Virus record (IMG/VR): IMGVR_UViG_3300008108_000006
Source: a virus
Taxonomy: Duplodnaviria > Heunggongvirae > Uroviricota > Caudoviricetes
Reading direction: 5' to 3' (one strand)
Length of the DNA: 64,000 bases
Part shown: in pieces, positions 1 to 64,000 of the stretch
How the letters are laid out: every line of letters begins with the position of its first letter
Position numbering within the stretch: position 1 is the stretch's first letter
Position numbers and translations under genes: made by a program
Notes under the pieces: model-generated
The model's database searches: none
Told to the model about the DNA's origin: nothing
What the model saw: only the letters and a program-made list of their open reading frames with translations

Positions 1-1367
1 GATATTGAATTGTTTGCCGCAGTTGCAGTAAATGCCGAATAACTAATATCACCCAAACCTCCTCTCCACAATAAATCACATTTATCGTAGTAAGTATTTC
101 TTTCAAATGTCGCATCAATTAAAACCCAATGTGGGTATTCAATAAATGTGGTTCCCGTACAAGAATCATAAATACCGTTAGTTGAACAATAAGTTGAAAC
201 CGAATATCCACTAGAGTATGTTAATCCTGTATTGAAACAAGAACCTGTCGTAATACAAGATCCTGTGAAATATAAAACTCTAACACAAATATTAGGATTC
301 AATGGATTTCCACTAAACATAATCGCTAATGAATTTGACATAGAGTCGTCTAGTGGATCCTTTATTGGGTTTTGAACGGTTTGTTCAGAAATTTTAGGAC
401 GAGAAAAATAATTTATAATATGTTCTGTGGTAGTTCCTGTTTTTGGATAAACTGTAACACATGTGGAATTAGTGATAGCACTATTATAACAAGCACTTGT
501 ACCTAAATCAGTAAGTCCCAACGTAACGGGTGTATAACCACTAGCAGCACCCGATAGTGTATAATCCGCAGGGTGATAAAACTTATCCTCGGCTCTTGTT
601 CCCATATAAAAGAAAATATTCTTGTTATTTGGGTATATTGTATTTAGGTTGGTTTCACCAGGTCCCGGTTCATATTCGGGAACAACTCTAGGTTTTAACA
701 CCATCTCTACCGTCCATCCTTTATGATACCTTTCGGGAATCACATCATAATCATATCCAAATAATTTATAAAATCCTTGGTAAAAAGAACCATACAAATC
801 ATTATAGTAACCTTCATTAAATCCGTTTTGAGAAACAATACCATAATCAGTTGTTGCGGTAATACCACTAAAATATGATGATAGTGTTGGTACCATAGAT
901 CTTACTTGGAACATCTTAAATCTTCTATCGTATGAATACCTATCAAATTTTTGAGCGTTTGATAACAACCCCTTGGTATATGATATAGAAACCCCTGTAA
1001 GTCCCGACATTAATCCATTATCAGTTCCGGTTAGTCCAATATCAAATAAAGTTTGACTTGAGTAACAACCACCACTTAATGAACTTGCGGGAATATTATC
1101 GGGATTATAATAACTTTTTGAAATTAAAATATTATTTGTATTGTAAGAATAATAATCTAAAGTTAATTGTTGATTACAATCTTCGGAATCTAAATCTATG
1201 TTAATAGGTAACTTATTTCCATCATTAACCCCAATAACATCATTAGAAAACACAACTTCTTCATTGAAATCTTTTTCATCCGATGTTAATGATAGGTCAG
1301 AAATATCCACTGCAGGTCTTAAAAAAACCTTTGGAAATACGTATTGATTTATATTTTGATATGCCAT
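1..1367 (-). CDS. Putative virion/structural protein, partial (runs off the window start; not in the ORF track)
   Basis: ATG at 1367 reads MAYQNINQYVFPKVFLRPAVDISDLSL...; the same frame reads ...GLGDISYSAFTATAANNSI at the window edge (frame spot-checked); Ser/Thr/Gly/Cys-rich; TATTTAT motif 5 nt upstream. Confidence 0.75.
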   Translation of the reverse strand, partial: MAYQNINQYVFPKVFLRPAVDISDLSLTSDEKDFNEEVVFSNDVIGVNDGNKLPINIDLDSEDCNQQLTLDYYSYNTNNILISKSYYNPDNIPASSLSGGCYSSQTLFDIGLTGTDNGLMSGLTGVSISYTKGLLSNAQKFDRYSYDRRFKMFQVRSMVPTLSSYFSGITATTDYGIVSQNGFNEGYYNDLYGSFYQGFYKLFGYDYDVIPERYHKGWTVEMVLKPRVVPEYEPGPGETNLNTIYPNNKNIFFYMGTRAEDKFYHPADYTLSGAASGYTPVTLGLTDLGTSACYNSAITNSTCVTVYPKTGTTTEHIINYFSRPKISEQTVQNPIKDPLDDSMSNSLAIMFSGNPLNPNICVRVLYFTGSCITTGSCFNTGLTYSSGYSVSTYCSTNGIYDSCTGTTFIEYPHWVLIDATFERNTYYDKCDLLWRGGLGDISYSAFTATAANNSI

Positions 1368-1372
1368 TATAG

Positions 1373-1399
1373 ATAAATACCTACTTGATGAGTATTTAT
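1373..1399. promoter_or_regulatory. Back-to-back TATTTAT motifs (putative late promoters) between divergent genes
   Basis: ATAAATA at 1373-1379 (TATTTAT on -) and TATTTAT at 1393-1399 (+); the same motif precedes many structural genes. Confidence 0.6.
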
Positions 1400-1414
1400 A
1401 GTAAAAAAGTGTAA

Positions 1415-2260
1415 ATGAAATCAACCACTTTAAAATTTGAAAATAATAATCTCCTTGTCACTATTATGGAATCTAGTGATGAGATTATCTTGCAGTATAA
1501 TTTTACCGACACGTTAAACGAAACAAAAAGTAAAACTAAATCCGTAAAATTAAAAAAAGACTCCAAGGGGGATATTAAAAAACTCATTAAGAATTTGGGA
1601 ACTAAAAAGTTTTCAAAAGATGATGTTGAGGATGAAGTTCTAAAAATTAAATCCAAGGGTGAGGTTAAAGAACTGATAGATGATGATGGAAGTTTTGCAT
1701 CATCAAGAATTCCAATTATAGATCCTAGATTGGCACCAAAGAAAACTATGGACCAAACTGTTGCAGCAACTCGTCAAACGATGAATCCTATTTTGAGGGG
1801 TTATCGTGTGTATTATGGTGAATCGGTAGTTAGAGAAACAGATATGTCCGACGCTTTTGGATATGAGGAAACTAAAGACATGAATGGTAAAGAAACATTT
1901 AAATATTTCAAAGAGACATTAGGGTTGGATCCTATTGAGGCGGTTGAACGAACTAAACAACAAGGAAAAGATCCTTTTGGAAAAAAGACAAAAAACGCAC
2001 CCAAGAAAATTAGAAAACAAAAAGGTTTTATTGATAGAATGACATTATCCGAAAAGGAATCTTTAGAAGAAATGGAAAAACAACAAATGTTGGATATGTT
2101 AGAAAATTTATTAAAAAACAAGTCCGACGATCGTGATATCTATACAAATCATAAAAGTATTTCTAATAATATTAAAAGTCAGATTAAGAAAATTAAAAAA
2201 CTTGCTGATGAAAATAATATAGACCTAAAAAAATTGATAGATTCTTTTTACGATGAATAA
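1415..2260 (+). CDS. Hypothetical phage protein (Lys/Glu-rich, possible head-internal protein)
   Basis: 281-aa ORF, first gene of an overlapping run. Confidence 0.75.
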   Translation: MKSTTLKFENNNLLVTIMESSDEIILQYNFTDTLNETKSKTKSVKLKKDSKGDIKKLIKNLGTKKFSKDDVEDEVLKIKSKGEVKELIDDDGSFASSRIPIIDPRLAPKKTMDQTVAATRQTMNPILRGYRVYYGESVVRETDMSDAFGYEETKDMNGKETFKYFKETLGLDPIEAVERTKQQGKDPFGKKTKNAPKKIRKQKGFIDRMTLSEKESLEEMEKQQMLDMLENLLKNKSDDRDIYTNHKSISNNIKSQIKKIKKLADENNIDLKKLIDSFYDE

Positions 2261-2711
2261 GAAATTATATGGTAAGGAATTTGAAGTTCCCGGTGAAGTA
2301 GTTGAATACTTGGATAAATGTTTTAATGCGGTAAAATCTAAGGATGAGTCTGTAGAAGGTTATAAGAGAAATCGTGACCTTGTGAAAAACAAAAAAGTAT
2401 CATACTCGGTATTAAAAAGAATAAAGAATTTTTTTGATACCTATCAAGGGAATAAGAAGGACGCACCTTTTGTATTGAATGGTGCAGATTATATGAAGAA
2501 TTGGGTGGATAGTACATTAGAACATAGTAGGAGAAATATAAAATCCGCAGACCAACACAGAAAAGATGCAGGTATGGAAACAGAATATGTTGATAAGTTT
2601 AGCTCACAACAATTCAAACCCCGAGATGTAAAGAAAGATATCACAAACATGGATATACAAGTAACAGAATCTCTTAAAAGAATAAACGAATTAATGAAAA
2701 AAATTCTTTAA
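2253..2711 (+). CDS. Hypothetical phage protein
   Basis: 152-aa ORF overlapping the upstream stop. Confidence 0.75.
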   Translation: MNKKLYGKEFEVPGEVVEYLDKCFNAVKSKDESVEGYKRNRDLVKNKKVSYSVLKRIKNFFDTYQGNKKDAPFVLNGADYMKNWVDSTLEHSRRNIKSADQHRKDAGMETEYVDKFSSQQFKPRDVKKDITNMDIQVTESLKRINELMKKIL

Positions 2712-2712
2712 T

Positions 2713-3006
2713 ATGGCATATGAACCTTTAGATTTCTCACAACCAAATAACGAGTTGTCAAGAATCGCAGAAGAACAAAGAAAAAGATTAATACCAAGAA
2801 ACGATTTCAAACCATTGGTTAATGAATATTCACAAACAAATCCTGACGCTGTTGCGGATGGAGATGACATGGGTAGGGGAACCGGTGCTTACTTGGATGT
2901 TCATAATGAAAATGGTGGAACAATCATTGACATTAATGAAAGAAAAAATGAAATCAAAATTAATAAATATAAAAAAGCTAATCCATACACAATACCATCC
3001 GATTAA
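2713..3006 (+). CDS. Hypothetical phage protein
   Basis: 97-aa ORF tightly packed in the operon. Confidence 0.7.
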   Translation: MAYEPLDFSQPNNELSRIAEEQRKRLIPRNDFKPLVNEYSQTNPDAVADGDDMGRGTGAYLDVHNENGGTIIDINERKNEIKINKYKKANPYTIPSD

Positions 3007-3413
3007 TGAAACTACTTAAGATCTTCAAATCACTAATTACCGAACAGGCTAGTATTGATACAATTACCGATGCTATCAAGAAGAAAAAAGTGCTCATCAT
3101 TTACTATGATGGTGATGAACCCGGAGGACGAGGACTTCGTGAAATAGAACCGGTATGTTACGGATATTCAAAAGCGAATAACCCCGTTTTACGTGCTTGG
3201 GATAGGGAGGGTGCGTCACATAGAGGATATAAGGGTGAAAAACCTTTACCCTCTTGGAGATTTTTTAGGTTAGATAAAATTCAATCAGTCAAACCAACAG
3301 GAGAAAATTTTACAGAAATGAGACCAAATTTTAATCCAAGTGGTGACAAAAGTATGAATCGTGTTATAATTGTTGCTAAGTTCGATAATCCCGTACAAAC
3401 AGCTGAAGTATGA
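3006..3413 (+). CDS. Stand-alone WYL-domain protein
   Basis: AI-x4-V-x-I-x-Y...R-x-IEP...LRAW...WRFFRLDKI pattern typical of WYL domains; no HTH. Confidence 0.8.
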   Translation: MKLLKIFKSLITEQASIDTITDAIKKKKVLIIYYDGDEPGGRGLREIEPVCYGYSKANNPVLRAWDREGASHRGYKGEKPLPSWRFFRLDKIQSVKPTGENFTEMRPNFNPSGDKSMNRVIIVAKFDNPVQTAEV

Positions 3414-3985
3414 ATACAGAAAATGAATTAATTCAAAAACTTATGGTATCAAAAGCCATAATGGACAAACATCAAGGAATCAAACGAGGTAGTGTAGATT
3501 CTTTGGCATTAACAAATAATATCCCAACCGTAGAAGGTTATGAATCGGTAAATGCTTCTTACAACATTCCACAAGAATTAATGTCAGAAGTTCAAATACC
3601 CACACCAACAAAACCATCGGGTCCCGTTACAAAAGAAAAAGTTTTAGGATCAAAACTACCCGATGAAATTAAAAGATTAATGTTAGAACATCCAATCTCA
3701 CAACCACAACAATTTAGCCCAACATTATCCGACGAAGTTGTTGAGAAAGCGTCTAGATTGATGGGTACAAAAAAACCTGTAAATGAAACAGTAACACCAA
3801 AACAACAAACTATTATCAGAGAACAAGAAAATATTGATATAAAAAAGTTAATGGTAGAAACAGTTAAAGAGGTGTTGAAAGAATCAGGATTAATTGGTGG
3901 TCAAAACACAAAAGACACCATAACCATTAAGGTAGGAAACCACATCTTCCAAGGGACCATAAATAAAATTAAAAAAGTTCCTTAA
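3410..3985 (+). CDS. Hypothetical phage protein
   Basis: 191-aa ORF, ATGA overlap, followed by a terminator. Confidence 0.75.
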   Translation: MNTENELIQKLMVSKAIMDKHQGIKRGSVDSLALTNNIPTVEGYESVNASYNIPQELMSEVQIPTPTKPSGPVTKEKVLGSKLPDEIKRLMLEHPISQPQQFSPTLSDEVVEKASRLMGTKKPVNETVTPKQQTIIREQENIDIKKLMVETVKEVLKESGLIGGQNTKDTITIKVGNHIFQGTINKIKKVP

Positions 3986-3988
3986 CAT

Positions 3989-4014
3989 AAACCCCGAAAT
4001 ATCGGGGTTTTTTT
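3989..4014 (+). terminator. Intrinsic terminator
   Basis: AAACCCCGA-AATA-TCGGGGTTT hairpin followed by a T-run. Confidence 0.85.
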
Positions 4015-4062
4015 ATTTTACTAATCACCATTTTTTTGTTATACTTTATAAAATTATTTTTT

Positions 4063-5280
4063 ATGAGTAAATCAAAAATTAAAGTATTAGTGATCCCATC
4101 AGATCGAACAGGTGTTGGTAAATTTCGTTCGGTAGATCCACACGTTTTCTTACAAAACCTATACCCTGAAGACTTCCACGTAGATATTGACTACAATCCA
4201 AACATGCAAGATATCCCATTTTGGATGAATTATCAAATAGTTCATATACACAGAGTTATCGCAGGAAAATACGAAGAAACTGAAAATTTTATAAGAATAT
4301 TAAAAACATTAGGGATAATTACTATTGTTGATATTGATGATTATTGGTTACCAACAAGAGAACATCCTATACATGATATTATTCGTGTAAATAAAATTCA
4401 CGAAAAAATTATCTCTATCTTAAAAGTGGCTGATTGGGTTACAACCACCACAACATTTTTTGTTGAGGAAATTAAAAAATACAACAAAAATGTAACAATT
4501 TTTCCAAACGCAATTAATCCAAAAGAACCGCAATTTAATGAACCTACAAAACCTTATGATAAGTTAAGAATTGGATGGTTGGGTGGTTCATCACACTTAC
4601 ATGACTTAATGTTCTTGGGGGATTGTTTTAATAAAGTAAATCCGATAAAGGACAAAATGCAAGTTTATATTTGTGGGTTTGATACTCGTGGAACCATGAC
4701 AGAAATTAATGAACAAACCGGAGAACAAAAACAAAGACCGATTAAACCCGAAGAAACTGTTTGGTTTGAATATGAAAAAATATTCACAAGTAACTATTCC
4801 TTAATTTCTGAAGATTATAGAAAAGAACTAATGAAGTTCAAACCCGAACTTATTGGTAATTTTTCCGATGAATACTATCAAAGAGTTTGGACCAAACCTG
4901 TTACGTCATACGCAAAAAATTATTCTAAATTTGATGTTTCTTTAGCACCAATTAAAGATCATATTTTTAATAGGGTTAAATCACAACTTAAAGTAATTGA
5001 AGCAGGGTTCTATAAGAAAGCTATTATTGCTTCAAATGTTGGACCATATACCATAGACTTGAAACATTGCTTGGAAAATGGTAACATTGTAGATGGGAAC
5101 GCACTTTTGGTTGATGAACACCGAAACCATAGTGATTGGTTTAAATATGTTAAGAAATTAGTTGAAAACCCTAATATGGCATTTGATATGGGTCAAAGAT
5201 TGTATGAAACGGTTAAGGACACTTATGATTTGAATCAAGTAACCAAAACAAGAGCAGAATGGTATAAAACTTTAGTATAA
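4063..5280 (+). CDS. Glycosyltransferase, GT-B fold (GT4-like)
   Basis: DIDDYW, IGWLGG-x2-H, DVSLAP...FN-x2-KS-x-LK-x2-E, IIASNVGPY; ATG at 4063 preferred over TTG at 4036. Confidence 0.85.
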   Translation: MSKSKIKVLVIPSDRTGVGKFRSVDPHVFLQNLYPEDFHVDIDYNPNMQDIPFWMNYQIVHIHRVIAGKYEETENFIRILKTLGIITIVDIDDYWLPTREHPIHDIIRVNKIHEKIISILKVADWVTTTTTFFVEEIKKYNKNVTIFPNAINPKEPQFNEPTKPYDKLRIGWLGGSSHLHDLMFLGDCFNKVNPIKDKMQVYICGFDTRGTMTEINEQTGEQKQRPIKPEETVWFEYEKIFTSNYSLISEDYRKELMKFKPELIGNFSDEYYQRVWTKPVTSYAKNYSKFDVSLAPIKDHIFNRVKSQLKVIEAGFYKKAIIASNVGPYTIDLKHCLENGNIVDGNALLVDEHRNHSDWFKYVKKLVENPNMAFDMGQRLYETVKDTYDLNQVTKTRAEWYKTLV

Positions 5281-5978
5281 TGATAAACGCACCTCTAACA
5301 AAACTGTTGTTCCTTGACATTGAAACTGTCGGGACTGAAAAGGATTTTTTCCATTTCACAAAAAATTACCCAAGAATTTCCGAGTTCTTTATTAAGAACC
5401 GATCTTGGTTAGATAAAAGATATCCTGAACATCAGGATTCAACCATTGAAGAACTCTATCTAAGTGTATCAGCACTCATTCCTGAATTTGGAAAAATTGT
5501 TTGTGTTGCTGCGGGATTTGAAGATGGTAAAGGTAATTTTGTAACAAAAGTAATTAGTGGTGAAGAAAAACACATTTTAACCGAAACTCATTCCTTACTT
5601 AACAAAGTTCAAGGAATGGGTTTTTGGATTTGTGGTCATAATGTAAAATCATTTGATATTCCATATATCATTAAGAGAAGTTTGATGAATGGAATCAAAC
5701 CATCATCATTACTACCAACACCTGACACCAAACCTTGGGAAGTAAAAGCGGTAGATACAAAAGAATTTTGGCAGTTGGGTAATTATACCTCACTATGTTC
5801 ATTAGATTTAATGTGTGCATCTATGGATGTTGAATCTTCTAAGGATGGTGAAGTAACGGGTAATAACTTACATTTTTCGTATTGGAATACGGACAGTCAA
5901 GAAAAAATAAACGAATACTGCGAAAAAGACATCAAAGTATTGTATCAAGTTGTAAAGAAATTTTATGAGCTTAAATGA
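5280..5978 (+). CDS. DEDDy 3'-5' exonuclease (PolB-exo-like, stand-alone)
   Basis: ExoI LFLDIET, ExoII GHNVKSFD, ExoIII YCEKD. Confidence 0.85.
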   Translation: MINAPLTKLLFLDIETVGTEKDFFHFTKNYPRISEFFIKNRSWLDKRYPEHQDSTIEELYLSVSALIPEFGKIVCVAAGFEDGKGNFVTKVISGEEKHILTETHSLLNKVQGMGFWICGHNVKSFDIPYIIKRSLMNGIKPSSLLPTPDTKPWEVKAVDTKEFWQLGNYTSLCSLDLMCASMDVESSKDGEVTGNNLHFSYWNTDSQEKINEYCEKDIKVLYQVVKKFYELK

Positions 5979-6606
5979 GAATGAAAACTTCCAAGATGAT
6001 TTTAACTTGGAAAATGATGAAGAATTTATACAAATCCAACAAGAACTTGCGAATCTTTTGGAAAAATTACAGAATGGGGAATCTTTAGAATTTTTACCAG
6101 GTGAAGACCCATTTAATTTAATCAGTTCATTGGAACCTTCGGATATGGATACCATTCCATTAGGTTATGAATTTTTGATTAATGATGAAGTACTAAAAAA
6201 CCAAATTACTCCTATGTATAACTATGAGAGTGATTCAGGTTTTGATTTATTTAATGCAGGTCCTCACATAACTATAGAACCTCTCGGAAGAACCTTAGTA
6301 CCCACAGGTATTAGATTAAATATTCCAATAAATTGTGAAATTCAAATAAGACCAAAAAGTGGTTTGGCTTTAAAACAAGGACTTACTGTATTAAATACAC
6401 CGGGAACTGTTGATCAGGGATATACTGGTGAAATACAAGTGATTATATTTAATACCACAAACCAACAAGTATCAATACCAACCGGTATGAAAATTGCTCA
6501 AGCGGTTCTATGTCCTGTTTTTCAGGGTAAGAGTGTTAGTTTACTTGAGCGAAATGTTAGTGAGGGTGAAAGATCCGATAATGGTTTCGGGAGCACAGGA
6601 ATATGA
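5965..6606 (+). CDS. dut: dUTPase (trimeric) with acidic N-terminal extension
   Basis: Motifs SGFDL, IRPKSGLA, GTVDQGYTGE, IAQAV, R-x-x-x-GFGSTG. Confidence 0.95.
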   Translation: MSLNENENFQDDFNLENDEEFIQIQQELANLLEKLQNGESLEFLPGEDPFNLISSLEPSDMDTIPLGYEFLINDEVLKNQITPMYNYESDSGFDLFNAGPHITIEPLGRTLVPTGIRLNIPINCEIQIRPKSGLALKQGLTVLNTPGTVDQGYTGEIQVIIFNTTNQQVSIPTGMKIAQAVLCPVFQGKSVSLLERNVSEGERSDNGFGSTGI

Positions 6607-7811
6607 TTACAATAGGATATAGTACAAGAAGTCATAAACCTGAGTTTATTGAATACTTAAAAAGTGCTGCTGGTCACCCAAAGGTACAAATCATTGAGAA
6701 AGTGAATAATGGTGAAAAATCACTAAACCAAGTTTATAATGAGATTATTGAAGAATCGGAATTTGAGATTGTTGTGTTATGTCACGACGATATTTATTTT
6801 GATTCTAAAAATTTGGTAAAAAAGATTCAAAAACATTTTGATAAAACAGATTTTGGTATTTTAGGTGTTGCGGGAACAACTCAATTACCTAAATCCGGTA
6901 TGTGGTGGGAAAACCGAAAAAAAATGTGTGGTATTGTTAATCACGAACACAATGGTAATAAATGGGAAAGTAGGTATTGTGACGACATTAATAATCAAAT
7001 TAAATCGGTATGCTTAATAGATGGTTTATTTATTGCATTACATAAAAGTAGAATTAAAGAAAAATTTAATTCGGAATTAGAAGGGTTTCACTTTTATGAT
7101 GTTTATTTTAGTTTCAGAAATTTTCAAAAGGGGGTTAAAATAGGTGTTATATTTGACGTAAGGATTACACATCTTTCCATTGGAATGACTAATGAAAGTT
7201 GGGAATTAAATAGGAAAAAATTTGTGGAAGAATATCAAACATTATTACCCGTGAGTTCAAAACCACACGACGATGAAAAACTTAAAATAATGATCCCTTT
7301 TACTAGTCAAAAAACTAACAAAGAAAAAGATGATTTTATCGAATCTTTATGTGACTCTTTAAGAAAGTTTGGACATGATGTTTCAGTTGTTACTGAACAA
7401 GGAACAAGAATGTCATTAATAATTAAGAATAAAGGTTTCAAATTATATCCAATAACCGAACCACCAGGATTTAAATTGGGTGATGGTAAATTTTCAGTCC
7501 AAACTAATGAAGGAATGGTATTATCTAAAATTAATGAACTATACCCTATTAAAGAAGTTACTTACGATTTTATTTTATGTGTAGATACAATGATTTGTAA
7601 ATATATTAATTTGATTTACAATCAAATTGATAAAATTCAGTTAATAACAAATTTTAATAAAAATGAAAATAAATTTGAGAATAATATATCAAATAAACTT
7701 ATTGTATCTGATAACGATATTAAAGATCACTTAATAGAAGTTTATGAGATTGAAAACAAAATAACTGTTGGTGATATAATAAACGATTATAAGTTAATTT
7801 ACAATGATTAA
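6603..7811 (+). CDS. GT2-like glycosyltransferase with a partial second domain
   Basis: YN...VLCHDDI, GILGVAG, IDGLFIA, GFHFYD. Confidence 0.8.
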   Translation: MITIGYSTRSHKPEFIEYLKSAAGHPKVQIIEKVNNGEKSLNQVYNEIIEESEFEIVVLCHDDIYFDSKNLVKKIQKHFDKTDFGILGVAGTTQLPKSGMWWENRKKMCGIVNHEHNGNKWESRYCDDINNQIKSVCLIDGLFIALHKSRIKEKFNSELEGFHFYDVYFSFRNFQKGVKIGVIFDVRITHLSIGMTNESWELNRKKFVEEYQTLLPVSSKPHDDEKLKIMIPFTSQKTNKEKDDFIESLCDSLRKFGHDVSVVTEQGTRMSLIIKNKGFKLYPITEPPGFKLGDGKFSVQTNEGMVLSKINELYPIKEVTYDFILCVDTMICKYINLIYNQIDKIQLITNFNKNENKFENNISNKLIVSDNDIKDHLIEVYEIENKITVGDIINDYKLIYND

Positions 7812-8586
7812 AATTTTAACTGGTTGGTCTAATGAAGGTGGTTCTACAACCGCATTTATAAATCTAACTAACGCATTTAATGAAAGAGGTATTGATTGTA
7901 TTCTTTATGGTCCTCATGAATGGCATTTGAACAAATGTAGGTCAGATCTTAGTAAAAATTTTAAGATGGATGTTAATGATAATGTTATTTTTCATTTTGT
8001 ATCAATAGAAAACCGACCTAACGTTAAAAAAGTAATACTATCTTGTCACGAAACAAATGTTTTTGAAGTTTCAAAAGTTAAAAGATTTTGGGATGAAGTA
8101 GTATTTGTAACAAAAGACCAAAGATCTTATCACAAAGATTATAATGGTCCTTTTAGAATTATTCCAAATATAATTGAAGATATAAAGGTAAATAAAAAAG
8201 AAAATTTAGATAAAATTGCAGCAGTGATAGGATCCATTGATCAAAATAAACAAACACACGTTTCAATTTTTAGAGCACTTAAAGACCAATGTGAAAAAAT
8301 ATTATTATTTGGTAAAATAACCGATAATGAGTACTTCAACACACAGATTAAACCACTGCTAAGTGACAGAGTCCAATATATGGGGTTTGTTGAAAATAAA
8401 AGTGATATTTACGATAATGTAGGTAGGGTCTATCTTTCCTCAAAAAAAGAAGTTGCACCATTAGTGAGAGATGAATGTTTAACGACAGATACTAAGTTTT
8501 TCGGTAATGATATGACTAATGGTAACCATTATGATTTCACTAATGATGATATCATAGAATTATGGTGTAATATATTCAATATTTGA
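7804..8586 (+). CDS. Putative GT-B glycosyltransferase
   Basis: N-terminal GG-STTA, IGSIDQNK, YLSSKKE-x-APLV-x2-E resemble GT4 motifs. Confidence 0.65.
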   Translation: MIKILTGWSNEGGSTTAFINLTNAFNERGIDCILYGPHEWHLNKCRSDLSKNFKMDVNDNVIFHFVSIENRPNVKKVILSCHETNVFEVSKVKRFWDEVVFVTKDQRSYHKDYNGPFRIIPNIIEDIKVNKKENLDKIAAVIGSIDQNKQTHVSIFRALKDQCEKILLFGKITDNEYFNTQIKPLLSDRVQYMGFVENKSDIYDNVGRVYLSSKKEVAPLVRDECLTTDTKFFGNDMTNGNHYDFTNDDIIELWCNIFNI

Positions 8587-8587
8587 C

Positions 8588-9265
8588 ATGGTTATAGGTA
8601 ATGGGTTAATCAGGTGTATTTTTTCATCTTTTACAAAAAATGATGAAATAATTATTTTTGCTTCCGGGGTTTCTAACTCGAAAGAATCTAACAAGAATGA
8701 ATTTGATAGAGAAGAAAAATTATTAAAAACAACTATTTCAGAAAATCCTGAAAAAAAAATAATTTATTTTAGTACTGTTTTTATTGAAAATGTTAAAAAC
8801 ATGTATTATGAACATAAAAAAAATATTGAAGAATATATAAAAAATAATTGTGAAAATTATTTGATAATAAGATTACCTCAAGTTGTCGGTTATCTTGGTA
8901 ATAACAACAACCTTTTTAATTTCTTAAAGCAAAAGATAAAAAACTGTGAGGTTTTGAATATTGATTCACTTGCCATTAGATCATTAATAGACATTGACGA
9001 CGTATATAAAATAACCAAAACATTAATAACTGAAGAGTCTAACCAAATCATTAATATAAAAGGAATTGAGGATATCTATGTTTCAGAAATTGTTGATGAA
9101 ATGTATAATATTTTAGGCGGTGAAAAAAAAGTCATATATTACAAGGGAGATAATAAAACTATCATCCTCAATAATTCCGAATTGATTGACAAAATAATAA
9201 ATAACCTGTATATTAATAAAACAGGATATACTAAAAATTTAATAAAAAAATATTGTTTAATATGA
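8588..9265 (+). CDS. NAD-dependent epimerase/dehydratase-like protein
   Basis: IGNGLI, FASGVSNS, YFST, YxxxK (YYEHK), IIRLPQVVG. Confidence 0.75.
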   Translation: MVIGNGLIRCIFSSFTKNDEIIIFASGVSNSKESNKNEFDREEKLLKTTISENPEKKIIYFSTVFIENVKNMYYEHKKNIEEYIKNNCENYLIIRLPQVVGYLGNNNNLFNFLKQKIKNCEVLNIDSLAIRSLIDIDDVYKITKTLITEESNQIINIKGIEDIYVSEIVDEMYNILGGEKKVIYYKGDNKTIILNNSELIDKIINNLYINKTGYTKNLIKKYCLI

Positions 9266-9984
9266 TAGTTTTAACGGGATTTTACAATGCTGAAAAATAT
9301 GTTCAGAGATCAATTTTATCAATAATGACTCAAACATATAAAGACTTTACTTGCTATATCACTTCTGATAGATCAACGGATAATTCAATAAATTTAATTA
9401 GACAATTAATTAAAAATGATCCAAGATTTATTATTGTTGAAGACTCCGATATTAAGTTATACCAAACCGGAAATTTTGACAAGGTAATACGAAATAATCC
9501 AAACATTAAAGATGATGATGTATTAGTTGAGGTAGATGGTGACGATTGGTTACCTGATTCATATGTGTTTGAAAGAATAAATAAACTTTACGAAGATAAA
9601 GATGTTTGGATTGCAAATGGTAGTTTTAAATATTCTTCGGGTCAACCAGGGTTTTCAAGTCCTCAAAAAAATTTTGATAACCTAAGAAATTCCGTGTTTA
9701 CAGCATCACACATACGAACATGGAGAGCATTTTTATGGAGAAATATTAAAGAAGAGGATCTTAGAGATGAGGATGGAAATTATTGGCAATGGAGTGGTGA
9801 TTTGTGTTTTATGTTTCCTATGTTAGAAATGGCGGGAGAATCCCACTATAGATTTATGAATGAAGTAAATTACGTTTATAACGCGGAAAACCCAATTAAT
9901 GAACACAAAGTAGATATTGAGATGGTAAATGATCACGCTAAAAGAATTAGATCTAAAGAAAAATACGAAAGGTTGGTAAGGTGA
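9262..9984 (+). CDS. GT2 glycosyltransferase
   Basis: YNAEKY...SI-x-TQ, D-x-STDNS, VDGDDW; ATGA overlap. Confidence 0.85.
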   Translation: MIVLTGFYNAEKYVQRSILSIMTQTYKDFTCYITSDRSTDNSINLIRQLIKNDPRFIIVEDSDIKLYQTGNFDKVIRNNPNIKDDDVLVEVDGDDWLPDSYVFERINKLYEDKDVWIANGSFKYSSGQPGFSSPQKNFDNLRNSVFTASHIRTWRAFLWRNIKEEDLRDEDGNYWQWSGDLCFMFPMLEMAGESHYRFMNEVNYVYNAENPINEHKVDIEMVNDHAKRIRSKEKYERLVR

Positions 9985-10772
9985 TTAGTTGTCGTCTACA
10001 AGGAGGGTTAGGTAATCAGATGTTTCAAATTGCAACAACCTATTCTATGGCGTTAGATAATAACGATACTTGTTGTTTTGATTTTGACGCGTGTTACACT
10101 CCTAATCAGGGAGAAACCGCCACCAAATACAAAGAGGTTTTTTTTAAAAATGTTACCGACCAAAAAGGGTTTAATTATCAAAAGTATTATACAGAAACAG
10201 GTTTTATTTATCGAGATATAGAATATGATAATAATTTATTATTAAATGGTTCTTTTCAATCTCATAAATACTTTCATCATAATTTTGAAAAAATAATCGA
10301 AATAATAACAATCCCTGATTCATATAAAAATAAAGTTTATGATGTTTTTGGGGATTTATTAATGTCAGATAAACCTTTAGTCTCTGTTCATATTAGGAGA
10401 GGTGATTACTTAAGTAAGCCAGATTATCATTACAATCTACCTAAAGAATACTATAACCGATCAATTGAGAATCTAAAAGATTGTAATTTTATTTTTATAT
10501 CTGATGATATGAATTGGGTTAAAGAAAATTTTAATGGTAATAATTTTTTCTTTTCTGAAAGTCAGGATGAAATTTTTGATTTTACTCTAATGTATTTGTG
10601 TAAAACAAATATAATTGCAAATAGTTCTTTTTCTTGGTGGGCAGCATACTTAAATCACAAAAACAAAAATATAATAACACCCAATAAATGGTTAGGTGTT
10701 AATGCACCCGAATATAAGTTAGATGATTTATATTTGAGTGATTGGACAATAATTAATTTACAAGACTTATGA
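9981..10772 (+). CDS. GT11 alpha-1,2-fucosyltransferase-like
   Basis: GGLGNQMFQ, VHIRRGDY, FISDD, IIANSSFSWWAAYL. Confidence 0.92.
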   Translation: MISCRLQGGLGNQMFQIATTYSMALDNNDTCCFDFDACYTPNQGETATKYKEVFFKNVTDQKGFNYQKYYTETGFIYRDIEYDNNLLLNGSFQSHKYFHHNFEKIIEIITIPDSYKNKVYDVFGDLLMSDKPLVSVHIRRGDYLSKPDYHYNLPKEYYNRSIENLKDCNFIFISDDMNWVKENFNGNNFFFSESQDEIFDFTLMYLCKTNIIANSSFSWWAAYLNHKNKNIITPNKWLGVNAPEYKLDDLYLSDWTIINLQDL

Positions 10773-11497
10773 AAATACACGCACATATTTTGGCTTGGAA
10801 TGAGGAAAAAATTCTACCATATACCTTAGATCACTATAGTGAATTTTGTGAAAAAATATTCATATACGATAACATGTCAACGGACTCGTCAGATGAAATT
10901 TATAAAAAATATAAAAAGGTTGAGGTAATCAAATGGGATAGTGGTGAAACCTTTAATGATTATCAAAATTCTCTAATTAAATCTTTTAATTATAGAAAAA
11001 AAAGTAGAACAGGTGATGTTGATTGGGTTATTTGTTGCGATTGTGATGAGTTCTTATATCATCCTGATTTACTATCTAAATTAAAGGAATACAAAGATCG
11101 AGGAATTACAATGCCTTTAGTTAATGGGTATGATATGTGTTCAGAAGAATTTCCACAATATGATGGAAAAAAGATAACAGATAAAGTAAAAACAGGATCG
11201 GATGTTTATGAGCCTTTTAGTAAAAAAATAATATTTAATCCTAAATTAGACGTTGAATATGGTATGGGTGCTCACGGTTGTAAAGCACCTAATGCTGTTT
11301 TTTCTGAAACACCTGACTTAAAACTTTTGCACTATAAATACTTAGGTAAAAAATATGTCGATGACCTTTATGAAAAAAGAAGATCTAGACTTTCACAGTT
11401 TAATCTAAATAACAATTGTGGAACACACTACTTCATGATGAAAGAAACTTATGAAAAAATGGATAACATCATAAAAACAGGATTCCAACCAATCTAA
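10769..11497 (+). CDS. GT2-family (GT-A) glycosyltransferase
   Basis: WNE, YDNMSTDSS, WVICCDCDEF, LLHYKY. Confidence 0.8.
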   Translation: MKIHAHILAWNEEKILPYTLDHYSEFCEKIFIYDNMSTDSSDEIYKKYKKVEVIKWDSGETFNDYQNSLIKSFNYRKKSRTGDVDWVICCDCDEFLYHPDLLSKLKEYKDRGITMPLVNGYDMCSEEFPQYDGKKITDKVKTGSDVYEPFSKKIIFNPKLDVEYGMGAHGCKAPNAVFSETPDLKLLHYKYLGKKYVDDLYEKRRSRLSQFNLNNNCGTHYFMMKETYEKMDNIIKTGFQPI

Positions 11498-11542
11498 CAT
11501 ATTTACTACTAAGATATTTTTTAATATTATTAAATAAAAAAA

Positions 11543-12841
11543 ATGAGTTTAAACAAATTAATCAACGAAATTACAGAGTATCTAAAGGAAAATAAACCAA
11601 GATATTTATACAATCAAAATTTCATTCCTAATCAAAGTAGTGTTCTATATTCAGGACCATTTTGGGATGAAAATGAGGTTGTTGCAGCAATAAAATCATT
11701 ACTTAATAGTAATTGGTTAGTATCAGGTGAGAATGTTTTCAGGTTTGAAAGAGCTTTTGCTAAAAAATTTGGAGTTAAATTCTCACACATGGTTAATTCA
11801 GGAAGTTCTGCAAATTTAATTTTAATTACGGCAATAAAAAAATATTTTGGTTGGGAAGATGGTGATGAGATTATAGTATCACCTGTAGGATTTCCTACAA
11901 CCATTTCACCTATTGTTCAAAATAATTTAGTCCCTGTATTTGTTGATATTGAATATAATACTTTGAATTTTGATGTAAATTTGATAGAATCAAAAATTAC
12001 AGAAAGGACAAAGGCTATTTTTGTTTCTCCAGTATTGGGTAACCCTCCTGATATTGATTTTTTGAAAGAATTATGTGAAAAACACAATCTAAAATTATTA
12101 GGTGATAGTTGTGACAGTTTAGGTACTAAATGGAATGGTGAGGATTTAAGTAAAAATTATGTGGCTTGGACCACGTCTTTTTATCCGGCACACCACATTA
12201 CTACTGGTGAAGGTGGTATGGTTTGTACCAATGACGAAGAACTTAAAAAACTCTTTGTTAGTTTTTCTTGGTGGGGTAGAGCGTGTTATTGTGTGGGGTC
12301 GTCCAATCTTCTACCTTGCGGTACCTGTAAAAACAGATTTTCAAATTGGCTTGAATCATACAACGGTATTATTGATCACAAATATGTTTTCACCAATATG
12401 GGGTATAATTTAAAACCTATGGATCTCCAAGGTTCAATAGGGTTAATTCAATTAGAAAAATTTGATGAGATTGATCAGAAAAGAAAAAATAGTAAAAATC
12501 GAATTGAAGAGATTATTTTGAAACATGTACATGGTGTTAAAAATGTAAATTCTCTCGATAAGTCCGACACCTGTTGGTTTGGTACTCCATTTATATGTGA
12601 AAATAAACAACTAAAAGATAAATTAGTTGCGTTTTTAGAAGATAATAAAATACAAACAAGAAATTATTTTGCCGGTAACATTTTATATCATCCAGCATAT
12701 AAACATTTAGGGAATATTGAGGACTTTCCTAATTCAAACATGGTTTTAGATAAGGTCTTTTTTTTAGGTGCTGCACCTCACTATAACGAGGATGTTTTTA
12801 AGTACATTGATGAAATTTTTGAAGAAAAATGGAAAAACTAA
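11543..12841 (+). CDS. rfbH: CDP-4-keto-6-deoxyglucose 3-dehydrase (E1/DdhC/RfbH)
   Basis: NSGSSANL, FPTT, SFYPAHHITTGEGG (His in place of the PLP Lys) and the Cys cluster WGRACYC...CGTC-x2-RF. Confidence 0.85.
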   Translation: MSLNKLINEITEYLKENKPRYLYNQNFIPNQSSVLYSGPFWDENEVVAAIKSLLNSNWLVSGENVFRFERAFAKKFGVKFSHMVNSGSSANLILITAIKKYFGWEDGDEIIVSPVGFPTTISPIVQNNLVPVFVDIEYNTLNFDVNLIESKITERTKAIFVSPVLGNPPDIDFLKELCEKHNLKLLGDSCDSLGTKWNGEDLSKNYVAWTTSFYPAHHITTGEGGMVCTNDEELKKLFVSFSWWGRACYCVGSSNLLPCGTCKNRFSNWLESYNGIIDHKYVFTNMGYNLKPMDLQGSIGLIQLEKFDEIDQKRKNSKNRIEEIILKHVHGVKNVNSLDKSDTCWFGTPFICENKQLKDKLVAFLEDNKIQTRNYFAGNILYHPAYKHLGNIEDFPNSNMVLDKVFFLGAAPHYNEDVFKYIDEIFEEKWKN

Positions 12842-14211
12842 AAGTAGTTATTCTTGGTGACGGAATATTAGGTTCTGAAATTACAAAACAAACTGATTGG
12901 GATTTTATTTCAAGGAAAAAAGATAATCTTTCTATTGATGATTTTTCTAGATACATACGATATGATACCAACATAATTGTTAACTGTATAGCAAATACGA
13001 ATACCTACTCCGACAATCATGATTTACATTGGAAAACTAATGTTTTATTTGTTGATAAGTTGATAGATTTTTGTAACCAAAAAAATATAAAATTAGTTCA
13101 AATATCTTCAGATTACATTTACTCTAATTCTGAAAAATTTGCGGATGAAAAATCAGTTCCTTTACACTGTAATAATTGGTACGGATATACTAAATTAGTT
13201 TCAGACGCTTTGGTTCAGGCTCGATCAAATAATTTTTTAATTATAAGATGTACACATAAACCAAATCCATTTCCTTTTGAAAATGCGTGGGATGACCAAA
13301 TTGGAAATTTTGACTATGTAAATGTTATTTCTGAAAAAATTATAAGTTTAATCATGAAAAACGCAACCGGTATATTCAATGTAGGTACCGATACTAAAAC
13401 TATATTTGAATTGGCAGAACAAACTAGAGATGTTAAACCGATAAAATCACCCGAGTTTGTTCCGAAAAATACAACTATGAATGTGGAAAAAATGAAAAAA
13501 TATTTATCAACACCTTTCTTTTCAATAGCGATACCAACTTATGGATACAACGGAAATGGTCAAAAATTTCTTATAGAAAATTTTGAAAAATTAAAGACTC
13601 AAACATACACAGATTTTGAGGTGGTTATTTCAGATCATAGTATTGATGACACCATTAAAGATATTTGTGATAAATATTCTCAGGAATTAAATATTAGGTA
13701 TTTCAGAAACGAAATAGGTCGAGGAATTATATCACCTAACATTAATAATGCCATGAAAAATTGTTTAGGTAAATGGATTAAGATTTTATTCCAAGATGAT
13801 TTTTTGTATGATAAATTTTCGTTGGAAAATCAGTTTAAATTTATCGTAAATAATTCTGATATGTATTGGTTTGCTACTAAATTTTTTCATAGTAATGATG
13901 GTGTAACCTTTTATAGATTGTTTCACCCAAAATGGAATGACTTAATATGGACAGGAAATAATACAATTGGGTGTCCGTCGGTTATAACCATTAAAAATGA
14001 AGATTTAGAATATTTTGATGAAGGTTTAAATTGGTTAATGGATGTAGAATTTTATAAACGAGTTTTTGATAAAAAAGGAGAACCAAAAATATTAGACGAA
14101 ATAACCGCGGTTAATCGCACTTGGGGTGATCGTTTAACTGATACTATCACTGAAGAATTAAAAACTAATGAACACATAATTGTAAATCAAAAATATGCTC
14201 AAACTAAATAA
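12829..14211 (+). CDS. Fusion of an RmlD-like SDR reductase and a GT2 glycosyltransferase
   Basis: N-terminal GDGILG, ISSDY, YGYTK; C-terminal FSIAIPTY, ISDHS, LFQDD. Confidence 0.8.
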   Translation: MEKLKVVILGDGILGSEITKQTDWDFISRKKDNLSIDDFSRYIRYDTNIIVNCIANTNTYSDNHDLHWKTNVLFVDKLIDFCNQKNIKLVQISSDYIYSNSEKFADEKSVPLHCNNWYGYTKLVSDALVQARSNNFLIIRCTHKPNPFPFENAWDDQIGNFDYVNVISEKIISLIMKNATGIFNVGTDTKTIFELAEQTRDVKPIKSPEFVPKNTTMNVEKMKKYLSTPFFSIAIPTYGYNGNGQKFLIENFEKLKTQTYTDFEVVISDHSIDDTIKDICDKYSQELNIRYFRNEIGRGIISPNINNAMKNCLGKWIKILFQDDFLYDKFSLENQFKFIVNNSDMYWFATKFFHSNDGVTFYRLFHPKWNDLIWTGNNTIGCPSVITIKNEDLEYFDEGLNWLMDVEFYKRVFDKKGEPKILDEITAVNRTWGDRLTDTITEELKTNEHIIVNQKYAQTK

Positions 14212-14854
14212 TATCACATTAATTGCTTTAACTAGTGTTAGAATAGATCAAACGGTTAAAGCACTTGAATATAGTTGTAAAGGTATTGAGTTTGGTTCTG
14301 TGAAAATAGCGTCAGACATTAAACCAAAGTATTTACCATCTTACATTCAACACGAATATACCGAAAAAAGTTCTAATATTGATGAGTGGAATTATAATAT
14401 AATTTATAATTTACCTAAACATATTGATACTGAATTTGCACTTTTAATTCACGATAATGGGTTTGTTGTTAACCCTGAATCTTGGAAAGATGAATTTTTA
14501 AATTATGATTATATTGGGGCTCCTTGGCCATTACCAAATGATGATTTTTCATATAGGGATATAAATGGAAATATTGTACGACAGGGTAATAGCGTATCCT
14601 TAAGAAGTAAGAAACTTTTAGATGTACCAATTAATAAAAATTTAGAGTGGAAACCATTTCACGGTTTCACCAATGAAGATGGTTTTATTTGTGTTAATTA
14701 TAGACACGAATATTTAGACTCCGGTTGTAAATTTGCCGATATTGATGTTGCTAAATATTTTTCACACGAGTCAATGATTCCTGAAATTGTTGGTATTAAA
14801 CCTTTTGCCTTTCACAACTACTTAGGTAGTAATAATCAATATCCTAAATTTTAA
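14195..14854 (+). CDS. GT-A-like protein (DUF5672-like)
   Basis: LLIHDNGFV, F-x-x-YDYIGAPW, GN-x-x-SLRS, NED. Confidence 0.65.
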   Translation: MLKLNNITLIALTSVRIDQTVKALEYSCKGIEFGSVKIASDIKPKYLPSYIQHEYTEKSSNIDEWNYNIIYNLPKHIDTEFALLIHDNGFVVNPESWKDEFLNYDYIGAPWPLPNDDFSYRDINGNIVRQGNSVSLRSKKLLDVPINKNLEWKPFHGFTNEDGFICVNYRHEYLDSGCKFADIDVAKYFSHESMIPEIVGIKPFAFHNYLGSNNQYPKF

Positions 14855-14859
14855 TATAA

Positions 14860-15531
14860 ATGTTAAAAGAACTTGTAATAGCCGCATACGATAAAAACTT
14901 AGATTGGATAACTGAGGTGGATCGTAATGTTAAGATTACCATATACCGTAAAGGTGAAATATTACCTTTAAGAGAAAATGAAATTAAAATAACACCTAAT
15001 AAAGGTAGGTGTGTTCACACATTTTTTAACCACATCTATACTAATTATGATAATCTATCTGATTATACATTTTTTGTTCAAGATTTTCCATTTGATCATT
15101 GGGGTAACTTATTATACATACTTAATTCAGATGTCAGTGAGATTAGTAGAAACGCATCATTAACAATTGGTGGATATTATGGTTATCATAATAATACTTT
15201 AGGTACCGCATGGACTATGGATCCATCTTACCAGTTTGGTAATGGTTTTGTAATTTCATGTTATTCAAATGGGTTTCCTCAAGATTTAAATCCTAATATT
15301 AATGTCGATAAATATTGGAGGTTATTATTTTCGGATATTCATTCTCCACCACCTATGTATGAGTTTATGCCGGGTGGTCATTTTGTAATAACAAAAGAAC
15401 AAGTTAGAATGAGATCTAAAGAATTCTATAAAAAAATAATTGATCTTTTAATTGAGGACGATAATAGTCCTTGGATGTTTGAGAGACTTGAGTGTTATAT
15501 ATTTAATAATAATTTAAAAACAAATTTATGA
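14860..15531 (+). CDS. Glycan-associated protein (DUF3431-like)
   Basis: LVIAAY, PNKGR, HI-x2-NYDNL-x-DYT-x-F-x-Q, ER near the C-terminus. Confidence 0.65.
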   Translation: MLKELVIAAYDKNLDWITEVDRNVKITIYRKGEILPLRENEIKITPNKGRCVHTFFNHIYTNYDNLSDYTFFVQDFPFDHWGNLLYILNSDVSEISRNASLTIGGYYGYHNNTLGTAWTMDPSYQFGNGFVISCYSNGFPQDLNPNINVDKYWRLLFSDIHSPPPMYEFMPGGHFVITKEQVRMRSKEFYKKIIDLLIEDDNSPWMFERLECYIFNNNLKTNL

Positions 15532-16325
15532 AAAAAAAAATAGCTTTGGTGACAATGGCAAAAGACGAGGATTTTTATCTACAAGAATGGATTGATTACC
15601 ACTTAAAATTAGGATTTGATGATATTTTCATATATCAAAATAATTGGAGATTTAGAGCCCCATTATTAGATGACCGCGTTCATTTTATGGAGTGGGACGT
15701 TGATTCACTAACACCTGTTGAAGGTATGAGGACTTGGGAATGGAATAGGCATTCTATGTGTTATAGTAATTTTGGTAAGGAATACCATAGTGAGTTTGAA
15801 TGGGCGGCGTTTTTTGACGTTGATTGTTTTCTAGTTTTAAAAGAAACTAATAACGTTAAAGAATTTATTTCCAAATATGATAATGTACCACAACAACAAG
15901 TTGTTATAAATTTTGCATTTTTTGGGGATAATGGTTTAACAGAATTTGATGAAAATAATACAAGTGTGTTGGAAAGATTCACAAAACGATGGGAGACACC
16001 ACATACCGATTCATATTATCAATTCTTACCCATATGTAAATTACATGAAAATTTTTGTTGTCATGAAATTCATTTTGTACCCGGTGAGTGGGTCGATGTT
16101 GATGGATTTGTTGGTAACGGTAGATCCGGTGAAAGAAATATTACATTTAATAAAGCACAATTAAACCATTATTATACTAAAACACTTTCAGAGTGGAACT
16201 TAAAATTAGAAAAAACAAGAGCTGAGGGGGATTGGCTTAGAAACTCACAAGAAGGGTTTGTACAACACAACTTTAATGAAGTTGAGGACCTTCACGCATT
16301 AAATTTCTTTAAAAAACAAAATTAA
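15528..16325 (+). CDS. GT2/GT92-like glycosyltransferase
   Basis: KDE-x2-YL-x-EWI-x-YH-x3-GFD, FFDVD, LNHY-x-TK. Confidence 0.8.
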   Translation: MKKKIALVTMAKDEDFYLQEWIDYHLKLGFDDIFIYQNNWRFRAPLLDDRVHFMEWDVDSLTPVEGMRTWEWNRHSMCYSNFGKEYHSEFEWAAFFDVDCFLVLKETNNVKEFISKYDNVPQQQVVINFAFFGDNGLTEFDENNTSVLERFTKRWETPHTDSYYQFLPICKLHENFCCHEIHFVPGEWVDVDGFVGNGRSGERNITFNKAQLNHYYTKTLSEWNLKLEKTRAEGDWLRNSQEGFVQHNFNEVEDLHALNFFKKQN

Positions 16326-16326
16326 T

Positions 16327-16884
16327 ATGAAACCAATACATTTACGAAACGTGCCTCCACCAGGAGAAACATTTGATCACGTAGGGTTTTTTGACTTCTT
16401 ACTTCAATGGATAAGACCTGAGAATTATTTAGAACTAGGGGTACGAGAAGGTTCAACATTTAGGACCGTTTCTAAACATTGTACTAAAGCAATAGGTGTT
16501 GATATCTCACCATTACCTTTTCCATTATCAGATAATATGGAATATTACTCAACAACAACCGATGATTTTTTTAATACTTTAGACCCTGAAATTAAATTTG
16601 ATGTGGTATTTATTGATGCCGATCACTCTCATGAACAAACTCTTAAAGATTTTTTAAATGTTAAAGATAGAGTAATTGAGGATGGTTTCATATTTTTTCA
16701 TGATACATATCCTTACGATCCTGTTTTTTTTGACAAACACGCTTGTAACGATGCGTATAAAACATCTTTATACATTAAAGAACACTTTATTGATGATTTT
16801 GAAATTTTAACACTACCTATTAATCCTGGAGTAACTATGGTAAAAAAAATCAAACGGAACAAACAATTAATATATTTAAATTGA
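16327..16884 (+). CDS. Class I SAM-dependent methyltransferase (Methyltransf_24-like)
   Basis: YLELGV-x2-G, FDVVFIDADH, FHD. Confidence 0.85.
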   Translation: MKPIHLRNVPPPGETFDHVGFFDFLLQWIRPENYLELGVREGSTFRTVSKHCTKAIGVDISPLPFPLSDNMEYYSTTTDDFFNTLDPEIKFDVVFIDADHSHEQTLKDFLNVKDRVIEDGFIFFHDTYPYDPVFFDKHACNDAYKTSLYIKEHFIDDFEILTLPINPGVTMVKKIKRNKQLIYLN

Positions 16885-16926
16885 ATATTGAAAACAATAT
16901 AAATTATACCATTAGTTACTGACGTT

Positions 16927-17838
16927 ATGGGAAGTATAAGATCATTCATGTTTCATGATATAAGAAATTTAGATAAAACAAATTATCCAAAAAGATATAA
17001 GTTAAAATCATTTTTAAATGAATTACAATTCAAATATCAAATAGACAAGATACAAAAAAAATATAAAATTATTAGTAGTCTTGAAATAAAAAATTTAGAT
17101 TTAAAAAACGATACTTCGGACTATGCGATTTTAACTTTTGATGATGGGTTATTAGATCACTATGATGTCTATAAATATCTTTATTCTTTGGGTTTGTCAG
17201 GCACGTTTTTAGTTCCAAAAATGCCAATAACTGAAAATAAAATAATGAATACACATAAAATTCAGTTTATATTAGCATCAATAGAAGAAAAAACTATAAA
17301 AAATGAGATACTTAGTTATTTTGATAATAAAGATGAAATTTGGAAAAAGTATTCGGTATCTATGTGGAAAAATAATTGGTGGTCCGAAGAAATGATTTTT
17401 ATTACTAATTTTTTGAGACAGTACAAAGACGATAATATTGACAATTTTAAACTAACTAACGATCTTTTTAATAAATTTGTGACTGAAGATGAATTTAACT
17501 TTTCTAAAAATTTGTATTTAGATGAAAAAAAAATAGAAGAGATGTCTAATAATGGCATGGTAATCGGAGGACATGGAGATATCTCAGAAAATTTGTTACT
17601 TATTGAGGATTATAAAAAAGAAATTGACGAATCTAAAAAATTTTCATCGAAATATTCTGAAAATTTTATATTTTCATATCCAAATGGAGGATATAATGAA
17701 GAAATAAAAAACTATATGAGTGATGTAAACTGTTCGGTTTCTTTTACTACTGAACAATTTACAATAACTGACTTAGATGAAATCGACTACTTAAGATTTC
17801 CAAGATATGACGCACCTCAAAAAATTGACTTACCATGA
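16927..17838 (+). CDS. Polysaccharide deacetylase (NodB/CE4-like)
   Basis: LTFDDG, IGGH, FSYPNG. Confidence 0.85.
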   Translation: MGSIRSFMFHDIRNLDKTNYPKRYKLKSFLNELQFKYQIDKIQKKYKIISSLEIKNLDLKNDTSDYAILTFDDGLLDHYDVYKYLYSLGLSGTFLVPKMPITENKIMNTHKIQFILASIEEKTIKNEILSYFDNKDEIWKKYSVSMWKNNWWSEEMIFITNFLRQYKDDNIDNFKLTNDLFNKFVTEDEFNFSKNLYLDEKKIEEMSNNGMVIGGHGDISENLLLIEDYKKEIDESKKFSSKYSENFIFSYPNGGYNEEIKNYMSDVNCSVSFTTEQFTITDLDEIDYLRFPRYDAPQKIDLP

Positions 17839-18479
17839 AAATAATTTACTATGCGTATAGAGATTGGGCGATTAATATTTTCTCTAAAATTTTAGTAGAG
17901 GAAAAATATCTAATTAATTGCAACAATTATTCAATAATTGACACAATTAAACCGGATTTAGTCTTTTTTATTGGGTGGAGTGAAATTATACCTAATGAGA
18001 TAATTGAAAACAATACGTGTATATGTTTACATCCATCTAAATTACCAAAATATAGGGGTGGTAGTCCTATACAACATCAAATAATAAACGGTGAGGTAAA
18101 AAGTGCTGTCTCTTTTTTTATTATGAACAAAAAAATAGATGGTGGTGATTTACTATACCAACCTAATCTATCATTAGAGGGGAGTCTTAAAAAGATATTT
18201 AAAGATATTGAATCAATAGGTATTGAATATATAAATAAAATAATACTTGACTATAAAAACAAAGAAATTAATATATATACACAGGATGAGTCTGAATCAA
18301 CTTTTTTTAAAAGAAGAAAAGAATCTGATAGTGAAATAAAAATAGACGAGATTTTAAATAAAGAACCACTTTATCTATACAATAAAATAAGAGCACTAAA
18401 TGATCCATATCCAAATGCCTTTATTAAATGTAAAGATGGAAAAAAATTGTACTTATTGGATACAAAATATGAAAAATGA
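17835..18479 (+). CDS. Formyltransferase (probably sugar-nucleotide N-formyltransferase)
   Basis: LHPSKLPKYRGGSP, IDGGD, IRAL-x-DPYPNAF; glycan-cluster context. Confidence 0.8.
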   Translation: MKIIYYAYRDWAINIFSKILVEEKYLINCNNYSIIDTIKPDLVFFIGWSEIIPNEIIENNTCICLHPSKLPKYRGGSPIQHQIINGEVKSAVSFFIMNKKIDGGDLLYQPNLSLEGSLKKIFKDIESIGIEYINKIILDYKNKEINIYTQDESESTFFKRRKESDSEIKIDEILNKEPLYLYNKIRALNDPYPNAFIKCKDGKKLYLLDTKYEK

Positions 18480-19398
18480 AAAGGTTTTTATAACGGGTGG
18501 TGCCGGATTTTTAGGTAAAAACATTATTAAACGTTTATATAATGATAATGAAATTACTGTTTATTCTAGAGATGAATCAAAACATTATTATCTGAAAAAG
18601 GAATTCCCTAATGTTAATTTTGTTGTTGGAGATATTCGTAATCGGGACCTTTTATTAAGGAAATCAAAAAACCATAGTGTTGGTATTTTTGCAGCATCAC
18701 TGAAACAAATTGATTCTTGTACTGAAAATTATGAAGAAGCGTCAAAGATAATTATTGATGGTGCTATAAATTCCAGAATAATTTCCGAAGAAAATAATTT
18801 TAAATCTGCGAGTTTTATATCAACAGATAAAAGTAGAGCATCTACAACAATATATGGAGCCATGAAATTTGTTGCCGGTGAATCATTCATTGTTAATGAA
18901 TCTAATTGTAATCTAACTACTGTAATTTATGGTAATGTAACAAACTCAACAGGTTCTATAATTCCTTTAATATGGGAATCTATATCAAAAAACCAAACAC
19001 TAACACTATATGACCCCAATATGACAAGATTTTTATTAGATGTTGATGATGCTATTGATTTGATATTAAAATCACAAAGGTACTCTAATTGTAATGTTAT
19101 ACCGGTCTCAAAATCATTTAAGATCTTGGATTTATTTGAAATATTTAAAAATGAATTCGGGTTAAATTATGTTTTAGGTATTCCTAGAGTTGGTGAAAAA
19201 ATACATGAAATTATGGCATCTTCTGAAGAAATTAGAAGAATGGAATATGTTGAAAGTGATAACATCTATCTATTACACCCTAAAAAATCAATCGGTAAAG
19301 TATCGTTTACTGATTCTGAATATTCATCAAAAGATAGTTGTTTAACATACGATGAGCTATATAACCACTTCAGATCTAAAAACTTTTATAAACCATGA
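18469..19398 (+). CDS. UDP-sugar 4,6-dehydratase (CapD/FnlA/PseB-like)
   Basis: ITGGAGFLG, SRDE, GDIR, STDK, YGAMK, YGNV, MTRF, GEKIHE; ATG at 18469. Confidence 0.85.
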   Translation: MKNEKVFITGGAGFLGKNIIKRLYNDNEITVYSRDESKHYYLKKEFPNVNFVVGDIRNRDLLLRKSKNHSVGIFAASLKQIDSCTENYEEASKIIIDGAINSRIISEENNFKSASFISTDKSRASTTIYGAMKFVAGESFIVNESNCNLTTVIYGNVTNSTGSIIPLIWESISKNQTLTLYDPNMTRFLLDVDDAIDLILKSQRYSNCNVIPVSKSFKILDLFEIFKNEFGLNYVLGIPRVGEKIHEIMASSEEIRRMEYVESDNIYLLHPKKSIGKVSFTDSEYSSKDSCLTYDELYNHFRSKNFYKP

Positions 19399-20198
19399 GA
19401 ATTATTGTATTAGGTAGTACTGGCATGTTAGGGACATATGTGAGAAATTATTTTAATTCAAAATACAAAGTAATAAATATTAGTAGAAAAGATTTTGACT
19501 TTAATCAAAATAATGAAAGTGATGTTATCGACTTTTTAGTCGGATTAGTTGATGAGAGTTCAGTTATAATAAATTGTGCCGGGATTATTAAACAACGAAA
19601 TTACGAATTAAAGGAATTAATAAAAATAAATTCTTTATTACCTAATCTACTTTATGAAGTGAAAAAAATTGTAGGTTGTAAAATAATCCACATTACCACT
19701 GATTGTGTTTACGACGGATTAAAGGGTGATTATAATGAAAATGATATACATACATGTAATGATGATTATGGGAGATCTAAATCATTAGGAGAAAATAAAA
19801 ACTTAACAATAATAAGAACTTCAATCATTGGTGAAGAATTATTTAATAAACATTCATTAATTGAGTGGGTTAAATCAAATAAAAATGGAACCATTAATGG
19901 TTATCTTAATCATTTTTGGAACGGTGTTACATGTTTAGAACTTTGTGAATTTATTAATCAGATGATTATTAACAACGATTTTTGGGTTGGGATTAAACAC
20001 ATTTTAACAGAAAAATCCATTTCTAAATATGAGTTATTAACTTATATTAATGACATATTCAATTTAAATATTAATATAATAAAAACAAATACTGATACCG
20101 ATTGTTATAGAAATTTATCAACAGTCTATCCTGATGGTATTATTAAAAAATCACTATACCACCAAATAAAAGAACTATATAATTTTAAAATAAAATAA
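19395..20198 (+). CDS. dTDP-4-dehydrorhamnose reductase-like SDR
   Basis: GSTGMLG, TTDCVY, YGRSK-x2-GE, RTSIIG. Confidence 0.85.
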   Translation: MRIIVLGSTGMLGTYVRNYFNSKYKVINISRKDFDFNQNNESDVIDFLVGLVDESSVIINCAGIIKQRNYELKELIKINSLLPNLLYEVKKIVGCKIIHITTDCVYDGLKGDYNENDIHTCNDDYGRSKSLGENKNLTIIRTSIIGEELFNKHSLIEWVKSNKNGTINGYLNHFWNGVTCLELCEFINQMIINNDFWVGIKHILTEKSISKYELLTYINDIFNLNINIIKTNTDTDCYRNLSTVYPDGIIKKSLYHQIKELYNFKIK

Positions 20199-21115
20199 TG
20201 ATAACAACAAACTTAACAGGTAATTTAGGTAATCATATGTGGCAATATGCGGTTTGCAGAACTGTTGCTGAAAAATTAGAATATGAGTGGGGAATTAATT
20301 CATCACCATCTTATGATTACCATAATGGTGCAAATCAAATGTATTTCATGGATGTTGATTTTGGTAAAGATGTTACCGGAACATTTACAGATTTTCATGA
20401 AAATTGGGTTACATATAACGGTGTTGGGGAAATAGTTAATATAACACCGATGGATCCAAACGTTTGGAATATACTCGATAACACTCGGTTAATAGGTCAT
20501 AATGGTGCGTTTGGGGGGATATATCAATCAGAAAAATACTTTCAGGATAATAGTGAAAAAGTAAAAACTTGGTTTAATATTAAACCAGAATACAGTATAG
20601 AATACAATAAAGTATTAAGTGATCTAAATATTATCTTAGATGATGATACTTGTGTTATAAATTTTAGAGGTGGGGAATATAGGAGTATTAGAAATGTTTT
20701 ATGCCAACAAAAATATTGGGCAGACTCAATTTCACATATGAGAACTATCAATCCTAATATGAAATTTATTGTGGTTACTGACGATGTTGAATTCGCCCGA
20801 AACTATTTACCAATCAACACAACTATTTTACATAGGGATATCGGATTTGATTTTTTTGTCGTTAACCAAGCCAAGTGGTTGATAATATCAAACTCAACAT
20901 TTGGTTGGTGGGCGGCATGGTTAAACGATCAATGTAAAAAAATAATCGCACCAAAATATTGGGCATCCCATAATAATAGTGACGGTTATTGGTCTGTAGG
21001 TGAAAGTTATACAAAAGGATTTGAATATATGGGTAGAGACGGCATGTTATATGATTATAACACCTGTAAAACCGAATCTGAAGAGTATTGTATTACACAT
21101 AACTTATTATCATAA
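20198..21115 (+). CDS. Second GT11-like glycosyltransferase
   Basis: GNLGNHMWQY, NFRGGEY, VTDD, ISNSTFGWWAAWL. Confidence 0.85.
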   Translation: MITTNLTGNLGNHMWQYAVCRTVAEKLEYEWGINSSPSYDYHNGANQMYFMDVDFGKDVTGTFTDFHENWVTYNGVGEIVNITPMDPNVWNILDNTRLIGHNGAFGGIYQSEKYFQDNSEKVKTWFNIKPEYSIEYNKVLSDLNIILDDDTCVINFRGGEYRSIRNVLCQQKYWADSISHMRTINPNMKFIVVTDDVEFARNYLPINTTILHRDIGFDFFVVNQAKWLIISNSTFGWWAAWLNDQCKKIIAPKYWASHNNSDGYWSVGESYTKGFEYMGRDGMLYDYNTCKTESEEYCITHNLLS

Positions 21116-21196
21116 GTATATCCGTAAATTAACACTTGTTTTCGTATTTGATTTTTCTTACTATTAACAGTAACGTTAAAATATTGATTAAAAAAT

Positions 21197-22099
21197 ATGA
21201 AGATCTATGACAGTTTTTTATTCTTTAATGAACTTGATTTATTAGAGATTAGATTAAATATGGTATATCCAATAGTGGACCATATAATTATTAGTGAGTG
21301 TGATACCACATTTTCAGGTTTAAAGAAACCATTTTACTTTGAGGAAAACAAGAAGAATTTTGAACCCTTTTTAGATAAAATAATACATCTAAAACATACA
21401 AATGTTGACGATTATAATGTCGTTGAGGTTAGTTACCCCGGTAAGGATGAACCCATGTTTCATGAGATATTAACACATTATAAACGAAATATCCCTGAGT
21501 TTGGTGGTTTACCAAATTGGCATAGAGATTTCCTACATAGAGAATTGGTTAAAATGGGTATGAAAGATTGTGATGATGAAGATATTATAATTTTTAGCGA
21601 TTTAGATGAAATACCTAACCCTGTTAAAGTTATGGAAATTTTAAACACTATGGACTTAGAAAAGAATTATTGTTTGTTAGGTGATTGTCACAATTTTTAT
21701 GTTAATAATATTTGTCACACAAATTGGTATGGCCCTGTTATTACCAAATTTAAGAATTTGAGAGGTAAATCAATTGGTGAATTCCGATTACAAAGATATA
21801 ATTTTGAATTGATTGAGGATTCTTCTTGGCATTTAAGTTTTGTTGGTGGTCCTGATAGAATTAAAACTAAGATAGTTAGTTGGGGTCATCAGGAATTTAA
21901 CAATCCTGAGATCATAAATGGGGTGACTAATAAATTAGACACCAATAGAGATTTATTTAATAGGACAAATAACACATATAAGGATTCTAAACAAATTTTT
22001 TTCTTTGAAAAGATGAAAACCATTAATATAAATGGTTATTATCCTGAAGATATTGTTATCTTAATAGAAGATAAATTTCCTTATTTAATTAAAAAATAA
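21197..22099 (+). CDS. GT17-like (beta-1,4-GlcNAc transferase-like) glycosyltransferase
   Basis: YD-x-F-x-FFNELDLLEIR, TFSG-x-KP, SDLDEIP, WHLSF. Confidence 0.85.
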   Translation: MKIYDSFLFFNELDLLEIRLNMVYPIVDHIIISECDTTFSGLKKPFYFEENKKNFEPFLDKIIHLKHTNVDDYNVVEVSYPGKDEPMFHEILTHYKRNIPEFGGLPNWHRDFLHRELVKMGMKDCDDEDIIIFSDLDEIPNPVKVMEILNTMDLEKNYCLLGDCHNFYVNNICHTNWYGPVITKFKNLRGKSIGEFRLQRYNFELIEDSSWHLSFVGGPDRIKTKIVSWGHQEFNNPEIINGVTNKLDTNRDLFNRTNNTYKDSKQIFFFEKMKTININGYYPEDIVILIEDKFPYLIKK

Positions 22100-22105
22100 A
22101 AAAAT

Positions 22106-24661
22106 ATGAAAAAAATAGTGGTAATCGGTGGATTAGGTTACATCGGAACTGAACTTTGTAAATTACTATCAGGAGAATCTTGGTATCATAACATCATAGT
22201 AATTGATAGTCGGTTCATGTCAGATAAAGTAAGACAGATTAGAGATTGGGGTATGGAGTTTATCCAAGGGTCTATCTTAGATGAAGATTTACTATCTAAC
22301 GTTTTAAAAGATTCTGACATTGTGTATCATTTAGCCGGAATAACTGATGTCGCATATACTAAAACTGAAAGTAATAAAGAAAAAGATGATGAGATCAAAC
22401 GAGTTGGTATTGATGGAACGCGTAATGTTATTAAACATACACCAAAAAACGCAAAAATCATTTTCCCATCAACTCACGTTGTTTATGAAGGGTTTGAAAC
22501 GACAATGTTTGATTTGGAGGAATCAGTACCAACTAAACCTGTTTTAACATACTCTACAGGTAAAGATGTATCAGAAAAAGATCTATTCACATCCGATAAA
22601 AACTTCATAATAATGAGATTATCATCGGTTTATGGGTTATCTAGTGATACAATGAGAACTAACATTATGCCTAATTTATTCTCAAAAATAACATCACAAA
22701 ATGGAGTCATTAAATTGTTTTCAGGTGGAATACAAATTAAAAGCCTAGTTTCGGTATTTGATGTCGTTAGAGCAATGAAACACTTATCAGAGTCTAATTA
22801 CAACCGAGAAATTTTCCATATATCAAAAGAAAATGTTACGATAAAATCAGTTGCTGAAATATGTAAAAAAATAAACCCGAAGGTCTCAATAATAGAGACT
22901 GAGGACGAGATCCCTAATTTAGGATACACCATATCCAATAAAAAGTTATTATCAACAGGATTTGAATTTAAGTATAATTTAGAAACTTGTATAAAAGAAA
23001 TGATTAATTCTTGGTCAAAAAAAGATTTATTGGATGACTTAGAATTTAAACTTAAAGGTGGTAAAGAATTTATTGACGATAGGGGTAAAATATTAAACTA
23101 TGAATTAACAGAACCTATAAATCTTATAGGTTATATTGAATCAAAAAAAGGTACAATTAGAGCAAATCACTACCATCCTGTACAAGAACAAAAATGTTTA
23201 TTAATTAAAGGAAAATATATCAGTGTTACAAAAAATCTTATGGATGAAAATTCCATAATAGAAACTAGAATTATTAATGAAGGTGATATCGCGGTAATTA
23301 AACCGAATGTTGCACACACTATGGTTTTTACCGAAGATTCTATTTTTCTTAATTTAGTTAGAGGTGAAAGAGAACATGAAAATTACGGGATAACTCACAC
23401 AATACCGTATAAATTAGTTGATGATAAACTACGAGATATTTTACTCAATAACTATAAAATGGAGTGTAGATCTTGCGGGAACACCGAAATGTTAGATGTA
23501 ATTTCACTTGGTTTATCACCATTGGCTAATAATTTAATAAACAATACGTCAGATGACATTTCAAAATATCCTTTAGAATTAAAACACTGTGAGAAGTGTT
23601 TCAATACCCAACTATCTTGTGTTGTTGAACAAGAAAAGATGTTTGATGAATATTTGTACTTGTCATCAACCACTAATTCATTTAAAGATCATTTTAACAT
23701 TGCCGCTGAAAAATATATTAAAGATTTTAACTTGAATGAGGAATCATTAGTTATTGATATTGGTAGTAATGATGGTATTGCTTTAAGAAAGTTTAAGGAA
23801 AAGAATATTAACGTATTAGGTGTAGAACCCGCAAAAAATGTTTCATTAATTGCAAATGAATCAGGTATTAACACAATTAATGGTTATTTTGATGACAAAA
23901 CTTGTAACTATATATTAAGTAATTACAAATTATCTGACCTTATATTAGCATCAAATGTTTTTGCACATTCTGATTATCTTAAATCAATTACACATAACGC
24001 ATTCAAACTACTAAAAGATGGTGGAACATTTATTGTTGAAGTTCAATATCTAAAAAACACAATTGAGGATCTAACCTTTGACAATATTTACCATGAACAT
24101 GTTAACTATTGGTCGTTGAACTCTATAATCCATTTTATGAACAATCTATGTTATTGTGTTTATAACTCAGAATGGGTAAACACTCATGGGGGTTCAATTA
24201 GAGTTTACATTTCTAAAACCAAACAGGAAATGACAACATCTTTGATAGATATGATTAATGATGAAAAAAATAGTAAAATAAATGACTATGATGTATTAAA
24301 AACTTTTAAAAAATCGGTTGAGTCTCTAAAGAATAATACATTATCTAATATAAAAAAATTAAAGGATTCAGGTAAAGTGATTGCGTGTTACGGGTCACCT
24401 GCAAAAGCAACAACCTTGTTGAACTATTTCGGTATTGATGATCGTTATATTTCATACACTATTGAGGATAATAAACTTAAACAAGGTAAATACATTCCCG
24501 GTGTTAATATCCCTATAGTATCTAAAACACATAGTTTAGAAAATTTACCAAATGTTGTAATTGTATTAGCGTGGAATTTTTATGATGAAATCGTTAAGAA
24601 TAATAAAGACCTTATTGAAAAAGGGGTTGAGTTTATCAATATTAAAGATTTATCCCAATGA
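22106..24661 (+). CDS. Trifunctional SDR epimerase / cupin / sugar C-methyltransferase fusion
   Basis: GGLGYIG...YSTGK; cupin RANHYH...AH; CRSCG...CEKC zinc site, DIGSNDG, YHEH, HGGSIR, YGSPAK, LAWN. Confidence 0.85.
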   Translation: MKKIVVIGGLGYIGTELCKLLSGESWYHNIIVIDSRFMSDKVRQIRDWGMEFIQGSILDEDLLSNVLKDSDIVYHLAGITDVAYTKTESNKEKDDEIKRVGIDGTRNVIKHTPKNAKIIFPSTHVVYEGFETTMFDLEESVPTKPVLTYSTGKDVSEKDLFTSDKNFIIMRLSSVYGLSSDTMRTNIMPNLFSKITSQNGVIKLFSGGIQIKSLVSVFDVVRAMKHLSESNYNREIFHISKENVTIKSVAEICKKINPKVSIIETEDEIPNLGYTISNKKLLSTGFEFKYNLETCIKEMINSWSKKDLLDDLEFKLKGGKEFIDDRGKILNYELTEPINLIGYIESKKGTIRANHYHPVQEQKCLLIKGKYISVTKNLMDENSIIETRIINEGDIAVIKPNVAHTMVFTEDSIFLNLVRGEREHENYGITHTIPYKLVDDKLRDILLNNYKMECRSCGNTEMLDVISLGLSPLANNLINNTSDDISKYPLELKHCEKCFNTQLSCVVEQEKMFDEYLYLSSTTNSFKDHFNIAAEKYIKDFNLNEESLVIDIGSNDGIALRKFKEKNINVLGVEPAKNVSLIANESGINTINGYFDDKTCNYILSNYKLSDLILASNVFAHSDYLKSITHNAFKLLKDGGTFIVEVQYLKNTIEDLTFDNIYHEHVNYWSLNSIIHFMNNLCYCVYNSEWVNTHGGSIRVYISKTKQEMTTSLIDMINDEKNSKINDYDVLKTFKKSVESLKNNTLSNIKKLKDSGKVIACYGSPAKATTLLNYFGIDDRYISYTIEDNKLKQGKYIPGVNIPIVSKTHSLENLPNVVIVLAWNFYDEIVKNNKDLIEKGVEFINIKDLSQ

Positions 24662-25629
24662 GTAGAATTTTAGACCCAACATTTATATCAAATAGTGTAG
24701 ATTATTCGTTTGGTGATCAATCAGGTTACCATAACGGTATTTGTGAATTTAAAAATGCAAATATTAAAAACTTAGAATTTTTAGAAGTATATAATAGAAT
24801 AAAGTCTGAAAAAAATGTAATGACATTATTTATTGACAATATTCGGTTATACTCACGAAAAAATATCAAATATACCGCAATAGAATTGATTAATGAGTAT
24901 AATAAAAACGCTAAGGATAACATCGTTCAACAATATTACTATTCAGACAATGAACAAAATCTTTTAAAGTTATGTTCTCAGTTGCCTGATATGAATTTTA
25001 TAATTTTCACAGGGTTTGAGGATACCCCCATAGATGAGGACATATTTGAAAATATCCCTCAAAATGTTTTGAGGATTTATGCATCCAACGCGATTGTTTT
25101 TGGTGGTAAGGTAATTCCAATACCTTACGGTGTCCAACGAAAATTACATCAATTTGACAATAGACATGATATTATTCTAAGATATTCTAACAATAGTATT
25201 GAACCTATAAAACTTCTATACGTTAACCACACCAACCATAATAATGAACGTGCATTAATTTATGAAATGTTATCTAATAAACCTTGGGTAACTTGTGCAA
25301 CCTCATCAGGTGTTCACAATTATGAAAATTACTTAACAAACATATTAAATCATAAGTTTATGATATGTCCAGACGGTAACGCTATCGGTTGTGAATGTCA
25401 TAGAGATTGGGAGGTATTATATATGGGTAGGGTACCGATCGTTAAAGATTCGGAATATCTTAGAACCATCTTTAAGGGATTACCCGTACTTTTTGTAAAA
25501 TCATTTAGTGATGTCACTGAAGAATTATTAATTGAAAATGATTTTTTGTATGATATGGCTAAAAAATTAGATAAAAATATGTTATCTTATGATAACTTAA
25601 TAAATGATGAAATTTTAATTAAAAATTAA
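24658..25629 (+). CDS. Exostosin/GT47-like glycosyltransferase
   Basis: HKFMICPDGN...CHR-x-WE-x-LY-x-G-x-VPIV. Confidence 0.65.
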   Translation: MSRILDPTFISNSVDYSFGDQSGYHNGICEFKNANIKNLEFLEVYNRIKSEKNVMTLFIDNIRLYSRKNIKYTAIELINEYNKNAKDNIVQQYYYSDNEQNLLKLCSQLPDMNFIIFTGFEDTPIDEDIFENIPQNVLRIYASNAIVFGGKVIPIPYGVQRKLHQFDNRHDIILRYSNNSIEPIKLLYVNHTNHNNERALIYEMLSNKPWVTCATSSGVHNYENYLTNILNHKFMICPDGNAIGCECHRDWEVLYMGRVPIVKDSEYLRTIFKGLPVLFVKSFSDVTEELLIENDFLYDMAKKLDKNMLSYDNLINDEILIKN

Positions 25630-26301
25630 ATGGAAAATAACACAAAAATTAAAGAGTTTTTAGAATTAAATAAAGGCGAATTTGACCAATGGTTAGTTCA
25701 TAACGATCAGGGTAGAGTTGAATTAAAAGTGTTACCTTATTTACAGGATATTGAGAATGGTGTATTTGTTGAGGCGGGTGCACATGACGGACTTTTTCAG
25801 TCCAATACTAAAATTCTTGAGGATCTTGGTTGGACCGGTTTATTAATTGAACCATCAAAGTCTGTATATGAACAATGTAAAATTAACCGAACTTCGTTTG
25901 TTGAGAATTGTGCTTTAGTATCATTTGACTATCAGAATCCGTTGATTAGTGGTAACTTTGATGGGACCCCTAGATCTGTAGTTAATCCGAATTCAAACAT
26001 CGTGTCTAACGCAAGAACTTTAGATTCATTACTAACAGAAAAAAATATTAAACATGTTGATTTTCTTAGTTTAGATGTTGAAGGTTATGAGATTGAGGTT
26101 TTGAAGGGTATTAATTTTGATACAACAACTTTTGGGTTTATGTTGATTGAGGTTAATTCCGATAGTTACACATTAGAATTTTTAGAAAATTTCTTATTAG
26201 AAAAGGGATATAAAAACATCAAAAATATTTCAAACTTTAGATTTGATAATACCCCAGGATGGCCTGGGAACCACCAAGATTATTTATTTGTAAAAATCTA
26301 A
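25630..26301 (+). CDS. FkbM-family methyltransferase
   Basis: FVEAGAHDG-x3-SNT, GWTGLLIEP, DFLSLDVEGYE. Confidence 0.9.
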   Translation: MENNTKIKEFLELNKGEFDQWLVHNDQGRVELKVLPYLQDIENGVFVEAGAHDGLFQSNTKILEDLGWTGLLIEPSKSVYEQCKINRTSFVENCALVSFDYQNPLISGNFDGTPRSVVNPNSNIVSNARTLDSLLTEKNIKHVDFLSLDVEGYEIEVLKGINFDTTTFGFMLIEVNSDSYTLEFLENFLLEKGYKNIKNISNFRFDNTPGWPGNHQDYLFVKI

Positions 26302-26303
26302 GA

Positions 26304-27275
26304 ATGAAAAAATCATTGATAACCGGTATTAACGGTCAAGATGGGAGTTACCTGTGTGAATTTTTATTAAATAAAGGTTACGAAGTTCATGGAACCTTAA
26401 AAAGAAATTCTGTTTCAGAAAACCAAACATCTCGGTTAGACCATGTATATGATAAAGTCATATTACATTACGCTGATTTAACAGATATGTCATCACTAAT
26501 TTCTGTAATTCAGAAAGTGATGCCTGATGAAATTTATAATTTAGCAGCACAATCACACGTTAGAATTTCATTTGACCAACCATTATACACCGCAAATGTT
26601 ACTGGTATAGGGACACTGAATTTATTAGAAGCGGTTAAACTCATCAAACCCGACACTAAGATTTACCAAGCATCCTCATCTGAGATGTTTGGTAATTCTA
26701 TAGATCCTGATGGATTTCAAAGAGAAACAACACCGATGAATCCTGTTTCACCTTATGGTTGTGCTAAGGTATTTAGTTACAACATATGTCGTAATTATAG
26801 AAATTCATATGGTATGTTCATCTCTAACGGTATTCTATTTAATCACGAATCACCAAGACGAGGAACTAATTTTGTAACTAACAAAGTTTGTAAAGAAGCG
26901 GTAAAAATCAAATTAGGTTTATCCAATGAACTAAAATTAGGAAATCTTGATGCTACAAGAGATTGGGGACACGCCAAAGATTATGTGAAAGCCATGTGGG
27001 AAATATTACAATTAGAGGATCCTGATGATTTTGTATGTTCTACGGGGGTATCACATTCAGTAAAAGAATTATGTGAATATGTTTTCACAAAACTTGGGTT
27101 AGAATGGTCTGAATACGTTAAACAAGATGAGAAGTTCTTAAGACCTGAAGAATTAAATGACTTAAAGGGTGACTCAACTAAATTAAAAAATAAGACCGGA
27201 TGGGTTCATGATTATACTTTTGAATCTATGTTGGATGAAATGATAGAATATTGGTTAGCTTATTATGGAAAATAA
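26304..27275 (+). CDS. gmd: GDP-mannose 4,6-dehydratase
   Basis: LITGINGQDGSYL, YNLAAQSHV, YQASSSE, SPYGCAK, LFNHESPRRG, RDWGHA. Confidence 0.95.
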   Translation: MKKSLITGINGQDGSYLCEFLLNKGYEVHGTLKRNSVSENQTSRLDHVYDKVILHYADLTDMSSLISVIQKVMPDEIYNLAAQSHVRISFDQPLYTANVTGIGTLNLLEAVKLIKPDTKIYQASSSEMFGNSIDPDGFQRETTPMNPVSPYGCAKVFSYNICRNYRNSYGMFISNGILFNHESPRRGTNFVTNKVCKEAVKIKLGLSNELKLGNLDATRDWGHAKDYVKAMWEILQLEDPDDFVCSTGVSHSVKELCEYVFTKLGLEWSEYVKQDEKFLRPEELNDLKGDSTKLKNKTGWVHDYTFESMLDEMIEYWLAYYGK

Positions 27276-28017
27276 AATATTAGTAACAGGTAAGGGTCTT
27301 ATCGGATCTGAATTTACCGATGTGACTAAAACCGGATCTGAGTTTGATTTGAGAAACAAAATTGTGTCAGATGATTTAATTTATCATCACACTCCAAAGT
27401 ATGTTATTCATACCGCGGGTAAAGTTGGGGGTTTAGGTGCTAATATGAATATGTTAGGTGAATTCTATTATGACAATATCATGATGAATACTAATATCAT
27501 TGAAAGTTGTAGAATTTATGGTGTTGAGAAACTAATATGTTTCTTATCTACTTGTGTTTTTCCTGATAATGTCGAATATCCTTTAAACGATAACTATAAC
27601 TTAGAAAATGGACACGTTATTCCATCTTTAATACATAAAACTTATTTAGCTAAGAAAAATAATACCGATCTAATTATTTGGGGATCGGGTGAACCATTAA
27701 GGGAATTCATATATTCAAAAGACGTTGCTAAAATTTGTATGATCCTTCTTGAAAAATATGATAATACGGAACCTATAATTCTATCCACATCGCAAGAAAT
27801 AACAATACGTGAAGTTGTTGAAATGATTGTGGATATTATGGAGTTTAAAGGTAACGTTATTTATGATACCACAAAACCCGATGGTCAATATAGAAAACCA
27901 TCTGATAATACAAAACTTTTATCTATTATTGGTGACTTTGAGTTTACCCCAATAAGAAAAGGTCTCGAGGAGACTATTGAATTTTTTGTAAAAAACTATA
28001 ATATTTTAAGAAAATAA
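27265..28017 (+). CDS. fcl: GDP-L-fucose synthase carrying an in-frame internal deletion (catalytic YxxxK segment absent)
   Basis: AGKVGG, STCVFP, HVIPSLI, WGSGEPLREF, KPDG present; EYPL joins directly to NDNY. Confidence 0.8.
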   Translation: MENKILVTGKGLIGSEFTDVTKTGSEFDLRNKIVSDDLIYHHTPKYVIHTAGKVGGLGANMNMLGEFYYDNIMMNTNIIESCRIYGVEKLICFLSTCVFPDNVEYPLNDNYNLENGHVIPSLIHKTYLAKKNNTDLIIWGSGEPLREFIYSKDVAKICMILLEKYDNTEPIILSTSQEITIREVVEMIVDIMEFKGNVIYDTTKPDGQYRKPSDNTKLLSIIGDFEFTPIRKGLEETIEFFVKNYNILRK

Positions 28018-28021
28018 TTAA

Positions 28022-28741
28022 ATGACTAGACGTAAATCAAATTTGTCTTTGGAGGAATCAAAACCTTTATCAAAAAAGGACATTATTAACAAAATTGTTA
28101 CAAAGAAATCAAAAGATAAATTTTTAACAGATAATCAAAAAAAGTATTATGATACTTTGGTTAGTAACCAAATAACTATCTGTTCAGGTCCTGCGGGTGT
28201 TGGTAAATCATTTATCGCGATGAAAGCCGCGGTGGATTTATTGGTTGATCACAACACACCATATGAAAAAATTATCATTGTAAGACCGGCTGTTGAAGCA
28301 GAAGAAAAGTTAGGTGCTTTACCCGGTAATTTAGAAGAAAAGTTGGATCCGTATATCTTCCCATCCTATTACCTATTAAGTAAAATTATTGGTAAAGACG
28401 CTAAAGAAAAATTGGTAGAAAATGAGGTGGTTGAGGTATTCGCATTGGCTTATATGAGAGGTATGAACATTGACAACTCTATCTTAATCTTCGAGGAGGG
28501 TCAAAACGCAACTCCTAAGCAAATGAAATTACTTATGACACGTATTGGGTATAACAGTAAGTTTTTCATCTCAGGTGACCTAGAACAGACTGATAGGTAT
28601 AAAGAAAAAACACAATCGGGATTGTACGACGCACTTCAGAGATTTAACGATATCAACGACATTGGTATCTTTGAATTCTCAAATGAGGACGTAGTTAGAA
28701 ACCCACTTATTTCTAAAATATTAAAAAAATACGAAGAATGA
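28022..28741 (+). CDS. phoH: PhoH-like ATPase
   Basis: GPAGVGKS, RPAVE, LG-x-LPG, AYMRG, EE-x-QN, GD-x2-Q-x-D, DVVRNP. Confidence 0.93.
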   Translation: MTRRKSNLSLEESKPLSKKDIINKIVTKKSKDKFLTDNQKKYYDTLVSNQITICSGPAGVGKSFIAMKAAVDLLVDHNTPYEKIIIVRPAVEAEEKLGALPGNLEEKLDPYIFPSYYLLSKIIGKDAKEKLVENEVVEVFALAYMRGMNIDNSILIFEEGQNATPKQMKLLMTRIGYNSKFFISGDLEQTDRYKEKTQSGLYDALQRFNDINDIGIFEFSNEDVVRNPLISKILKKYEE

Positions 28742-29334
28742 GGATTGGTATTGATGTAAATGGTGTTCTTCGGGACACCATCGGTAAATTCAAACAAACT
28801 TATGAAAAATTTTTGATCGAGAAATCTGAGGTTTTTGAAAATGACGAGTTTGAATATAAAATCACAGAACCTATTGATTCACTAACTTTGACTAATCACT
28901 TTACATTTAAGGATGAAGAGGAGTATTTGTCATTTATGTTTGAAGAATTTCCAATGCAGATTTTTGGTCACGCAGGTTCCACAGAACTTTCAACCTTTCA
29001 CGATTTACAAGATTTTTATTTGGAAAATAGGGATAAACATGAAATAACTATATTTTCACAAGAAAAGGGTAAAACTAAACCTGCCACCCTGTTTTTCCTG
29101 TCTAAATTTGGTTGTGAGGTAGAATCTGTTAAATTTTATAATCAAACAACCGTAGATAGACTTTGGGAAGATTATGATTTAATTTTAACAAGTGACCCCG
29201 AATTACTTTCAAAAGTTACAATTTTTACTATATTGATAAAATATAATACTGAATATAATAAAAACAGTAAAATTACTTGGAACGTTGACACGTTTAAGGA
29301 ATTTAACGAACTAATTAAAAAAGAAATAAAATGA
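28738..29334 (+). CDS. HAD-like 5'(3')-nucleotidase-related protein (degenerate motif)
   Basis: N-terminal IGIDVNGVLRD (DxN instead of DxD). Confidence 0.55.
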   Translation: MRIGIDVNGVLRDTIGKFKQTYEKFLIEKSEVFENDEFEYKITEPIDSLTLTNHFTFKDEEEYLSFMFEEFPMQIFGHAGSTELSTFHDLQDFYLENRDKHEITIFSQEKGKTKPATLFFLSKFGCEVESVKFYNQTTVDRLWEDYDLILTSDPELLSKVTIFTILIKYNTEYNKNSKITWNVDTFKEFNELIKKEIK

Positions 29335-29606
29335 TTGAATTATTCGGAGAACACTATTTTATCGATATTGAAAAAATAGAACAATTCATTAACATCCCTA
29401 AACAAGAAACTGTTAGTGGTGATACGGGAGAACAACATATCAGTGTTGTTAAATACGAGGTGGTTAAAACCATGATCGATGTTGTTATGGGTGAGGAAGA
29501 AGACTTTGATGATAACTTAGGACTTAAAAGTGCTAAGAACGCATCACTACCTTTCAAACTAGCTTTCAACACAATGCTTAAACATAAATTTATTGAACAC
29601 TTATAA
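29331..29606 (+). CDS. Hypothetical phage protein
   Basis: 91-aa ORF overlapping the upstream stop. Confidence 0.75.
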   Translation: MIELFGEHYFIDIEKIEQFINIPKQETVSGDTGEQHISVVKYEVVKTMIDVVMGEEEDFDDNLGLKSAKNASLPFKLAFNTMLKHKFIEHL

Positions 29607-29607
29607 T

Positions 29608-30654
29608 ATGGATCAAAATTTGATTGAAAAAGTAAAATTGTCTATTTCGAACATAGAATCTAAAAAATTTAGAATTTATTTCTTTGTTCAAGACACAAAA
29701 GGAAACGCCAAAGCGTCCTTATCATACATCTATCGTATGGCAATGTCATTAAAAACCGAAGGTTATAATCCGATCATGTTACATGAAAAACCCGACTACA
29801 TTAAGGTAGGTGAATGGTTAGGTGCTGAGTTTGACGAACTTGAGCATCAATCTGTTGAGGGTCAAAATTTGGCTATCGCTCCCGAAGATATTTTAGTTAT
29901 TCCTGAAATATTTGGTTATGTGATGGAACAAGTTGCAAATCTTCCTTGCGGAAAGATCGTTTTATGTCAAGCATATGATCATGTGTTTGAAACCTTAGCA
30001 CCAGGTACAACATGGAACCAATTTGGATTTTTGAAGTGTGTTGTTACGTCAGAAAACATGAAGAATTATATGGACGATATTATGAAAAGTATTTCATATA
30101 CAATTATCGAACCAATAATTTCCCAACATTTCACTAAAGACAAGTATCCCGCAAAACCAATCGTCGCGGTTCATTCAAGAGAACAAAGAGATGGACTAAA
30201 CTTCATCAAACAGTTTTATTTGAAATTTCCACAATTTAGATGGGTTACCTTCCGTGATATGAGAGGTATGTCAGAGGAACAATTGGCTAACACCATTAAA
30301 GATTGTTTCGTATCGGTTTGGATTGACCCCACGAGTTCTTTTGGGACTTATCCATTAGAATCTATGAAAATGGGGGTTCCGGTAATTGGTAAGACACCTA
30401 ATTTGAAACATGAATGGATGAAACAAGAAAACGGTGTTTGGGTAGAGAATCAATTAGATATGGTTAATGTTTTGGCTAATTATTTACAAAATTGGTTGGA
30501 AGATAACATTAATTCAGAATTATACACTAATGGTATTGAAACTGCGGAAAAATTTAGTAATAATGAAAAATTCTCTAAGGAAGTTGTTGCATTATTCAGT
30601 GACTTTTCAAATAAACGTAAAGACGTATTCAGTCAGCAATTAAACAATCAATAA
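29608..30654 (+). CDS. GT-B-like glycosyltransferase
   Basis: LVIPE; SSFGTYPLESM-x-MGVPVIG resembles the GT4 E-x7-E region. Confidence 0.7.
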   Translation: MDQNLIEKVKLSISNIESKKFRIYFFVQDTKGNAKASLSYIYRMAMSLKTEGYNPIMLHEKPDYIKVGEWLGAEFDELEHQSVEGQNLAIAPEDILVIPEIFGYVMEQVANLPCGKIVLCQAYDHVFETLAPGTTWNQFGFLKCVVTSENMKNYMDDIMKSISYTIIEPIISQHFTKDKYPAKPIVAVHSREQRDGLNFIKQFYLKFPQFRWVTFRDMRGMSEEQLANTIKDCFVSVWIDPTSSFGTYPLESMKMGVPVIGKTPNLKHEWMKQENGVWVENQLDMVNVLANYLQNWLEDNINSELYTNGIETAEKFSNNEKFSKEVVALFSDFSNKRKDVFSQQLNNQ

Positions 30655-30655
30655 T

Positions 30656-31462
30656 ATGGAAAACAAATTTGATATATCAGTAATACTACCAATTAAATCT
30701 TCTAAGGTTAAAGATTTTGACACTTACTTTGAAAAATCAATCAACTCTTTGAGATTACAAAAGGTTTCATTGAATGAGGTTATCATTGTTCCAACACAAG
30801 AAGAATCTCTAAACACTTTATTAAAAAGTTATGACTTTGGGGATCTTAATGTAAAGATCGTTCCTTTTGTGGGTGAACCTAATTTTGCATCTCAGGTTAA
30901 TTTTGGGGTCGAAAACGCAACATCTAAATGGATTTCTATTTTGGAATTTGATGACGAATATGCAACAATATGGTTTGATAATGTGAAAAAATATGATGAG
31001 ATCTATCAAGATGAGGTTGATGCTTATCTTCCTATTGTTGTGGATGTTGATAATAAAGGGGTGTTTGCCGGTTTTACAAATGAAGCAACATTCGCAGCGG
31101 GATTTACAACAGAGATTGGTTATTTAACCAACGACATGTTACACGACTATCAAAACTTCCAAAGTTCGGGAATGGTTATGAAAAGAGAACAATTTTTAGA
31201 TTTTGGTGGAATCAAACCATCTATGAAACTAACCTTTGTTTATGAGTTCTTGTTGCGAATGACCTACAATTCGGTTAAAATCATGACAATCCCAAAGATG
31301 GGATATAAGCACGAAAATTTAAGAGAAGGTTCTATTTTTTGGAATTATAAATTTGGTGAAGATAAAATTGTCGATGATGAGGTTAAGTTTTGGTTAAATA
31401 CCGCAAAAAAAGAATATTTCTTTAATCAGGATAGAAGCATAAAATACGAACCTATTTCTTAA
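30656..31462 (+). CDS. GT2-like glycosyltransferase
   Basis: ISVILPI, N-x-G, W-x-SILEFDD. Confidence 0.75.
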   Translation: MENKFDISVILPIKSSKVKDFDTYFEKSINSLRLQKVSLNEVIIVPTQEESLNTLLKSYDFGDLNVKIVPFVGEPNFASQVNFGVENATSKWISILEFDDEYATIWFDNVKKYDEIYQDEVDAYLPIVVDVDNKGVFAGFTNEATFAAGFTTEIGYLTNDMLHDYQNFQSSGMVMKREQFLDFGGIKPSMKLTFVYEFLLRMTYNSVKIMTIPKMGYKHENLREGSIFWNYKFGEDKIVDDEVKFWLNTAKKEYFFNQDRSIKYEPIS

Positions 31463-32205
31463 TGTTATCCGCTTCAACTGAAGAGACCACAATACAATTC
31501 AGAAGAAAGGGTAGAAAAACACTCAAGGATAACTATTTTGATGTTAGAGAGGAAATGGCGGTTAGGATGTTCTTAACCGCCACCACTTTTAATGAAAGAA
31601 ATAAAATATACAACGAGTTTTTAAGAGATCCTTTAGATAAAATGATATCTTCAATTATTAGAAGATATAAATTGTATCGAAAAGATATGAATTTTGATGA
31701 AATTCATATTGACACCCACTCGTTTCTTATGACCAAGATCGAGAAGTTTTCACCATCAAAAGAGAAAAAAGCGTATTCTTATTTTGGAACTATTTGTAAA
31801 AACTATTTAATGGGTCAAATCATCAAAGACCAAAAAGATACAAATAGAAAAATATCATACGAAGATATTTCAAGTAATTTAGAGAATAGACCCGACATGG
31901 TTTATTATATTGATAATGACATGATTGATGCTGAAGATATTATAAATAAGTTTAAGTTAGACTTAAAAAAATTTATGGATCAAAGTGAAATGACACACAG
32001 TGAGAGAAAATTGGGTGAGGCGTTAATTGTTATTTTTGAAAACTACGAGGAAACTTTTCCTAGTTCAGATAATAATAAATTTAACAAAAATGTAATTTTA
32101 TTAACTCTTCGTGAGATGACAAATCTATCAACAAAAGAGATTAGAACATCAATTAAGAAATTTAAAAAACTATATGGAATAACTCTTAATGGTATGATTG
32201 ATTAA
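31462..32205 (+). CDS. Putative phage late sigma factor (T4 gp55-like, sigma region 2)
   Basis: KFSPSKEKKAYSYFGTICKNY resembles the sigma region 2.3-2.4 pattern F-D-P-x-K...F-x-Y-F-T of gp55-like factors; sits directly before late/structural genes. Confidence 0.65.
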   Translation: MLSASTEETTIQFRRKGRKTLKDNYFDVREEMAVRMFLTATTFNERNKIYNEFLRDPLDKMISSIIRRYKLYRKDMNFDEIHIDTHSFLMTKIEKFSPSKEKKAYSYFGTICKNYLMGQIIKDQKDTNRKISYEDISSNLENRPDMVYYIDNDMIDAEDIINKFKLDLKKFMDQSEMTHSERKLGEALIVIFENYEETFPSSDNNKFNKNVILLTLREMTNLSTKEIRTSIKKFKKLYGITLNGMID

Positions 32206-32232
32206 AAATAAACACACTAAATATTTATAGTT

Positions 32233-32604
32233 ATGTCAAAACCAAGAAAAAAAGAGATTAACCTAACTAAGGATTCAGTTTTAGCACTGTTACAAGAAGT
32301 ATATAATGAACTTGTTGAACAGAGAACTACCGCTTTGAGGTTACAAAACAAGTTGGTGGTAATGTTAAAAACCCCCGAAGACATGACTGTTTTAGGTCCT
32401 GTCATAGAAAAACAACAAAAAATTATAAATGATTGTGTTGATAAAAAATTACAATTGGGGAAATTACAATCATCCCTTTGGGAAAAAACTAGCAACTCAC
32501 AAGAAAGTGTTACTCTATCAGAGATTGATGATGAACTTTTACAAAGTTTGATTTTGAAAGATGTGGAAAAAGGTAACAACGATGACACCACATACAAATT
32601 TTAA
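32233..32604 (+). CDS. Hypothetical coiled-coil protein
   Basis: 123-aa ORF with TATTTAT 4 nt upstream. Confidence 0.75.
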   Translation: MSKPRKKEINLTKDSVLALLQEVYNELVEQRTTALRLQNKLVVMLKTPEDMTVLGPVIEKQQKIINDCVDKKLQLGKLQSSLWEKTSNSQESVTLSEIDDELLQSLILKDVEKGNNDDTTYKF

Positions 32605-32609
32605 TTTTT

Positions 32610-34706
32610 ATGGCACTTAACTTAACATCGGGATATGAGGGATTAGCAGCACTAATCCAAGAAGCAACCACATATAAAAGGGCGAAGAATGATTATGATG
32701 AATTAATCAAAAGACAAGGTGCTAGGTTAAGTGATGTTGCAGATACCGTCCAAGGGGGGTATCAAAACGCCATTGGTAAAACCAAAAAGTTTGAAGAGGT
32801 TCAAGGAAATCAAATAGATAAGTTACTTAAAATAGCTGAGAGTTTAGGCCCTAATTTACAGACTAAAGCACAATCATCATTACAACGTCAAATAGATAAG
32901 TTGAATTTTTCCGGTGTAGTTCAAAATACAAGATTTTCAGGGATATCAAGTAATTTTAATTCTGCCGGCGCATCTACTGTGGATTTCATTAAAAAATCAT
33001 TTAAGGAAGCGGTAACAAAAGTAGAGCCACAAATTCAAGAGATTATTAATAAAGAGGTTTTAAGAGCGATTGGTTGTTCTCAAAACCAAACATATCCAAC
33101 AAATAGTGACATCTATATTAAAGTTTCAAGTATTGATTTTTTTGGTAACTTAAAACAAAGTCCCGAAGATCCTGTTGGTAAATTGTATTATGAATTGGGT
33201 AATAGTTTTAACAATAATGTTACTAAAAATTACCCAATGAACCGTCAATTAAATCATAGATTGAATAATCCAGGTTTATCGTTTAATACTGAATATGGGG
33301 CTAGTTATAAAGGATCTTCACTACAAGAACTTTTTGATTTTGTTTATACAAAGGTTGGTCCAAACGGGGAAAGTGGTGATTACTTTAAAGTAACACTTAA
33401 AGAACGTATCCCTTCAGTTTCTGATTTTGAAACTTATGGAACTTCGGGATTTACCCAAACTGTTCAATCTGTGGAAAGATTTATTGTTGATTATTATAAG
33501 AAAATTAAAATAGCCGAGAGTAGGAAAGTTTTTTCTGAGGTTATGAATATTTTAACCAACGCACTAACAATTGGGCAAAATCCCGATAGTAATTATATTA
33601 CCAACGAAAAATATTTCGGTAAAATCATACAAAGAATTTTCGGTCAATGCCAAGACAATACAACCGAAATAGGTGTTAGTGGTATTGCCAAAATTGCTGT
33701 TGGTGATGAATTTGATGAAACCTTTTTTGAATTAACACCCGAAGATAATGTAGAATTAGAAAATGAAATTTCTAACATACAACGAGGTGTTGTTCAATTT
33801 GAGGGTTGTGGAACCGTAGATTTTCCTGTGGATTCTACCTCAATTATAAATTCGTTACTTAAGATGAATGATGCAACATCACCAAGTGAAGAAATTGAGT
33901 TATCTGATCAATCCGAAGATACCGCATTAGAACAATGGAAATTATTATATCCAAAATTTCCGGTATTTTCATGGAAAAAAGGTATCATTAAGTCATTGGT
34001 TCAAGCATTATGTAGAGTTGCGTTCTCACCAAAGGCAATATTTCCATTGATGATAATGTTAAAAGCATTGGGTAACAATATTGTTGATAGTGTTGAGGAT
34101 GTTAGAACTTTCATGACAAAATTTAGATTATTAGTAAATAATATAGTTGGTAAAATATTTTCATTATTTGTTAAAGAACTTTATAAAATAATATCAAGAG
34201 ATATTAAAAAATTATTAAGTTCGATAGTGACTGATTTATTGAAAGAGAAAATTGATAAAAAATATGCAATCTATGTGTCATTATTACAAGCCGGTTTTGA
34301 AATTAGAGATACTATTAGAGATTTTAGAAGGTGTAAGAGTGTTATTGATAATTTAATAAGATTGTTTAAGATAATTGATAAGGTTACTAAACCTTATCGA
34401 CTACCCTTGTTAGCTTTGGATCAAGCAGCTGCAAGACCCGGTGTTAGTGCTACTCGTGCTTTTATGAAAAATATTGGAATAATGCAAGAACTTGGATTAC
34501 CTACGGGGGCGTTACCCGATGGATCACCGAATCTTGATTTAGTGTCACAATTTGCTAGTATTAAAGCTATGTATAAAGAACAGGATGAAAACGGTCAAGT
34601 TGAGATATCCTTAAATAAATTAGTGTTACCTGTTGCAGTACCGGGATTGGCAGGTCCGGGAACCGCATCGGGTGCAGGTGCCAGACTTTTCGGAATACCA
34701 AAATGA
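32610..34706 (+). CDS. Large hypothetical protein, likely baseplate/tail associated
   Basis: 698-aa ORF upstream of the gp5-like gene; function inferred from context. Confidence 0.6.
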   Translation: MALNLTSGYEGLAALIQEATTYKRAKNDYDELIKRQGARLSDVADTVQGGYQNAIGKTKKFEEVQGNQIDKLLKIAESLGPNLQTKAQSSLQRQIDKLNFSGVVQNTRFSGISSNFNSAGASTVDFIKKSFKEAVTKVEPQIQEIINKEVLRAIGCSQNQTYPTNSDIYIKVSSIDFFGNLKQSPEDPVGKLYYELGNSFNNNVTKNYPMNRQLNHRLNNPGLSFNTEYGASYKGSSLQELFDFVYTKVGPNGESGDYFKVTLKERIPSVSDFETYGTSGFTQTVQSVERFIVDYYKKIKIAESRKVFSEVMNILTNALTIGQNPDSNYITNEKYFGKIIQRIFGQCQDNTTEIGVSGIAKIAVGDEFDETFFELTPEDNVELENEISNIQRGVVQFEGCGTVDFPVDSTSIINSLLKMNDATSPSEEIELSDQSEDTALEQWKLLYPKFPVFSWKKGIIKSLVQALCRVAFSPKAIFPLMIMLKALGNNIVDSVEDVRTFMTKFRLLVNNIVGKIFSLFVKELYKIISRDIKKLLSSIVTDLLKEKIDKKYAIYVSLLQAGFEIRDTIRDFRRCKSVIDNLIRLFKIIDKVTKPYRLPLLALDQAAARPGVSATRAFMKNIGIMQELGLPTGALPDGSPNLDLVSQFASIKAMYKEQDENGQVEISLNKLVLPVAVPGLAGPGTASGAGARLFGIPK

Positions 34707-34903
34707 TGAATGAACATAAAATACAAGAACTTTTACCAAAGTTAAATGAACAATCAAATTCTGTATTAACAGATATGATGGATTTTTTACAAAACGATTT
34801 TGACGTTACAAAACAAAGAATTGTTGATTTGACGTATCACTTAGATACCATAGAAGCAACATACAACAAAATAAATAAAGAATATTCTAAAAGAAACCCG
34901 TAA
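34703..34903 (+). CDS. Small coiled-coil hypothetical protein
   Basis: 66 aa, overlaps both neighbours. Confidence 0.7.
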   Translation: MMNEHKIQELLPKLNEQSNSVLTDMMDFLQNDFDVTKQRIVDLTYHLDTIEATYNKINKEYSKRNP

Positions 34904-36483
34904 TGAGTAGTTTTTTGAATCAACCACAATCTAATCTACCTAGAAGAGATTTAAGAAAATTAATTTATCGTGGGACGGTATTGGATAACGTTGATCCAAA
35001 AATGCTTGGTAGAATTAGAGTAAATCCTGAATTTTGGACTAAGGAAGACATTGTAACCGCTACTGTGGGTTTTAATGAAGAAACCGATAAGTGGAAAGAT
35101 AATGATCCGTTTATTTGTTTGCCGTTATTACCTTTTTATATTAATTCACCCGTTCCATCTGTAAATGATGCGGTAAATATCATGTTACAAAACTTGGAAA
35201 ACAGGTTTGAGAAAAGGGGTATGTTTTATATTGGTGCTATGCTATCATCACCTATGTCCGTAGAAAATGAGGTAAAAGAACAATCGGAAAATTTAACGAC
35301 TTATGGTTCTAACGTTAAAGATACTTATTCGGTAAAAAACCAAGATGGTTCATATCCTAATCCCAAAAGTGAGGGTATTTTCCCCGAACCCGATGACGTT
35401 GGTTTGGTTGGTAAAGGAACTTCAGACTTAATTATTAAACCAAATGATGTCTTATTAAGAGCGGGTAGAAACTTACCATTCAATATTAATAAAGCACCAC
35501 AAACAAACCCAAACAGATCATACTTACAATTAAGTAAATTTGGATCTAAAGAAAAATCTGAAGGGTTTGACACTATTGTTAATTTTTCTCAGAACATTCA
35601 AAACTTAAAATATGTGATTGAATGGTTAATTACGAATCCCGAAAATGCTGCGGATAGTTTTACAGGAACAATTTATCTATATAAATTAAAACCATCTAGT
35701 AATACATTATCAACTAATTTTAAATTAACCACTAATTTGGAAACGGAAAAAAGTCTAATCACTTATAAAACGTTTCAATCAAAATCATTAAATGATACTA
35801 TAATATTCATTAATAAATTTATTCAAGACGTAAATTCGGGCACATTAATTAATGTAATATCAAAACCAGGTAATTCTAACTTATCAACCGTTACGATTAC
35901 AGATCAATTCCCTTATGGTTATAGACCTGCGCCCCCAACATATTCATGGATTAATCCCACCAATTTCAATGGGGTTGATAATGTCATTGCATTTACAAAT
36001 ATTACACAAATATATCTTGGTGTTAAATTTAATAGTGGTGTTAAAAAAGCGGGTATCGGAATTGTTGGTTCAAAAGACACATACGGATTAAAACCGAAAA
36101 CAAGTTTGGAATTTGTTGAGAACAAATCGGCTGAAGTTGTTGAGGATACTTTTGCATCTTTGGGTGCAAATCAAATTGCGTTTTTATCCCACGATTCATC
36201 AATACCGGGCAAAACAAAGATTAATATGCAAAACAATGTTAAGGGTATTGATGCAACACAATTTCAAAACGAAATCATCCCAAACACATCATCAATGGTT
36301 AGGGGTGAAGAACTATTGGAGTTAATTGATCTTATTGTTAGATACTTAATATCTCACGTCCACGCTTATCACGGATTACCTCCGGTTCCCGTAGGACAGG
36401 ACGGAACAACGTCATTAGATGTATTAACTCAACTACAAGAAGCATATCAAAAAGTTTTAAATAAAAATATCAGAATAAATTGA
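34903..36483 (+). CDS. Baseplate hub/spike protein (gp5/VgrG-like)
   Basis: N-terminal OB-fold motif G-x-V-x-D-x2-DP-x2-LGRIRV; C-terminal HVH-x2-H spike-apex-like motif. Confidence 0.7.
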   Translation: MSSFLNQPQSNLPRRDLRKLIYRGTVLDNVDPKMLGRIRVNPEFWTKEDIVTATVGFNEETDKWKDNDPFICLPLLPFYINSPVPSVNDAVNIMLQNLENRFEKRGMFYIGAMLSSPMSVENEVKEQSENLTTYGSNVKDTYSVKNQDGSYPNPKSEGIFPEPDDVGLVGKGTSDLIIKPNDVLLRAGRNLPFNINKAPQTNPNRSYLQLSKFGSKEKSEGFDTIVNFSQNIQNLKYVIEWLITNPENAADSFTGTIYLYKLKPSSNTLSTNFKLTTNLETEKSLITYKTFQSKSLNDTIIFINKFIQDVNSGTLINVISKPGNSNLSTVTITDQFPYGYRPAPPTYSWINPTNFNGVDNVIAFTNITQIYLGVKFNSGVKKAGIGIVGSKDTYGLKPKTSLEFVENKSAEVVEDTFASLGANQIAFLSHDSSIPGKTKINMQNNVKGIDATQFQNEIIPNTSSMVRGEELLELIDLIVRYLISHVHAYHGLPPVPVGQDGTTSLDVLTQLQEAYQKVLNKNIRIN

Positions 36484-36501
36484 TATTTATATGAAAAAGA
36501 T

Positions 36502-37980
36502 ATGTCGGTTCATTTTTCATACTTTAACAAGAACAATACTTTAATTAATGGTTCATATACTAATACAGGTAGGAATCCTGTAACTCAATTGTATTTTGGA
36601 TCACCCAATGATACTTTGAATCCTGTTGGATTTACAAGGTTTATCTTTAATTTGGATTTATCTTCCCTACAATCAAAGATCTCTTCGGGAACAATAAACA
36701 CGTCAAACCCCATGACACATACTCTTAGAATGACTAATACGTCGTCATTTGACACAGAGTTGTTAAATACCACAATGTCGGACACATCAAGAAGGGCGAC
36801 CTCCTTTGATTTGTTTTTATTTAGGATAACGGGTCAAACTTGGGATGAAGGTGTGGGATATGATTTTTTGGATACAACATTAGCAAAAACATCATCAACG
36901 GGTCAATTAACGTTAGAAACCTTGGAGTCAGATAAATCATATTCTGATAGACCGAGCAATTGGTTTAAAAAGACAACTTTATCGGGTTGGACAACACCTG
37001 GGATTTATAATAACGTAAATTCTGCAACGGGTAGTGGTTTAAATTACTCGGCTCTTACCATTATAGATACACAACATTTTGAATTGGGTAATGAAAATGT
37101 TGTATTTAATATGACAAATGAAATAAATTCAATATTAACGGGATCCACCACAGGTGTAACGGGATACGGTATTGCATATTTACCCGCATTTGAGAATATC
37201 TCGGGTTTAACAGAAAACTATTCAGTTGGGTTCTTTACGAGACACACTCAAACATATTATCAACCGTTTTTAGAAACAACATACGATGACTTGATCACGG
37301 ATGATAGAAACTTGTTTGTTTCAAACAGAACCAACCATTTATATTTATATGTATATTCAAATGGTGATTATCGTAACTTGGACAACAATCCGTTGGTTAA
37401 TATATATGATCCAAATGATGATATTGTTCCCGGTTTATCAGCACTTACAACAACAAAAATAACAAAAGGGATATATGAAGTAACAATTCCACCAATAACA
37501 GGTTATACAACACCTTGTGAATTTAGTGATGTGTGGAGCGGTTTAACCATTGATGGTAATTTATTAACAAATATAACCAATTATTTCATACTACAATCTT
37601 ATACTAATTTCTTTGAGATAGGAACCGAAAGTAGGGAACCCGTAGAATATGGTTTTGATTTTTACGGAATAAAACAAGATGAAAAAATATTAAATACAGA
37701 AATAAGAAAAGTAGGGGTGATAGCCAAAAAAGCTTACACATCACAACAAATACTTAATAAAATACAATGTTATTATAGAGTGTTCGTTCGTGAAGGTCAA
37801 ACCGAAGTTCAAGTTCAAGATTGGACTGAAGTTAATAGAACACCAAATGAACTTTATTTTATGTTTGATACAACAGATAAAATACCAAACGAATATTTTA
37901 TAGATATTAAAATCCAAACATCGGGACAAGTAGATATTTATAAAAGAACATTAAAATTTCAAATCGTAAATAGAAAATGA
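36502..37980 (+). CDS. Putative virion structural protein (Thr/Ser/Gly-rich)
   Basis: 492 aa, WDEG-x-G motif, repeated [ST][GA]xT; TATTTAT upstream. Confidence 0.65.
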   Translation: MSVHFSYFNKNNTLINGSYTNTGRNPVTQLYFGSPNDTLNPVGFTRFIFNLDLSSLQSKISSGTINTSNPMTHTLRMTNTSSFDTELLNTTMSDTSRRATSFDLFLFRITGQTWDEGVGYDFLDTTLAKTSSTGQLTLETLESDKSYSDRPSNWFKKTTLSGWTTPGIYNNVNSATGSGLNYSALTIIDTQHFELGNENVVFNMTNEINSILTGSTTGVTGYGIAYLPAFENISGLTENYSVGFFTRHTQTYYQPFLETTYDDLITDDRNLFVSNRTNHLYLYVYSNGDYRNLDNNPLVNIYDPNDDIVPGLSALTTTKITKGIYEVTIPPITGYTTPCEFSDVWSGLTIDGNLLTNITNYFILQSYTNFFEIGTESREPVEYGFDFYGIKQDEKILNTEIRKVGVIAKKAYTSQQILNKIQCYYRVFVREGQTEVQVQDWTEVNRTPNELYFMFDTTDKIPNEYFIDIKIQTSGQVDIYKRTLKFQIVNRK

Positions 37981-38450
37981 TAACAGATAATCAAATTAGA
38001 ACCGCTTTGAGAAAACTTCACGAAGCAGAACACAGCACTGAAAGATATATGTTTTTCAGTAACCTACAACAAATTAAAAGACAAGCCGAATTATTGTTGG
38101 AACAAGATGAACAAATGATAGAACAAATCCTATCTAATGGTCATGATTGGGCTGATGATCATATCACCGTCGCTAAAGAAAATATGGATCAAGTTTTTGA
38201 TTTCTTTATGAATGAGATTGAAGGTGATGGTGAACAAGATATTGATGACCACTCATTCCACGATGATATGATAATGATGGAAGGTCGTAAAAAAGCGGGA
38301 ACAAAATTATGTGCTCGTGGTAAATCCGCAGCAAAATCCAAATTTAAGGTCTACCCCTCTGCATATAGTAATGGTTACGGAGTACAAGTATGTAAAGGAA
38401 CTAAACCTGGTCTTGACGGAAAAAAGAGGTGTTCACCACCTTATTGTTAA
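37977..38450 (+). CDS. Hypothetical protein with C-terminal basic Cys motif (KFKVYPSAY)
   Basis: 157 aa, followed by a bidirectional terminator. Confidence 0.7.
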   Translation: MITDNQIRTALRKLHEAEHSTERYMFFSNLQQIKRQAELLLEQDEQMIEQILSNGHDWADDHITVAKENMDQVFDFFMNEIEGDGEQDIDDHSFHDDMIMMEGRKKAGTKLCARGKSAAKSKFKVYPSAYSNGYGVQVCKGTKPGLDGKKRCSPPYC

Positions 38451-38452
38451 TC

Positions 38453-38486
38453 AAAAACCCCCACTGTTAATAATGGGGGTTTTTTT
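38453..38486. terminator. Bidirectional intrinsic terminator
   Basis: AAAAACCCCCA...TGGGGGTTTTTT between convergent genes. Confidence 0.85.
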
Positions 38487-39675
38487 ATGGTTTATTATAC
38501 CAACCAACGTATATTACAGTACCATTTATATTAAATGAATCGTAATTATCATCGTATGTTAGTGCACCATAATTTGTATCATAAAGATAATCTCGGACAG
38601 CCCTTTCACGATCAAAAAATTGATCAGGATCCAACCCATTGTTTCTTAGATATCTTGCAGGGTTATCCTCAATTTCATCTTTAATATCACTTAGTATTTC
38701 ATCAATTTTGTCATCAATTTTGTCATCAATTAAATCCTCATCAAGACCTTCGGGATTGTCTTTAATTTCTTGAATTTCATCTTCAATTTCCTTAATTCTA
38801 TCCTCATCTTCGTTTGGATCAAGAGTGGATAGTTCATTTTCCAATTCTTGTATTGTTTCCTGTTGAGATTCCGTTAATATCAGTTCATCTGTTTCAAAAT
38901 AACTTGATGGTGATTCTCTAATCCTCTCTTCATAATTTTCCCTTTCACCGTCCTCAATATAGTTATATATTTCATTTGAATTTAAGTAACTCTCAATATA
39001 TTCATCACCCCAATTTTCAAAGTCTAAATCTTCAACCCAATCTTTAAGTGATGTATCCCAATCATCCTCATTACCGACAATAACTACGTTTCTAGCAGTA
39101 TAGTAATTACCTTGTAGGACAGTATATTCCGCAAGTTCTCTATAATGTCCCGTGTGATATAATAGACCAATTGAGTTTTCATTAAATACCTCAAGATCCT
39201 CATCATACTTAGTTATATAATCTTCAGCCTTTTTTCTTTTTGCCGGATCTTTGATCTTATCTATTTTTGATCTTAAAATATCTACCTTCTCCTCATCCTT
39301 TTTTAATTTTTTGTACACTTCATACATTTCCTCATAATTGTCATATATAAAGAAACCTTCATTACAAAGGAAGTTATACGCAACTAATAAATAAGGTTCA
39401 TCTAAAAATTCACCCTCTTCCAACATTTCTTGAGCCATCTGTTTTTGATGTAAAAACTCATTCTGTTTTTTAATATGTGAGTTATACGACCTTCTAACAT
39501 CAAGTAAATGATCTTCAATTTTTGACTTAAACTCCGTGTATTTATTATTTCTTTCAATCCAAGAAATAATTTTAACCAAAAATTTAATTCGCTTTTCATA
39601 TTCTTCATCACTACGATAACCATATAATGATGTGTCGTCATAACCTAATAATCTTAATAGTTCTTTATAATCCAT
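38485..39675 (-). CDS. Acidic hypothetical phage protein
   Basis: 396-aa Asp/Glu-rich ORF; TATTTAT upstream. Confidence 0.75.
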   Translation of the reverse strand: MDYKELLRLLGYDDTSLYGYRSDEEYEKRIKFLVKIISWIERNNKYTEFKSKIEDHLLDVRRSYNSHIKKQNEFLHQKQMAQEMLEEGEFLDEPYLLVAYNFLCNEGFFIYDNYEEMYEVYKKLKKDEEKVDILRSKIDKIKDPAKRKKAEDYITKYDEDLEVFNENSIGLLYHTGHYRELAEYTVLQGNYYTARNVVIVGNEDDWDTSLKDWVEDLDFENWGDEYIESYLNSNEIYNYIEDGERENYEERIRESPSSYFETDELILTESQQETIQELENELSTLDPNEDEDRIKEIEDEIQEIKDNPEGLDEDLIDDKIDDKIDEILSDIKDEIEDNPARYLRNNGLDPDQFFDRERAVRDYLYDTNYGALTYDDNYDSFNINGTVIYVGWYNKP

Positions 39676-39732
39676 TTAAATCCTTTTTTAATAAATATAA
39701 CCACATAAGTTAAAAAAAAAGTTAAAAAAAGT

Positions 39733-39763
39733 TTTGGTAATTAAAAAATATCATTTACCTTTG
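39733..39763 (+). promoter_or_regulatory. Bacteroidota-type sigma70 promoter
   Basis: TTTG (39733-39736), 19 nt, TACCTTTG (39756-39763). Confidence 0.75.
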
Positions 39764-39784
39764 ACTTATCAAATCAAATAAACT

Positions 39785-40225
39785 ATGACACTTAAATCAT
39801 TTTTCAAAAGAATCGGAATGAGAATGTATTACCGCTTCAAAATTTTTGTTAAGCGAGGTATTTGGGAAGATGAACCAACAAATGGATCGTCAATTCAAAC
39901 AAACGCGATGAATATTTGTAGAAGAACCATGCATCTTCAAGATTCGGAATTGTTATACGCCCCGATGTCTCAAAAACGATATATCCGAAATGAGAAACTC
40001 GGTATCTTCATTATCATTAAAGATAAACAAATAGATATCGTAAATCACGTTTATCATTACAACGTTGAATTGTCAAATAAGAACATCGAACGAGTTATCG
40101 GAATGTTTGATAGAGAAACGGAACTTCGCAGAACAACCTATGAAAAAGAAATGTTGTCACAAATCGGACATTCGTTAGAAACGATATTAGAACACGTTAA
40201 GGGAACTAAACTCGTTAGTGAATAA
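39785..40225 (+). CDS. Hypothetical protein (probably early, host-promoter driven)
   Basis: 146-aa ORF with its own promoter and terminator. Confidence 0.75.
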   Translation: MTLKSFFKRIGMRMYYRFKIFVKRGIWEDEPTNGSSIQTNAMNICRRTMHLQDSELLYAPMSQKRYIRNEKLGIFIIIKDKQIDIVNHVYHYNVELSNKNIERVIGMFDRETELRRTTYEKEMLSQIGHSLETILEHVKGTKLVSE

Positions 40226-40252
40226 AAAAAAGGGACTTTAGGTCCCTTTTTT
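40224..40252. terminator. Bidirectional intrinsic terminator
   Basis: A-run, GGGAC-TTTAG-GTCCC, T-run. Confidence 0.8.
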
Positions 40253-41149
40253 ATTTATTTCCATTATTACTTTTTTTAATAATAAATCCCTCAAATTCTC
40301 ATTAACACTCTCATTCTTCTTTCTTGGTTTATAAGAAACCATCTTTGGTTTATTACCCGTACCTGTTTTACTGTGTGTTTTTTCCGCTCTACGTTTTTGA
40401 GCACATGCTGATTTTTTCTGTGAATCTGTCATTTTAGAAGCAACTCCCGCTGCCCTACATTTTGGATATCCTTTATCCGACGCTTCGGGTCTTCCACAAG
40501 GTGGATGCTTACCATCAACCTTTCTACATATATTCACCCAAGGACCCTTTGGTTGTTTAGAACCTTTCGGTTTCTTTTTAGTACCAAACCACACACCTAA
40601 ATCTTCATTTATTGTATGAACATCGTGTGTGTCCATCTTATATGATCCATCATTATCTTTTTCCCAAACACCAACAATTTTTTTCAAATTATTTCTTAAT
40701 GTCTTTCTCACCTTTTCATCGTTAACAGGATGATCGGAAAATTCGGTAAATGGACCTAATTGGTTTTTTTTCCATTTTTTCATACCGAGTTCTATTGGAC
40801 CCGAATACTCACCCGCAGAAATAGAAGTATCGCTTTCAAAAATTAAATCATACCTGTCATCAACACTCTCGTCGTTTTGTTGGAAGTGTGTAACGTGGTA
40901 ACCTTGGTTTTTACTCGACATTTTTTCCATTTTTTGAGCAACGGATTTACTAACATCTAATTTACCATCCAAATCATCATAATTTAGTTGAGGATTCTCA
41001 TAACGAGAAACTCCAATATCAAAAGGATGTAATGTTGTTTTTTCCCACTTCTTAAGACCCAACGATAATGGCATTGTAAATTGTCCGGCATGACCACCCG
41101 TGCCAACACCCTCTCGTAAATTTTTAATTATAGTATCTCTTAGTCCCAT
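40238..41149 (-). CDS. Hypothetical head-associated protein with an internal repeat and a Cys-rich basic domain
   Basis: AG-x-F/Y-x-x-P-x-x-LG-x-KKW repeated twice; EDL-x-x-WF...W-V-N-I-C...CGR...YPKC. Confidence 0.7.
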   Translation of the reverse strand: MGLRDTIIKNLREGVGTGGHAGQFTMPLSLGLKKWEKTTLHPFDIGVSRYENPQLNYDDLDGKLDVSKSVAQKMEKMSSKNQGYHVTHFQQNDESVDDRYDLIFESDTSISAGEYSGPIELGMKKWKKNQLGPFTEFSDHPVNDEKVRKTLRNNLKKIVGVWEKDNDGSYKMDTHDVHTINEDLGVWFGTKKKPKGSKQPKGPWVNICRKVDGKHPPCGRPEASDKGYPKCRAAGVASKMTDSQKKSACAQKRRAEKTHSKTGTGNKPKMVSYKPRKKNESVNENLRDLLLKKVIMEINKKGT

Positions 41150-41172
41150 ATTAATATAAATATCAACAAAAC

Positions 41173-41200
41173 AAAAAAGGTCAGATTTCTCTGACCTTTT
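41173..41200 (-). repeat. Copy 1 of a 28-bp terminator hairpin repeat (downstream of the HNH gene)
   Basis: AAAAAAGGTCAGATTTCTCTGACCTTTT, identical to 41931-41958. Confidence 0.9.
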
Positions 41201-41877
41201 TAAAACTTATTGGATTTTCTGATATTTTCTTCACCCCATAACGGTTGTAGATTTCTTAAAGACCAACACTCCATGAACTTATCATCCCCAATCTCTCGGA
41301 TATCAAACGATGATATTGGTTGGATATGATCAACGTGCCATTGCCCATAATTGTCCCACGTCATATTATCCATAAATTGTTTTTCTAAATGATCAATCAA
41401 ATCGTCGGGTGAATATTTTAAGATATCAAAATAATGACCATTCTTTTGAACATTATTCTCTTTCAATACCTGATAAATCGCCGTTCTGAAATTGTTGATT
41501 AACTTATAGATGGGGTCATTAGCTTTACGAGTTCTTTCGTAATTACGTTTAGTTTCTCTAATTTTTTCTTTATTGTTTTCACGGTATTCTTTTATATACT
41601 CGTTCCATTTTTCCTTATTTTCTTCATACCATTTTTTATGATTATCAGATAATTTTTTTTTATTTTTTTCACGATATTTTTTGTCGGCAACTTTTTTACC
41701 CCCTATGAATCGTCTACCGGAAGGACCTAATTTAGCGTTGTTTTCCCTTAAAACTCTTAAAATAACAGGTTTAGATAAACCAGTTTTTTGTGATATTGAT
41801 TGTGAACCTAATAATTCGTCATTATACATTTTAAGAATATTAATTAATTCTTCTTCAGATGGGATATATTTCTTCAT
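41200..41877 (-). CDS. Free-standing HNH (homing-type) endonuclease with N-terminal HTH
   Basis: MTWDNYG-x-WHVDHI-x-P...NLQPLW-x2-EN-x2-KSNK; ATG at 41877 has TATTTAT 4 nt upstream. Confidence 0.85.
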   Translation of the reverse strand: MKKYIPSEEELINILKMYNDELLGSQSISQKTGLSKPVILRVLRENNAKLGPSGRRFIGGKKVADKKYREKNKKKLSDNHKKWYEENKEKWNEYIKEYRENNKEKIRETKRNYERTRKANDPIYKLINNFRTAIYQVLKENNVQKNGHYFDILKYSPDDLIDHLEKQFMDNMTWDNYGQWHVDHIQPISSFDIREIGDDKFMECWSLRNLQPLWGEENIRKSNKF

Positions 41878-41930
41878 AATAATAAATATAACACATACGA
41901 CCAAAAAATCAACTATTACTTAAAGAAACA

Positions 41931-41958
41931 AAAAAAGGTCAGATTTCTCTGACCTTTT
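41931..41958 (-). terminator. Major-capsid terminator; copy 2 of the 28-bp repeat
   Basis: AAAAGGTCAGA-GAAA-TCTGACCTTTTTT on the - strand after the MCP stop. Confidence 0.9.
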
Positions 41959-41979
41959 GTTAAAAATTAGTTCAATTTA

Positions 41980-43842
41980 TTATCTCAATTCTCTCAAATC
42001 GAATGTTCTAACACCATCAACGGTAATACGGCCATAGAAGCGATTGTTGACCATCTTCTTCGCGTAACGTGTCATAATACCTTTAATAGGCGTGAAGTTG
42101 AATGGATTGTACATCGTTGGAGTTAATTGTAGAGGTACATACGGTGCGTAAACGTAACCAGTATCCAATAGAGAAGTACCTTTGTGACCCAACAATACTT
42201 GGTTTGGTGGGAAGTAAGGATCTCTATACACTTGGTAACGACCTGCTAATGTACCAACTCTTTCAATACCCATGTTGTATTGATCTTGCTCAGGAGCCGC
42301 GTTTGATACGTGGAAATATTCCAAATCATCAAAGATAGCGGATACTTCAGAAGATACAACGATCCAGTTAGCACCACCTCTCAAAGTTGATTTGTGAATT
42401 TGAGCGGAGATTTGGTTAATTGCTGTGATAAGAGTTTGGTTCCAGTCCTTTTGAGTGTAAGGTGCGAATGATGTAGAAGAAATTCTCTTCCAACCATTAT
42501 AATCCCATCTCAAGTTCCAAGCCGCACCTTTTCTAAGGTCACGAAGAATTTCACGGTCAATTTCCGCAGCAACTTGTTCTGACAACAATGCTGTCAATTC
42601 AGCTTCAGCGTCAATGTTGTGGAATGCTGCAACGTCTTGTGCCAATTCAGGAGACCATTGTGCTCTTAATTTTCTTTCTGTTACCGATACAGTTACAGAT
42701 TCCAAATCAAAAGAAACTTCACCGATAGCATCTTCAAATTCTAACTCTTTATATCTTCTATAAACCGCTCTGAATGAAGTATTGATAGCTGTTTGAGAAG
42801 AGAATGTCGCACCTGTGTAACCATCTAAAGAATTAGAACCAAATGTTGCTGGTGATGTAAGATCTACTTCTAAGAAAATAATACCATTTTGTGATGCGAT
42901 GTTGAAGAATGCTCCTCCGTTACCCGGTGTGTTAGTCGAAAGGAGTGAGTTATTCCAACTTGTGGTAGTGTTTGTACCGTACTGAACTATACCTTTACCA
43001 TATTGTTGAGTCACAACTCTAAATAAGTAAGGGTTATATTGGTTCGCTGATGTGAATGGGTTACTTGATGACCCAAGAATTCTCAAATCAGATAAGAAAG
43101 ATTCTGTATCCATTTCTTGACCATCAGGACCAATAAGTTTACCGTTACCTACGTTAGAAAACCCTGACATACCAATAATTACTTTTTTAGTGTTTGCGTC
43201 AAAAGCATATGCTGAAGGTACCAAAGCACCATTACTATCAAACGCAAATGTTGCAGTGTCAGCAGTTACTAACCACCAAGGACCTTTAGAATAGTCGAAA
43301 AGACCTGCTGGGTCTAAACCAGGTTCAGTTCCTTCATAGAACAAATCATAGAGATTTTTTGAATATGTGTTGTTATAGTTACCGGTACCAAGTGTTGTTG
43401 TATATCCTCCATTTGGATCACCAGGATAGTTACCTGGAGAACCGATAGGTGGAATATGTTGTCCTGAAGCACCATTAGTTTGATAATAGTTACTACCACC
43501 ACTATAACCCTGAATTTTAGGTACGAAGTAGAACAATTTACCGATAGGTAAGTTCATTGCTTGTACAGAAACGATATCATTTGCTAACAACTTAGAGAAT
43601 ACACGTCTGATGATAGGAAATACAACCGTTTCAAAAGAACCTGAATCTGCAGTCGATGTTGATTCGTTTATTAAAAAAGATGCTTGGTTTTCATACAATT
43701 GAGCCATGTTCTCTTTCAAGTGACCGCTCAAACCTTCAAGGAACCCAAGCTTGTTCCATTTGTTAATAGTATCTTCTTTGATAACTTTTAGGTGCTTAAG
43801 ACCAATGTTACCAACAAGACCGCTTTCTAATAATGCTCCCAT
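41980..43842 (-). CDS. Major capsid protein (T4 gp23-like)
   Basis: RKLRAQWSPELAQD, IDAEAEL, EIDREI, GYVYAPYVPL, F-x-P-x-KGIMTRY; large G/N/S/T-rich insertion. Confidence 0.96.
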   Translation of the reverse strand: MGALLESGLVGNIGLKHLKVIKEDTINKWNKLGFLEGLSGHLKENMAQLYENQASFLINESTSTADSGSFETVVFPIIRRVFSKLLANDIVSVQAMNLPIGKLFYFVPKIQGYSGGSNYYQTNGASGQHIPPIGSPGNYPGDPNGGYTTTLGTGNYNNTYSKNLYDLFYEGTEPGLDPAGLFDYSKGPWWLVTADTATFAFDSNGALVPSAYAFDANTKKVIIGMSGFSNVGNGKLIGPDGQEMDTESFLSDLRILGSSSNPFTSANQYNPYLFRVVTQQYGKGIVQYGTNTTTSWNNSLLSTNTPGNGGAFFNIASQNGIIFLEVDLTSPATFGSNSLDGYTGATFSSQTAINTSFRAVYRRYKELEFEDAIGEVSFDLESVTVSVTERKLRAQWSPELAQDVAAFHNIDAEAELTALLSEQVAAEIDREILRDLRKGAAWNLRWDYNGWKRISSTSFAPYTQKDWNQTLITAINQISAQIHKSTLRGGANWIVVSSEVSAIFDDLEYFHVSNAAPEQDQYNMGIERVGTLAGRYQVYRDPYFPPNQVLLGHKGTSLLDTGYVYAPYVPLQLTPTMYNPFNFTPIKGIMTRYAKKMVNNRFYGRITVDGVRTFDLRELR

Positions 43843-43871
43843 TTTAATTTTTATTTAAGGAAATTTATTTT

Positions 43872-45256
43872 TTATTTTACAATTTTTGACATAATGTCTT
43901 TCATTCTTAAAAACTGAGGATTTTCATAATAGCGTAAGCCAAGTTTGAGTTGAATACCGCAACTTCATTTAATTTGTCTCTGAAAATATTCAATGCTTTT
44001 CTATACTCTTCATTTTTTGATCTTAAAACATCAATTTCACTTTCAAGATTTAAATTTCTGTTCGGCGTAAAACCTTTTCTTAAACCACGTCCGCTCTTAG
44101 AACCAAATGCGTATGATCTTGAAGCTTCTTTAGTTTCTTTTTTGAAAGGTCTCATTTCTTTTTTCATAGCACCATCCAAGGATCCTTCTTTGAATTCAAA
44201 CTTAGCTTTACCTAATTTTGCACCACTACCGATTTTATATTCGTGTTTTCCACCAGTGTTACCTTTATCAAAATCAGATTTTTGATTTGTTTTGTAATCA
44301 AAAGAAGGTTTACCTGTTTTAGCACCTTTACCTACAACGGGTTTTGATTCACCCATTTCTTTATGTGTAGATCTCTTAGATGGTTTTGTCATTTTAGATT
44401 TACCCATCATACCCATAGACATTACAGGTTTGATTTTACCCATTGGTTTTTTCATAGACTCGTTCATATAAGATTCTTCCTCCATGTCTTCTTCTTCCAT
44501 TTCAATTTCGTACATGATGTCATCAATATCCATTTCCATGTCCATTTCATCATCATCCATACCCATTTCCATGTCCATGTCTTCTTCCATTTCGATTTCG
44601 TACATGATACCTTCTTCTTCCTCTTCTTCTTCGGATTCTTCATCCATTTCGTTCATGTAAGATTCTTCTTCTTCATCATACATTTCACTGAAAAGTTTGT
44701 CCATAAGTTCATCAGAATCTTCATCGGAAAAATCAAATTCATCTTCCATCTCGTCTAACTCATCTTCTTCCTCATTCATGCGAATAAGAAATTCAGAATC
44801 ATCCTCTTCGTCTTTGATGTTTAAAAAATTACCATCTTTAACAACTTCAATTTTGTCGTTAGGTCCAAGTTTTTTGAAAACAGCAGCAACTTCTTCGGGA
44901 CTAGCGTTAGTAAGATCTAAGGTTTCAGAATCATCTTCCATATCCATATCAAATTCCATTTCGTCCTCGTCTTCCATGTCCATATCAATCTCCATTTCGT
45001 CCTCGTCTTCCATTTCATCCTCATTTTCGTCAGAATCCATTTCGTCCTCATCTTCCATGTCAACATCAATTTCCATTTCGTCCTCGTCTTCTTCGGGTTT
45101 ATCTTTAGCCTCTACCATCAAAGACTCTTTTACCAATTCAGAGATTTCTTCCTTCATTGTAGAAGAAAGTATTCCTTTTGCATTTTCAGCGATGACTTCT
45201 TCCAAACCTTTGATTTGGTTCATCACATCTTCAGCTAATGACTTTTTGTCTGCCAT
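43872..45256 (-). CDS. Prohead core/scaffold protein (gp22-like), apparently frameshifted or deleted near the 3' end
   Basis: Highly acidic ORF directly upstream of MCP; ORF stops at 43907 but an alternative frame continues YENPQFLRMKDIMSKIVK* to 43872. Confidence 0.7.
44930..45095 (-). repeat. Coding tandem repeats (MEDEDEMEID-like)
   Basis: Repeated TCCATTTCGTCCTCGTCTTCCAT units on the + strand. Confidence 0.8.
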
Positions 45257-45322
45257 ATTAATTATAGTTTTGTTAATAAATATATGGAAAAATCAAAAAA
45301 TCACTTTGTTACATATAAAAAC

Positions 45323-45352
45323 AAAAAAACCCCCGACTTTCGCCGAGGGTTA
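45323..45352 (-). terminator. Intrinsic terminator
   Basis: AACCCTCGGC-GAAA-GTCGGGGGTT followed by a T-run on the - strand. Confidence 0.8.
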
Positions 45353-45372
45353 ACCCTAAAAATTAAAAACAA

Positions 45373-45588
45373 TTAGTCTTTATCAAAAACTTCATTGATT
45401 TTACTCTCTGATACTGAAGTGATCCTCCATTCGTGAGGGAACCCTTCATATTTCTTCGTTACAATTGCTTCAACATCGGTAACCGATATTGCATTAACCA
45501 ATTTCTCTTCACGAATTTTTTTAATACGACCTGTGTTTTCATCAGGTAAATCGTATTGAACTTTTGCTACAAAATATTTTTCTTCCAT
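45373..45588 (-). CDS. DUF4494-like small protein
   Basis: F-x-x-KV-x-Y...G-x2-KK-x2-E-x2-LV-x-A-x-S-x-T-x-x-EA...EVF resembles the Bacteroidota DUF4494 family (from memory). Confidence 0.6.
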   Translation of the reverse strand: MEEKYFVAKVQYDLPDENTGRIKKIREEKLVNAISVTDVEAIVTKKYEGFPHEWRITSVSESKINEVFDKD

Positions 45589-45597
45589 AATATAAAT

Positions 45598-46237
45598 TTA
45601 CTTACCCAAATAATGCGAAAGTTTTTTCATAAGGTCAAGCGATTTGTTTTCAAAAGAAGAATTATGTTGATGGAGATGATACCAAGTCAAAACAAATTAA
45701 CTCAAAATCACCTTGAACTTCGTTTTGTTCTCCAACTTTTTTAAGTGATCCAACACCCCTTGAAGAAATCCCTAATGTAACCCCTTGTCTTAATAGGTTT
45801 GCTGCTTGGTCACCTTTTGTTGATACAATACCTCTTTCATGGAATCCTGGTGATGTTAGTAGTTTAAGTTTTCCTAAACACACATTTCCATCCCACCATA
45901 TTTCGGTTATCGCATGTGATACACGATCAAGATCAATTAATGATGACTCGGGGTGGTTTAATTCGGATAAAGCAGTTCCCTTGTTGATTGCCTTTTTATA
46001 GTTATCAACCTCTCTTCTTAATATGCTTTCGGGATAAATCCTACCGTTCCTATTTGGTGTATTATATTTTTGTAACACAGCATAAAATTCAAAAGGTTTG
46101 GAATAATCTAACATATTCTTTGATTCTTCCAAAACTTTTCTATTCATTCTATCTTGTGGATCGATATATCCCGCGTCCCACTCAACTAATATTCCTTTAC
46201 CTATTTCGTTTGGTCCTAAAATTTTCATAAACGTCAT
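45598..46237 (-). CDS. Prohead protease (T4 gp21-like), C-terminus disrupted
   Basis: NRNGRIYP, ELNHP, GISSRGVGS, FDLVSSPST then stop at 45662; +1 frame continues NSSFENKSLDLMKKLSHYLGK* to 45598. Confidence 0.85.
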
Positions 46238-46252
46238 TTTGATATAAATATA

Positions 46253-46699
46253 TCAATATTCCATCTGTGGTTCTTTTTTTGATAATGAAAAATTAAAGTC
46301 ATCTGAATTTATGAAACAATCAACATATATTGAGTCACAAATTTCTTTAATATTGTCTTTAATAATTGTTTCTCTGAAATCTATATTTTGATTGGTAAAT
46401 AAGGTTATTTCCAAATTTCCGAAACTTTTTTTACCATAAGATAACCCACTCATTTTAACATCCAAATCAATAATGAAATTTTCTTTGAATAATTTTTTAT
46501 CTATGGTGTCTGTAACAACCTGTTTTATATTTCTTTGTAAGATTGTAATTGGTTTATTCCATTTTTCAAATTCTTTGGTTGGTGATAACCACGATTGAAA
46601 ATTGATGTAAATTGATTTTAATTCTTTTGAATCTACCGTGCCGTATGTAACTTTCGTATTCTTATACCCACTTAATTTAGAAGTTTTACCCTTCTTCAT
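46253..46699 (-). CDS. Hypothetical phage protein
   Basis: 148-aa ORF. Confidence 0.75.
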   Translation of the reverse strand: MKKGKTSKLSGYKNTKVTYGTVDSKELKSIYINFQSWLSPTKEFEKWNKPITILQRNIKQVVTDTIDKKLFKENFIIDLDVKMSGLSYGKKSFGNLEITLFTNQNIDFRETIIKDNIKEICDSIYVDCFINSDDFNFSLSKKEPQMEY

Positions 46700-46768
46700 T
46701 ATTTAATAACATATTAGTAATATTTATTTTTACATAATACATAAAACATAAAAACCAAAAAGTCAAAA

Positions 46769-46957
46769 ATGATAATAGTTGAAGTAAGTGATTTTAAATC
46801 ACTTGATAAAGCACTTAAACATTATAAGATGAAAGTGATTAAAACAAAACAGATGGATATTCTGTATGGTAACAGAGAATATGTTAAAAAATCTGTTAAA
46901 CGTAGAACTGAGATTAACAAAGCAAAATATAATCAAAAAAAGAAGGACTTAGATTAA
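46769..46957 (+). CDS. rpsU: Phage-encoded ribosomal protein bS21
   Basis: 62 aa, basic; V-x-V...LDKALK-x-YK-x-K...REYVK-x-SVKRR. Confidence 0.88.
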   Translation: MIIVEVSDFKSLDKALKHYKMKVIKTKQMDILYGNREYVKKSVKRRTEINKAKYNQKKKDLD

Positions 46958-47652
46958 AGTCCTTCGTATAAGTTTTGTAGTTTTAAGTAATTAATTTTAT
47001 TAAACGGTTCCTTTTCAACTGTTTGAACAGTCTCATTGAGTTTCTGTTTAATTTCTTCATCATTATTTGTTAATATGTGATTCTTCAACTTAATTAACGT
47101 ATTTTCTTTTAATACATCAAAATCAGGTTTTAATTCATCTTCTTTTTTGGAAAATACTTCATCCAGCTGTTGTAACACCTCGGGTTCCAAACCATCAATA
47201 TATTTTTCCAAATTGTATTTAACGACGTTCTCAACAAAAGGAACAAATTGTTTTTTCACAACATCTTTGGATTCAGTTAAAGTTGAAACCAATTGTTTTT
47301 TGTTTTCAATATTTTCCGTGATTTTTAACACGTCCTCTTTTAATAAAGAATCTATTTTAACATATTGATTTTCACAAACAACATCCTTAACCCAATTTTT
47401 AAGATCAATTAAAAATAAATGATCTTTTTTATTTTTAATTGTTTTGATACTTTCTTCCAAATATTCCTTGGCAACGTCCGAACTCATACCTTGCTTAGTT
47501 GTAAGGTTCGAATATAAATAATAACATTCACTAAGCATTTTGTTTGAAATAACAATATTTTTGAAATTACTTATTTCAGTCTTGAATGTTTGATTGATGT
47601 ATGAGTCATTTAATTTTTTCTCAACCTTAGAGAATAATAATCCTAATTCCAT
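46954..47652 (-). CDS. Hypothetical protein downstream of the portal
   Basis: 232-aa helical ORF; TATTTAT upstream. Confidence 0.75.
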   Translation of the reverse strand: MELGLLFSKVEKKLNDSYINQTFKTEISNFKNIVISNKMLSECYYLYSNLTTKQGMSSDVAKEYLEESIKTIKNKKDHLFLIDLKNWVKDVVCENQYVKIDSLLKEDVLKITENIENKKQLVSTLTESKDVVKKQFVPFVENVVKYNLEKYIDGLEPEVLQQLDEVFSKKEDELKPDFDVLKENTLIKLKNHILTNNDEEIKQKLNETVQTVEKEPFNKINYLKLQNLYEGL

Positions 47653-47678
47653 TTTTTCTTTTTTTAATAAATACTTTA

Positions 47679-49493
47679 TTAATCGTTTAATAACTTATTA
47701 AACTCTTCATTTAAGTCATCAATTGATTTATTTCCCTTTTTTAGATCAAAATACTCATCAACACTTAATTCAGATTCAAAAATTAAATTGAATTTTTTAT
47801 CAACACTTGCAGTTTCTAACCCTGGTTCAGGACCTCCGGGTGGTGGGGGTGGTGGTGGTTCACCCAATCCTCCACCTAAACCACCTTCAAGACCTCCTCC
47901 GGGTGGAGGGGGTGCTGCCGCGGGTGCTGCTGCAGCATCAGTAGGTGTTGGACCCTCAGTGTATAACTTATCCAACGTATCAAATAAACCGGTTTTCTTA
48001 ATAACATTTGGTGTATTTGTAAGTTCTGTGGATACCGCTTTTTCAATTCTCTGTTGTTGTAAGTCTAACTTAATATCCTCATCAGAAAATCCGAGAATGT
48101 GCTTTTTAGCCCAAGAAACCGATGCGGGAGCAATACCCTCAATAGGTGTAACAGTGTCTTTATACGCCATCAATTTTTCTTTCCAAACATCAATCTTCAA
48201 TAGATCTGCCTGTGTTGATGGATTTGTTAAACTCAATGTGAAGTTTGATAATTCATCTTCAAACCCTAAAATAAACAAGTGTATAATTGCAATCTTATTT
48301 AATTCCTGCAACATACTTTTTTGAATACGATTAATGGTTCTTGCAAACCTAATATCCAAAAGTGCCAAATCTTTACCATTACCCACAACTTCTTCAAATC
48401 CTAAAAATGCTTTAGGTATTCTAAGTGCGGTAACCAACTTTTTTTGTATGTATTCAATATCGGCAATTTCGGATAAGTTTTGAGCACCTTGTAAGGTATC
48501 AATCGGTGATGCTTGTGCAACATCACGAACAGGGACAAAATAATCTTGATCCACAGCCATTTGATTATACCTCAAATCAACGTTACCCGTTTGGTCATCA
48601 ACAATCGGTTGTCGTTTAAAACGGTTCGCAAACTTTTGTACATAAGAATCCACATCATCATCATCCATATTTCCAACAAACACTTTAAACACCCTTCTTT
48701 CGGGTGCTCGTGATGTTCTATAAATTAACATCGCATCTTCCGCTAATACCAATTGTTTCCAAATTCTTCTTGCTTTTTCTAACATGGAAGTACCATAAGG
48801 TAGTTTTCTATCATCACCCAATAATCTAAAGTGAGCGATTTCCCAAGTGTTAAACTCTAATTGCTTATTCTTCCATGCAAACTTCATTGATTTCATTTCG
48901 GGAGCACCCTCACCAACTCTTGGTCCCATATGCATTCCACGTTCCAAACGTTCAATTTCAATATTTGGTAATTGGAAGTTACCAACAATACCATTTTCGG
49001 GATCTAATTTTAGATACACAAAGTTGTCACCATATTTACAAGTATTTCTTGTCCACATAGCCAAATTTGTATTGATATCCAAAACGTTATTAAACAAATC
49101 CGCCAATATTGATTTTATTCTTTTTGATTCAGAATAAATTTGAAGAATGTGACCGTTTTCATCCACAGTTGTGGATTCTTCAGCATATATATCAAGTGCC
49201 GCAGATATTTCGGGGGTATATTCCATACTTTCGTAATCATACGCCGCCGCCAATCTAGTAGGACCATAATATATTGATTGTTGATATAAATTGTTCTCAA
49301 TCTTAGCCCAATGCCCCGTTAAATATTTTGATTGTTTTGCTTGGAGTTTTTCCTTCTCATATTCCGACTTATCAGTGGTTTTTAATAGAACCTCCTTATC
49401 AAATTTGAATGTTGGATAATCATTATTAATCAATGAGTCAGGACCCATTGTTTTTGACAATCTCTGCCAAATAGTTAGTTTTTTATTTTCCAT
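47679..49493 (-). CDS. Portal protein (T4 gp20-like)
   Basis: PEI-x2-ALDIYAEE, YG-x-S-x-LE-x-ARR, L-x-EDA-x-LIYR-x-SRAPERRVF, DY-x-VPVR, I-x-TL-x-G; Pro/Gly-rich tail. Confidence 0.95.
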   Translation of the reverse strand: MENKKLTIWQRLSKTMGPDSLINNDYPTFKFDKEVLLKTTDKSEYEKEKLQAKQSKYLTGHWAKIENNLYQQSIYYGPTRLAAAYDYESMEYTPEISAALDIYAEESTTVDENGHILQIYSESKRIKSILADLFNNVLDINTNLAMWTRNTCKYGDNFVYLKLDPENGIVGNFQLPNIEIERLERGMHMGPRVGEGAPEMKSMKFAWKNKQLEFNTWEIAHFRLLGDDRKLPYGTSMLEKARRIWKQLVLAEDAMLIYRTSRAPERRVFKVFVGNMDDDDVDSYVQKFANRFKRQPIVDDQTGNVDLRYNQMAVDQDYFVPVRDVAQASPIDTLQGAQNLSEIADIEYIQKKLVTALRIPKAFLGFEEVVGNGKDLALLDIRFARTINRIQKSMLQELNKIAIIHLFILGFEDELSNFTLSLTNPSTQADLLKIDVWKEKLMAYKDTVTPIEGIAPASVSWAKKHILGFSDEDIKLDLQQQRIEKAVSTELTNTPNVIKKTGLFDTLDKLYTEGPTPTDAAAAPAAAPPPPGGGLEGGLGGGLGEPPPPPPPGGPEPGLETASVDKKFNLIFESELSVDEYFDLKKGNKSIDDLNEEFNKLLND

Positions 49494-49529
49494 ATTATAA
49501 ACTTACGGTTTTTTCTTTACAATTAAATA

Positions 49530-51296
49530 TTATCTTCCCTTTCCACCGAACAACCAATTATAATTTTGGTAATCCTGTCTTGTAGGTCCGTTTTTTCTTA
49601 CGTGTTGTTGATTATTAAATGATGGGGTCATCGGACTAAAAAAGTTCTCTTTTAACATAGGACTTTCCGCCACCTGCCACGCATCAATCAATGCTTTAGT
49701 TTGTTCAGTAACTTTTGTCAATGATGAAAAAGAATTTTCACCAACATATATCGCCATAGCAAGGGACATCAATAAATCATCGTGTTGTCCTTTTTGGTGA
49801 TCAGCACGACCATTGACATACACAAACGTTCTCATCTCGTTTAACAAACGATTACTTCTAATCTTATATCCGTGTCTTACCTTCTCCTCCAACGCACCAA
49901 TAATCTGTTCTCTCTTACTATTAAAATTCAAACCAGGAACTTTATTTGCTGCTTTAGGGTCAAACTTCCATCTATTCTGATAATCCACGCCATCAAAAAA
50001 TAAATTCTTATATCCAAGTTCTTGAAGTTTCCTTGCCGTGGATACCCCCATACCACCGGTAATATCAATCACAATAAACGCATCATACATTGTTGCCCAT
50101 TTATAACAGATCTCCGCAGCAACATCAGGTGGTATTTTTCCAAGATATTCCACAACTTGTTCCTGATCATCAAAATCAACGATTTGGAACGTCGTAAAGT
50201 CCTCACTATCCCCTCTTGATACATCGACCCCCATAATGTATTTATGACCCGGTATGGGGTCTTTCCATATCCATAGAGCACCCCCCAACATTCTTCCCGC
50301 AGGTTCTTGAATTAAGTTGTTATTGATTCTCGCAATATCCGTCTGATCAAATACGTTATCACCCGAACCAAGGAAGTTACATTCCAACTCTTGAGAAACT
50401 TTTCGTTTGTCAAACTTTAACTTCTTTACCATCTTTTCAAACCAATCTGAAGATGGTGAATACCCATTCTTTAATAAATCACGGATCTCATCAAAATCCC
50501 TATTTTCAAATGGTATTGAAGAATAATCAATCAAAGTTTCTTTACCATATTCCTCCCTGTTCAAAAAGTAATGAATAATGTTTTCTGTTTTAACCAAATA
50601 TAAATCTTTAGTATATCTCGGATCCTTCCACCAAACCATCTCAGATATTTTGAAATCGTTCATATTTTTAACCGCTTGGTCATAGATCTCATAATAAATC
50701 GGATCAAAACCATTCGGGGTTGAGATAACAATTACCTTACCACCCGTAGATAGTGATGCCATACATGCTGCCCAAAAATCACCATCGGCTTCAATATACG
50801 CCGCCTCGTCAAATATCAATATCGTTGGGGTATAACCACGAAGTGCATCCTTAGAAGTTGCAACCGCTTTAACCTCACATCCGTTTGTTAACTTGAAATG
50901 TCTCTGTGAGTTTTTTTCAGGTGAGAATCCAACACCAACCCAACCAGGCCATTGTTCTGTAAACCCCCTAACCTTATTTGCCATTTCCACGGCAGTGTCT
51001 AACTTATTGGCAATTATCAAAATCTTTTCAGGTTTTTGTTTCATTGCAAAAACCAATTTTTTACTTGCCCACGCAGCGGTAACCGTAGAAACCCCCGCCT
51101 GTCTATATTTTAGTGCAATGTTTTCATTATACGTATCATAGTCGTTTAATAATCCGATTTGATCGGGAAAACAATCTACAGGTACATATTTTTGAACCGT
51201 ATTATCATAAGTCTGTAAATACGTTCTCAGTGCATATGGTGTATCTTTCATACACCTTGCATATTCTATTAAGATTTGCTCTTTTGTAAGTGCCAT
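49530..51296 (-). CDS. terL: Terminase large subunit (T4 gp17-like)
   Basis: KYRQAGVST (Walker A region), LIFDEAA (Walker B), ISTPNG, QELEC-x-F, GVDVSRG, HDDL-x-M. Confidence 0.95.
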   Translation of the reverse strand: MALTKEQILIEYARCMKDTPYALRTYLQTYDNTVQKYVPVDCFPDQIGLLNDYDTYNENIALKYRQAGVSTVTAAWASKKLVFAMKQKPEKILIIANKLDTAVEMANKVRGFTEQWPGWVGVGFSPEKNSQRHFKLTNGCEVKAVATSKDALRGYTPTILIFDEAAYIEADGDFWAACMASLSTGGKVIVISTPNGFDPIYYEIYDQAVKNMNDFKISEMVWWKDPRYTKDLYLVKTENIIHYFLNREEYGKETLIDYSSIPFENRDFDEIRDLLKNGYSPSSDWFEKMVKKLKFDKRKVSQELECNFLGSGDNVFDQTDIARINNNLIQEPAGRMLGGALWIWKDPIPGHKYIMGVDVSRGDSEDFTTFQIVDFDDQEQVVEYLGKIPPDVAAEICYKWATMYDAFIVIDITGGMGVSTARKLQELGYKNLFFDGVDYQNRWKFDPKAANKVPGLNFNSKREQIIGALEEKVRHGYKIRSNRLLNEMRTFVYVNGRADHQKGQHDDLLMSLAMAIYVGENSFSSLTKVTEQTKALIDAWQVAESPMLKENFFSPMTPSFNNQQHVRKNGPTRQDYQNYNWLFGGKGR

Positions 51297-51309
51297 AACT
51301 ATAAATATT

Positions 51310-51335
51310 AAAAAAGGGGATTAAAAATCCCCTTT
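51310..51335 (-). terminator. Intrinsic terminator
   Basis: AAAGGGGAT-TTTTA-ATCCCCTTTTTT on the - strand. Confidence 0.75.
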
Positions 51336-51343
51336 CAAATATT

Positions 51344-52657
51344 TTAGTCTTCTGACCTACTAATTCCTAAACTTTTTAAGAAATCATCGAACTCATCATC
51401 GCTTGGTAAATCTGAATCCGGTGGTGTTGGTGAATCGTCATCATCATAACCATAATCATCATCATCCTCATCACCTTGTTCTTTATTATACAGATATTCC
51501 TTAATCTCTTTTACCATCCTCTCAATAATCTGTTTACCTACGGGATCCTTACTATTGATAAGTTTTGCAACACGGAAAAACTCGTCAGCCTCCAATTGAA
51601 CAAATCTATTGAAGATGTAGTTTTGAATCCATCTTGCATTGTCCTCAAACACTTCCATAGGGAAAGAACTTTTTAATCTTTGCCATAATACGGGACCAAT
51701 ACGAATTTGCCACGCTTCATTTACCAATGAATCCGTCTCACTCATTACAAGTTCCGCTTGTTCCGCACTACCTGTAAAACCTCTTGAACCCATCAATTCA
51801 TAAGTACCCTTAATCATTTCGTGAATCAATACAGGGAAAAACGCCGCTCTTGCTTTAACAGTTGGGGGTGTTGTTTCAGGATCATATTCTTCAGTTCCTG
51901 CCATAGCACCACCACCACCTCCAGCAGATGCTGCTTGCATCATCTGATCAGGAATTAACCAATAGGTTGCGTCCAAAATAGACATTAACACACCATATAG
52001 ATTAGTTAATTGTGGATCAATGTTATTCAATTCAGGTGATAATAATTCAAACATATAGTGACCCTTCTTAGATGCTCCTTGGATCAATGCGTTAATATAG
52101 TGTCTTTTAGCGACTTCAGCATCGTATTTTTCAAAAGCACTCATTAAGTCCTCAATATCTTGTTCAGCTTGTTCGGGTTTAACACCAAATTGTTGTTGAA
52201 TTTCTTCCTCATCGGGTTTTTGTCCTACACCCTGAATACCCTCATTTGATACTTGACCAAAACTTACTAATTTAGCATCATACTGAACTTGATCTTCAGT
52301 TACACCTAATTCTTCTCTAACAACTTTTTCCGCCAATCTTTCTAACTCAGCCTTATTAGCAGTTTCAATACGTGATAACGTATTAACCGCAGAATAAACA
52401 GTACTCATTAGTGATTGTAAGTCACCAGGTCCAACTGACGGCATTCCAAGGTATCGTTGGATTTTTTCAACTACTTCTTTGAACCTTTCAGATGCTAATA
52501 ATTCTTCAAATGAAGATTGTTCAGTTCCTGAAGGGAATCCAGGACTATCAGAAAATGGTGTTTGTTTTGAAGCAAACTTTCTTTCAATGTCTGATGCCAT
52601 TCTTGATGGGTTATCCCCATAATCCATTGCGTCTTCGTAAATTTTTTTTCTAGCCAT
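51344..52657 (-). CDS. Hypothetical phage protein
   Basis: 437-aa ORF; contains LIHE-x-x-KG (partial zincin-like HE motif, unverified). Confidence 0.75.
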   Translation of the reverse strand: MARKKIYEDAMDYGDNPSRMASDIERKFASKQTPFSDSPGFPSGTEQSSFEELLASERFKEVVEKIQRYLGMPSVGPGDLQSLMSTVYSAVNTLSRIETANKAELERLAEKVVREELGVTEDQVQYDAKLVSFGQVSNEGIQGVGQKPDEEEIQQQFGVKPEQAEQDIEDLMSAFEKYDAEVAKRHYINALIQGASKKGHYMFELLSPELNNIDPQLTNLYGVLMSILDATYWLIPDQMMQAASAGGGGGAMAGTEEYDPETTPPTVKARAAFFPVLIHEMIKGTYELMGSRGFTGSAEQAELVMSETDSLVNEAWQIRIGPVLWQRLKSSFPMEVFEDNARWIQNYIFNRFVQLEADEFFRVAKLINSKDPVGKQIIERMVKEIKEYLYNKEQGDEDDDDYGYDDDDSPTPPDSDLPSDDEFDDFLKSLGISRSED

Positions 52658-53547
52658 TACTTTTTGTTTTTAAAGATATTTTCATATGATAAGAAATCAG
52701 GTAACTCAGGTTGGTTTTTTCCTGCTTTAGGTCTTGGTTTAACTCCTGGTTTTGGTGAAAACGGATCATTAGGATTGTCTTTTGGTTTCACAGGTGTCTT
52801 AGTCTTTTCTCTTTCCTTAGTACCCGGCTCAGCCGCTTTAGGTCTTGTTTTAATACCTGGTTTTGGTGAATACGGATCATTAGGATCGTCTTTCGGTTTT
52901 CCCGGTGTTTTGGTTTTTTCTCTTTCTTTCTCCCTTTCTTTAGTTCCAGGGTTTTGTTCCAAAATGTAATTCATAAAATCTTTTTTAGTCATTGCGGGTT
53001 TAATATGTTTTTCAACTAACGCAAAGATAAGACTTTCTACCAAACTTTCCTTAATACTCTCTTTATTTTTTTTGGATTTTTTTAACGACATTACACATCT
53101 CTCATAACTATCCATTTGTTTTTTATCCCACTCACTTCTTTCAGTGGTACCAAAAACTTTACCTAAACTACTTGTACAGATAGCAAACGGATTTAATTTT
53201 GATTTGGTTTTACCTTCCTTCATTTCATTTTCAGTTGGCATACCGTCACCATAACTATTAAATCCATCATCAGTTGCAGGTCCTACTTGTTTTGGTGATT
53301 GAGTTCTTTCACCTTTTTCAAAATCCATAGAATCCTCTTCGTCCTCTTCATATACTTGAAACGTAAGACCTTGTCTTTTGAGATTTTCAATCTCAGGTTT
53401 GTTTGAACCTTTAACCATTGTTACCGCTTCATTGATACCACCTTTTATCATTTTTTTATGTAAAAGATTTAATTTAGATTCATTAAGACTATTTAACGTC
53501 TTAAATGAAAATCCGTTTCTCATCAAATCAATAATTTTCTTATTCAT
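52657..53547 (-). CDS. Hypothetical protein with C-terminal Pro/Lys repeat
   Basis: Two copies of PGTKEREK...P-x-KPKD-x-PNDP-x-SPKPG-x-K-x-RPKA. Confidence 0.75.
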   Translation of the reverse strand: MNKKIIDLMRNGFSFKTLNSLNESKLNLLHKKMIKGGINEAVTMVKGSNKPEIENLKRQGLTFQVYEEDEEDSMDFEKGERTQSPKQVGPATDDGFNSYGDGMPTENEMKEGKTKSKLNPFAICTSSLGKVFGTTERSEWDKKQMDSYERCVMSLKKSKKNKESIKESLVESLIFALVEKHIKPAMTKKDFMNYILEQNPGTKEREKEREKTKTPGKPKDDPNDPYSPKPGIKTRPKAAEPGTKEREKTKTPVKPKDNPNDPFSPKPGVKPRPKAGKNQPELPDFLSYENIFKNKK

Positions 53548-53935
53548 AGATTATTTCTTTTTCAAATTCAAGGACCAAGTCCCTTTCATATAGTTTATCT
53601 TTTATTTCTTTTTCATCTTCTCCAAACCTGAAAACCAAACGAGAATTATCCTCACAAGATTCATCTGTTTCATACGCCAAACATATAATGTCTTCCATTG
53701 CATCGGACACACTAAAAAACAAAGAGTTCTGAACTAACTCCAAGTCAACTTGTGTATTTTTCAGAACTCCTACTTTTTTTATGTTTTGTAGATCAGGTGG
53801 TGATGGTGTCCCGTTAGCCGGTCTATCATCCCAACCTTCACCCCAAACATCATATGTTTCACTGAATATAAATTCATACATTTTATCACCCTTGTAATTA
53901 GACCCTAGTCCATTCACATAGATCAAATGACTCAT
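53540..53935 (-). CDS. Hypothetical phage protein
   Basis: 131 aa, overlaps both neighbours. Confidence 0.75.
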   Translation of the reverse strand: MSHLIYVNGLGSNYKGDKMYEFIFSETYDVWGEGWDDRPANGTPSPPDLQNIKKVGVLKNTQVDLELVQNSLFFSVSDAMEDIICLAYETDESCEDNSRLVFRFGEDEKEIKDKLYERDLVLEFEKEIIYE

Positions 53936-55101
53936 GAAATTACACCCTTAGTTGTTACTTTATAACTTTCAGTATTTGATTCAAATACCAAACTTCCTTT
54001 ATTGGTTTTACCAATGAACCTATAATTAGGATTTTCTGCGGCAAATTTCTTAGCAGTGAATTCTTGCTCATAAGTTTCAGAAAGTCGTAAAATTTCATTC
54101 ATTTTATTTTTTTTGATGTGGTTTTCCCTAATCATCTTATTCTTTTTCAAGGTCTTATCAATTTTACCTTCTTTGAAATATTTTGTTAATACCTTATCAA
54201 CTGTTGATTCCGAAAATAACTCATCCAATACTCTATCAATTCCATAAGTTTCGGTTGGTTCTTCCATATCTAATCCATTATCCATTTCTTCACCACCTAA
54301 ATCCAACTCAGAATCACCATCCATACCCATATCCATGTCACTTTCAATACCCTCAAATTTTGACATAATATCTTCTCTATCATCTTCATCTAATTTAGAT
54401 AAATCTAATGCTGAGATAATTGAGTTTAGAACGTATTTCATTTGTTGTGAATCTAATGGTTCTGATGACTCTAATGTTCTTAATTTTTGTCCTAATTTAC
54501 CAACCAACTTTTGGATTTGTCTGTAAGATACTTCTTCACCATCCATTTCAGGTTCTGGCATCATTTCATCACCCATATCAGACATCATATCATCTCCCAT
54601 TTCAGGTTCTGGCATCATTTCATCTCCCATTTCAGGCTCGGGTAGTGGCATATCTTCAACCGGCATAGGTTCTGATGGTGGTATTGACTCCGCAGGTAAT
54701 TCGGCGGGTAATTCCAACTTAGGTTTTGGTGTCTTCAAAACAAACTTTTTCTGTTCTCCTAATAGTGGTGTTTCACCATCAAAACCCGCAAGTCTATTAC
54801 TTTCCTTAATAATTAAATTAAGTTTTTTCATTGCTTGAGAATAAGAACGGAAATATGTTCTGTTTTTCATTGGTTCTAGATAATCAACTGATTCATTGAT
54901 TTCTTGTTTAATAACGTATCCTAATTTTTCTTTAACGATATCATATTTAACACCATCAACAGATTTAAAAGAAAATGTATCTTTTGAAGTCTCATTTACA
55001 GGTTGTGGAATGTTTTCATTGTATTTTGCAATTTCCAACATTCTGTGGATTTTTTCCATACCTTGTAATTTTTCACTACCGATTGGTTTTAATTTGCTCA
55101 T
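53932..55101 (-). CDS. Hypothetical acidic protein with MMPEPEMGD repeats (possible head core protein)
   Basis: 389 aa; repeats at about 54540-54640. Confidence 0.75.
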   Translation of the reverse strand: MSKLKPIGSEKLQGMEKIHRMLEIAKYNENIPQPVNETSKDTFSFKSVDGVKYDIVKEKLGYVIKQEINESVDYLEPMKNRTYFRSYSQAMKKLNLIIKESNRLAGFDGETPLLGEQKKFVLKTPKPKLELPAELPAESIPPSEPMPVEDMPLPEPEMGDEMMPEPEMGDDMMSDMGDEMMPEPEMDGEEVSYRQIQKLVGKLGQKLRTLESSEPLDSQQMKYVLNSIISALDLSKLDEDDREDIMSKFEGIESDMDMGMDGDSELDLGGEEMDNGLDMEEPTETYGIDRVLDELFSESTVDKVLTKYFKEGKIDKTLKKNKMIRENHIKKNKMNEILRLSETYEQEFTAKKFAAENPNYRFIGKTNKGSLVFESNTESYKVTTKGVIS

Positions 55102-55118
55102 ATTATTATAATATTTAA

Positions 55119-55307
55119 TTAACTATTTAGTCCGTTACCGCTACCTATTAACACCGCATTACCTTGTGTTACAGAATCACCGTTAGCATTTATGTAAATA
55201 GGTCTAGGTGTTCCACCAGCAATAACATTTGCCGAGGTAGATCCACTCCAAACACCGGTATCATACAAGGTACCGTTTGGGTAGGTAGAAGCTGTGATTG
55301 ATGCCAT
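55119..55307 (-). CDS. Small Gly/Ser/Thr-rich protein (possible virion decoration protein)
   Basis: 62 aa; double TATTTAT upstream. Confidence 0.65.
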   Translation of the reverse strand: MASITASTYPNGTLYDTGVWSGSTSANVIAGGTPRPIYINANGDSVTQGNAVLIGSGNGLNS

Positions 55308-55353
55308 AACTATTTTTTATAAATAAATAGTATGTAAATGAATAAAATTTTAA

Positions 55354-56106
55354 TTATTCTTTACTTTCTATCATTTCTTTTTCAACTGACAACTTTTTGG
55401 TCTCTAATTCGTTTGGTAAATCTATCAACTTCTCTAAATATCCTCGTCTTCTTAAAAACTTATAAACCAAATTTTCTAAGGACATTTCATCCTTTTCAAG
55501 ACCAGATTTTCTATAATTCTTAAGTTGATCTTTCAACTTTGAAATTAATTCTTTTCCTTTTTCTAAACTTAATGTTTTAACATTTTTCTCCAACGTATCA
55601 ATTTTGTCCATCCAATGTTTTGATTTTGAAATAATTTCGGTTTCATCTACCTTAACATCTAATGATTGTGGTTCCACTAACCATTTATCATACATTAACG
55701 AATAAACACCACCCGATGTATGGTTCTCATCAATATCTTGAACATAAACCTCAACAGGATAGTTTTTAATTTTAATTGTGTGTTTTAGATTATATAATAA
55801 TTTTTTAGAATCAAATAAGTTTTTTAATACTTCATGTTCTGATTTTTTGAATTGATCAAAATCAACTAGTAGGTGTAGATCAAAATCCGAATATTGACTC
55901 CAATTGTAATTGGCTAATGATCCTGTCAAAATAACATCATCCATTAAAAATTCCACTTTAATAGTATCGTAAAAGGAACTAGCCACCTTTAACAAACCCT
56001 TTCTTACATTAGGGTTCATTTTATATTCACCATCAACCTCTTCCCAAATTTTAGGATTAAGTTCTTTTTGTGGTTGGAACGATTTTGCTATATTTGTATT
56101 ATCCAT
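55354..56106 (-). CDS. Pol-beta-superfamily nucleotidyltransferase
   Basis: ILTGSLANY...SDFDLH and a third acidic strand VEVYVQD; ATG at 56106 with TATTTAT 4 nt upstream. Confidence 0.8.
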   Translation of the reverse strand: MDNTNIAKSFQPQKELNPKIWEEVDGEYKMNPNVRKGLLKVASSFYDTIKVEFLMDDVILTGSLANYNWSQYSDFDLHLLVDFDQFKKSEHEVLKNLFDSKKLLYNLKHTIKIKNYPVEVYVQDIDENHTSGGVYSLMYDKWLVEPQSLDVKVDETEIISKSKHWMDKIDTLEKNVKTLSLEKGKELISKLKDQLKNYRKSGLEKDEMSLENLVYKFLRRRGYLEKLIDLPNELETKKLSVEKEMIESKE

Positions 56107-56125
56107 AATGATAAATATATCATCA

Positions 56126-56368
56126 TTAGATCTTTGTGTATTTGTATTGTTTTGCAATCTCGGAATTAAAATATTTTCCTTGGGATTCTGATAGTTTGAA
56201 TCTTGCCATTGATGCGTGTGGAACTCCTTCGTATTTGTATTTTGTTCCGTTCTTAAACTCAACAATTAATTCTTGTGTTGCAGTATCGTAGTCTGCTTTG
56301 GTAATGTTTGAAGATTCTATCTCATATAGAATTCTTGTTCCTTCAATTATTTGTTTCTTTATCGCCAT
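56126..56368 (-). CDS. KTSC-domain protein
   Basis: SSNI-x3-YD-x5-L-x-VEF-x-NG-x2-Y-x-Y-x-GVP...S-x-GKYFN-x2-I. Confidence 0.9.
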   Translation of the reverse strand: MAIKKQIIEGTRILYEIESSNITKADYDTATQELIVEFKNGTKYKYEGVPHASMARFKLSESQGKYFNSEIAKQYKYTKI

Positions 56369-56510
56369 TTTTTAATCTATTATATTTGTATTCAAGATAT
56401 GCCATAGCATCATTAATATCAATATCAAAACCATATATTGAAGCTGTTAATAACAATTTTTTCCAAGTTCGTTTAAATTTTTCTTCCCTGTTATAATTTT
56501 TTTGCTTCAT
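56343..56510 (-). CDS. Small hypothetical protein (55 aa; below the ORF-track cutoff)
   Basis: MKQKNYNREEKFKRTWKKLL...NN*; TATTTAT 4 nt upstream. Confidence 0.55.
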   Translation of the reverse strand: MKQKNYNREEKFKRTWKKLLLTASIYGFDIDINDAMAYLEYKYNRLKNGDKETNN

Positions 56511-56530
56511 AAAAATAAATACACCAAGTG

Positions 56531-56561
56531 TTGGATAAATGGAATTGTTGGTTTATCTTTG
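56531..56561 (+). promoter_or_regulatory. Bacteroidota-type sigma70 promoter for clpC
   Basis: TTG, 20 nt, TATCTTTG (56554-56561). Confidence 0.7.
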
Positions 56562-56577
56562 TAAAAAATTCTTTTAT

Positions 56578-58593
56578 ATGACAGAACATTTTGATGAAAA
56601 CGACGGACAAGGAAAATCCAAATTGAAACAAGCATCCACTTCAGACACACCTGTTTTGGATAATTTTAGTAAAGATTTGATGAAACTTGCGTCAGAAGGA
56701 AAATTGGATCCGGTAATTGGTCGAGAACAAGAGATTGACCGAATTGCCCAAATCCTTTCAAGAAGAAAGAAGAACAACCCAATCATCATCGGTGAACCTG
56801 GTTGTGGTAAAACCGCAATTGTTGAAGGTCTTGCTATGAAGATTTTCAAAGGGGAATGTCCAAGAAGTTTATTGGATAAGCGGATTGTACTTTTGGACCT
56901 TACCTCTATTGTTGCAGGAACAAAATACCGAGGACAATTTGAGGAACGATTGAAGGTTATCTTGGAAGAGATCACCAACAACAAGAACATTGTTGTGTTC
57001 ATTGATGAGATTCACACCTTAGTAGGTGCAGGTAATTCATCAGGATCTATGGACGCATCCAACATCTTCAAACCCGCACTTGCTCGTGGTGAATTACAAT
57101 GTATTGGTGCCACCACATTGGACGAATACCGAACAAACTTTGAGAAGGACGGCGCATTAGAAAGACGATTCCAAAAAATTGTGGTTGATGCACCAAACAA
57201 AGACCAAACCTTAGAGATCTTAAAACAATCCAAAGACAAATATGAAGATTACCACAAGGTAATTTATTCAGATGAAATCTTAAACCTATGTGTTAATCTT
57301 GCGGATCGTTACATTACAGATCGAGAATTCCCCGACAAAGCATTTGACATTCTTGATGAAGTTGGTGCCAAAAGTCAGATTGAGATTAAGATGCCTGAAG
57401 CAATTGAAAAACTCAAAGAACAAGCAGCTGAGATCAAACGTTTGAAACAGAATGTTGTTAAACAACAGGATTATGAACAAGCGGCAGAACTTAGAGACCG
57501 AGAGCGGAAAGTAATTTCCAAATTGGAAGAAGAGAAGAAGAAGTTTGAGGGTGAGATGAATCTTCACAAGAAAGTAATTATCCCTGAACTTGTGTTAGAG
57601 GTCGTATCCAATATGACAAAAATTCCTGTGAATAAACTTAACTTGGATGATAAGAATTCATTGTTGAGTTTGGAATCAGATTTATCACAATCGGTTATCG
57701 GACAATCTGAAGCGGTTACCAAAATTGCAAAAGCGATTAGAAGAAACCGTTTAGGTATTAAGGACCCAAACAGACCGATCGGATCATTCATTTTCTTGGG
57801 TTCCACCGGTGTTGGTAAAACTCATTTGGCAAAACAATTAGCAAGACAAGTGTTCGGATCTCCCGACGCACTAATCCGTGTTGATATGTCAGAATACCAA
57901 GAAAAACACACCATCTCAAAATTGATTGGTTCTCCTCCCGGATATGTTGGTCACGATGAAGGTGGTCAGTTAACCGAACAAGTAAAAAACAAACCATATT
58001 CTGTTATCCTATTTGATGAGGTTGAGAAGGCAAACAAGGAAATCTTCAACACCCTACTTCAAATGTTAGATGAAGGACACTTAACTGATAGTCTCGGTAG
58101 AAAGATTAACTTCAAAAATACCTTGATTATTATGACAACCAATCTCGGTGCTAAGAAGGTACAAGAGTTCGGAACGGGTATCGGTTTCTCCACCACAAGT
58201 AAGTCAATGATTGATGAGAGAAAAAAGGACATCATCACCAAAGAATTGAAAAACTTCTTCTCACCCGAGTTCCTAAACCGAGTTGATGAGATGGTTGTGT
58301 TTAATTCATTAAACCACGAGGATATCGTTAAGATTGTGGATGTTGAGATGAAAAAATTGATCGACCGTCTTTCAGAGATGAAATACAAATTTACCTACGA
58401 TCAATCAATCGTTGAACACATCTCAAAGGTTGGATACGATGAACAGTATGGGGCACGTCCTCTCAAACGAGCAATCCAAGATGAGATTGAAGATCTAATC
58501 TCCGAAGAGGTATTGAAAGGTTCCGTAAAAGAGAACTCCAAATACAAACTCACCATTAAAGATGATAAGGTATCAATAACGAAAAGTCGGTAA
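56578..58593 (+). CDS. clpC: ClpC/ClpA-type AAA+ unfoldase lacking the N-terminal Clp-repeat domain
   Basis: Two AAA modules ([12 protein letters not shown]; [12 protein letters not shown]), UVR-like middle domain ([13 protein letters not shown]), ClpP-docking IGF loop. Confidence 0.9.
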
Positions 58594-58595
58594 AT

Positions 58596-58624
58596 AAAAA
58601 AGGGGGTTTTTAACCCCCTTTTTT
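58596..58624. terminator. Bidirectional intrinsic terminator
   Basis: A-run, GGGGGTT-TTT-AACCCCC, T-run. Confidence 0.85.
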
Positions 58625-58626
58625 TG

Positions 58627-59454
58627 TTAGAATGGATATGAATATTTTGGTTTATCCACTTTATACTCGTGCTTACGATAACCTAATTCTCGGATCATCT
58701 CTGACGCTGTGTGGATGGAACGTTGTAAGTCCTCAACCACAACATACTCGTGTGGGGTGTGGTAATCATAATACCCCGCAGCGATATTAACACAAGCAAA
58801 ATCAAATTTAAGTTTTAACTGTGATACATCGGTATAAGGATGAACCATATATTGGTAATAGGTAAAGTTCTTTTCCAACACACGATCCATAATCTCAAAG
58901 AATTCAGATTCACGATCAAATAAACGAATACCTGAACAAACCTCAGTGATCATCCAATTCTCAGGACCATCAAACTGAATGGCGTAGGCAACATCCTCAA
59001 AAAAGATTGGATCCGCATTTCTCGATCCAATACATCCAATTTCTTCAGTTACAAAAAACGCCGCTTTTACGTGGGGTTCATTTAACAACATTTGCATACA
59101 CCCAAAAATACCACATTTATCATCACCACCAATACCGGTTGGTGTGGTTAATGTTTCGTCGGTATATCCTTTTAATGCGAATTTTCTGGTTTCATCGGCA
59201 TCAAATAGCATTTCCTCATTTACAAATATTGGTCGGATTGCGTGTACAGTATCGGTGTGTGCAACAACACAAGGGTATGGTTTGTCTTCATAACCTTCAC
59301 TCGTCTTGGTTGCATAGATATTAAACAACTCATCCACATAAAATGGAATATTGTTTTCGTTTAACCAATTGACGATAAACTTTACCATCTCACCCTCTTC
59401 ACGATAATGACTCGGAACGGATAGCAAAGATTTTAATAACTCTAAATTGTTCAT
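58627..59454 (-). CDS. M20/M28-clan zinc peptidase
   Basis: AHTDTVH, GGDDKCG, EEIG, QFD, C-terminal YHT-x-x-E. Confidence 0.85.
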   Translation of the reverse strand: MNNLELLKSLLSVPSHYREEGEMVKFIVNWLNENNIPFYVDELFNIYATKTSEGYEDKPYPCVVAHTDTVHAIRPIFVNEEMLFDADETRKFALKGYTDETLTTPTGIGGDDKCGIFGCMQMLLNEPHVKAAFFVTEEIGCIGSRNADPIFFEDVAYAIQFDGPENWMITEVCSGIRLFDRESEFFEIMDRVLEKNFTYYQYMVHPYTDVSQLKLKFDFACVNIAAGYYDYHTPHEYVVVEDLQRSIHTASEMIRELGYRKHEYKVDKPKYSYPF

Positions 59455-59470
59455 ATAAATTTGTTTTGCA

Positions 59471-59502
59471 CAAAGATAGTGCAAAAGTTTTCAACATCCA
59501 AA
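59471..59502 (-). promoter_or_regulatory. Bacteroidota-type sigma70 promoter
   Basis: TTTG, 20 nt, TATCTTTG on the - strand. Confidence 0.75.
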
Positions 59503-59503
59503 C

Positions 59504-61273
59504 TTATTCTTCAAATTCATCAAATAATGTCGGATTATATATAAAGTCAATAAACCCTCGGAAGGTAGGTGCCATTCTTTTTCTCTCGTTATCTGAATCT
59601 CTAATCATATCAAACGTTACAGTCCCATCTTCCGGATCAATTTCAAGAATTCGGAAAGAGTATTTATCACTTCTTGGGATTTTATATGTTCCCTTAACTT
59701 TATAGTTATTTTTTCTCAAAAACTCAATAAACTCTAACGCTTCAGGACTATTATCTTCTTCTATTTTTTCTAATATATTTTCTAAATGTGATTCAATGTA
59801 ATTATTAAAACCATCAGAATCAAAATCACCCTGATACTCGTAGATATAATCCTCACTAAAATCTAATTCTCCGTCCAATTTTTTACTTAACAGTTCAATT
59901 ACTGACAAATTTTCAGCATCCGATGTTAAAAATAAAGTCGCTAACGTAGTTCCCATAATACTAAATTTCCAAACATCAGATCTTCTATTATTGTCTTCAA
60001 CATATTCAAACCCCAAATTTTCCATTTCTTTAATGATGGAAGAGTTGATCTGTTCTCTGGCACCTTCTTCAAATGATTGATCATTTAATGTTGTGTATTC
60101 ACTAATAATATAATCAACATCCCTCTCATATAGATCGTTTAATTTATCTATAAATTCATTCATTTCTTTAGTGCTAATCCATTCATTAATATCCGGTATT
60201 AATATCTCAGGTTTAATATATGAAGCAATCTTTTTCAAGAGTTCCATATTTGATTCATTAAAATGCCTAAAAACGTATCCGTCCCTAAAATCATACCAAC
60301 CATCTGTATGCTCATATGAAGAATATGAGTGATAAACTTGTTGAATTGACCTTTGTTCATAATCATCCTCAATACCAAATACCTTCATAATTTCATCCAA
60401 ATCTAATTTCACTTCAACAACAGGGTACCACATACCTAACTGACTTAAATTATTAGTGTTACGATCTAAAAGGTATTGGTTTCCGGTAATTAAATACATT
60501 GACAAATTAATATAATCTTGAGAATTTTTTGACAATTTTCCAATAACTTCCATTAATTCAGGAAATTCTTTTTCCAATGTTTTAACACTACTCTTGTTGT
60601 TTTTAGAATCAAATACTTCAGTTTCGGAACCATCATTTGATACAAATAATGCCCATTTTCCATCAGGCTCACCTTTTTTAATGAAGTAATATAAATTACC
60701 ATTTTTGAAGTGTCTATCAAACTCATCGGAAGATGTGCTAGTTGTACACCATCTAGTTTCAGCACCATAATAACAAGAAGATTTCAAGGTCATAGGCTGA
60801 ACTACTAATATATTTTCATCTTCATAAATCTTCTTAGCGTCTTTCTTTATTTCTTTCTCTAATTCAGATTTACTCTTATTTTTTTCCAAAAAATTCCTTA
60901 TCCTAAATAAATCGTTTGATGTGTAACTAAAAATGTCTTTAGGATTTTCAATTGCCTTATCTATATCAGATAATGGATAATTATCGTGTATTTTACTAAC
61001 TAACTCAGGTGTTAGTCTATTATAATTTCGTTCAAAATATGGTAAATTACGATACCATTCCGTAATTAAATCAATCTGTGAAGATGATAAATAATCACCA
61101 CCATAAAATTCAATATCGTTGTTTAAGTTTTTCTCAATCCATTGAGCGTATTTACTGTCAGGTGTGTCAAACTCAAATATTTTACTAACCATGTTAATTA
61201 GATTAGGATATTTTTTGATAATGCTACGCATTGATCTATCTTTTTTACTCTCTAAAATAATTTTCTTACTCAT
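59504..61273 (-). CDS. Hypothetical large-phage protein with an SCYYG-x-x-T-x-WCT domain
   Basis: 589-aa ORF; TATTTAT 5 nt upstream. Confidence 0.75.
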   Translation of the reverse strand: MSKKIILESKKDRSMRSIIKKYPNLINMVSKIFEFDTPDSKYAQWIEKNLNNDIEFYGGDYLSSSQIDLITEWYRNLPYFERNYNRLTPELVSKIHDNYPLSDIDKAIENPKDIFSYTSNDLFRIRNFLEKNKSKSELEKEIKKDAKKIYEDENILVVQPMTLKSSCYYGAETRWCTTSTSSDEFDRHFKNGNLYYFIKKGEPDGKWALFVSNDGSETEVFDSKNNKSSVKTLEKEFPELMEVIGKLSKNSQDYINLSMYLITGNQYLLDRNTNNLSQLGMWYPVVEVKLDLDEIMKVFGIEDDYEQRSIQQVYHSYSSYEHTDGWYDFRDGYVFRHFNESNMELLKKIASYIKPEILIPDINEWISTKEMNEFIDKLNDLYERDVDYIISEYTTLNDQSFEEGAREQINSSIIKEMENLGFEYVEDNNRRSDVWKFSIMGTTLATLFLTSDAENLSVIELLSKKLDGELDFSEDYIYEYQGDFDSDGFNNYIESHLENILEKIEEDNSPEALEFIEFLRKNNYKVKGTYKIPRSDKYSFRILEIDPEDGTVTFDMIRDSDNERKRMAPTFRGFIDFIYNPTLFDEFEE

Positions 61274-61286
61274 AATTAATAAATAC

Positions 61287-61317
61287 TTGTAAATGTGAGA
61301 ATAGATATTTATCTTTG
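61287..61317 (+). promoter_or_regulatory. tmRNA promoter: host-type element overlapping the TATTTAT motif
   Basis: TTG, 20 nt, TATCTTTG (61310-61317), overlapping TATTTAT (61306-61312). Confidence 0.7.
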
Positions 61318-61427
61318 TATTAGTTCTTTGAAATTATGGGGGCGACATGGAATCGACTGGTAGAATAAGGCGGTAAATGCACTTCGAGGCTGAATTAACC
61401 TTGTAAAACTGATTCAAAACAATAGCT

Positions 61428-61493
61428 GGCGACGTATTCGCAAACATGGAAACTTTAGGTCTTCTTAAAGGTTCTGAAGTAGCAGTAGCCTAA
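61428..61493 (+). other. tmRNA tag reading frame (A)GDVFANMETLGLLKGSEVAVA*
   Basis: Resume codon GGC after AATAGCT; 21 codons ending GTA GCC TAA. Confidence 0.75.
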
Positions 61494-61697
61494 TTGGTTA
61501 TTCTACACCGGGTCGGTCAGGACAAATAACCTTGGAACAGAAGTCCGTAGTTGTAGTTTAGGTTGATACTCTAAAAATCAACCACCACTTTTACCCGTTT
61601 ATATGGAAAATGAAAATGGAATATTTCGGAATGTTGAGAACCAACATTGACCTATAAGTGTAGTATGTTATTGGTTTGTCTAAACAGGACGTGGGTT

Positions 61698-61921
61698 TAA
61701 TTTCGGACCCATCTCGTAGTGATATGAGATTAAAAATCGGATGAATTCAGGGGACTCTAAATTCGTGAGAATATGACAATCCTGAGCCAAGCCTAATAGG
61801 AATAGGAAGGTGCAGAGACTATCGGGGGTTACACGCTTGTAACGTAATACCGACTTGAGCGTCCGACATCTCAATGAGATGATGATATAGTCCAAACATT
61901 AAGGAAACTTAATGAGTTATG
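61698..61921 (+). mobile_element. Group I self-splicing intron (224 nt, no ORF) in the tmRNA T-loop
   Basis: P1 with U.G splice-site wobble, P10, P/Q/R/S core (AATTCAGG, AATCCTGAGC, GTGCAGAGACTA, GATATAGTCC), P3, P7, P8, P9 with GAAA loop, terminal G. Confidence 0.93.
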
Positions 61922-61946
61922 CGAATCCCACCGCCTCCACCAAATG

Positions 61947-61977
61947 AAAAACGTCAGATGAACTCTGACGTTTTTTT
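61947..61977. terminator. Bidirectional intrinsic terminator after the tmRNA
   Basis: AAAAACGTCAGA-TGAAC-TCTGACGTTTTTTT. Confidence 0.85.
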
Positions 61978-62548
61978 ATTTACCAAATAATCCTCCATAT
62001 ATCCCCAAAGAATTAAAAGGGTTCAAGGATTTAGATAATTCCTTTGGATCAATTAAATCTGTTATCATATCCATATCAATCGGTGATTCTTTCGGTGTGT
62101 CAATTGTGGGTAGTGCATTACCTTTATTCAAATATAAATAAGGGTCGTATGGGTTACCCGCAACATCTTCAATTTCAAAATGTAAATGAGCACCTGTTGA
62201 TGATCCCCTATGTGGATCATTTTTACCCCCACCACTAATACCTATAACCTCACCCGCCTTCACCATCTTTCCTTTTTGCACTTTAATATCCTTTAAGTGA
62301 CAATATTTTGTATAAAACTTATTACCGTCTTGTGTATGTTTAATCCTAACAAAACCTCCACAATTTTTTTTATCTTGGTATTCGGAATTAACAACTTCAC
62401 CGTCCGCAGCAGATAAAACTTGTGTTCCCGATGGAACTGCAATATCAATCCCTTCATGTTTATGACCTGGTCTTTTAGCACCAAAAGATCTACCGGAAGA
62501 TGGTTTCTGCACAGTTCCTTGAACAGGATTTGTTATCTTAAAATTCAT
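61976..62548 (-). CDS. M23 metallopeptidase (putative endolysin or virion lysin)
   Basis: HEGID, YCHL, STGAHLHFEI. Confidence 0.92.
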   Translation of the reverse strand: MNFKITNPVQGTVQKPSSGRSFGAKRPGHKHEGIDIAVPSGTQVLSAADGEVVNSEYQDKKNCGGFVRIKHTQDGNKFYTKYCHLKDIKVQKGKMVKAGEVIGISGGGKNDPHRGSSTGAHLHFEIEDVAGNPYDPYLYLNKGNALPTIDTPKESPIDMDMITDLIDPKELSKSLNPFNSLGIYGGLFGK

Positions 62549-63171
62549 TAGATGTATTGTTTAATTGACTCAATATCTCTTTTTAACTCGGAAACGATAG
62601 TTTGTGAAAACTGATTATTCTCCAAATAGATTTCAGGAATATCTGAAAACACCCAATCTAATCCGATGTTAGCTACCAAATGTTTTTGGTTATCATAAAC
62701 AGGTATTCCTATATGTGCGTGGGTCCCGAAAGATTTTATCCAAGAACGCATTGTAATATCATCAATTAAATTAACATCAATGAAGTAACAATCATCTTTT
62801 AATAAATTATTATGATACCATGCGAAATTACTGATAAGGACATTTTGATATTTATCTGCGATTCTTTCCAAACCGTCAGAACATCTTTCATACGTAATTG
62901 ATGCTTTTTGCATTGGTGATTCGGTATAGAAGTTTCCACCATTATGATATTGCATAATATACAACCTATCACAATTATATTTTCTTCTCATTTCACGAAG
63001 CGAAAAATGAACCAATTCATCTTTTTGAATTTGTTCAACCAATTTTGATCTTGATCGTTTATCTTTCTGTTTATCTTGATATTTTCTAAAATATCCTCCA
63101 GCGATCAAGGCAACAATTACAGAAGTAACGGACGTAAGTACAACTTTAATAATCTCTAACAATCCTTCCAT
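62548..63171 (-). CDS. Single-TM protein with a GAF-like domain (putative holin, T4 T-like architecture)
   Basis: N-terminal hydrophobic helix then DR-x-YI-x-QYHNGG...IP-x8-IGLDW; coupled to the M23 gene. Confidence 0.55.
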   Translation of the reverse strand: MEGLLEIIKVVLTSVTSVIVALIAGGYFRKYQDKQKDKRSRSKLVEQIQKDELVHFSLREMRRKYNCDRLYIMQYHNGGNFYTESPMQKASITYERCSDGLERIADKYQNVLISNFAWYHNNLLKDDCYFIDVNLIDDITMRSWIKSFGTHAHIGIPVYDNQKHLVANIGLDWVFSDIPEIYLENNQFSQTIVSELKRDIESIKQYI

Positions 63172-63227
63172 TTTTTGAGCACGTTTTAATATATAAATAT
63201 ACTCAAAACATAATTAAATCTCCGAAA

Positions 63228-63392
63228 TCACTCTCTTCGTGAATCTCGTTTGGATCCGTCTTCTTTTCTTTCATTTGTACCCCCCTTTTTATTATTGAAT
63301 TTTTCTCTCTTTTCAAAAACCTTTAAGTTTTTGCTATTAGGATTCAAATCTTCATTTTCTAAATCCAACATTCTAAAATCTACCTTTGGCAT
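63228..63392 (-). CDS. Small hypothetical protein (54 aa)
   Basis: MPKVDFRMLDLENEDLN...SRRE* fills the intergenic gap. Confidence 0.4.
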   Translation of the reverse strand: MPKVDFRMLDLENEDLNPNSKNLKVFEKREKFNNKKGGTNERKEDGSKRDSRRE

Positions 63393-63426
63393 ATCATTAA
63401 AAATATATCAATAATTATCTTGATTG

Positions 63427-64000
63427 TTACAAACTTTCCAAAAATCGGACCATTGATTCAAAATTATAAAAATGATCATCAATGTCTTGGATATCTAAAG
63501 TACCGATGGATAATCTGAACCACCCTTTATTTTCCTTACTTCCGAAGTATTCAAATGGAACCAAACCAATTCCATAGTTATCGATAATAAAATCTAAAAA
63601 TCTCTCAGTGGATTCAAATTCCAAGGACTTTTGAAGATAAATTGATATGTAGATTGCACCATCGGGGTTCAAATAATCAATGCTAAAATTTTGTAATTTT
63701 AAGTAAGATAAAAATTCTGTAAATTTATCAAACACGTCACCGAATTGTTGTTTTTTCTTGGTGAGGAACGATTGATACTCAACATAGGTTTTCAAAAACT
63801 GAGCAACGGCGAGTTGTTCTGGTTTTGGTGCCCACGCCCCAATATGTGAAAAGATCTCCGTCGCTTTTTTGATTACGTGTTCATCGGCAAACATCCACCC
63901 AACCCGAACACCAGTCGCACATAATGATTTTGATATTCCGTCAATATGAATGACATATTTTTTACATTCGGGAACCAATTGTGTTGGACCGAAGAAACCT
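63427..64000 (-). CDS. PLP-dependent class I/II aminotransferase, partial (5' end outside the window)
   Basis: DGISKS-x3-TG-x-RVGW PLP-lysine motif, GAIY, WFRLSIG. Confidence 0.88.
   Translation of the reverse strand, partial: GFFGPTQLVPECKKYVIHIDGISKSLCATGVRVGWMFADEHVIKKATEIFSHIGAWAPKPEQLAVAQFLKTYVEYQSFLTKKKQQFGDVFDKFTEFLSYLKLQNFSIDYLNPDGAIYISIYLQKSLEFESTERFLDFIIDNYGIGLVPFEYFGSKENKGWFRLSIGTLDIQDIDDHFYNFESMVRFLESL

Follow-up and report, generated by a model that had tools for sequence, protein, structure and literature searches.

Organization of the tmRNA locus

The window, by which we mean the whole 64-kb stretch of viral DNA analyzed here, carries a tmRNA gene (61338-61942) that is split in its T-arm by a group I intron (61698-61921), as listed in Table 1 together with the surrounding features. 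Both elements had been proposed earlier from the letters alone (here called the sequence-only reading), and the coordinates given there proved exact. ARAGORN called 0 genes in the raw window, in line with the earlier warning that standard tmRNA finders may miss such genes, and called a tmRNA of the predicted 381 nt after removal of 61698-61921. On the unspliced window, the Rfam tmRNA model RF00023 gave a match of 63.8 bits (cut-off, 47), which breaks down at the T-loop. Among 81 registers of equal-length cuts, 10 gave an ARAGORN tmRNA, and U at position -1 combined with a terminal G occurred only in the register of the sequence-only reading. The insertion point lies after the second of the seven T-loop bases, which is subsite 3 in the numbering of the Fig. 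2 legend of PMC11915505, and this numbering is consistent with the Bacteroidota matches reported below. According to Rfam and ARAGORN, the spliced window tmRNA has a tRNA-like domain with CCA and an internal tag frame; tmRNA function is predicted to need splicing, as had been proposed.

Table 1. Features of the split tmRNA gene and of its surroundings in the window
Feature	Position	Strand	Details
T4-like head genes	41980..51296	-	gp23 41980-43842, gp20 47679-49493, terminase 49530-51296
ClpC/ClpB-like ATPase gene	56539..58593	+	Conserved tmRNA neighbor in the clade
589-aa protein, no function assigned	59504..61273	-	Divergent upstream neighbor; no Pfam match; weak matches to function-less PHROGs
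tmRNA exon 1	61338..61697	+	360 nt; 5' acceptor strand, tag frame, T-stem 5' strand, first two T-loop bases
Tag reading frame	61428..61493	+	GDVFANMETLGLLKGSEVAVA-stop, 21 aa, counted from likely resume codon GGC; basis, translation
P1, P10 5' strand, P2	61693..61730	+	P1 61693-97 with 61706-10, U.G at splice site; P10 61702-05; P2 61711-30
Group I intron	61698..61921	+	224 nt, ORF-less, T-loop subsite 3, U at -1, terminal G
Catalytic core	61737..61893	+	P3 61737-43/61860-66, P4, P5, P5a, P6, P6a, P7 61815-21/61888-93, P8
P7.1-type extra two-part helix	61822..61853	+	Between P7 and P3'
P9 hairpin, GAAA loop	61897..61914	+	Two-sided change in 7/7 pairs
tmRNA exon 2	61922..61942	+	21 nt; remaining T-loop, T-stem 3' strand, acceptor 3' strand, CCA
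13-bp hairpin	61946..61976	.	A-run before, T-run after; fold -15.3 kcal/mol
M23 peptidase gene	61976..62548	-	Convergent downstream neighbor; PF01551

The resume codon of the tag frame is likely GGC at 61428, judging by its alignment across 15 tmRNAs of the clade to which the window belongs; it lies four codons upstream of the start given by ARAGORN. Tags of this clade are 20 to 22 aa long and often end in VA, and host-type tags are 9 aa long and end in AA. In 50 of 66 loci, a ClpC/ClpB-like gene is found no more than about 5 kb from the tmRNA, and the long phage tag and the linked Clp ATPase possibly form a phage-specific tag/unfoldase pair. A gene for SmpB was seen in one of four related viral records and beside 2 of the 66 tmRNA loci.

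The matches to gp23, gp20 and a T4-like terminase place the gene in a phage context. The window capsid is 78% identical to the capsid of a complete 317-kb viral record, and the best named capsid matches (42%) are to Flavobacterium phages and a Microcystis phage. From these comparisons, we infer that the host is likely a member of the Bacteroidota; the runs holding the window stretch are freshwater or aquatic. Just after gp23, a free-standing endonuclease VII-like ORF (41200-41904, minus strand) was noticed, which lies outside the tmRNA-linked nuclease family described below, and about 30 ORFs between about 4000 and 31500 resemble glycosyltransferases or nucleotide-sugar enzymes, as judged from their translations. 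On the upstream side of the tmRNA, the 589-aa protein retrieved one distant locus when used as a query. Downstream, the tmRNA is followed by the hairpin and then directly by the M23 gene, with no nuclease gene in between. The hairpin is likely a two-way terminator between these two convergent genes; the terminator scan made 0 calls, the hairpin at 61946-61976 included, and the promoter scan returned 3 sites against 3.5 expected, nothing usable.

Fold and covariation of the intron

Next, the intron was compared with the Rfam group I model (RF00028, Intron_gpI), which matched the raw window with 102.1 bits (cut-off, 50). Every helix named in the sequence-only reading pairs in the window (P1, P2 with its GUGA loop, P3, P7, P8, P9, P10 and the extra helix), and the U.G pair in P1 and the terminal G are present. 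Across 20 distinct homologues, 92.2% of the cells are paired and two-sided changes are found in 34 of 71 pairs, with the structure drawn on the window row and alignment slips depressing the values of P5a and P7.1. None of 500 shuffles reached the observed level, and slid controls were at most 44% paired. P7 is invariant in 20/20 rows, while P4, P6a, P8 and P9 covary, and the U.G pair at the 5' splice site is retained in 19/20. Folding of the intron as a single strand gave a z score of -2.0, which is weak evidence alone, given a method in which the P3/P7 pseudoknot cannot form. Overall, the Rfam score, the covariation and the phage hallmark genes bear out the proposal of a complete, ORF-less group I intron in the T-loop of a phage tmRNA. 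An intron-encoded protein was considered and rejected for the window, in which the longest sense stop-free stretch of the intron is 29 aa; its 71-aa antisense ORF had no Pfam match at E 1e-20.

Introns of the IC3 class have a short P5/P5a, tetraloops on P2 and P9 and a peripheral set without P7.1, and the P7.1 helix is an IA-type feature. The window intron shares the short P5/P5a and the P2 and P9 tetraloops with the IC3 introns of tRNA-Leu and tRNA-Ile but differs from them in its P7.1-type helix, which it has in common with IA3 introns, and it thus combines features of the IC3 and IA sets. The sequence-only reading had singled out this extra helix as a departure from the IC3 core. The helix does pair in the window, but it is not peculiar to it: the Bacteroidota chromosomal introns described below also carry a P7.1-type helix, and a P7.1 region of tmRNA introns is named in the text of PMC11915505. 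Some subsite-3 introns were seen to end in A instead of G (L183, L188, L211, L229, L306 and L461, the RefSeq phage cr6_1), with P7 unchanged in the four that were aligned.

RNA contigs at the predicted splice junction

To follow the tmRNA in RNA data, 8 of the 23 listed sequencing runs were compared as assembled contigs. Exon 1 is covered by RNA contigs in 6/6 RNA runs and the flanking genes in none. One RNA contig of run X5 is identical to 61501-61697 over 197 nt and then continues into the first 12 nt of exon 2; the match of a contig of X6 stops at 61697, with 5 further letters beyond, and the contigs of RNA runs X7 to X10 end before the junction. In the six RNA runs, close matches to the window comprise exon 1 only, with no precursor contig, it being understood that contigs give no levels and that the lack of intron sequence among them says nothing about splicing. 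In runs X1 and X2, which are probably DNA, the joined form occurs at a depth similar to that of an intron-bearing contig, and one X2 contig diverges at 61976 into a different flank, suggesting the existence of an intron-less close relative. As the X5 junction could stem from such a relative, it is compatible with splicing without proving it. The junction search in metatranscriptomes that the sequence-only reading had proposed therefore yielded one RNA contig, but the joined form was also found in the probable DNA runs.

Introns in the tmRNAs of phages and bacteria

In the published survey of Nawrocki, Petrov and Williams (2025; PMC11915505), 883 intron-form tmRNAs from 21 phyla are reported, with introns at T-loop subsites 2, 3, 7 and 8, and subsite 3 is described as confined to the class Bacteroidia. 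The window intron, being at subsite 3, therefore belongs to a published class, and the sole precedent given in the sequence-only reading, that of Clostridium botulinum, is out of date. None of the 79 phage tmRNAs that the survey took from RefSeq is stated in its text to be intron-form. Where tmRNA introns are treated in 10.1101/2020.01.27.920355, the cases are bacterial only, and the account of huge phages in PMC7162821, in which tmRNA (found with ARAGORN) and SmpB are reported, leaves introns unmentioned in its tmRNA passages. As no described phage tmRNA intron was found in the open-licence literature, a phage carrier seems to be undescribed.

A pattern combining the intron end with the tmRNA end retrieved 110 viral loci, mostly chance matches, and subsite-3 introns were recognized in 28 viral contigs. 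Twenty-five of the 28 were mapped, giving 20 distinct sequences, the window included, of 213 to 228 nt and 68 to 94% identity to the window intron. After excision, ARAGORN called a tmRNA for 8 of the subsite-3 introns and at 5 subsite-7 loci. In the GTDB genomes, 9 of 17 pattern hits are subsite-3 introns and the other 8 are chance matches. Seven of the nine lie in Bacteroidota chromosomes, including those of two Hymenobacter isolates, and the remaining pair consists of a 425-kb contig with gp23 in an archaeal MAG and a 130-kb AT-rich contig, in which no hallmark genes were seen in the part examined. In the intron tree, phage and cellular subsite-3 introns together are separated from 3 viral subsite-7 introns with 100/100 support, with little resolution inside. 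The 425-kb contig (L247, JBBACR010000001.1, from a 'Pacearchaeota' MAG) encodes gp23 and a prohead protease besides its intron-split tmRNA and is likely a jumbo phage that was mis-binned, a point of relevance to reports of archaeal tmRNA.

We also used an exon-based pattern that is independent of the intron, for which 119 of about 410 stretches were sampled: 103 are intron-less, 6 carry an intron, 2 are cut at the T-arm, and 8 are not clade tmRNAs or are cut before the anchor. The survey of related phages suggested in the sequence-only reading thus gives a patchy picture, with the intron in 6 of 109 clade tmRNAs. Both metagenome contigs closest to the window carry it; it was present in 0 of 20 loci checked with the first viral pattern, and a window-specific junction pattern retrieved 0 viral contigs.

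Several further arrangements were observed. Eight phage loci (L388, L390, L391, L398, L402, L405, L406 and L307) have tmRNA introns of 192 to 197 nt at subsite 2, a position reported in the text of PMC11915505 only for Anaerolineae and one member of the Myxococcota. Those scanned score 62 to 84 bits with Rfam, and with only 7 to 12 nt between P7 and the terminal G these introns have no room for a P9 hairpin. L133 and L147 are viral subsite-7 introns of 654 and 672 nt, with ORFs resembling LAGLIDADG nucleases by eye, and L134 joins a 5' part of subsite-2 type to a 3' part of subsite-3 type, being either a recombinant or a misassembly. GOLLD RNA genes lie near the clade tmRNA at L256, L261, L293 and L431.

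A predicted nuclease family linked to the tmRNA gene

In many intron-plus loci, an ORF of about 180 aa, rich in cysteine, lies directly downstream of the tmRNA 3' end. Endonuclease and endonuclease VII families of PHROGs matched 8/8 of the members compared, and the family has an invariant LDRIDS..GY..GN...N block that aligns weakly to PacI (E 0.026). No Pfam match above the cut-off was obtained for the family, and a structure model built from 8 sequences was of low confidence (pLDDT, 53.5). On these sequence likenesses, the partner gene is predicted to encode an HNH/EndoVII-like nuclease.

The nuclease gene lies within 900 nt downstream of the tmRNA in 11 of 22 intron-plus loci versus 1 of 66 intron-less loci; once loci had been collapsed at 95%, the counts were 9 of 15 versus 1 of 52. 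Both comparisons rest on an intron-plus set enriched through the targeted pattern and on a profile made of 7 intron-linked proteins plus 1 other. As seen from closely related phages, intron and nuclease come and go together: L284, which has both, and L261, which has neither, are 99.5% identical in exon 1; apart from the intron and an insert of about 800 nt with the nuclease, the two are colinear, and L145 and L299 differ likewise. Among the best 80 of 448 viral nuclease homologues, at least 68 have a tmRNA call nearby; 30 of the 80 stand with an intron, 45 with an intron-less tmRNA and 5 without a profile call, and Rfam found a tmRNA in 1 of the 4 no-call loci scanned. The 45 intron-less loci imply that the nuclease does not require the intron.

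The nuclease gene was also found in antisense inside subsite-3 introns of 798 to 871 nt, in 4 contigs and in the RefSeq crAss-like phages cr128_1 and cr6_1, with the spliced tmRNA confirmed by ARAGORN in 2 of these 6 cases. In the latter two records (L460, NC_055885; L461, NC_055894), the tmRNA-like genes are unannotated and the introns of 869 to 871 nt contain an annotated endonuclease in antisense. Moreover, in three Hymenobacteraceae genomes the nuclease stands beside the intron-bearing tmRNA and is the sole copy of the family, and it was not found in 2 other intron-bearing MAGs. Within one Bacteroidota order, 301 genomes were searched and 3 contained the family, in every case next to an intron-bearing tmRNA; two of these genomes had already come up in the intron search. 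The pairing of nuclease and intron is seen at three subsites (2, 3 and 7) and in bacterial chromosomes.

A search for the nuclease family found none in the 64-kb window, none in the flanks of the window's closest relatives (L146 and L369) and none in the 49-kb record of L146. The window intron is thus an orphan, and the mechanism proposed below rests on its relatives: the arrangement of a collaborative homing pair is absent from the window and is present and co-inherited in them.

Among other genes at this position, a free-standing GIY-YIG-like gene directly follows several intron-less tmRNAs (L250, L252, L273, L275, L287, L291, L305 and L326). It occurs at 8 of 66 intron-less and 0 of 22 intron-plus loci, a difference short of significance, and was left aside. 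In addition, the nuclease-linked tmRNAs L429, L450 and L451 have an altered acceptor 3' end followed by a second partial end.

T-arm changes and probable transfer of the intron

If the nuclease cuts the tmRNA gene, its carriers would be expected to lack the target. Intron-less tmRNAs retain GGGTTCGA in the T-arm in 7 of 39 loci with the nuclease versus 44 of 65 without it, the 39 excluding six ARAGORN-only loci, and by distinct arms the counts are 4 of 26 versus 38 of 57. For a longer T-arm motif, chosen after the exceptions had been seen, they are 0 of 39 versus 34 of 65. The rows are related, so that the Fisher p values (about 1e-5 to 1e-6) overstate independence. This depletion is the pattern that self-immunity would produce, with the carrier escaping through an intron or an altered arm. 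In the window DNA, GGGTTCGA is found on neither strand. The suggestion of the sequence-only reading that the intron might mask a conserved site from nucleases finds support in a specific form, that of the tmRNA-linked family, from both co-occurrence and T-arm depletion.

When the presence of the intron was mapped onto a tree of 107 exon 1 rows from which the T-arm had been left out, 11 changes were needed, of which supported branches force 9; since the tree is unrooted, these counts cannot separate gain from loss. In three phage pairs, the introns are 93 to 96% identical and exon 1 only 66 to 72%; introns so much more alike than their exons indicate transfer.

Proposed mechanism and alternatives

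Taken together, these results make it probable that the window intron self-splices to give the 381-nt tmRNA and that it persists and spreads as a passenger of a nuclease predicted to cut the intact T-arm, rather than as a regulator. Two-step splicing, guided by the U.G pair of P1, by P10 and by the terminal G, would restore the 7-nt T-loop, and the mature tmRNA would work with SmpB supplied by the host or, for some relatives, by the phage. As the comparison of relatives indicates, the nuclease gene abutting the tmRNA 3' end has been gained or lost together with the intron. Its product would cut uninterrupted T-arms around GGGTTCGA, and repair would copy the nuclease along with the protected allele, protection being conferred by an intron at subsite 2, 3 or 7 or by a mutated T-arm. 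The window lineage would then have retained the intron, and the adjacent nuclease gene would have been lost or never taken up. What the analysis shows is the intron with its boundaries and distribution, its co-inheritance with the nuclease gene, the T-arm depletion, and exon 1 RNA in freshwater metatranscriptomes; the direction of transfer, the cleavage, the splicing and the host are inferred.

One alternative is a neutral intron of long standing in the tmRNA of the clade, now disappearing step by step, and a nuclease that is a selfish gene in its own right, using the intergenic spot behind the tmRNA; shared descent and short-range recombination would then explain why the two occur together. 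Unrooted change counts cannot tell gain from loss, an adjacent nuclease is missing from 6 of the 15 collapsed intron-plus groups (among them that of the window), and 45 of the 80 nuclease loci have no intron, all of which suits this account. Nevertheless, we regard it as unlikely, since the introns are far more alike than their exons, T-arm changes are enriched where the nuclease sits without an intron, and the pairing recurs at three subsites and in bacterial chromosomes.

The two other explanations, both raised (restriction apart) in the sequence-only reading, appear far less probable. Splicing might be a switch that sets the time or the conditions of ribosome rescue by the phage, given that an unspliced T-arm cannot form the normal tRNA-like domain and that a terminal A replaces G in five related introns, possibly delaying the second step. 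A switch that is needed is nevertheless hard to reconcile with the 103 of 109 clade tmRNAs that are intron-less; furthermore, near-identical phages differ by the intron, and the RNA runs matching the window show exon 1 only and no precursor contig, in contigs that give no levels. The proposal was therefore abandoned as very improbable. It would be similarly surprising if the intron masked the tmRNA 3' end from integrases or from host CRISPR or restriction systems and not from a homing nuclease: integration often takes place at tmRNA genes, as stated in the text of PMC11915505, and the window DNA is free of GGGTTCGA on both strands, but the co-inserted nuclease gene would be left unexplained.

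Returning to the passenger mechanism, we tentatively consider a broader version, which we think possible but doubtful. The T-arm may be a standing target of a nuclease family dedicated to it in Bacteroidota and their phages, with metagenomes displaying all stages of the cycle: the nuclease accompanied by a mutated T-arm or by a shielding intron at one of three subsites, the nuclease located within an intron, and the intron as an orphan. Phages might then act as vectors by which bacterial chromosomes acquire and lose tmRNA introns, and the host ssrA may itself be cut by the nuclease while the protected phage tmRNA, with its different tag and the linked Clp ATPase, takes over rescue.

Relation to known systems

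The window intron agrees with the subsite-3 class as described in the text of PMC11915505 in being a T-loop group I intron with U at -1, a terminal G and a P7.1 region, and in belonging to a mostly ORF-less group. It differs from that description in its carrier, a jumbo phage, and in the partner found in its relatives, which is HNH/EndoVII-like and either free-standing or in antisense inside introns of 798 to 871 nt. The survey's text gives endonuclease genes in 4.1% of tmRNA introns, these being LAGLIDADG and intron-encoded, and no intron longer than 700 bp. The C. botulinum tmRNA intron, cited as self-splicing in the part of PMC2729099 that concerns it, is likewise a T-loop group I intron; it is 287 nt long, and the previously known site is given as subsite 7 in PMC11915505.

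The closest parallel in arrangement that we discuss is the psbA intron of cyanophage S-PM2 with F-CphI, in so far as that pair is described in PMC6083498, PMC3984707 and PMC10448857. Relatives of the window share with it an ORF-less intron and an adjacent free-standing EndoVII-like endonuclease, and in both systems the intron interrupts the presumed nuclease target. Unlike the cyanophage pair, the one considered here has a structural RNA gene as its predicted target and is also present in bacterial chromosomes; a mutated T-arm appears as an alternative to the intron, and the window itself is without the nuclease.

Since tmRNA introns are widespread and yet only about 4% have an endonuclease, going by the figures in PMC11915505, their mobility is left unexplained; a partner that stands free, outside the gene, would provide an explanation. 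The loci also provide a natural allele series of intact, mutated and intron-split T-arms and of nuclease inside the intron. With this series one can ask whether free-standing nucleases enter introns or depart from them, which the relevant discussion of PMC10448857 does not settle. Moreover, phage tmRNAs are undercounted, as ARAGORN missed the window gene and two RefSeq crAss-like phage tmRNAs are unannotated.

Unannotated group I introns were also noticed in the tRNA clusters of two cultured jumbo phages, Escherichia phage Turkey5 (L456, PQ471516) and Klebsiella phage Muenster (L457, MT708547), each with an HNH gene nearby. They score 95 and 104 bits, respectively, and ARAGORN reads the Turkey5 locus as an intron-split tRNA-Arg.
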